Under the pieces are notes generated by a model that had not been told where the DNA came from, ran no database searches, and saw only the letters and a list, made by a program, of their open reading frames with translations. Below, one piece after another: positions 1-20,000 of a stretch of DNA of 20,000 bases. The stretch is from the NCBI GenBank assembly GCA_023150835.1, contig JAKLKB010000002.1:170728-190727 (forward strand), given 5' to 3'. Origin of the DNA: Myxococcota bacterium. GTDB taxonomy: Bacteria > Myxococcota_C > UBA6777. The translations under genes and the position numbers were made by a program. How positions within the stretch are numbered: the stretch's first letter is position 1; each line of letters starts with the position of its first letter.

Positions 1-74
1 TTGATCGAGCCTCTTGCTCCCGCCCTTTCCGCCTCTGTTGATCGAGCCTCTTGCTTCCGCCCTTTCCACCTCTC
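1..74. repeat. 37-bp tandem duplication (2 copies, may continue upstream of the window)
   Basis: ttgatcgagcctcttgctcccgccctttccgcctctg (1-37) followed by ttgatcgagcctcttgcttccgccctttccacctctc (38-74), 3 mismatches. Confidence 0.9.
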
Positions 75-536
75 CCACTTCATCTCTCCCCCGCCTGATC
101 TGCCCGCTCTCCAAACCTTCTTCCCTACAACCCTTCTTGCTCTCGCCTCAAAACGCTCTCGCTGTGTTGTCAAAAGTACACTGTGAAAATGCCGTTGCAC
201 GCGCTCTCCATCACAACACACGACAAAAACCCCGTCGAAACGCTCGAATGCTTCGTATGGATCGCACCGTCCGCTGTTTTCGACGTCGGCGATCGCACAC
301 AACGAATACATCCTCCTTCACAATAACCTATCCAAAAGAAACACCTTTTTCTTTCTCTCGATCACATTTCTGAGGTGGTCTTGTTCTTGCTTTGGTGCAC
401 GCCGCCTTCCGAAAAGCAAATACTCGTTTAAAACAACGGATACAAGGCGAAGGCGCACAAGCCAAACAAGAAACTCAGCACAAAGGACGCCTCCCAAAGC
501 GCCCTCTGTGGCTCTCTCCATCCTAAAGGAAAGAAT

Positions 537-1967
537 ATGCGTGTAGATGTTGTGATCGTCGGTGCGGGCGTTGCGGGTGCAGCCTTGGCGACGGCGTTGG
601 GTCGTGCAGGTTTTCAGGTCGCCTTGATCGACCGTAGCCCTCATATTCCCGAAGTAATCGCTGGAGAACTCCTCCAACCGGGAGGATTCCAAGCCCTTGA
701 ATCGCTCCATCTCGAAGAAGCGGTCGAAGCCATCGACGCTCAAAAGATCATCGGCTTTTCTGTCCTCCAAGGCGAAGAAGGCCAAGCCCTCGCCTACCCC
801 CCACGCAGCGAAAGCAAAGAACACCCCCACGCCGAAACCAAAGGCTACGCTTTCCGCCATCACCGTTTTGTGGGCCGCTTGCGCACACTCGCTCAAGAAA
901 CCCCTCATGTTCGCTTTCTGATCGGTCAAGTCAGCGATCTGATCATCGAACAGGGCCGTGTGCGAGGTCTGTGTTATCGGGACGCTGAGGAAAAACAACA
1001 AACGATCTACGCCGATCTGACCGTTGCAGCCGATGGACGGGCCTCTCGATTGCGCAGCCAACTCAGCCAAGGCGCACAGCCCGAACAAGTCTCGTATTCG
1101 ATCGGCGTCTTGCTCAAAGATGTCCCCCTTCCTTTTCCACAACACGGACATGTCTTCCTTACCCAACCTGCCCCCACGCTCGCTTATCCTATCGCAACCC
1201 ACGCGATCCGCCTGCTTGTCGACTTCCCGGGAAAACTCCCCAAACAAAGCAACGGCGAGATGGCCGATTATCTGCTCTCTTCGCTACTTCCGCAGATGCC
1301 CGCCTCCCTCCACGACGCCATCCGCCGCGCCGTCGAAGAGGGAGCCATCCAAACCATGCAAAATATCCGTATGCGCCCTCCTAGCCCCACCCTCCACGGA
1401 GCCGTCCTGCTCGGCGATGCCTACAATATGCGCCATCCCATGACAGGTTCCGGGATGACCGTCGCCCTCAACGATGTCCGCTTGCTCGTTGAAGCCCTTC
1501 AATCCGCCCACTTTCATCACCCCCCTGCTCTCGACAAAGCCATCCAAAGCTTCTACCAAAAACGCGAATCTCTCGCTGCAACCGTCGATATGCTTGCTGG
1601 CGCTCTCTACGAGATCTTTCGCGCCAAGGATACCACCCACGCCCTGATGCGCGATGCCGTCTTGCGTTATTGGCAACTCGGAGGCTTCGCCGTTTCTGGA
1701 CCCATGTCTCTGCTCTCAGGCATGGCCCCCAAACCCTTGATGCTGCTCACACACTTCTTTGCTGTGGCCTTCATCGAAGCCGGCCAACGCTTGTTGCGCG
1801 CCCCCACCCAACCCCAACGCATCTTCCGCGACTTACAAGATGTTTTTCGCCTTGTATCGGGCGCATTCACGATCATACAACCCCAGATCCCACGTGGGCT
1901 GCGCATCTTTTCTCCCCTCGCCACCGCACTCTATCCCACCCCGCTCTCTTCCCAAACCAAAGGCTAA
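537..1967 (+). CDS. Squalene monooxygenase (squalene epoxidase, SQLE/ERG1 family FAD monooxygenase)
   Basis: Rossmann motif IVGAGVAG; GELLQPGG; TVAADG; GDAYNMRHPMTGSGMTVALND; C-terminal LAGALYEIF...GPMSLLSG...HFFAVA, all typical of SQLE/ERG1. SD-like aaggaaag just before ATG 537. Confidence 0.9.
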   Translation: MRVDVVIVGAGVAGAALATALGRAGFQVALIDRSPHIPEVIAGELLQPGGFQALESLHLEEAVEAIDAQKIIGFSVLQGEEGQALAYPPRSESKEHPHAETKGYAFRHHRFVGRLRTLAQETPHVRFLIGQVSDLIIEQGRVRGLCYRDAEEKQQTIYADLTVAADGRASRLRSQLSQGAQPEQVSYSIGVLLKDVPLPFPQHGHVFLTQPAPTLAYPIATHAIRLLVDFPGKLPKQSNGEMADYLLSSLLPQMPASLHDAIRRAVEEGAIQTMQNIRMRPPSPTLHGAVLLGDAYNMRHPMTGSGMTVALNDVRLLVEALQSAHFHHPPALDKAIQSFYQKRESLAATVDMLAGALYEIFRAKDTTHALMRDAVLRYWQLGGFAVSGPMSLLSGMAPKPLMLLTHFFAVAFIEAGQRLLRAPTQPQRIFRDLQDVFRLVSGAFTIIQPQIPRGLRIFSPLATALYPTPLSSQTKG

Positions 1968-1998
1968 CACCAAATCCGCCCGTTGTATGACCGTAAAG

Positions 1999-2264
1999 AC
2001 GTAGGGGCAGCCCCCATAGGCGTTAGGTGAAGCGGAGGAAAGCCCCCCACCCCGCCCTCCCCCGTGAACAGGGGAGGGAGCGAAAGTCGGAAGCATCGGG
2101 GATTTTGTTTTTTCATGACGCACGCTGTATGCACCAAATGCAGACGCTGCCCCAACTTCCCCCCGTTCACGGGGGGATTGAGGGGGGGAGAAAAAAAAAG
2201 GCGATCAAGACCGACTCTACGAGGTTTCCACCTTAACAAGACGCGTATGGGGGCAGCCCCCGTG
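1999..2264. repeat. Nested inverted-repeat (REPIN/MITE-like) element
   Basis: Outer pair gtaggggcagcccccataggcgt (2001-2023) vs acgcgtatgggggcagcccccgtg (2241-2264). Inner pair ...ctcccccgtgaacaggggag (within 2043-2080) vs cttccccccgttcacggggggattgagggggggag (2156-2190). Confidence 0.7.
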
Positions 2265-2284
2265 ATTATTTGATCCAACGAATT

Positions 2285-2338
2285 CATTCCGTACATTCCG
2301 TACATTCCGTACATTCCGTACATTCCGTACATTCCGTG
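2285..2338. repeat. 9-bp tandem repeat (cattccgta) x6
   Basis: Five perfect cattccgta copies plus cattccgtg. Confidence 0.95.
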
Positions 2339-2736
2339 CTTTGCGAAGCGCGCAACTCCCGTTGGTCGTTGTCCGTGGACTCTTCTTTTCGGTATCCTCT
2401 GCGTGATGCCCGCGTTTTGTACCCACATCACACAACGGGCGGATCTCGTATCACACCAACGCACAAGCTATGGAGCCCCTCCCCACGCAGCCCACCCCAC
2501 GCAAAGAAGCAACACCCGCCACCACCGATGTTGGTGATGCTCACCACGCTCCATGCTGGCAACGCACACCATGAGCGATGTTGTTGACCTCGCAAGGTGT
2601 TTTGTGCTTTTCTGTCGGCCACTCTCGCGCCGACCTCACACAAACACTTCGTTCCAACAACGTTGTACACGCGGCCCACAAACCAACACAACTCATCTAT
2701 CACCCTACAACCTTCGGCTGTATCGCAGGCTTTTTG

Positions 2737-4032
2737 ATGAAATCACTCAACCATCTACCCCAACCCCCATCCCCAACCTCTTCCTCCCACACAAGCCCTT
2801 TCTTTCATGCGCAATACCTCGAACGATCCGAGCATTACGCGTATGCCGCCACCTTTTCTATTAGTTGGCTGTTTCTGTTCGGGCTTTTGGCGCTTGGCCT
2901 TGGCATCGCCTACTGGTCTTTGGCAGCGTGGGAAACCTACTTCGTCAACGACCCCTATTACAGGGAGCTACGAGATCTCACGGCGATCGCAAACGCCACC
3001 ACTGCCCTTGTGGTCACTCTCCCTCCGCTGATCCTGCTCCAACTACTTTTCCACTCCACCACGCCTTGGGTTCAACGCGCACAAGCCTATTATGGCGGGC
3101 TTTGGGTGGCTTGGTGGCTGACGCTTTGGATCGGTATGGGCCTTCCCTTCGGCGGTTCCGCTGGAACTCTCTCGATCCTCTCTGTCGCTGCGCTCCTGAC
3201 GCTCGTTGATCAACGCCGCAATCTTCTGCTCAACAAACAAGCCCCCATCCTCGGTGCGATCGCGCTTTTGCTCGCGGGCCTACTTTCCTTTCCGATCTTT
3301 GGAGCCCTCCTCTGGAAAGCTGCCCCTTGGCTGGCCCTACTCTTGGGCTTTATCGCGATGCGCACCTTCCCCTTCAAAGACGATCCTCGCGGCATCTTTG
3401 TGATCTCTGCGTTGTTTGTGTTTAGCTTTGGCCCTTGGCTCACTACACACCCCCGTTATACGGGGTTTTTGAGCCTCGCTCGTTACAACGCTCTCGACGA
3501 CTCCGCCGCACAACACGCCCTCCGCTCCCTCCACACAGATCACAAACACCTTCCCTCCCTCCGCTTTTACGCCATGCTCTACCCCCTCACCAAATCCCCT
3601 TCCCTCCGACCCCAAACCACTCGCCTGTTGCTCGTGCATTGGTCACAAAATCCCAACCATCGGCCTTTTCCAACAGCCTTCCTCCGCCAACATTGCACAG
3701 CCCTCGATCTCCCCACCCTCCAAAAACAACTCCATGACTCCATACTCCAAAAACGCCTACTCACCGAGCTCTTCGCCTACCTCCGCTCCCCTCAAACACG
3801 CGACGACGCCCGTTGGCTTCTGCTTGCTCTCCAAAAAAGCTGGCCTCACCATCACCACGCCTTCCAAACACACCTTCAACCCGCCACTTTCAAACCTTCC
3901 CCTCACCTCTTTCCTCCACCTCGCATACACGCATCCCTCAAAACAGCCCTTCCCTCCGCCACTTCCAAACCCACATCCCTCAAAACAGCCCTTCCCTCCG
4001 CCACTTCCAAACCCACGACGCAAAGGAAATAG
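2737..4032 (+). CDS. Hypothetical multi-pass membrane protein (paralog of the downstream gene)
   Basis: Long ORF (2578..4032; ATG 2737 chosen, start uncertain) with about 6-7 hydrophobic segments then a helical Leu/His/Gln-rich region. Shares motifs with 4038..5972. Confidence 0.7.
   Translation: MKSLNHLPQPPSPTSSSHTSPFFHAQYLERSEHYAYAATFSISWLFLFGLLALGLGIAYWSLAAWETYFVNDPYYRELRDLTAIANATTALVVTLPPLILLQLLFHSTTPWVQRAQAYYGGLWVAWWLTLWIGMGLPFGGSAGTLSILSVAALLTLVDQRRNLLLNKQAPILGAIALLLAGLLSFPIFGALLWKAAPWLALLLGFIAMRTFPFKDDPRGIFVISALFVFSFGPWLTTHPRYTGFLSLARYNALDDSAAQHALRSLHTDHKHLPSLRFYAMLYPLTKSPSLRPQTTRLLLVHWSQNPNHRPFPTAFLRQHCTALDLPTLQKQLHDSILQKRLLTELFAYLRSPQTRDDARWLLLALQKSWPHHHHAFQTHLQPATFKPSPHLFPPPRIHASLKTALPSATSKPTSLKTALPSATSKPTTQRK
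3932..4015 (+). repeat. Perfect 42-bp tandem duplication at CDS 3' end (SLKTALPSATSKPT x2)
   Basis: catccctcaaaacagcccttccctccgccacttccaaaccca twice. Confidence 0.95.
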
Positions 4033-4037
4033 CCTTC

Positions 4038-5972
4038 ATGCACAACGAGACACGGGCTTTCATGCGCCCAAACGGCTTTTTTTGGCTTTCTCTTGTGGTG
4101 ATGGCGGCTGGTTTGGGTTTTTGGGGTCATCTGCATTGGCAAAGCCCGCCTTGGCATGACCAAGCCTCCCTTCCATTGAGGCTTTCCGCGATCGGTGGGC
4201 ATGCTCTCTGCGGTGCGTTGTTGATCGGTTTTTTCGTGGGCTTGGCCCCCCTCTCTTTGCGTGCCGCGATCCTTGAACACCCGCGCCTTTTTGCGATATC
4301 GCGAGGATATCTCTTGCTTTGGTGGTGCGTGGCGTGGGCGGGCATGGGCCTTCCGTTGTTTGGGTGGGCGGGGATTCTTGTCTGGGGGGTGTGCGCCTTG
4401 GTATATGCTTCCCATCAAAACCGCGAAGCGAGCTACGCTGAGACCTTACAAGCCGCCCTTCCCTTCGGTGTTTTGGGTGGAATGATGATCCAGTTCGCTC
4501 CTGCTGCTTTGGCGTGGCTTTGGTGGATCGCCCCTTGGTTCGGGCTTATTCTAGCACTATGCAGTCTCCCGCTTTGGCGCTGGACCTCCGATACGCGAGG
4601 GGCCTTGCTTGGGATCTTGCTTCTGCTCTTTGGGCTTGGCCCTTGGCTCGCTCGTGAACAGCGATACACAAACGCCCTCTCTCTCGCCCAATCTTCCGAT
4701 CTTCAACCCGCGACTCTCCGCCCTTTCCTTCGCCGTCTCGTCCAAGAAACCGCGATCCCCACCTCTCACACTCAAAAGCTCTTCGGTCTCTTTGTGGCTC
4801 GGCCCAATACACAACACGAAGCCCTCCGCTGTCTTCTCCTCCATTGGACCCGCCGATCGACCCCTTCTGCTCTTCCGCAACCCCTCCTTCAACAGATCAC
4901 TTGGAACGCACGCACCGAACGCCTCTTGCGCGAACAACTGCTCCCGCACCCTTCCCATCAAGCGGCTCTACGACAACAAGCCCTCGCCCTGCTTTCTTCT
5001 CCCCAAGACGCTCCGCTCGCAGCGCATCTGTTGTCTTTCTTTGCTCGCCACCTCCCACAACATCGCCCCATACTCTCCGCTTCGATCTCCACCCTTTACT
5101 TCTCTTCCACACACCAAGATCCCCTTTACATCGACCTTCTCCGATCACTGCTCCAACCCATACACGGAAAAGACGCATCCATCGCGCTTTTGCGCTTCTT
5201 TTTTCAGCACCACCCCCAACAGCCCGACGCCCAAAAACAACAATGGCTCCGCGCTCTCCTTTCCTTAAACGCCCAAGACACCGCACTCTTGCGACGCACC
5301 TTCTCCGAACCCATCCGCGCACAGATCCGACAGCACTTGCGATCCCTCGACACACCACAACAGATCCTTGGGATGCAGCTACTCGCCCACCTCGGCCACT
5401 CCGACTCCGAGTGGCTCGCCACCTTTTGGGATACCCTGCCCCCCTCTTTTTTGGACACCAAGCTGCGCCATCCTCATCCTTCTTTGCGCGCCTACGCCCA
5501 CGCCCTGCGTTTCCAGCAATGGGCCTCTTACCCCTTACGCAACCAACAACTCCTCCAAGCCCTCCGAGATCCCTCCCCGCTCGTCCGACACCTCGCCCTC
5601 TCCGCCTTCCCTTCCATCCACCAACAACTCCAACACATCGCTCCGCTCGCCCCCATCGATCCTCGCCTCCATCCCTTGCTCTTCCAAACTGCCCTTCAAG
5701 CACTCCGCGCACAACCCCAAGATATCGAACCCATCGCTTACACCCTCTCCCGTCTCCACCTCACAACCACCCAAAAACAACAAGCCTTCTCCGCTGCCAA
5801 AACACTCCTCCCCCTCCAACAAGCCCGATCTGCCCGTTTTCTCCGCTCTCTCTTTGCTCTGCTCGCCACCCTCGAACCCCAACCCACCACACGCCCCACC
5901 ACGCAACCTATCACGCGCCCCACCACACAACCCATCACGCGCCCCACCGCACGCCCCGCCCCAGCACGATAA
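4038..5972 (+). CDS. Hypothetical multi-pass membrane protein with C-terminal HEAT/ARM-like helical region
   Basis: ATG 4038 with SD-like aaggaaa, 5 nt after the previous stop. N-terminal TM segments. HEAT-like motifs LLQALRDPSPLVRHLALSAF and LRHPHPSLRAYA. PTTRPTTQPITR repeat tail. Confidence 0.75.
   Translation: MHNETRAFMRPNGFFWLSLVVMAAGLGFWGHLHWQSPPWHDQASLPLRLSAIGGHALCGALLIGFFVGLAPLSLRAAILEHPRLFAISRGYLLLWWCVAWAGMGLPLFGWAGILVWGVCALVYASHQNREASYAETLQAALPFGVLGGMMIQFAPAALAWLWWIAPWFGLILALCSLPLWRWTSDTRGALLGILLLLFGLGPWLAREQRYTNALSLAQSSDLQPATLRPFLRRLVQETAIPTSHTQKLFGLFVARPNTQHEALRCLLLHWTRRSTPSALPQPLLQQITWNARTERLLREQLLPHPSHQAALRQQALALLSSPQDAPLAAHLLSFFARHLPQHRPILSASISTLYFSSTHQDPLYIDLLRSLLQPIHGKDASIALLRFFFQHHPQQPDAQKQQWLRALLSLNAQDTALLRRTFSEPIRAQIRQHLRSLDTPQQILGMQLLAHLGHSDSEWLATFWDTLPPSFLDTKLRHPHPSLRAYAHALRFQQWASYPLRNQQLLQALRDPSPLVRHLALSAFPSIHQQLQHIAPLAPIDPRLHPLLFQTALQALRAQPQDIEPIAYTLSRLHLTTTQKQQAFSAAKTLLPLQQARSARFLRSLFALLATLEPQPTTRPTTQPITRPTTQPITRPTARPAPAR
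5880..5958 (+). repeat. ~24-bp degenerate coding repeat (QPITRPTT-like) at CDS 3' end
   Basis: QPTTRPTTQPITRPTTQPITRPTARP. Confidence 0.85.
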
Positions 5973-5976
5973 ATGT

Positions 5977-7023
5977 CTACTTGATACAACGCAACAGCCC
6001 GACATCGCAGCGTTGGCCGGTTGCGCAGTCGCTGTCCTGCAAGCAACCGAGACACACGCGGCGCTGGCCGAAGGTCAAGCATTTGTCGTAGCCAACAGCA
6101 ACGCATTGGCTATCGTTGTTGCAAGGACGTGCTTGACATTCTCCTCCGAGGCAGCGGGGAAATCCTGACGCACAATCGGCGTCCTTCGTGCATTGAACGC
6201 AGCGCTTTTCGGTCGAACAAAATGGCAGAGCGATCGAACAATCGCTGGCGTCTTTGCACCCACACGATCCCTCGACACATCGGGGCTTTTGCGGATCACC
6301 AAGACAATCGTCTGCGCTCGTACATTCGACACAAGCCCCTTCGTTGCAACGCTTCCCCTCGCCACAGTCTTGGTCTTTCTCGCACGCAGGCTTGCAAGTC
6401 CATGTCTTCTCATCGCACTTTGGCGTAGGTGCTTTGCAGTCTGCGCTCGTCACACATTGCACGCAAAACAGCGCTCCACTCGAATCTTTGCGACACTTTT
6501 GACCTGTGGGGCAAGAGCAACCCGCACAGATCCCGCTCAAACATTGGGGGGCATTTTCGCTTGAACAATCCCGATCATCGCGGCATTGCACGCACACATT
6601 GGACTCACAATAACTGCGATCCTTGCTGCTACAATCCCCGTTGCCTCGGCATTGCACACACACGCCTGTTTGACAAAAAGGTCGTGCCGTTCCGCAATCG
6701 CTATCCGCGATGCACTCAAAGTCTCGCTTACACAAGTTGCACACAAGGCAAGTTTTGGCGGTGGGACGACCATCGCTGTTGTTTTGGCGCTCCCAACATT
6801 CCCCGCACAATCGGGCTTTTTCGCGCTCCAATGTACACGTTCGCACCGTACTCCACTTGTTGTTCGAGTCGTAAGTATAAGTGATCTTGCAAGTGCCTTC
6901 GTATTCGCAACGATTGTCTTCTTCTTTTTCGCTTGGTTGGCAGGCCCCCGCCCACACAACAAACCACCACGCGATCAGAGATATCCGCAACCACCGAATG
7001 TTCTGGATGGATCTAGGCTGCAT
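5977..7023 (-). CDS. Cys-rich repeat lipoprotein (myxobacterial type)
   Basis: Signal peptide with lipobox-like WAGA-C. About 10 repeats of a CVQCxxDxDCxxxxPxCxxGxC-like unit. Confidence 0.8.
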   Translation of the reverse strand: MQPRSIQNIRWLRISLIAWWFVVWAGACQPSEKEEDNRCEYEGTCKITYTYDSNNKWSTVRTCTLEREKARLCGECWERQNNSDGRPTAKTCLVCNLCKRDFECIADSDCGTARPFCQTGVCVQCRGNGDCSSKDRSYCESNVCVQCRDDRDCSSENAPQCLSGICAGCSCPTGQKCRKDSSGALFCVQCVTSADCKAPTPKCDEKTWTCKPACEKDQDCGEGKRCNEGACVECTSADDCLGDPQKPRCVEGSCGCKDASDCSIALPFCSTEKRCVQCTKDADCASGFPRCLGGECQARPCNNDSQCVAVGYDKCLTFGQRRVCLGCLQDSDCATGQRCDVGLLRCIK

Positions 7024-7095
7024 CAAGCGCTCTTTTCTTTACTTTCATGGCCCGCGTCCCTCCCCAACGGAGCCATCGCGTCCAAGGGATGGGGA

Positions 7096-7506
7096 TTAGA
7101 GGACATCGCGCCCAGTCATGGCTTTCAAATACGGCGTATTGACCGCCGTCAATTGTTGTGGGTCTGCGTAGATCTCTTCGACGTAATCACTTTCCCACAA
7201 CACTTTTTCGATCTCTTTGTTGAGGAAGTCGAGCGCAGCATCAAACACAGGAAAAGACTTCGAGTGGGCGACGGCCTCGACTGCGCGCTTGTGCGTCACT
7301 TCACCGTCGATGTTTTTTTGGAAGATCAAGCGTTCTGCTTCATTTTCCAGATCGCGGTAGCGATCGATGTAATCTTCGATGGTCGTCTCGATCTCACGAC
7401 AGAGTTTTCCCGTCGCCCCCGGGGCGATCTCCACCATCTCTTCATTCATCCAACGCTCGACCATCAGTTGAACTTGGGTATTCACACGACGGTGATCAAA
7501 ACGCAT
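7096..7506 (-). CDS. DUF507-family-like protein
   Basis: SD GGAGGA 8 nt upstream of ATG 7506. Sequence (MRF...IEDYIDRYRDLENEAERLI...VLWESDYVEEIYAD) resembles deltaproteobacterial DUF507 proteins as recalled; not searched. Confidence 0.6.
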   Translation of the reverse strand: MRFDHRRVNTQVQLMVERWMNEEMVEIAPGATGKLCREIETTIEDYIDRYRDLENEAERLIFQKNIDGEVTHKRAVEAVAHSKSFPVFDAALDFLNKEIEKVLWESDYVEEIYADPQQLTAVNTPYLKAMTGRDVL

Positions 7507-7708
7507 AATCGCCATCCTCCGCAAATGAGTAAGGGTTGAAAACTCCGAATCTATCGGTGTTTCGCGATGGCTGCCCTCGCCTCTTCTCGGAAACGGCAGC
7601 CCTACAACCTAGCACAACGGTCCGAAGGCGAGGTTCTATCGTACGCGACGAAGGCCCACCATAACCAACATCCCACAGCACGTCTAGTCTTTTTGCAAAG
7701 CGCAAGGA

Positions 7709-9376
7709 TCAGGCGTCGGAGTCTTCGGATGGATCGAAGAAGATGCGTTCTTGGTGTTCTTGTTCTTCCCGTCCTTCTTCGTGATAAGAGCCGCCACCTT
7801 CGGGAAGTTCGATGCGACGACTGGGCCGGTCAAACAAGTCGATCAACAGGGCCTCAGCATCGTCATCTCCTGCTTTGGCGAGGTTGGTGGCGATCATCGC
7901 AGCGATCAATTGGAGCATCTCTGCGGACATACACGACGAAGCCCCTTGTTTGATCAACATATCTTTAATCTTGTCCATCAACTTGCGCTGCCCGGGCTTT
8001 TTTAACACCTTGGTCAACAGGCTCATCAACTCACCCGAAGGGATCACGCCCTGTTGAGCGAGGCTTGCGATGCGGTTTGAGATCCCCGTCACGTCGTGCA
8101 ACATCACGGTATGCAGGTTTTGTAAAGCCACCGCCTCTTGGGCGCTGGCCCATTTGAAGACCAACTGTTTGAGCTGCTGACGCGGAGAGTCGGGCGTTCC
8201 GTCTTGGGCGGATGTTTGGGTCGTTGCGTTCATCAACAGATCTTGAACCGAACCCGAAGTCGGCTTGTCGGTGGTTTGGGCTGCGGTCTGTGCGCTCGCT
8301 GCGGTCTGTGCGCTCGCTGCCGTCTGTGGGAGAGCTTGGGAAAGCTCCGCTTTGTTTTGTGAAAGCTGCGCCATCCCCGCCCCAAGAGTCGCGGTTTGGG
8401 CAGTCGTCTGTAAGGTCGATGGTGCAGCCTCCTTCCCACCACCCAACGAGGCATCTGCTTTTCCTGACGCACCTTGCGCGAGATTGTTTTGAAGGGATGC
8501 CTTGTCTGCGGCCTTTTCGGTCGACGCGCCTTGTGCCGAGGCTTGGGCCAGTCCCTTTTCAGCGGTCGACTGTGTACTCTCTGCGGCTTTTCCTTGCAAA
8601 AGGCTTGTTGACTTCGCAGCCTCGGAAAGCCCCTTGCTGTCGAGTCCTTGGGGCTGTGGCAGCGTACCATTTGAGGAAGTCAGCTTCGCTCCGCCGCTTC
8701 CGAGCGGATCCGCCATCCCCGTAGAATGAGCCGCTTTCGTTTGGCCCGACATCCCGACCGAAGCACCTTTGGCGGCGTTTTGCGACGAAAGGCTATCGCC
8801 TTGGGCAGTTCGTGTCCCCTCGGATGCGCCCTGCAAAACGCTGCGCTGGATGGCGCGTGCTTGCGGCGTGCTTTTTGGGGCCAACAGCCCTTTGTCCTCT
8901 TGGCCCTTGGGATCGGCCTTTGCGTCTTTCCCCGATTTCAGCTTCCCACCAAGATCCCCAAATCCAATCGCCGTTCCTGCCTTGCCATCGGCCTTTCCAA
9001 CATCCCCCTCCATCTTTCCCTTTTCGAGGGCTTTTTCAGCAATCAAAAATCCCAACCCCGCCTTGCTCAAACCCGCGCTCGACAAGATGTCATCCTTGCT
9101 CAACAAGTTCCCGAGCGTCGGGGCTTCTGCGCCCAAAAGCTTCGTCGTTTGATGCGTTTCAAAACTGCCCTTTTGAGGGGCTTGTGTTGGAGAGACGGTT
9201 GGCGATGGGTTGGTTTGAGCGGTAGCTTCGCCCTTTGCGACACCTTCGCTGCCTTGGGGGGAACCCTGAATCGTCCCGCCTCCTTGCGCGGGGCCTTTCG
9301 CAATCGTCCCATCCGTCAACGGAGGCATCCCTCCTTGGAGCATCGGTGTGGGTGGGGGTGAGATGATCCGCGACAT
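7709..9376 (-). CDS. Hypothetical protein, long A/G/S/T/Q/K low-complexity region with helical C-terminal domain and acidic tail
   Basis: 555-aa ORF from ATG 9376 with SD GAGG. Internal 18-bp repeat (QTAASA). No recognisable catalytic motif. Confidence 0.75.
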   Translation of the reverse strand: MSRIISPPPTPMLQGGMPPLTDGTIAKGPAQGGGTIQGSPQGSEGVAKGEATAQTNPSPTVSPTQAPQKGSFETHQTTKLLGAEAPTLGNLLSKDDILSSAGLSKAGLGFLIAEKALEKGKMEGDVGKADGKAGTAIGFGDLGGKLKSGKDAKADPKGQEDKGLLAPKSTPQARAIQRSVLQGASEGTRTAQGDSLSSQNAAKGASVGMSGQTKAAHSTGMADPLGSGGAKLTSSNGTLPQPQGLDSKGLSEAAKSTSLLQGKAAESTQSTAEKGLAQASAQGASTEKAADKASLQNNLAQGASGKADASLGGGKEAAPSTLQTTAQTATLGAGMAQLSQNKAELSQALPQTAASAQTAASAQTAAQTTDKPTSGSVQDLLMNATTQTSAQDGTPDSPRQQLKQLVFKWASAQEAVALQNLHTVMLHDVTGISNRIASLAQQGVIPSGELMSLLTKVLKKPGQRKLMDKIKDMLIKQGASSCMSAEMLQLIAAMIATNLAKAGDDDAEALLIDLFDRPSRRIELPEGGGSYHEEGREEQEHQERIFFDPSEDSDA

Positions 9377-9603
9377 GTGTTTGTCCTCGCAAAAAAACGC
9401 TGTGAAGCGCACTCCGACCCAACGAAGCGCATCAAGTATCTTGTTGATATAGCCGCTTTTTTGCGCAAAAAGCAACTTCCTCTCTGATCATCCTCGCCAA
9501 ATCTCCCCCCAAAGTTGCGCCCGCCACGCTGGTTTGCTTTCTGACCTCTTGCATCGTATACATCCCTGCACGTTCTCTTTGGTGCCACTTGTCGGATGAG
9601 TTT

Positions 9604-9725
9604 TGTGGGGCCTTGCCCCACACCCCACAAGGGGTCGCGACCCCCTTGACCCCATATCGGCGAACAGATCATCGTTTTTCACACCAACGACTCTCTCGCT
9701 TGAACAGGCCCGAACACTGGGGTTT
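9604..9725 (+). repeat. Dispersed ~120-nt structured element, copy A
   Basis: tgtggggccttgccccacaccccacaaggggtcgcgacccccttgaccccatatcg...accaac...cgaacactggggttt, similar to 13459-13580 and to the reverse complement of 10588-10712. Confidence 0.8.
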
Positions 9726-9799
9726 CCTCTCTCCCATCCAACCCTAGCCCAAGAGTTCCGCCACATCTCGTCAACCACCCATCATAAGGACTGAAACGG

Positions 9800-10507
9800 A
9801 TGTCATCGCCTTTTTATACGAATACTTCGACGCCACCGCTTTTTCGCACACTTTTTTCTTTGGAGGGCATTGGCTTCGCTTCGATCATCTTGGTGTTTTG
9901 GGCGTTTTGGGGTGTCCCTTGTGCCTACGCGACCCCTGTCACCCCTCCCATCGAGCGTTCCGCGTCCAACCCGCCGCCCACCCAAAGCTCTCCCATCTCC
10001 CCATCCATGCGGGTTTTGTGGCGACTCCATCAAGAACAGCTCCGCCTTGTCGACACCAGCGTCCTGTACAAAGGCCCCAAAAAAATGGAGCTGACCTTCT
10101 TAGGCGGCGGTTACGAATCGATCTTCCAAAGCTCCCCCAAAGCCTTGCGCCTCGCGGGTAGCTTTCACGGCCTACAGATCGGTGGTTTCGTCCTCAGTTC
10201 GATCGGCCTTGGAGCCACTCTCGCAGGAACCTTGATCGTGATCATTACTCCCCAAGCCGTCGTCCAACCCACTGCAGGCGGCGTTTTGGGTCCTGAACTT
10301 TTTTGGGGCCTACTGCTCGGTGGAACCGCCCTCAGCTTGATCGGCTCCATCCTTGCGCAAAGCTCCTACGGTATGCTTTATCGCGCCGTCGATATCTATA
10401 ACCGCGAAACCTTCGAGAAGATCTTTCGTGACGCCAACCAAGGACAACTCCCCCAAGCCCACACACTCCCGAAACGACGCACCCTTCTCTATGCCGCCAC
10501 CCCCTAA
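9800..10507 (+). CDS. Hypothetical exported/membrane protein
   Basis: SD-like taagga upstream. N-terminal hydrophobic segment ending AYA, Pro/Ser linker, two C-terminal Gly-rich hydrophobic helices followed by RAVDIYN. Confidence 0.7.
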   Translation: MSSPFYTNTSTPPLFRTLFSLEGIGFASIILVFWAFWGVPCAYATPVTPPIERSASNPPPTQSSPISPSMRVLWRLHQEQLRLVDTSVLYKGPKKMELTFLGGGYESIFQSSPKALRLAGSFHGLQIGGFVLSSIGLGATLAGTLIVIITPQAVVQPTAGGVLGPELFWGLLLGGTALSLIGSILAQSSYGMLYRAVDIYNRETFEKIFRDANQGQLPQAHTLPKRRTLLYAATP

Positions 10508-10587
10508 TCCGCTCCTTCCCAAAAGACACAACACCCCGAAAATCCCCATGTACACGCCAACTCAAGCCAAACAGACACAACATCGCC

Positions 10588-10712
10588 AAAATCCCCGTGT
10601 TCGCGCTCGACCAAGCGGCTGTGCTGTCGGTTTGAAGAACGTCGGTTCGCCCCATCGATACGGGGTCAAGGGAGCCGCGCTAAGGGCGCGGGGTACGGGG
10701 CAGCGCCCCAAA
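10588..10712 (-). repeat. Dispersed ~120-nt structured element, copy B (inverted)
   Basis: Reverse complement reads ttggggcgctgccccgtaccccgcgcccttagcgcggctcccttgaccccgtatcg...accgacagc...cgcgaacacggggattt. Confidence 0.8.
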
Positions 10713-10743
10713 CAAACAAATCGTGCAAGAGATCCTACCCCAA

Positions 10744-11700
10744 CTAGAGATGTTTCGACAACATCTCCATCAAGCGCACAAAAGGTCGAGTGCGTTGCAT
10801 GATGTAAAAGTGCAGGATGGGTGCGCCTTTTTCGAGCAGATCCATCGCTTGACGATAGGCCCATTCGACGCCGACTTGCGTCACTTCGGCGGGGGTGGTG
10901 GCCTCCATGACGCTTTGGGTCAATTCATAGGGGATATCGATGTGAAAGGAGCGGGGGATCGAAGTGAGTTGCTGCTTCGAGGTCATGATCTTGAGGCCGG
11001 GGATGATCGGCATGGTGATGCCGAACTTGCGAGCGCGATCGCAAAAATCGAAATAAGACTGGTTGTCATAAAACATCTGCGTCACCGCAAACTGCGCACC
11101 CGCCTCTTGTTTTTTCTTCAACATCTCCAGATCGAACATCCGATTGGGCGCTTCAAAGTGTTTTTCAGGGTAAGCCGCCACACCGACGCAAAAGTTTGTT
11201 TTTGCGGCATCCATCAACTGTTCTTGGTACACACCGTGATTCATGTTGACGATCTGCTGCACAAGATCCGAGGCGTAGGTGTTGCAGGTACGCCCGGGCG
11301 CAAGCTCGCGCTTTGGCTTACCATCCCCTCGGATCGCCAACAGGTTTTCGATCCCCAAGTAGTTGAGTTCGATCAGCGCATCTTCGGTTTCTTCGCGGGT
11401 AAAGCCTGCGCACAAGATGTGAGGAACGGGTTCAATGTTGTACTTATATTTGATCACTGCACAAAGGCCGAAAGTTCCCGGGCTTTTGCGCCGTGTTCGC
11501 CGATGAAACGTGCCATCGGGTCGCTCTTCCCACGCGATATCCGCCGCATGGCTTGTCACGTTCACAAACGGCGGATTAAAGGGCCGAATGGATTCGATGG
11601 CTTCGTGAAATTCGGTAATATTTCCCCCTCGCTTGGGCGGGATGATCTCGACGCTAACTTGGGGATTTCGGGCGGATTGGATATGATCGATCACTTTCAT
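10744..11700 (-). CDS. metF: 5,10-methylenetetrahydrofolate reductase
   Basis: SVEIIPPK, FVNVT, VPHILC, LAIRGD, GVAAYPEKH, AGAQFAVTQMFYD, PIIPG, LHFY motifs. Start taken at ATG 11700 (MKVIDHI). Confidence 0.93.
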   Translation of the reverse strand: MKVIDHIQSARNPQVSVEIIPPKRGGNITEFHEAIESIRPFNPPFVNVTSHAADIAWEERPDGTFHRRTRRKSPGTFGLCAVIKYKYNIEPVPHILCAGFTREETEDALIELNYLGIENLLAIRGDGKPKRELAPGRTCNTYASDLVQQIVNMNHGVYQEQLMDAAKTNFCVGVAAYPEKHFEAPNRMFDLEMLKKKQEAGAQFAVTQMFYDNQSYFDFCDRARKFGITMPIIPGLKIMTSKQQLTSIPRSFHIDIPYELTQSVMEATTPAEVTQVGVEWAYRQAMDLLEKGAPILHFYIMQRTRPFVRLMEMLSKHL

Positions 11701-12031
11701 CCGAGAGACCTTTGATGGTGCCTTGGGGGAGTCAAAAACCAAGGTAAACCATCCAAAACAAATGTTTTTTCCACAAAGCAACCACTTTCGCACAGGTTGC
11801 TTGATCTTGCGTGGTTGTCACCATATACCCCTTCGCAAATTTTTCAAGAAGAAAGGAGGCCCAGCACAGCACGCGATAGCCCGCACATCGCTCCAAACGA
11901 CTTCCGCAACACCAAGAGCAAAAACGTGATTTCTTCTTCCCCCTTTCGCTGGCCGATCTTTTTCCGTATGCTTTGGCACACCACAGCGCGCCGCGCCTCA
12001 ACGCCAACACAACCAAACCAAAGGAGCGGGA

Positions 12032-13396
12032 ATGACCGAGCCAAACAACACATCCTCTCGTCCTGTCGTTGCAGTCCTTGGAGCCGGACCTGCGGGTCTT
12101 TATGCCGCCAATAAGCTCGCCCAAGAAGGTGTCGATGTCTTGCTGATCAACCGCGACATCAAACCCGGTGGCCTTGCAGAATACGGCATCTACTTTGACA
12201 AGCACAAAATGAAAAACGGCCTACGCAAACAATTCGACCGTATCCTCGCCCAAAAAAACATCGCCTACATGGGGCATATCGAAGTCCGTCAACAAGGCGG
12301 AACGTTGACCCTCGAAGAGTTCGAAGACTTGGGCTGCGCCGCTTATCTTGTGGCGGTCGGCGCACAAGGAACGCGAAAGCTCGGATATGACGGCGAAGAC
12401 CAGATCTCGGGACTCTTTCACGCCAAGGATCTCGTCTACCACTACAACCAACTCCCCCCCTTCGCTTCGCAGGAGTTTTCCATCGGCCAACACGTCGGTA
12501 TCATCGGCATGGGCAACGTCATGGTCGATATCGCCCACTGGCTTGTGTGGGAAAAAAAGGTCGCCTCCGTGACAATCCTTGCTCGTCGTGGCCCCGCAGA
12601 ACGCGCCTACACCGACAAAGAGATGCGCGAAGTCATCCGCGCCGTCGACCTTGATGCTCTTGATGTCGAGATCGCTCGGATCGCCGACAATCTCCGTTCC
12701 GTCGGCCAAGATCCCGAAGCCCTCAAAAAAGAATTGCGCGAACCTCTCGACAAAGCCGAAGTCTTCGACAGTCCAACACGCATGGCCTTTCGCTTCCTTG
12801 TCGGTGTCAACAAGCTGATCGCTGGCCCTGACGGTCGACTCGCTGCGGTGGAGCTTGGACACAACCAACTCATCCAAAAAGGCGACCGCCTCAACGCCCA
12901 ATCCACCGGCCAAACCGAGATCCTCCCCTTGGATACGCTGGTGTACGCCATCGGCGATCAAGTCGACGAAGGACTCGGGCTGCCTTTTCGCAACGGACAA
13001 TTCCTAACACCAAGCGGCCCAAACCCCCACGAACCCGAAAAAGCCCGCTACGAAGTCAAAGACCCCCAACACGATCAACCCCGCCCCGGCTGGTTTTTAG
13101 GCGGATGGGCGCGCATCGCCTCTGATGGACTTGTCGGAAAAGCCCGTGCTGACGGCGAAACCGCTGCAAACGAAGTCTTGCGCTGGCTCAAACAACACAA
13201 CCCCCAAAGCGCCGACCTCGCTTCCTGTCAACAACGGCTCCGCACTCTGCTTCAACAAAAGCAACACCCCTTCGTCGAATACGCCGACGTCCTCACACTC
13301 CAATCCATCGAACAAGCTCGCGCCGATGCCCTCGGTGTCCCCCTCTTTAAATTCAACACCAACGAAGAAATGCTTGCTGCCATCCAAAAATCCTGA
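12032..13396 (+). CDS. FAD-dependent ferredoxin--NADP+ reductase (adrenodoxin reductase/FprA-like)
   Basis: VAVLGAGPAGLYAA, PGGLAEYGI, IIGMGNVMVDIA, ARRGP, GWAR...GLVG motifs. SD aaggag upstream. Confidence 0.85.
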   Translation: MTEPNNTSSRPVVAVLGAGPAGLYAANKLAQEGVDVLLINRDIKPGGLAEYGIYFDKHKMKNGLRKQFDRILAQKNIAYMGHIEVRQQGGTLTLEEFEDLGCAAYLVAVGAQGTRKLGYDGEDQISGLFHAKDLVYHYNQLPPFASQEFSIGQHVGIIGMGNVMVDIAHWLVWEKKVASVTILARRGPAERAYTDKEMREVIRAVDLDALDVEIARIADNLRSVGQDPEALKKELREPLDKAEVFDSPTRMAFRFLVGVNKLIAGPDGRLAAVELGHNQLIQKGDRLNAQSTGQTEILPLDTLVYAIGDQVDEGLGLPFRNGQFLTPSGPNPHEPEKARYEVKDPQHDQPRPGWFLGGWARIASDGLVGKARADGETAANEVLRWLKQHNPQSADLASCQQRLRTLLQQKQHPFVEYADVLTLQSIEQARADALGVPLFKFNTNEEMLAAIQKS

Positions 13397-13458
13397 GAAG
13401 CTCGGTCAACGCGCTCGGTTTATTTGATCGTGTGGGGTTCCACTCCACTGTTTGATCA

Positions 13459-13580
13459 TGTGGGGTTCCACCCCACGCCCCGCAAGGGAGTCCGACTCCC
13501 TTGACCCCGTATCGACGGGAAGAACAGGCGGTTTCTACACCAACAGCGGCTCCGCTCGAAGTACCGCGAACACGGGTTTT
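13459..13580 (+). repeat. Dispersed ~120-nt structured element, copy C
   Basis: tgtggggttccaccccacgccccgcaagggagtccgactcccttgaccccgtatcg...accaacagc...cgcgaacacgggtttt. Confidence 0.8.
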
Positions 13581-13765
13581 CTCGACAAGTCATCCGATAT
13601 CCACCCATTGTGTATACATCTCCCAGATCTCGTCTCGCTGCTATCACGAAACACCGTATTTCCAAAAAGAAAAAGCTCTTCACCAAACAACTGTGCCGCT
13701 TAAGTCTTTACAACACGGATATCTCAACATCGCGTCACTCTCCAACACAACATGAGAGGCTGCTA

Positions 13766-14974
13766 ATGCTGCCAAAAAACGTGATGTACCTTGTATTCCT
13801 CGTGTTCTTCGCTTTTGCATCGTGGCGCTGTGGCGATCTTCCTCCCGAAGAACCCCTGCCCAAAGAATCCACCACCCCGTCCGAACAAAGCCAAGAAACC
13901 CCTGCCCAAGAGATCGCACAAACGGATACAGAGTCCCCACCTGCGGATTCCAACGGCGAACCCCAACCCGCAGACTCCAACAACGAACCCACCACAGAAC
14001 CCCTGTCTACAGACTCCAACAACGAACCGATCGCGGATTCCGCCCACGAGTCCAACACAGAGCAACCCCTCGAACCTTCGGATCAAAACGACGCAAGCGA
14101 AACCACCACCGAACCAACCCTGCACGAATCCTCGACTGAATCGCCCCTACATCCCGAAGAAGCAACCCACCAAGACGCCCGTCCACCCGAAGTGACGAAC
14201 GAATTCACCCCCGAAAAAACTCCCGAAGCTCTCCCCGAAACACACATTGGATCGAGCGGATGCGGAAAAAATCCACCCGTCACAGGTCTCCAAGAAAACA
14301 TGACCCTCACCGTCATGAACAAGCAACGCAACTATGTCCTTTCCGTTCCAGCCAATTACAACAAAAACACCCTACATCCCGTGATCTTTGGATTCCCCGG
14401 CCTCAACGCCACAGGAAAACAAGCCCGTAGTTATTTGGGCCTCGAAAAAACTCCCGGGCCTGCTGTCCTCTATGTCTATCCGACCGCTCAAGTCGTTTCT
14501 TCTGGTTGGCAGATGCAGGTCGGAGGCGGAGACATCGAGTTTTTCGATGAGATCCTCAAAAAACTCGAAACCGAATTTTGCGTCGACACCAAAAGAATCT
14601 TCAGCACGGGTTTCAGTCATGGAGCGATGTTTACAAACAACCTCACTTGCGTTCGTATCCAAAAGCTCCGAGCGGTCGCTCCCATCGGAGGATCAGGCCC
14701 TTGGTACAACAACTGCAAAAACGGCCCTCTCCCCGCGATGGTGATCCACGGAACCACGGACACCGTTGTCAAACTGACTGATGGCGAAAAAACCCGTGAT
14801 CACTGGAAAACACAAAACGCCTGCACCAACACCTCGCAATCCGCCCCTCCGTCGCCCTGTGTCGCTTACCGTTCTTGCACACAACCCACGCTTTGGTGTG
14901 CTTTCCAAGGAGGGCACCAAGTCCCGAGCTTCGCAGGCACAGGCATCCGAGACTTTTTCCTTGGCCTCCCGTAG
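13766..14974 (+). CDS. Putative lipoprotein with acidic Pro/Glu/Thr linker and C-terminal alpha/beta-hydrolase (feruloyl esterase / PHB depolymerase-like, LpqC-like)
   Basis: SD gagagg. Signal peptide ending ASWR-C. SSGCGK, nucleophile motif GFSHG, IHGTTDTVV, WCAFQGGH. Confidence 0.8.
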   Translation: MLPKNVMYLVFLVFFAFASWRCGDLPPEEPLPKESTTPSEQSQETPAQEIAQTDTESPPADSNGEPQPADSNNEPTTEPLSTDSNNEPIADSAHESNTEQPLEPSDQNDASETTTEPTLHESSTESPLHPEEATHQDARPPEVTNEFTPEKTPEALPETHIGSSGCGKNPPVTGLQENMTLTVMNKQRNYVLSVPANYNKNTLHPVIFGFPGLNATGKQARSYLGLEKTPGPAVLYVYPTAQVVSSGWQMQVGGGDIEFFDEILKKLETEFCVDTKRIFSTGFSHGAMFTNNLTCVRIQKLRAVAPIGGSGPWYNNCKNGPLPAMVIHGTTDTVVKLTDGEKTRDHWKTQNACTNTSQSAPPSPCVAYRSCTQPTLWCAFQGGHQVPSFAGTGIRDFFLGLP

Positions 14975-14990
14975 CCTCGATGGTATCGGG

Positions 14991-15121
14991 ATGAGAGGAC
15001 GAGGCGGTCGCTCTTTTCGTAGAGGTCGTGGCGGATGAGCGGACGAGGCGGTCACTCTTTTCGTAGAGGTCGTGGCGGATTAGAGGACGAGGCGGTCACT
15101 CTTTTCGTAGAGGTCGTGGCG
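14991..15121. repeat. 44-bp tandem triplication of the ABC-F gene 3' end
   Basis: Units start at 14991, 15035 and 15079 (at[g/t]ag[a/c]ggacgaggcggtc[g/a]ctcttttcgtagaggtcgtggcg). The third unit encodes RHDLYEKSDRLVL-stop on the minus strand. Confidence 0.95.
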
Positions 15122-16717
15122 CATCGCTTGGATGTTTTTGTCTTTGAGGTAGGCTTCGAGGGTGGCGTGGCGGTCGATCACACCGCGATCTGCGATCTCG
15201 ATGATGCGATTGGCGACGGTGTTGGTGAACTGGTAGTCGTGGGATGAAAACAAGATGATCTCGGGGAATTGGATCAAGCCGTTGTTGAGGGCGGTGATCG
15301 CTTCAAGATCGAGGTGGTTGGTGGGTTCATCGAGGATGATCGCGTTAGAACCGCTGAGCATCATCTTGGAGAGCATACAACGGACTTTTTCGCCCCCCGA
15401 AAGGACGGTGGATTTCTTGAAGACTTCATCGCCCGAAAACAGCATCCGACCGAGAAAACTGCGCGCAAAGGGTTCGCCTTCACTGGGGGGAGCATACTGA
15501 AGAATCCATTCGATCAAGTTGAGATCACCCTTGAAATGTTCGTCGTTTTCTTTCGGTAGATACGCCTTGGTGATGGTGGTTCCCCATTGGATCGAACCTG
15601 CATCAGGCGCGACTTCGCCCATGATCATCTGAAAAAAAGTCGTCTTCGCAAGACTGTTCGGGCCGATCAAGGCGATCTTATCGCCCTTTTTGACCGATAA
15701 GTTAAAGTCCTTAAACAACTGCACCCCATCGACGGACTTTTCCAGCCCTTCGATCTCCAAGATAATCTTTCCACAAGGACGCTCTGGCTTAAAACCAACA
15801 AACGGAAACTTGCGGTTGGAGGCGGGCATTTGTTCGATCTCGATCTGATCGAGCAGCCTTTTGCGGGACGTGGCTTGTCGTGCTTTTGAAGCGTTTGAAC
15901 CAAAGCGCAAGATAAACTCTTTGAGTTCTTTGATCTTGTCTTCTTTTTTCTTGTTTTCATTTTGACGCTGTTGCATCACCAACTGGCTGGATTGATACCA
16001 AAAGTCGTAGTTTCCGACGTAAAGCTTCAACTGGCCGTAGTCGATATCTGCAACGTGCGTACAGACGTTATTGAGGAAGTGGCGGTCGTGGGAGACCACG
16101 ATCACGGTGTTTTCGAACTTGCTCAAAAAGTCTTCGAGCCATTGGATCGATTGCAGATCCAACTGGTTGGTGGGTTCGTCGAGCAGAAGGATATCAGGGT
16201 TTCCAAACATCGCTTGAGCCAGCAAGATCCGCACTTTTTGCGTTCCTTCTAATTCTTTCATCAAGCGCTCGTGGATCTCAGGTTCGATACCAAGGCCACT
16301 TAACAAGTTCGCGGCTTCGTATTCGGCCTCGTATCCGCCAAGATCCGCAAACTCTCCTTCGAGATCCGCTGCCCGCATACCATCTTCTTCGCTCATATCG
16401 GGCTTTGCATACAACGCCTCGCGTTCTTTCATCACGCGATAAAGCTCTTTGTGCCCCATAATCACGGCATCCAAGACGCGATGCTCATCAAAAGCAAATT
16501 GATCTTGGCGCAACACAGCGATCCGCTTGTTGGGGGCGATCAGAACACGCCCCGAAGTCGGTTCGAGTTCCCCCGCAAGGATCTTGAGGAAGGTAGACTT
16601 GCCTGCCCCGTTTGCGCCGATCAACCCATAACAGTTGCCCGGGACAAATTTTACATCGACATCCTTAAACAAGACGCGACCGCCAAAAGAGAGGGTGACA
16701 CGCTCGACCTGAATCAT
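15080..16717 (-). CDS. ABC-F family ATP-binding protein (YbiT/YkpA-like translation factor)
   Basis: Two ABC domains (GANGAGKST / LLLDEPTNQLD / VSHDRHFL; GPNSLAKTT / LSGGEKVR / ILDEPTNHLD), GNYDFW linker, no TM segments. SD GGAG before ATG 16717. Confidence 0.93.
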   Translation of the reverse strand: MIQVERVTLSFGGRVLFKDVDVKFVPGNCYGLIGANGAGKSTFLKILAGELEPTSGRVLIAPNKRIAVLRQDQFAFDEHRVLDAVIMGHKELYRVMKEREALYAKPDMSEEDGMRAADLEGEFADLGGYEAEYEAANLLSGLGIEPEIHERLMKELEGTQKVRILLAQAMFGNPDILLLDEPTNQLDLQSIQWLEDFLSKFENTVIVVSHDRHFLNNVCTHVADIDYGQLKLYVGNYDFWYQSSQLVMQQRQNENKKKEDKIKELKEFILRFGSNASKARQATSRKRLLDQIEIEQMPASNRKFPFVGFKPERPCGKIILEIEGLEKSVDGVQLFKDFNLSVKKGDKIALIGPNSLAKTTFFQMIMGEVAPDAGSIQWGTTITKAYLPKENDEHFKGDLNLIEWILQYAPPSEGEPFARSFLGRMLFSGDEVFKKSTVLSGGEKVRCMLSKMMLSGSNAIILDEPTNHLDLEAITALNNGLIQFPEIILFSSHDYQFTNTVANRIIEIADRGVIDRHATLEAYLKDKNIQAMRHDLYEKSDRLVL

Positions 16718-16864
16718 CAAAAGCTCCGTCCATAGGGGGATTTAACCAAGGCACAGCAGCTTTCTTCTGCAACGCCCTTGCCTACACGATATCCTCGTAT
16801 CGTGTGGACAGAGCCTTTTGCCACGAAAGTGCAAGACTTTCAACAAAGATTTTCTAAAAATGTT

Positions 16865-19066
16865 TTAGGGCAGATCCACAGGATAGACGCGGCGAGAAGA
16901 GGGTGGGGTATGTTGCGTGTGCAAGCTTTGCCAGAGATTCCAAAGCTGCCGATGTTGCTCTTTGATCGCAGCTTGACTTGTGTGATACGCATGAGCGCTG
17001 ATCTGATACGGCGAAGGGGGTGTCGGGATATCGCGATTGGCCATCCCAAAAAGCAAAAAGCCCACCGCCACCAACCCCAACAGGTATCCCCAAAGGCCCG
17101 TACGATCGGACCATACCGTCAAGATCAAGCTCACACCCCCCACGATCACACCCAACACCAGCACACACACCAACAGCGCCCCAAGCGAAAGCGTGTAACG
17201 TGCCACCACACTACGCTGCCACAAAGCACTCCCCACGATCTCCAACCCCACAAACAACGTCAGCGAAAAGACCAAAGCACGCAAAAGCCCGTTCCATAGG
17301 GCCTGAACAAAACCTTGCAAGCCCTCCTTCAAACCAAGCCGCGCACACGGTACCACCACCCACCACACAAACAACGTCCCCAACGCGCCCGAACCTGCCG
17401 CCCACCACGCCGCACCCGGGTGCAATCGAAACACCCCTTCCATCGTCGGTATGCTGCCTTCGCCCAACATCGACTGCAAAAACAACAGCCCCAACGCACC
17501 CCCAAAGAACAATCCACCCAAATACAAGATCCCCATCCAACTCATCCACAACGCCCCAGCACTCGGGCGATCATCGCGTCCGATCCCCACGATCAAACCA
17601 CCCCCCAATCCCGACAACAACCACCACGAACTGATCTCTCCTTCGCGCACCCAACCCAACAAGATCCCGTTGGACAACAACCACGTCAGCAACAACGCTC
17701 CCATCACTCCCCACGACGAGATCCCCCACCAAAACGTCATCTTGGGTGCCCACAGCGACCGATAGATCAAGCTGCGCTCGGCTTTCTCGATCTGTTTCTT
17801 CTCCACACGCTCCGCACGTAGCCGCTTTTTCTCCGCAAGCCGTTGTTCCTTCTCGGCTCGCCGCTGCATCCGCTCTGCCGCCCGTTGGGTGCGCTCAGAA
17901 ACACGTGGCGGAAGCCGTTGCAATAGCGCCTCCGCTGCTTGTGGCTCCAAAACCTCGGTGTATACGGTGGGAGGGCGGCGCTTGCGTCGTAATGGCCGCT
18001 CCTCCGCGTGATCCAAAACCTCCAACAACGCCTCGCGCAGATCGCTGATACTCTTGTAGCGATCGGCGGGATCGTGTTCCAACGCCCGCAACAACACCTG
18101 ATCCAGACGGTGATCGAAAAGAGTGTCCTTGTGCTGTGTGCGCAAGATATCGCTCGGAAGGCGCAGTCGGCCATAAGGCAATGTCCCCGTCAATCCGTGA
18201 TAAAGGATCGCTCCCACCGCATAGATATCCACCGCAGGCGTCAGACGCGCATTTCCAATAAGTTGCTCGGGAGCCATATACACGGGGGTTCCGCGTTGTG
18301 TGGTCATGTACACCGTTTGCGCTTCAAGCTGTTTCGCAATACTAAAGTCCAACACCCGCAACGTCCCATCTTTCGCCACCAAAAGATTTGCAGGCTTTAG
18401 ATCGCGGTGGATCACCCCCTTCGCATGGGCAAATTCCAGCGCACCTGCCAACACCACCACAAACTCCCTCAGTACCTCCATATCCAAAAAGAACGGCGCT
18501 CCCTTGGACAACGCTTGCTCGAAGTAAGCCTCCAAAGACTGCCCTTCGACATATTCCATCACCAAAAAAAACACGCCACTCGAAGGCTCTTGTTCAAAAC
18601 GATCCACCCGCACAATCGACGGATGCTCTAGGCGTTGCGCCAATGCGAACTCTTCTTCCAAGATATCCTTGGAAAAAGACGGATACAAGGCTTTGATCGC
18701 ACAAGCCACGCCTTGTTTTTGATCCCGCGCAAGATACACCACCCCCATCCCTCCGCGACCCAACTCTTTCTCCAACAAATACCGATCTCTCAACAACATC
18801 CCAACTTGAAACGGCGTCCCCGTAAACGTCCATCCCATCGACGGCTGACCCTCCATCCCTGCCGTCGGAAGATGATCACTTCCCAAAGAGACCGAAGAGG
18901 CGAGCACTTCGTGCGCTGAAGTGCGATCACGCCTCACAGACGATGGCCCTCCTGTCTGCAACTGGTTCAAAGCAACATCATCGAAAGCGCGTCTTCTTCG
19001 AGAAGATCGTTGCCCCACCGAAGCTCTCTGGATCGATCGTTTCTCTAAGGATGTGGGCTTTGTCAT
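16865..19066 (-). CDS. Hanks-type Ser/Thr protein kinase with charged coiled-coil and multi-TM C-terminus
   Basis: LGRGGMGVVY, AIK, HRDLKPAN, DFS, GTPVYMAPEQ, DIYAVG; R/E/K-rich helix; about 7 hydrophobic segments. SD GGAG before ATG 19066. Confidence 0.9.
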   Translation of the reverse strand: MTKPTSLEKRSIQRASVGQRSSRRRRAFDDVALNQLQTGGPSSVRRDRTSAHEVLASSVSLGSDHLPTAGMEGQPSMGWTFTGTPFQVGMLLRDRYLLEKELGRGGMGVVYLARDQKQGVACAIKALYPSFSKDILEEEFALAQRLEHPSIVRVDRFEQEPSSGVFFLVMEYVEGQSLEAYFEQALSKGAPFFLDMEVLREFVVVLAGALEFAHAKGVIHRDLKPANLLVAKDGTLRVLDFSIAKQLEAQTVYMTTQRGTPVYMAPEQLIGNARLTPAVDIYAVGAILYHGLTGTLPYGRLRLPSDILRTQHKDTLFDHRLDQVLLRALEHDPADRYKSISDLREALLEVLDHAEERPLRRKRRPPTVYTEVLEPQAAEALLQRLPPRVSERTQRAAERMQRRAEKEQRLAEKKRLRAERVEKKQIEKAERSLIYRSLWAPKMTFWWGISSWGVMGALLLTWLLSNGILLGWVREGEISSWWLLSGLGGGLIVGIGRDDRPSAGALWMSWMGILYLGGLFFGGALGLLFLQSMLGEGSIPTMEGVFRLHPGAAWWAAGSGALGTLFVWWVVVPCARLGLKEGLQGFVQALWNGLLRALVFSLTLFVGLEIVGSALWQRSVVARYTLSLGALLVCVLVLGVIVGGVSLILTVWSDRTGLWGYLLGLVAVGFLLFGMANRDIPTPPSPYQISAHAYHTSQAAIKEQHRQLWNLWQSLHTQHTPPSSRRVYPVDLP

Positions 19067-19530
19067 CGGAAAATCTCCGCTGTTTTGTCCTTGGGATGGG
19101 CATCTCGCGTACTTCTTTGGAACCTTCTCTCGACCCACCACTTTCATCAAAAACTTCGCGCACACAAGCAAGTATGGGAATCCGCCTACTTGCCACGCAA
19201 GTACTCTCGTCTTGTGCGGTATCTGGACACACAAACCTCAACTTTTGTTCGCGCATCGCCCAGATACAACACAGATCGACCTGTCCCGACAAAAAACGAT
19301 ATGCACCTCAATTCCATAACATACCCACAAGTCTTGAGTTTCACTCTCTTTTTTTTGATCAGCTAAGGCTGGCGCTCTTTTTGTTCTAAGGGCCTACCAA
19401 GCGCAGCGAAACGCCAAACAAAACGGCTCCACACACAAACCGTTTTGCCTCAAACAAAGACGACCACACGCTGCATCTGTTGCTCCAAACAAAACGCGGA
19501 TTTCCCGCACAACACAAAAAGAGGTGTCCT

Positions 19531-19905
19531 ATGAAAAAGCTTACCCTTCGCCTTTCCGTCCTTTTCGCCCTTGCTATCGGCCTCTCCGCTTCTCAATCTG
19601 CTTGTGGCCTCGTCATGCCTAGCTGCGAATCGACCGTACAAACGCTCTGCGAACGCGCTTCGCAATGCGCAAGCCCTGATGCTCGCACCCAGCAAGAAAA
19701 TACCGCACGTTGTATGCGCACCTACGACCCCCAAGGACAGTGCCGATACTTAACCCCCAGCCAACAAGCCGAGTTTGATGTCGCTGTTCGTAGCGGATGT
19801 GTCGATCGCCTCAAAAGCGCCACTTGCTCCGGCACAACCATCGACGCCGGCCCCACCTGCAACCAAACCCTCACCAACTTCTTCACTCTCCTCTCTGCCC
19901 GCTAA
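19531..19905 (+). CDS. Small Cys-rich putative lipoprotein
   Basis: SD gaggtg. MKK plus hydrophobic stretch plus SQSA-C lipobox-like site. Eight further Cys. Confidence 0.8.
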   Translation: MKKLTLRLSVLFALAIGLSASQSACGLVMPSCESTVQTLCERASQCASPDARTQQENTARCMRTYDPQGQCRYLTPSQQAEFDVAVRSGCVDRLKSATCSGTTIDAGPTCNQTLTNFFTLLSAR

Positions 19906-19906
19906 A

Positions 19907-20000
19907 TCCCCTCTTCTCTTCGGCCCCCCCTCTTCTCTTCTGCCCTTTCCGTGTTTTCCGTGTTTTCCGTGGACTCTTCTGCCCCCCCTCTTCTCTTCTG
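19907..20000. repeat. Pyrimidine-rich 19-bp repeats (gccccccctcttctcttct) interrupted by a 9-bp-period repeat (ttccgtgtt)
   Basis: Copies at ~19907-19922, 19923-19941 and 19981-19999; ttccgtgttttccgtgttttccgtgg at 19947-19972. Confidence 0.85.

Follow-up and report, generated by a model that had tools for sequence, protein, structure and literature searches.

The window analysed here, a 20,000-nucleotide stretch of DNA, carries a squalene monooxygenase (SQMO, also squalene epoxidase, SE) gene on its forward strand at positions 537-1967. The frame is open over 476 codons and encodes the 476-residue protein P0001; the whole open frame covers 511 residues, and the ATG at 537 is the earliest ATG, GTG or TTG downstream of the preceding in-frame stop. 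A purine-rich stretch, AAAGGAAAG (525-533, forward strand), lies 3 nt upstream of this ATG and may act as a Shine-Dalgarno (SD) element, so that the SD motif named in a preliminary description of this DNA is retained as a purine-rich stretch that agrees with the SD consensus only partly. In line with that description, P0001 has no N-terminal extension: its Rossmann fold begins at residue 4 and the VGAGVAG motif at residue 8, no in-frame start codon lies upstream, and several FAD-family Pfam matches begin at residues 2-7. P0001 matches the Pfam SE family (PF08491) over residues 159-428 with 267.3 bits and an E value of 1.6e-79, far above chance given the Pfam gathering score of 20.1, and PF01494 with 76.7 bits. 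HMMER aligns its residues 4-413 with residues 9-413 of the human SQLE chain (6c6n; 273 bits, E = 4.1e-80), covering the FAD domain, the substrate domain and the helical C-terminal domain, while the second-best PDB match reaches only 50 bits. The best NCBIfam matches are UbiH-type families that score far below their own cut-offs, and NCBIfam contains no SQMO model. Collectively, the PF08491 and human SQLE scores bear out the earlier designation as a eukaryote-like squalene monooxygenase, and by family membership P0001 is a genuine bacterial squalene epoxidase (EC 1.14.14.17), the first oxygen-dependent enzyme in sterol synthesis. A tblastn search of the genome for a paralogue returned only P0001 itself.

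The conserved motifs are distributed over the whole forward-strand frame. The FAD-binding Rossmann motif GAGVAG (GxGxxG; residues 9-14, positions 561-578) contains G9, G11 and G14, invariant in both of our alignments (A1 and A2). GELLQPGG (residues 43-50, positions 663-686) contains E44 and Q47, aligned with human E165 and Q168; the two columns are E and Q, respectively, in 23/23 rows of clade E, the tree group described below. The GD/MRHP block in the LLGDAYNMRHPMTGSGMTVALND region (residues 294-313, positions 1416-1475) includes the motif MRHPMTGSGMTVALND (residues 298-313, positions 1428-1475), and its D294, R299, H300, P301, T303, G304, G306-A310 and D313 are likewise invariant in both alignments. 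The C-terminal helical, membrane-associated and substrate-pocket region (residues 353-412, positions 1593-1772), delimited from the 6c6n alignment, column counts and the human SQLE structure report (PMC6327030), comprises LAGALYEIF (353-361), LRYWQLGG (376-383), GPMSLLSG (388-395) and PLMLLTHFFAVAF (400-412). Every motif quoted in the preliminary description is present in this translation. Five pocket residues, Q47, Y217, F361, H406 and F407, correspond to human Q168, Y335, F477, H522 and F523 and are conserved, whereas Phe74 (codon 756-758) aligns with human Tyr195. Phe occupies this column in 21/23 clade-E rows and in 12/12 divergent bacterial rows, whereas Tyr occupies it in 7/7 named eukaryotes and in 15/15 Bacteroidota/Gammaproteobacteria loci. 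The Y195F substitution in human SQLE is reported to cost more than 90% of activity (PMC6327030). However, since Phe also occurs here in divergent SEs fused to oxidosqualene cyclase (OSC) or squalene synthase (SQS), it appears compatible with a sterol role.

The host is labelled Myxococcota at NCBI and falls in an uncultured phylum of six species in GTDB. Orthologues of P0001 with the same downstream genes occur in two other genomes of the genus (98% identity in L006, 79% in L005), in both of which the gene neighbourhood is kept, and the genus-level identity of 79% exceeds that of the neighbouring membrane genes (39-48%). For the neighbouring membrane protein, the only leads from an Atlas look-up were to HEAT repeats and stayed below threshold (0.77). 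The GC content of the gene (0.54-0.58) lies inside the range of the window (0.51-0.59). RNA-library contigs from three runs of one sample span 416-2030, 446-2033 and 802-2039 with 0 mismatches; as DNA admixture is possible and strand, ends and level cannot be read from them, they give a weak hint of transcription. The contig ends were rejected as transcript boundaries because they coincide with a repeat.

A Pfam scan of the 18 largest ORFs of the window, six of which had any match, revealed no cyclase domain, in agreement with the earlier remark that the window has no cyclase gene. The genome search suggested at the same time located a single cyclase, an OSC of 682 residues at C232:37598-39643, on a different contig from the window (C235:170728-190727). 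This protein scores 585.8 bits against human lanosterol synthase, 151.9 against hopene cyclase and 718.8 against NCBIfam osq_cycl, and possesses the catalytic DCTSE motif. At the positions equivalent to human 381/449/453 it has Y/H/I, the pattern described for cycloartenol synthases (PMC4919349), which makes cycloartenol the predicted product. A Fluviicola locus (L104), considered as a control for the V/I-453 rule, has V at the last of these positions. SE and OSC co-occur in the same four of the six genomes of the phylum, and the other two have neither. With an OSC in the same genome, the pair likely makes a protosterol derived from oxidosqualene.

Upstream and downstream genes are sparse. HMG-CoA reductase is present, so the mevalonate route can feed isoprenoid precursors. 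SQS was found in none of the three genomes of the genus: the SQS of the related metagenome-assembled genome (MAG) M3003 (G005), used as query, had no match in G000 (the window genome), G001 or G002, and a relaxed tblastn search (E 10) returned only a carotenoid-type fusion. The three genomes are 93%, 86% and 64% complete, the first being the window genome, and an SQS gap is thus possible. The sole PF00494 (SQS_PSY) domain of the genome resides in this fusion, a 1025-residue protein composed of CruF-like, polyprenyl synthase and CrtB/HpnD-like parts, which we assign as a carotenoid gene because its neighbours are CrtI (574 bits) and a CarH-like regulator. Searches of the window genome with PF00067 (P450/CYP51), PF01222 (ERG24-type C-14 reductase) and PF05241 (EBP isomerase) each gave 0 matches; the M3003 genome has 20 P450 matches, and the PF01222 control gave no match in any genome. 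Four FA_hydroxylase genes were considered for sterol C-4 oxidation and left unassigned, as NCBIfam gives only weak OlsE-like matches and a PDB search of three of them yielded one Scs7 match only; the 19 3Beta_HSD matches in the genome are generic, with none on the FA_hydroxylase contigs. Thus, of a complete bacterial sterol pathway (SQS, SQMO, OSC, demethylation, reduction), searches recovered SQMO and OSC but not SQS, CYP51, ERG24 or EBP. The earlier statement that the organism probably makes sterols is therefore strengthened by the OSC and weakened by the missing SQS, CYP51, ERG24 and EBP matches in a 93%-complete genome; CYP51 and SQS had both been named there as genes to look for. The genome without P450, ERG24 or EBP matches and the detection of SQS in 0/3 genus genomes go beyond what has been published.

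A phylogeny with eukaryotes and bacterial groups, as had been proposed earlier, was computed with IQ-TREE. It is unrooted, the genome offering no paralogue as an outgroup in the tblastn search, so that the divergent SEs only suggest polarity, and its rows left out the cultured myxobacterial SQMOs. A 100/100 split separates 41 rows, comprising eukaryotes and Bacteroidota/Gammaproteobacteria, from all 23 rows of clade E, and P0001 lies inside clade E in a five-row clade (100/100). Among the 30 non-bacterial rows of the 41-row clade, six carry a eukaryote name, and four of ten rows looked up were named as eukaryotes (Chara, Fabomonas, Cavostelium, Physcia). Clade E is a grade of MAG and metagenome sequences only (10/10 looked-up representatives are metagenomic), including L005, L006, L007 (M3003), L008, P0003, P0005 and P0014 from Myxococcales, Myxococcota or Deltaproteobacteria MAGs. 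A clade-E profile search, which scored the 8000 candidates with the most shared words, ranked 23 clusters of bacterial or metagenomic origin (557-703 bits) ahead of eukaryotes; none of these clusters came from a cultured organism, although cultured myxobacteria were possibly crowded out of the 8000 candidates. A profile of the divergent group named Streptomyces, Nostoc, Amycolatopsis, Sandaracinaceae and Byssovorax, with Stigmatella and Enhygromyxa not among them. Judged by placement, by Tyr195 and by the N-terminal extension, P0001 sits outside the eukaryotic SQLE/ERG1 clade. It clusters with Myxococcota-labelled genomes just outside eukaryotes and, as judged from sequence, belongs to the myxobacterial-type SQMO grade (Hoshino & Gaucher 2021), the nearest bacterial neighbours of the eukaryotic clade. 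The epithet "eukaryote-proximal" given to it earlier is therefore apt.

The closest published relative is M3003, whose SQMO (TNE44725) and OSC (TNE44726) are listed as "Myxobacteria/Cys" in Tables S1 and S3 of Hoshino & Gaucher 2021 (PMC8237579); the SQMO tree text of that paper lists M3003 directly before eukaryotes and Nannocystineae just before M3003. M3003 shares GTDB family and phylum with the window organism, falls in the same 13-row clade-E subclade (82/99), and likewise has an SQMO and OSC set with little downstream, the SE and OSC being 44% and 48% identical to those described here. However, its SE and OSC genes are adjacent and divergent with SQS two genes further, whereas here SE and OSC occupy separate contigs and no SQS was found. 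Compared with human SQLE (Padyana et al. 2019, PMC6327030), P0001 shares the three domains and the five pocket equivalents, but it lacks the N-terminal regulatory/membrane domain of about 120 residues, has about 60 extra C-terminal residues (414-476) that are unmatched, carries Phe74 for Tyr195, and comes from a genome in which no P450-type electron-transfer system was seen. The cultured sterol-producing myxobacteria Enhygromyxa salina, Plesiocystis pacifica, Nannocystis exedens and Stigmatella aurantiaca (Wei et al. 2016, PMC4919349; Lee et al. 2023, PMC10202945) use the same entry steps, SQMO and OSC; Enhygromyxa takes the pathway as far as cholesterol, using CYP51, ERG24 and other enzymes (PMC8237579, Table S3), none of which was found in the window genome. 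The Bacteroidota/Methylococcales-type SQMOs (Fluviicola, Methylothermaceae, Glaciecola; L083, L012, L059) are PF08491 enzymes paired with OSC, like P0001, yet they are only 33-40% identical to it, have Tyr at the 195 column and form a 100/99 clade nested among eukaryote rows. The divergent bacterial-type SQMOs (Streptomyces, Nostoc, Sandaracinaceae, a Byssovorax MAG and others) resemble P0001 in their Phe and in being linked to sterol genes, but they are 26-35% identical, score 72-140 bits against Pfam SE as opposed to 267, have His for Gln at the 168 column, frequently carry a fused OSC or SQS domain, and lie on the opposite side of the 100/100 split.

A fairly recent transfer of the SQMO gene from a eukaryote into a bacterium would account for the way P0001 motifs closely follow the eukaryotic enzyme, and for the plant SQLEs (42-45% identity) that, after P0001's own small clade, score like most bacterial matches. 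Such a transfer, raised in the preliminary description as a "transferred lineage", is already disfavoured, and we regard it as very improbable. The position of P0001 in clade E, all 23 rows of which fall outside the 100/100 clade of eukaryotes and Bacteroidota/Gammaproteobacteria, together with Phe at the Tyr195 column (12/12 divergent bacterial SEs, 0/7 named eukaryotes), places it near eukaryotes yet not as a gene received from them; the window-like GC, the neighbourhood conserved in L005 and L006 and the missing N-terminal extension argue in the same direction, and outgroup-rooted published SQMO trees have their root within bacteria (PMC8237579). Equally improbable is the view that the lineage is losing the pathway and that the gene, silent or in decay, is what remains of it: the frame is intact and retains all invariant columns, its conservation within the genus exceeds that of the neighbouring membrane genes, the OSC is also intact and 75-93% conserved, and full-length contigs occur in RNA libraries. 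These observations outweigh the P450, ERG24, EBP and SQS genes that were not found and the two of six phylum genomes without SE and OSC, which would fit such a loss.

Less remote, but still unlikely, is that P0001 is an SE-fold flavoprotein acting on something other than endogenous squalene, be it scavenged squalene, another polyprenyl or a carotenoid-type compound. SQS is missing from all three genus genomes as searched, the genome's single SQS_PSY domain is part of a carotenoid cluster, and Phe stands where human Y195F is nearly inactive. Against this, SE occurs strictly together with a canonical OSC (4/4 SE-bearing genomes), Phe-bearing divergent SEs are fused in frame to OSC (7/29) or to an SQS domain (2/29), the remaining pocket residues are conserved, and genomes of 93%, 86% and 64% completeness leave room for an SQS gap.

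The explanation that we consider quite probable overall is that P0001 is a squalene-epoxidising SQMO of the myxobacterial-type grade, working with an unlinked OSC and inherited within a small uncultured lineage. It builds on direct observations of domain composition, alignment to the solved human enzyme, OSC co-occurrence and tree position, and from these we infer activity, product, electron donor and squalene origin. P0001 would act at the membrane as an FAD monooxygenase, epoxidising squalene to give 2,3-oxidosqualene, and the OSC on the other contig would cyclise the epoxide, with cycloartenol as the predicted product. Since the searches for a C-14 demethylase, for a C-14 reductase and for EBP gave no match, the pathway probably ends at or near the protosterol, an endpoint reported for several bacteria with only SQMO and OSC. 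The gene would have been passed down within this small uncultured lineage. The lack of an SQS match, the location of the sole PF00494 domain in the carotenoid fusion, Phe74 in place of Tyr195, and the low-scoring UbiH-type matches in NCBIfam count against this explanation.

Bacterial sterol synthesis bears both on the source of the eukaryotic sterol pathway and on the reading of sterane fossils as eukaryote markers. That myxobacterial-type SQMOs stand next to eukaryotes is already in print, with the relative M3003 included, and this lowers the novelty of P0001, as the preliminary description had anticipated for membership in a described bacterial group. P0001 enlarges the small uncultured bacterial SQMO group nearest eukaryotes by one well-preserved sequence, and it comes with a genome context: a cycloartenol-type cyclase, no tailoring genes found and no SQS found. 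Because the position beside eukaryotes has been published with a relative, its practical value is limited to three points: it is a candidate for expression work, it carries a naturally occurring Phe at a position believed to be essential, and it raises the question of the squalene source. A bolder, tentative reading, which we hold to be possible but doubtful, joins two propositions, namely that the genus makes a cycloartenol-type protosterol, or at the least epoxidises and cyclises toward one, without a recognisable SQS, and that, among living enzymes, those of the Phe-195 grade come closest to the one acquired by eukaryotes. Under this joint reading, the CrtB/HpnD-like domain of the 1025-residue fusion may also supply squalene, or squalene may be scavenged from prey or sludge lipids. 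The Phe-195 SQMO grade spans at least two GTDB phyla and is known from uncultured bacteria only.

The squalene monooxygenase (SE) open frame spans 537–1967 on the plus strand, comprises 476 codons and opens with the earliest start codon available downstream of the preceding stop. All motifs quoted in the preliminary description are present in its translation, i.e., GELLQPGG at residues 43–50, MRHPMTGSGMTVALND at residues 298–313, and LAGALYEIF, LRYWQLGG, GPMSLLSG and PLMLLTHFFAVAF within residues 353–412. Because the Rossmann motif VGAGVAG starts at residue 8, the protein indeed lacks an N-terminal extension. The SD motif reported before the gene holds only in part: a purine-rich stretch (AAAGGAAAG) does end 3 nt upstream of the ATG, but its resemblance to an SD sequence is partial. 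The protein matches the Pfam family SE (PF08491) with 267.3 bits (E 1.6e-79, cut-off 20.1), preceded by a FAD_binding_3 match, and human squalene epoxidase (6c6n) aligns with residues 4–413 at 273 bits, whereas the second-best PDB match reaches 50 bits; both scores argue for the proposed squalene monooxygenase function. In the alignment, pocket residues Q47, Y217, F361, H406 and F407 are the human ones. GC content over the gene is 0.54–0.58, with a range of 0.51–0.59 in the window, and G000, the host genome, carries one SE gene. Judged from sequence, the gene is a real, intact and conserved squalene monooxygenase of a myxobacterial-type grade.

When 1.84 billion representatives were searched exhaustively, 402 proteins matched at E values up to 1e-30. 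From the 150 listed among them, 120 were retained, those covering fewer than 390 query residues or exceeding 720 aa being dropped, and a FastTree phylogeny of 157 rows combined the 120 with 20 named bacterial loci and 16 further proteins. Representatives of each clade were chosen by hand for a final tree of 76 rows, computed with IQ-TREE (LG+C20+F+G4 PMSF; support as ultrafast bootstrap/SH-aLRT). It contains 23 rows of the query's group (clade E), 30 of eukaryote-containing clades, only six of which are eukaryote-named (Chara, Aquilegia, Oryza, Fabomonas, Cavostelium and a cluster with the fungus Physcia), 11 of Bacteroidota/Gammaproteobacteria type, and 12 divergent SEs, i.e., distant bacterial-type squalene epoxidases drawn from 29 in the phylum of G041. 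The latter genome, which carries locus L008 and is titled Myxococcales, comes from a phylum so large that it was sampled at 401 genomes; the host phylum is represented in the GTDB set by only six species genomes of one family. The tree is unrooted, no outgroup being included because no paralogue was found in G000; it excludes cultured myxobacterial sequences, and many rows deviate from average amino-acid composition. The query falls in a five-row clade (100/100) with P0004, P0005 and the closest public SE loci, L006 (98% identical, titled Myxococcota MAG) and L005 (79%, titled Myxococcales MAG). The divergent SEs are separated by a 100/100 split, and a 41-row clade (100/100) unites all eukaryote-type rows and, nested among them (100/99), the Bacteroidota/Gammaproteobacteria type. 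Clade E, which is a grade rather than a resolved clade and whose label costs two changes on the tree, lies just outside this eukaryote-containing clade. The suggested proximity to eukaryotes is thereby borne out, whereas the exclusion of all 23 clade-E rows speaks against a transferred lineage.

This position has a precedent. Hoshino & Gaucher 2021 (PMC8237579) describe eukaryotic squalene monooxygenase (SQMO) and oxidosqualene cyclase (OSC) as clustering among myxobacterial homologues in outgroup-rooted trees. Their Table S1 includes “Myxococcales bacterium isolate M3003”, and Table S3 enters M3003 as “Myxobacteria/Cys” with SQMO TNE44725, OSC TNE44726 and an ERG25 homologue. In the text extracted from the SQMO tree figure, TNE44725 stands right after Nannocystis, Plesiocystis and Enhygromyxa and right before the eukaryotes, with a Bacteroidetes/methanotroph group amid the eukaryotes; this extracted leaf order, which is not a topology, matches our IQ-TREE result. 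Locus L007, titled isolate M3003, has its SE at the coordinates of the SE in G005:C43, from a genome of the sister genus whose GTDB family is that of the window's genome. Since M3003 is in the published tree, the eukaryote-proximal position of the host lineage's SQMO has already been published, labelled as myxobacterial, and the novelty first proposed was overestimated.

The residue in the human Tyr195 column agrees with the SE tree. It is Phe in 21 and Met in 2 of the 23 clade-E rows, Phe in all 12 divergent bacterial SEs, and Tyr in 7/7 named eukaryotes, 15/15 Bacteroidota/Gammaproteobacteria loci and 112 of the 119 remaining representatives. According to Padyana et al. 2019 (PMC6327030), Tyr195 is conserved across species and human Y195F loses >90% of activity. 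Phe in this column is the natural state in two bacterial groups. Within the phylum of G041, seven of the 29 divergent SEs share one frame with an OSC N-terminal domain and two with a squalene synthase (SQS_PSY) domain (loci L111, L114, L116, L119, L120, L123, L125, L132 and L133); SE–OSC fusions are known. Because enzymes of this Phe-bearing group are fused to OSC or SQS domains, Phe would be compatible with a sterol role.

As the preliminary description stated, the window itself holds no cyclase gene: of its 18 largest ORFs, six have any Pfam match and none a cyclase domain. Elsewhere in the G000 assembly (7.56 Mb, 239 contigs, 93% complete; window at C235:170728–190727), C232 carries the genome's single cyclase gene, an OSC of 682 aa, which scores 585.8 bits with human lanosterol synthase versus 151.9 with squalene-hopene cyclase and 718.8 bits with NCBIfam osq_cycl. 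It has DCTSE at the catalytic aspartate and Y, H and I at the positions aligned to human 381, 449 and 453. According to Wei et al. 2016 (PMC4919349), Y381/H449/I453 is the cycloartenol-synthase pattern, and I453 tracked cycloartenol among the bacteria studied. The neighbours of the OSC are non-sterol genes (NamZ, inositol monophosphatase and adenylate cyclase). CYP51, which the preliminary description suggested searching for, was not found, nor was any other P450 in G000. EBP gave no match in G000, nor did ERG4/ERG24, for which the search's control was likewise silent in every genome. Four FA_hydroxylase genes are present, their assignment to sterol C-4 oxidation failed, and HMG-CoA reductase is present. 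The SE is thus paired with an unlinked cycloartenol-type OSC, and the pathway of this uncultured host lineage probably ends with a protosterol.

The pathway is weakest at the supply of squalene. The genus's three genomes (93%, 86% and 64% complete) all have SE and OSC, yet none yielded the expected squalene synthase, whether of SQS or of HpnC type. G000 has a single PF00494 domain, located in P0268, a 1025-aa fusion (G000:C90, locus L096:7448–10525, minus strand) of a Caroten_synth/CruF-like membrane domain, a polyprenyl synthase and a CrtB/HpnD-like domain, scoring 203.5 bits with HpnD and 165 with CrtB, both under the cut-offs. It is flanked by a phytoene-desaturase (CrtI) family protein (TIGR02734, 574 bits, over cut-off), a protein with HTH and B12-binding domains and a weak CarH match, and a methyltransferase, and we read the locus as a carotenoid cluster. 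The same type of SQS_PSY domain also lies in a 1005-aa open frame of G001 and a 657-aa one of G004. Within the genus, the PF00494 search picked up the fusion alone in G000 and G001 and had no match in G002, tblastn at E 10 recovered only the fusion, and the SQS-type gene of G005 as query matched nothing in G000, G001 or G002. The missing squalene synthase in this genus, the dispersed SE/OSC arrangement, the lack of any P450 and Phe at 195 across the bacterial grade do not appear in the papers cited here, and we do not claim that they are unpublished.

Across the six-species phylum, P450 matches vary sharply (G000 0, G001 0, G002 5, G003 2, G004 13, G005 20). SE and OSC occur in the identical four of the six genomes. 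In G005 they stand side by side in divergent orientation; next come a hypothetical gene and then the SQS-type gene, two genes downstream of OSC. Within the genus, the order downstream of SE is kept: two paralogous membrane proteins, a Cys-rich repeat protein and further genes. The paralogues (2578–4032 and about 4122–5972, plus strand; 30% identical over 260 aa) contain several hydrophobic stretches and end in a long helical portion; they match nothing in Pfam or NCBIfam and give only sub-threshold HEAT-repeat leads in the Atlas. The pair also follows SE in L006 and L005 (48% and 39% identity in the latter). The secreted-looking Cys-rich protein (5977–7026, minus strand, 349 aa) has many CxxC-type repeats, a weak match to NCBIfam Myxo_Cys_RPT (27.7 bits) and 74–97% identity across L005 and L006 (74% in L005). 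The 588-aa protein at 7709–9475 (minus strand) is of low complexity, with abundant Ala, Gln, Ser, Gly and Thr, and has no family match; its identity is 54% in L005 and 93% in L006.

For one activated-sludge sample, mismatch-free contigs cover SE in three RNA-Seq runs (416–2030; 446–2033; 436–800 and 802–2039), and a run of another study yielded two short pieces; contigs of this kind place the sequence in an RNA library but do not demonstrate transcription. At their 3′ ends, the contigs coincide with a repeat. A MITE-like 257-nt element lies at 2004–2260, 37 nt past the SE stop codon, with 29-nt inverted repeats (GGGGCAGCCCCCATA...) as its borders. Behind it, at 2276–2347, a 9-nt tandem unit (CATTCCGTA) is repeated about seven times, and two 36-nt direct repeats lie at 1–73. 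In the RNA libraries, contig depth over the 257-nt element and over window positions 1–267 is 5- to 30-fold above that of the SE gene. Of the window's 20 one-kb bins, 19 have a negative GC skew (cumulative −3.87), irrespective of the coding strand.

Follow-up and report, generated by a model that had tools for sequence, protein, structure and literature searches.

Three related stretches in the 20,000-nucleotide length of DNA analysed here (the 'window', from a carrier genome labelled as Myxococcota) belong to a new family of miniature inverted-repeat elements (MITEs) with a bcr1-like structured core. The family is very abundant and recently active, with around one copy per 10 kb, in a genome whose GTDB phylum comprises six species genomes in the collection searched. 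We think it fairly probable that the three stretches are non-autonomous elements of ~170-180 bp, moved in trans, whose fold is needed in propagation. The sequence-only reading that preceded this work, which saw in them three copies of a structured intergenic element, is supported in its broad form, in which the copies make up a high-number family of non-autonomous mobile elements whose fold is under selection, and revised below in several of its particulars.

The three copies in the window

All three copies are real and lie where the sequence-only reading had placed them, on the strands it had given: copy A at 9604..9725 (+), copy B at 10588..10712 (-) and copy C at 13459..13580 (+), with an alignment of 153 columns and a mean column identity of 79%. 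The sequences of hairpins 1 and 2, the CCCTTGACCCC block and the CGAACACGGG end are likewise as it described them. A separate repeat search paired arms at 10594-10677 / 13493-13576 (84 nt, 74% complementary) and at 9636-9659 / 10656-10679 (88% complementary), and an HMM built from the three sequences returned all three at the top of its match list.

The conserved core of copy A, as delimited by the profile match, is 122 nt long and carries hairpin 1 at 9605-9621 (+), with loop base T9613 paired with A9627; hairpin 2, the CCCTTGACCCC block, the inner stem and a CGAACAC..GGGG TTT end follow in that order. Its left insertion end (9578..9603, +) is made up of a terminal repeat in degenerate form, which differs by 4 edits from the TAGGAGTGACTTGTTG variant, and a linker reading ..GGATGAGTTTT, the whole of which is missing at the orthologous site in a same-genus genome (G001, the 'congener'). 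The congener also lacks 9726..9770 (+), where a right terminal repeat can only just be made out (5 edits), and the right boundary is approximate, the alignment being ambiguous by a few bases.

Copies B and C are both common to the congener. The former carries a variant hairpin 2 (CCGCGC-cctta-GCGCGG) and sits 32 nt past the stop of an MTHFR gene (10744-11793, minus), in the same orientation; the latter, 95% identical to its ortholog, sits ~60 nt downstream of a FAD/NAD oxidoreductase gene (12032-13396, plus), again in the same orientation. Within copy C, hairpin 1 occupies 13460-13476 (+), with loop base C13468 paired with G13482, and hairpin 2 occupies 13483-13503 (+). An extra, slightly degenerate hairpin-1 unit lies in tandem upstream (13432..13448, +), and the congener's ortholog has three extra hairpin-1 units of ~28 nt each. 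To the right, 13581..13602 (+) holds a linker and terminal repeat (..CGACAAGTCATCC.., 3 edits from a AACAAGTCACTCCTA-type variant); no left terminal repeat of copy C remains recognisable.

Copy number and distribution

A search of the window's own genome (G000) with nhmmer and the three-sequence HMM (E<=1e-3) returned 729 matches, which places the likeness of the three copies far beyond chance. Full-length matches number 593, at 116-126 nt in all but five and with a mode of 122 nt; in total the family takes up 84,026 nt, or 1.1% of the 7.56-Mb genome.

The distribution is narrow. As a DNA query the family matched two of 41 genomes, its own and the congener (at a similar density), with no match in four other same-family genomes or in 35 unrelated ones. 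A covariance-model search of the own and related genomes, as had been suggested, found at least 150 matches each in G000 and G001, none in G002, G003 or G005, and a single weak match in G004. Nor was the family found in Rfam or in plasmid and phage collections: no Rfam family reached its gathering threshold across the window, and at E<=10 over 9300-13900 the sole match was an unrelated one at 12157-12247 (19.3 bits, versus a gathering score of 98). The sequence-only reading had held that a lack of covariation, a paucity of further copies or a match to a named family would speak against it; each was tested for, and what we observe is clear covariation (below), hundreds of copies and no named counterpart.

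Ends, target duplication and size of the mobile unit

Of 494 copies queried against the congener, 27 were assigned a position, over 967,611 nt of its sequence; 17 of these are common to both genomes and 10, window copy A among them, are lacking in the congener, the indels measuring 162-196 nt. Eight congener copies show the reverse situation, the G000 interval being 22-111 nt as against 240-243 nt, such that the empty sites which had been proposed as a test are found both ways. The inserted unit is accordingly 162-196 nt long and not ~120 nt as first suggested, the 122-nt stretch being the conserved inner part of a MITE. Its layout runs from a 16-nt terminal repeat (consensus TAGGACTTACGCAGTT, with co-varying variants) through a ~10-nt T-rich linker, the 122-nt core and a short linker to the inverted terminal repeat.

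Insertion is accompanied by a 5-bp target duplication of the form T-N-N-N-A (T at position 1, A at position 5). In three clean filled/empty pairs, the ends read TAGGACTTACGC.. and ..GCGTAAGTCCTA, and AAACG, TAAGA and TCAAA are duplicated. The same ends bound a second MITE of ~117 nt with an unrelated interior (45 paired copies in G000), and the 5 nt that border paired repeats on the outside match exactly in 7/35 core-type and 14/45 117-nt-type elements, versus 0/35 and 1/45 in shifted controls; a perfect 5-bp duplication is present in only 20-31% of well-paired elements. One copy (C199:6962-7085) has flanking direct repeats of 14-21 nt in place of the 5-bp ones.

When four repeat variants were allowed for, at least one end could be recognised at <=4 edits in 313 of 540 copies, versus 17 of 600 random windows, and both ends in only 111 of the 540. 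The left and right ends of an element tend to carry the same form of the inner repeat motif (table [[44,4],[7,7]], Fisher p=0.0014). Less favourably, a complementarity score of at least 8 is reached by only 98 of 540 own pairs, with 48 for shuffled partners and 20 for outer-flank controls. The repeat pattern recurs in the congener (133+128 occurrences, versus 1+0 for a reversed control). At least one end is kept in 9/10 young copies (those absent from the congener) and in 9/17 shared copies. Many older copies have lost their terminal repeats, and the ends are poor in some young insertions. Small size, many copies, terminal inverted repeats, target duplication and filled/empty sites, all typical of a MITE, are nevertheless present, and most copies lie outside crude gene calls, in keeping with a non-coding nature.

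A covarying fold within the core

The fold was examined in 97 copies left out of model building. In these, 86.4% of cells pair, versus 37.8-49.6% with partners slid, and both sides have changed in 151 cells, versus 55±15 in shuffles, none of 500 of which reached 151. Covariation is strong at the closing pair of hairpin 1, the uppermost pair of hairpin 2 and a single inner-stem pair. The compensatory change that had been noticed in hairpin 1 from three copies alone is borne out on a larger scale: among 540 copies its closing pair is C-G 275 times and T-A 232 times (UA 50 and CG 40 in the 97 unseen ones).

A further covarying pair, which the sequence-only reading had missed, links the middle base of the hairpin-1 loop with the base just 5' of hairpin 2. 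At this 'loop-linker' pair the 97 unseen copies have CG 46, UA 37, UG 3 and other 7, and the 540-copy set has TA 214, CG 205, TG 36 and CA 2; the excess of T.G over C.A, at 36 to 2, indicates that one strand matters. All 8 combinations of three covarying pairs are present, 27-59 times each, and one pair is interleaved with another, so a few subfamilies cannot explain the covariation.

The proposed long-range stem fares less evenly: the pairing itself is kept (76% of cells pair), whereas almost no both-side change is seen in it among the 97 copies, and its outer two pairs are unpaired in 57/97 and 40/97. Single-sequence folding is only modestly better than for shuffles (z = -2.8 for A, +0.6 for B and -2.2 for C), and RNAalifold, given 29 copies, recovers hairpin 1 and not the rest of the proposed fold.

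Between orthologs, the family-conserved columns of the core differ by 4.8% and the non-coding flanks by 5.2%, a neutral rate which suggests that the fold is selected in propagation and not locus by locus. The ends diverge faster than their surroundings (left 30 nt 15.5%, right 25 nt 9.2%, neutral flanks 5.2%) and are less conserved than the interior, whereas in a typical MITE the opposite holds. Family-variable core columns differ by 17.6% between orthologs, and in some orthologous pairs the cores differ by 14-23% and the flanks by ~5%, from which it follows that copy-to-copy conversion or re-insertion also occurs.

A model for mobilisation

Terminal inverted repeats together with 5-bp duplications point to double-strand, DDE-type transposition, as opposed to that of IS200/IS605 or REP elements, and the mobilisation of single-stranded DNA by a HUH (RAYT/IS200-like) enzyme, one of the routes first envisaged, is not borne out. 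Most likely, a DDE-type transposase supplied in trans would move the element, making a 5-bp staggered cut at T-N-N-N-A targets, and would also act on the same ends in at least one other MITE (that of ~117 nt). The fold of the core, which we take to comprise the two hairpins, an inner stem enclosed by a long-range closing stem, and the single loop-linker pair, would be required when the element propagates or is first tolerated, and would not be kept at each locus thereafter.

No transposase or autonomous element with these ends was found in G000, where long repeat-bounded intervals hold only tandem repeats or ordinary genes, and 23 metagenome loci with the 20-mer end yielded no parent IS; the G000 assembly has no contigs under 2.4 kb, and collapsed IS copies may be missing from it. 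The terminal repeat may resemble Tn3-type ends; no Tn3-type transposase was found in the incomplete G000, G001 and G002 assemblies.

An unlikely alternative, to our minds, is that the 122-nt core is itself mobile as a folded single strand (as ssDNA through a HUH enzyme, or as RNA through a reverse-transcriptase or RNA-guided system), and that repeat-bearing copies arose by secondary capture between unrelated DDE-type MITE ends. This would sit well with a core that is better conserved than the ends, with the 227/540 copies that have no recognisable end, and with a core identity to the consensus of 0.778 with repeats and 0.776 without; the covariation also takes in the loop-linker pair, with its strand-asymmetric T.G excess, and such a pair brings to mind the tertiary contacts made at the ends of ssDNA transposons. 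One site in G000 (contig C104) has linker-like and end-like flanks without a core, and the genome holds TnpB-like genes and one RAYT-like gene (contig C113). However, all 10 G000-specific insertions span the full 162-196 nt, with a terminal repeat retained in all but one; what precedes the core is only the linker T-run and no conserved 4-5-nt target; and orientation bears no relation to local GC skew (Fisher p=0.25, a weak proxy in this genome). The HUH and TnpB genes all have at least 1.5 kb of copy-free sequence around them. The RAYT-like gene is surrounded by its own, different GTAG-containing palindromes, with the nearest family copy 5.8 kb off and no hairpin-1-like match in the surrounding 3.8 kb, and a gene of this kind also occurs in G002, a genome without the element.

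The fold and loop-linker pair could conceivably serve as a cis-acting, single-stranded recognition module on which mobilisation itself depends, a structured RNA or ssDNA derived from this repeat-bounded element then being required for its transposition or for the control of it; we rate this as quite improbable, but, if true, it would account both for the better conservation of the interior relative to the ends and for the linkage equilibrium among compensatory variants. The logic would be comparable to structured-RNA-dependent mobilisation in bridge-RNA and omega-RNA systems. The loop-linker pair and the fast-decaying ends are, in any case, concrete and testable oddities, and hundreds of diverse copies make up a clean natural data set for asking why, as is reported for bcr1, compensatory changes preserve an internal fold in some bacterial MITEs.

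Genomic context and transcription

By crude gene calls, the 593 full-length copies divide into 440 in intergenic sequence, 87 that share >30 nt with a called gene and 66 at the edge of a contig, as repeats of this kind break short-read assemblies. In co-directional spacers, copies co-oriented with the upstream gene outnumber anti-oriented ones by 162 to 94 (binomial p=2.5e-5), at a median of 55 nt past its stop, and a further 86 copies occupy divergent spacers. An RNA-library contig (10555-11714) leads from within the MTHFR gene into and across copy B, ending 33 nt beyond it, and another reads from the oxidoreductase gene into copy C; these come from one sample's libraries and show neither RNA ends nor strand.

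Such observations, together with the conserved, covarying fold and a T-run of at least 4 at the 3' end of 454/540 copies, might suggest that each copy is an RNA module of use to the host (a terminator, an mRNA stabiliser or a small RNA) and is kept by selection at its site, with mobility only the historical means of spread; roles of this sort are described for SPRITE and REP sequences in passages of PMC3184786. We hold this to be very unlikely, given that orthologs differ as much in conserved core columns as in the flanks, 10/27 placeable copies are absent from the congener, copies are also found anti-oriented and in divergent spacers, one RNA-library contig runs on past copy B, Rfam offers no match, and mismatches in three helices show no excess of G.U (273) over A.C (336). 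A terminator scan of 9300-13900 flagged none of the three 3' ends, only the hairpin-1 unit at 13432-13448. The multi-copy structured RNA gene first entertained is similarly hard to reconcile with copies that occur in either orientation and in every kind of spacer, are shared by the two congeners at some sites only, and diverge in their family-conserved columns at the flank rate. Structure-based screens would take such repeats for ncRNA genes.

As to how the fold of a trans-mobilised MITE might act, our best guess, and the least secure step in the model, is that it does so on a single-stranded, plus-sense transcript, as a compact, U-run-ended module that limits harm beside genes; the lack of a G.U excess and the unflagged ends both stand against a role at the RNA level.

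Comparison with known systems

One close likeness, drawn from description, is to bcr1 of the Bacillus cereus group, which the part of PMC3184786 that covers it describes as a transcribed, ~155-bp element with 5-bp direct repeats and strain-variable positions, keeping an internal fold (a cruciform of two stem-loops) via compensatory changes. The present family shares the 5-bp direct repeats, variable positions and compensatory changes, and RNA-library contigs that run, albeit strandless, across copy B and into copy C hint at transcription; it differs from that account in its phylum, its 16-nt terminal inverted repeats, its lack of an Rfam match, and its fold of two 5' hairpins and a closed multi-stem domain with a loop-linker pair.

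Nezha, Chunjie and Correia/nemis, in the passages that deal with them (PMC3184786, PMC10969869), are small, non-coding, mostly intergenic and trans-mobilised; they have terminal inverted repeats and direct repeats on either flank, close relatives show both filled and empty sites, the stable fold comes mainly from terminal-repeat pairing, and a parent IS with the same ends is known. Compared with these classical MITEs as so described, the present family is least conserved at its ends, folds internally and yielded no parent IS; the duplication is of 5 bp, versus 9 bp in Chunjie. IMU, presented in one passage as a 5-bp-duplicating mobilisable unit (PMC3184786), and Tn3-derived miniature elements are alike in terminal inverted repeats and a 5-bp duplication, and are set apart, on that partial account, by the absence of any Tn3-family transposase domain from the three incomplete assemblies searched.

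Three other identities were rejected. An intrinsic terminator or SPRITE-like element, defined by a short GC-rich hairpin with a T-run directly after it, would share the stem with a U-run end and the bias to gene 3' ends, but here the closing stem encloses ~50 nt, copies also occupy divergent spacers, and the scan left all three 3' ends unflagged. Miniature elements derived from IS200/IS605 (PATE type) have neither terminal inverted repeats nor target duplication and insert 3' of a fixed tetra-/pentanucleotide; the present family resembles them in its subterminal hairpins, strand asymmetry and the TnpB-like genes of the genome, but has both repeats and duplications, and only the linker T-run in its left flank. 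REPs are palindromes of ~20-40 nt that cluster near a RAYT gene and begin with a conserved tetranucleotide at the 5' side, whereas the unit here is asymmetric, ~170 nt long, equipped with terminal repeats and a target duplication, and shows no clustering at, or proximity to, the RAYT-like gene; the likeness to REP/REPIN lies in GC-rich hairpins, intergenic position and high copy number, with hairpin 1 sometimes found in short tandem arrays.

The element and its genomic family

The three elements that a sequence-only reading had reported in the window, copies A (9604-9725, plus strand), B (10588-10712, minus strand) and C (13459-13580, plus strand), proved on re-reading to have the positions and sequence features ascribed to them. 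Their MAFFT alignment is 153 columns long, with a mean column identity of 79%, and a repeat finder independently matched B with C over 84 nt (74% complementary) and A with B over 24 nt (88%). The same reading had proposed a genome-wide search, and this revealed many further copies: in the assembly holding the window (G000; 7,562,603 nt in 239 contigs, 55.2% G+C), an HMM built from copies A, B and C gave 729 matches at E<=1e-3, 353 on the plus and 376 on the minus strand, which together occupy 84,026 nt, or 1.1% of the genome; 593 of these are full length, mostly 120-123 nt. At gathering thresholds Rfam gave no match anywhere in the window, and at E<=10 the only match around the copies was an unrelated, sub-threshold one inside a gene; the Rfam comparison that had been suggested thus yields no named Rfam family for the element.

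With a DNA query, 2 of 41 genomes were positive, namely G000 and a second genome of the same genus, G001; a covariance model returned at least 150 matches in each. The set for this phylum consists of six genomes only (G000-G005), and within it the model found no match in G002 (same genus, 64% complete), G003 or G005, and a single weak 79-nt match, without the inner domain, in G004. This last sequence (L249:1501-1579, on contig C32 of G004, which belongs to another genus; 28.5 bits) combines stems resembling hairpins 1 and 2 with a U-run, and may be a shorter relative of the element. When 185,579 species genomes were scanned by pattern, at least 86 loci were listed, of which 80 were tested with the covariance model; 11 match and, among the matches listed, all come from one MAG labelled 'Myxococcota bacterium', the other 69 being chance pattern matches that the model does not recognise. 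Metagenome contigs bearing the terminal-repeat 20-mer gave 10 model matches in 9 of the 20 loci tested, and no match to the family was found in plasmid and phage collections.

We conclude that the element belongs to a known kind, the MITEs, as a new family with a structured interior like that of bcr1. According to Delihas 2011 (PMC3184786), bcr1, from the Bacillus cereus group, is ~155 bp long, flanked by 5-bp repeats, variable in position and transcribed, with a fold preserved by compensatory changes; by that published description it is the nearest functional analogue of the present family. Nezha, Chunjie, nemis and SPRITE are described in parts of the same paper and of a 2024 review (PMC10969869), and a full-text literature search returned no description of such a family in Myxococcota.

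The mobile unit and its insertion sites

Comparison with G001, the kind of empty-site check in relatives that the sequence-only reading had called for, uncovered both filled and empty sites. Copy A is absent from the orthologous G001 site, where the missing block is ~190 nt and not 122 nt, and G001 in turn carries a copy where the window (~5940-5980) has none. Among 494 copies in G000, 27 could be placed on 967,611 nt of G001, where 17 of them have a counterpart and the other 10 are missing, as indels of 162-196 nt; in the reverse direction eight G001 copies lie opposite a short G000 interval. The element size of ~120 nt first put forward is therefore too small, since the inserted unit is longer. 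In clean insertions the block begins with TAGGACTTACGCAGTT and finishes with its reverse complement, and a flanking pentamer (AAACG, TAAGA or TCAAA), single at the empty site, is duplicated.

Genome-wide, G000 holds 34-35 core-type elements with paired repeats, 160-180 nt in length, together with 45 paired copies of a second MITE of ~117 nt, which has the same 16-nt terminal repeats around an unrelated interior with a perfect GGGGCGGTTCGCGAACCGCCCC palindrome. Immediately outside well-paired repeats, all five bases agree between the two sides in 7 of 35 core-type and 14 of 45 117-nt-type elements, as against 0 of 35 and 1 of 45 when the right side is shifted by 6 nt, and the target duplications follow the pattern T-N-N-N-A. 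One 117-nt element lies just downstream of copy C in G001 (L043:18807-18923), flanked by duplicated TCCAA, and the corresponding window site (~13665) is empty; in metagenomes the same 20-mer end also occurs on other interiors. Terminal repeats, target duplications and insertion indels of this sort are characteristic of MITEs mobilised by DDE-type enzymes.

The ends are retained unevenly. Against a single consensus, both repeats lie within 4 edits in only 56 of 540 copies; with four repeat variants allowed at the same limit, 198 left and 226 right ends pass (both in 111 copies, either in 313), compared with 17 of 600 random windows passing on either end. The variant of an inner half-motif is concordant between the left and right ends of a copy (counts [[44,4],[7,7]], p=0.0014), as it should be if both are recognised by a single protein. 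Young copies, those absent from G001, have both ends in six cases, one in three and none in one, whilst the copies shared with G001 have both in two, one in seven and none in eight; under the strict consensus, the 'both' class comprises 5 of 10 young and 1 of 17 shared copies (p=0.015). Orthologues differ by 15.5% in the 30 nt left of the core and by 9.2% in the 25 nt to its right, with non-coding flanks at 5.2%, so that the ends change 2-3 times faster. Flanking direct repeats of at least 11 nt show a small excess (11/540 copies, against 1/540 with shuffled partners), and one young copy has a flanking repeat of 14-21 nt.

Several loci show rearrangement at or within copies. At a site on C104 (G000, ~73444-73556; compared with L065:12095-12217), linker-like and right-repeat-like sequence (..TGGTTTTTTGGGGCAACGGCGTCAC..) is kept and the core, present in G001, is absent; either the core was lost precisely between T-runs, or it was inserted into an empty shell. 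Tandem duplication of an edge plus its flank affects a few copies: the hairpin-1 unit with ~11 nt of upstream linker is present as one extra unit at window 13420-13476 and as three in the G001 orthologue (L043:18480-18600), and similar edge duplications of 22-28 nt occur at C225:6011, C183:4584 and C217:518. In 75 of 540 copies (~14%), hairpin 1 is the precise site of a further element of ~240 nt, which may face either way, as at C227:3115-3518, C183:3020-4237 and C169:29126-29966 in G000; it has its own ends (CGCGCCTTGTTAAGGTGGAAAC...), is flanked on both sides by the hairpin, exists in longer versions with tandem repeats, and looks like a hairpin-targeting insertion.

Fold and covariation

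RNAalifold, applied to 29 copies, recovered hairpin 1 and small local stems only; the structure was therefore imposed (32 pairs, in a covariance model of the same 29 copies) and then tested on 97 unseen copies, from 41 loci outside model building, about half of them from G001. Single-sequence thermodynamic support for the fold is weak. Across the 540 copies four column pairs stand out by mutual information, and all are complementary: the closing pair of hairpin 1 (C-G 275, T-A 232), the top pair of hairpin 2 (G-C 241, C-G 66, A-T 28), one pair of the inner stem (A-T 289, G-C 198), and a 'loop-linker' pair, missed by the sequence-only reading, between the middle base of the hairpin-1 loop and the purine before hairpin 2 (T-A 214, C-G 205, T-G 36, C-A 2). 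All three window copies obey this last pairing (T9613-A9627 in A, C-G in B, C13468-G13482 in C). The inner stem occurs in two registers, GCGGRGC/GCTCCGC and GCGA-AGAG/CTCT-G-TCGC.

In the 97 unseen copies, 86.4% of cells pair, against 37.8-49.6% with partners slid, and 19 pairs show changes on both sides; cells so changed number 151, against 55+-15 in shuffles, and none of the 500 shuffles attains 151. The loop-linker pair, which lies outside the model, is CG in 46, UA in 37, UG in 3 and other in 7 of the unseen copies (3-4% paired when slid). The original claim of pairing kept through compensatory change stands for hairpins 1 and 2, and one pair of the inner stem covaries as well; that for the long-range stem is borne out as to conservation and not as to both sides changing together, as this stem hardly covaries.

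A small number of subfamilies, or simple recombination, might be thought to generate such correlations. Three of the covarying pairs are, however, found in all eight combinations (27-59 occurrences each), and the two bases of the loop-linker pair lie on either side of one hairpin-1 arm. Neither process can explain this pattern, so pairing itself has been repeatedly selected.

Where selection acts

A search of the 17 orthologous pairs for purifying selection on single loci gave no sign of it: core columns conserved across the family differ by 4.8%, middling columns by 8.0% and variable columns by 17.6%, with non-coding flanks at 5.2%. Family-conserved columns thus diverge like the flanks, and conserved positions are unprotected at single loci. 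Helix mismatches show no excess of G.U over A.C (hairpin 1, 111 vs 124; hairpin 2, 86 vs 149; inner stem, 76 vs 63). We infer that the fold is needed at the propagation or first retention of the elements, and not as hundreds of host genes. In two pairs (C103:11203-11323 vs L058 and C76:10126-10245 vs L061) the cores differ at 28 and 17 positions, with 3-9 differences in 120-nt flanks; beside such quiet flanks, and together with the excess in variable columns, this suggests copy-to-copy conversion or re-insertion at the same site.

Candidate mobilising enzymes

Mobilisation by an HUH (RAYT/IS200-like) enzyme, as the sequence-only reading had envisaged, is not borne out. G000 does encode one RAYT-like protein (254 aa), which carries HUH and Y motifs and is interrupted by a long internal IGQAQ-type repeat (C113:53269-54030; L045:1450-2214, minus strand in L045), as well as an IS605-like pair and further TnpB-like genes, but no family copy lies within 1.5 kb of any of them. 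The palindromes at the RAYT-like gene are its own and bear GTAG, two pairs of 24-nt inverted repeats with CTGTAG lie ~600 nt away (L051:2854-3000), and hairpin-1-like sequence is absent nearby; gene and palindromes may constitute a REP system of their own. Two genomes without the family, G002 and G004, likewise carry RAYT-like genes. Copy orientation was compared with local GC skew to look for insertion into ssDNA or the lagging strand; no association emerged (p=0.25), and the test is weak in a genome of such extreme skew. In 40-kb windows the skew of G000 runs from -0.22 to +0.20 (5th-95th percentile), and probably tracks the C-rich coding strand.

Two sources of a possible autonomous parent, split copies and long intervals bounded by the repeats, were rejected on their contents: a gene for oligoribonuclease, DNA made of tandem repeats, or ordinary genes. 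Self-BLAST of G000 found no multi-copy IS, and no Tn3 domain was matched in G000, G001 or G002; the IS91 family domain PF04986 gave no match either, an uninformative result since the control genomes gave none.

Genomic context and expression

Judged against crude in-house calls (4,316 genes, 79% of the genome), 440 of the 593 full copies are intergenic, 87 share more than 30 nt with a gene call and 66 are at contig edges. Co-directional spacers hold 162 co-oriented and 94 anti-oriented copies (p=2.5e-5), convergent spacers 98 and divergent spacers 86; a co-oriented copy lies a median of 55 nt downstream of its upstream gene. Copies B (after MTHFR) and C (after a pyridine-nucleotide oxidoreductase gene) fit this co-oriented pattern, and copy A sits in a divergent spacer. 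A terminator scan did not flag the element ends as terminator-like. RNA-library contigs from one sample span the MTHFR gene and extend across copy B as far as 10555, and further contigs lead out of the oxidoreductase gene into copy C. Such contigs break inside the repeat and cannot reveal ends or strand. Copy C has no cover in small-RNA library X17, a result that does not count as evidence of absence.

Other features of the window

Tandem repeats occur at 2276-2347 (6-7 copies of a 9-nt unit, CATTCCGTA), at 5883-5954 (12-nt units inside a C/A-rich reading frame) and at 14989-15124 (three copies of a 44-nt unit, adjoining the start of an ABC-F-type ATPase gene at 15080-16720, minus strand). A squalene-epoxidase-family gene, of a kind uncommon in bacteria, lies at 537-1967 (Pfam SE, E=1.6e-79).
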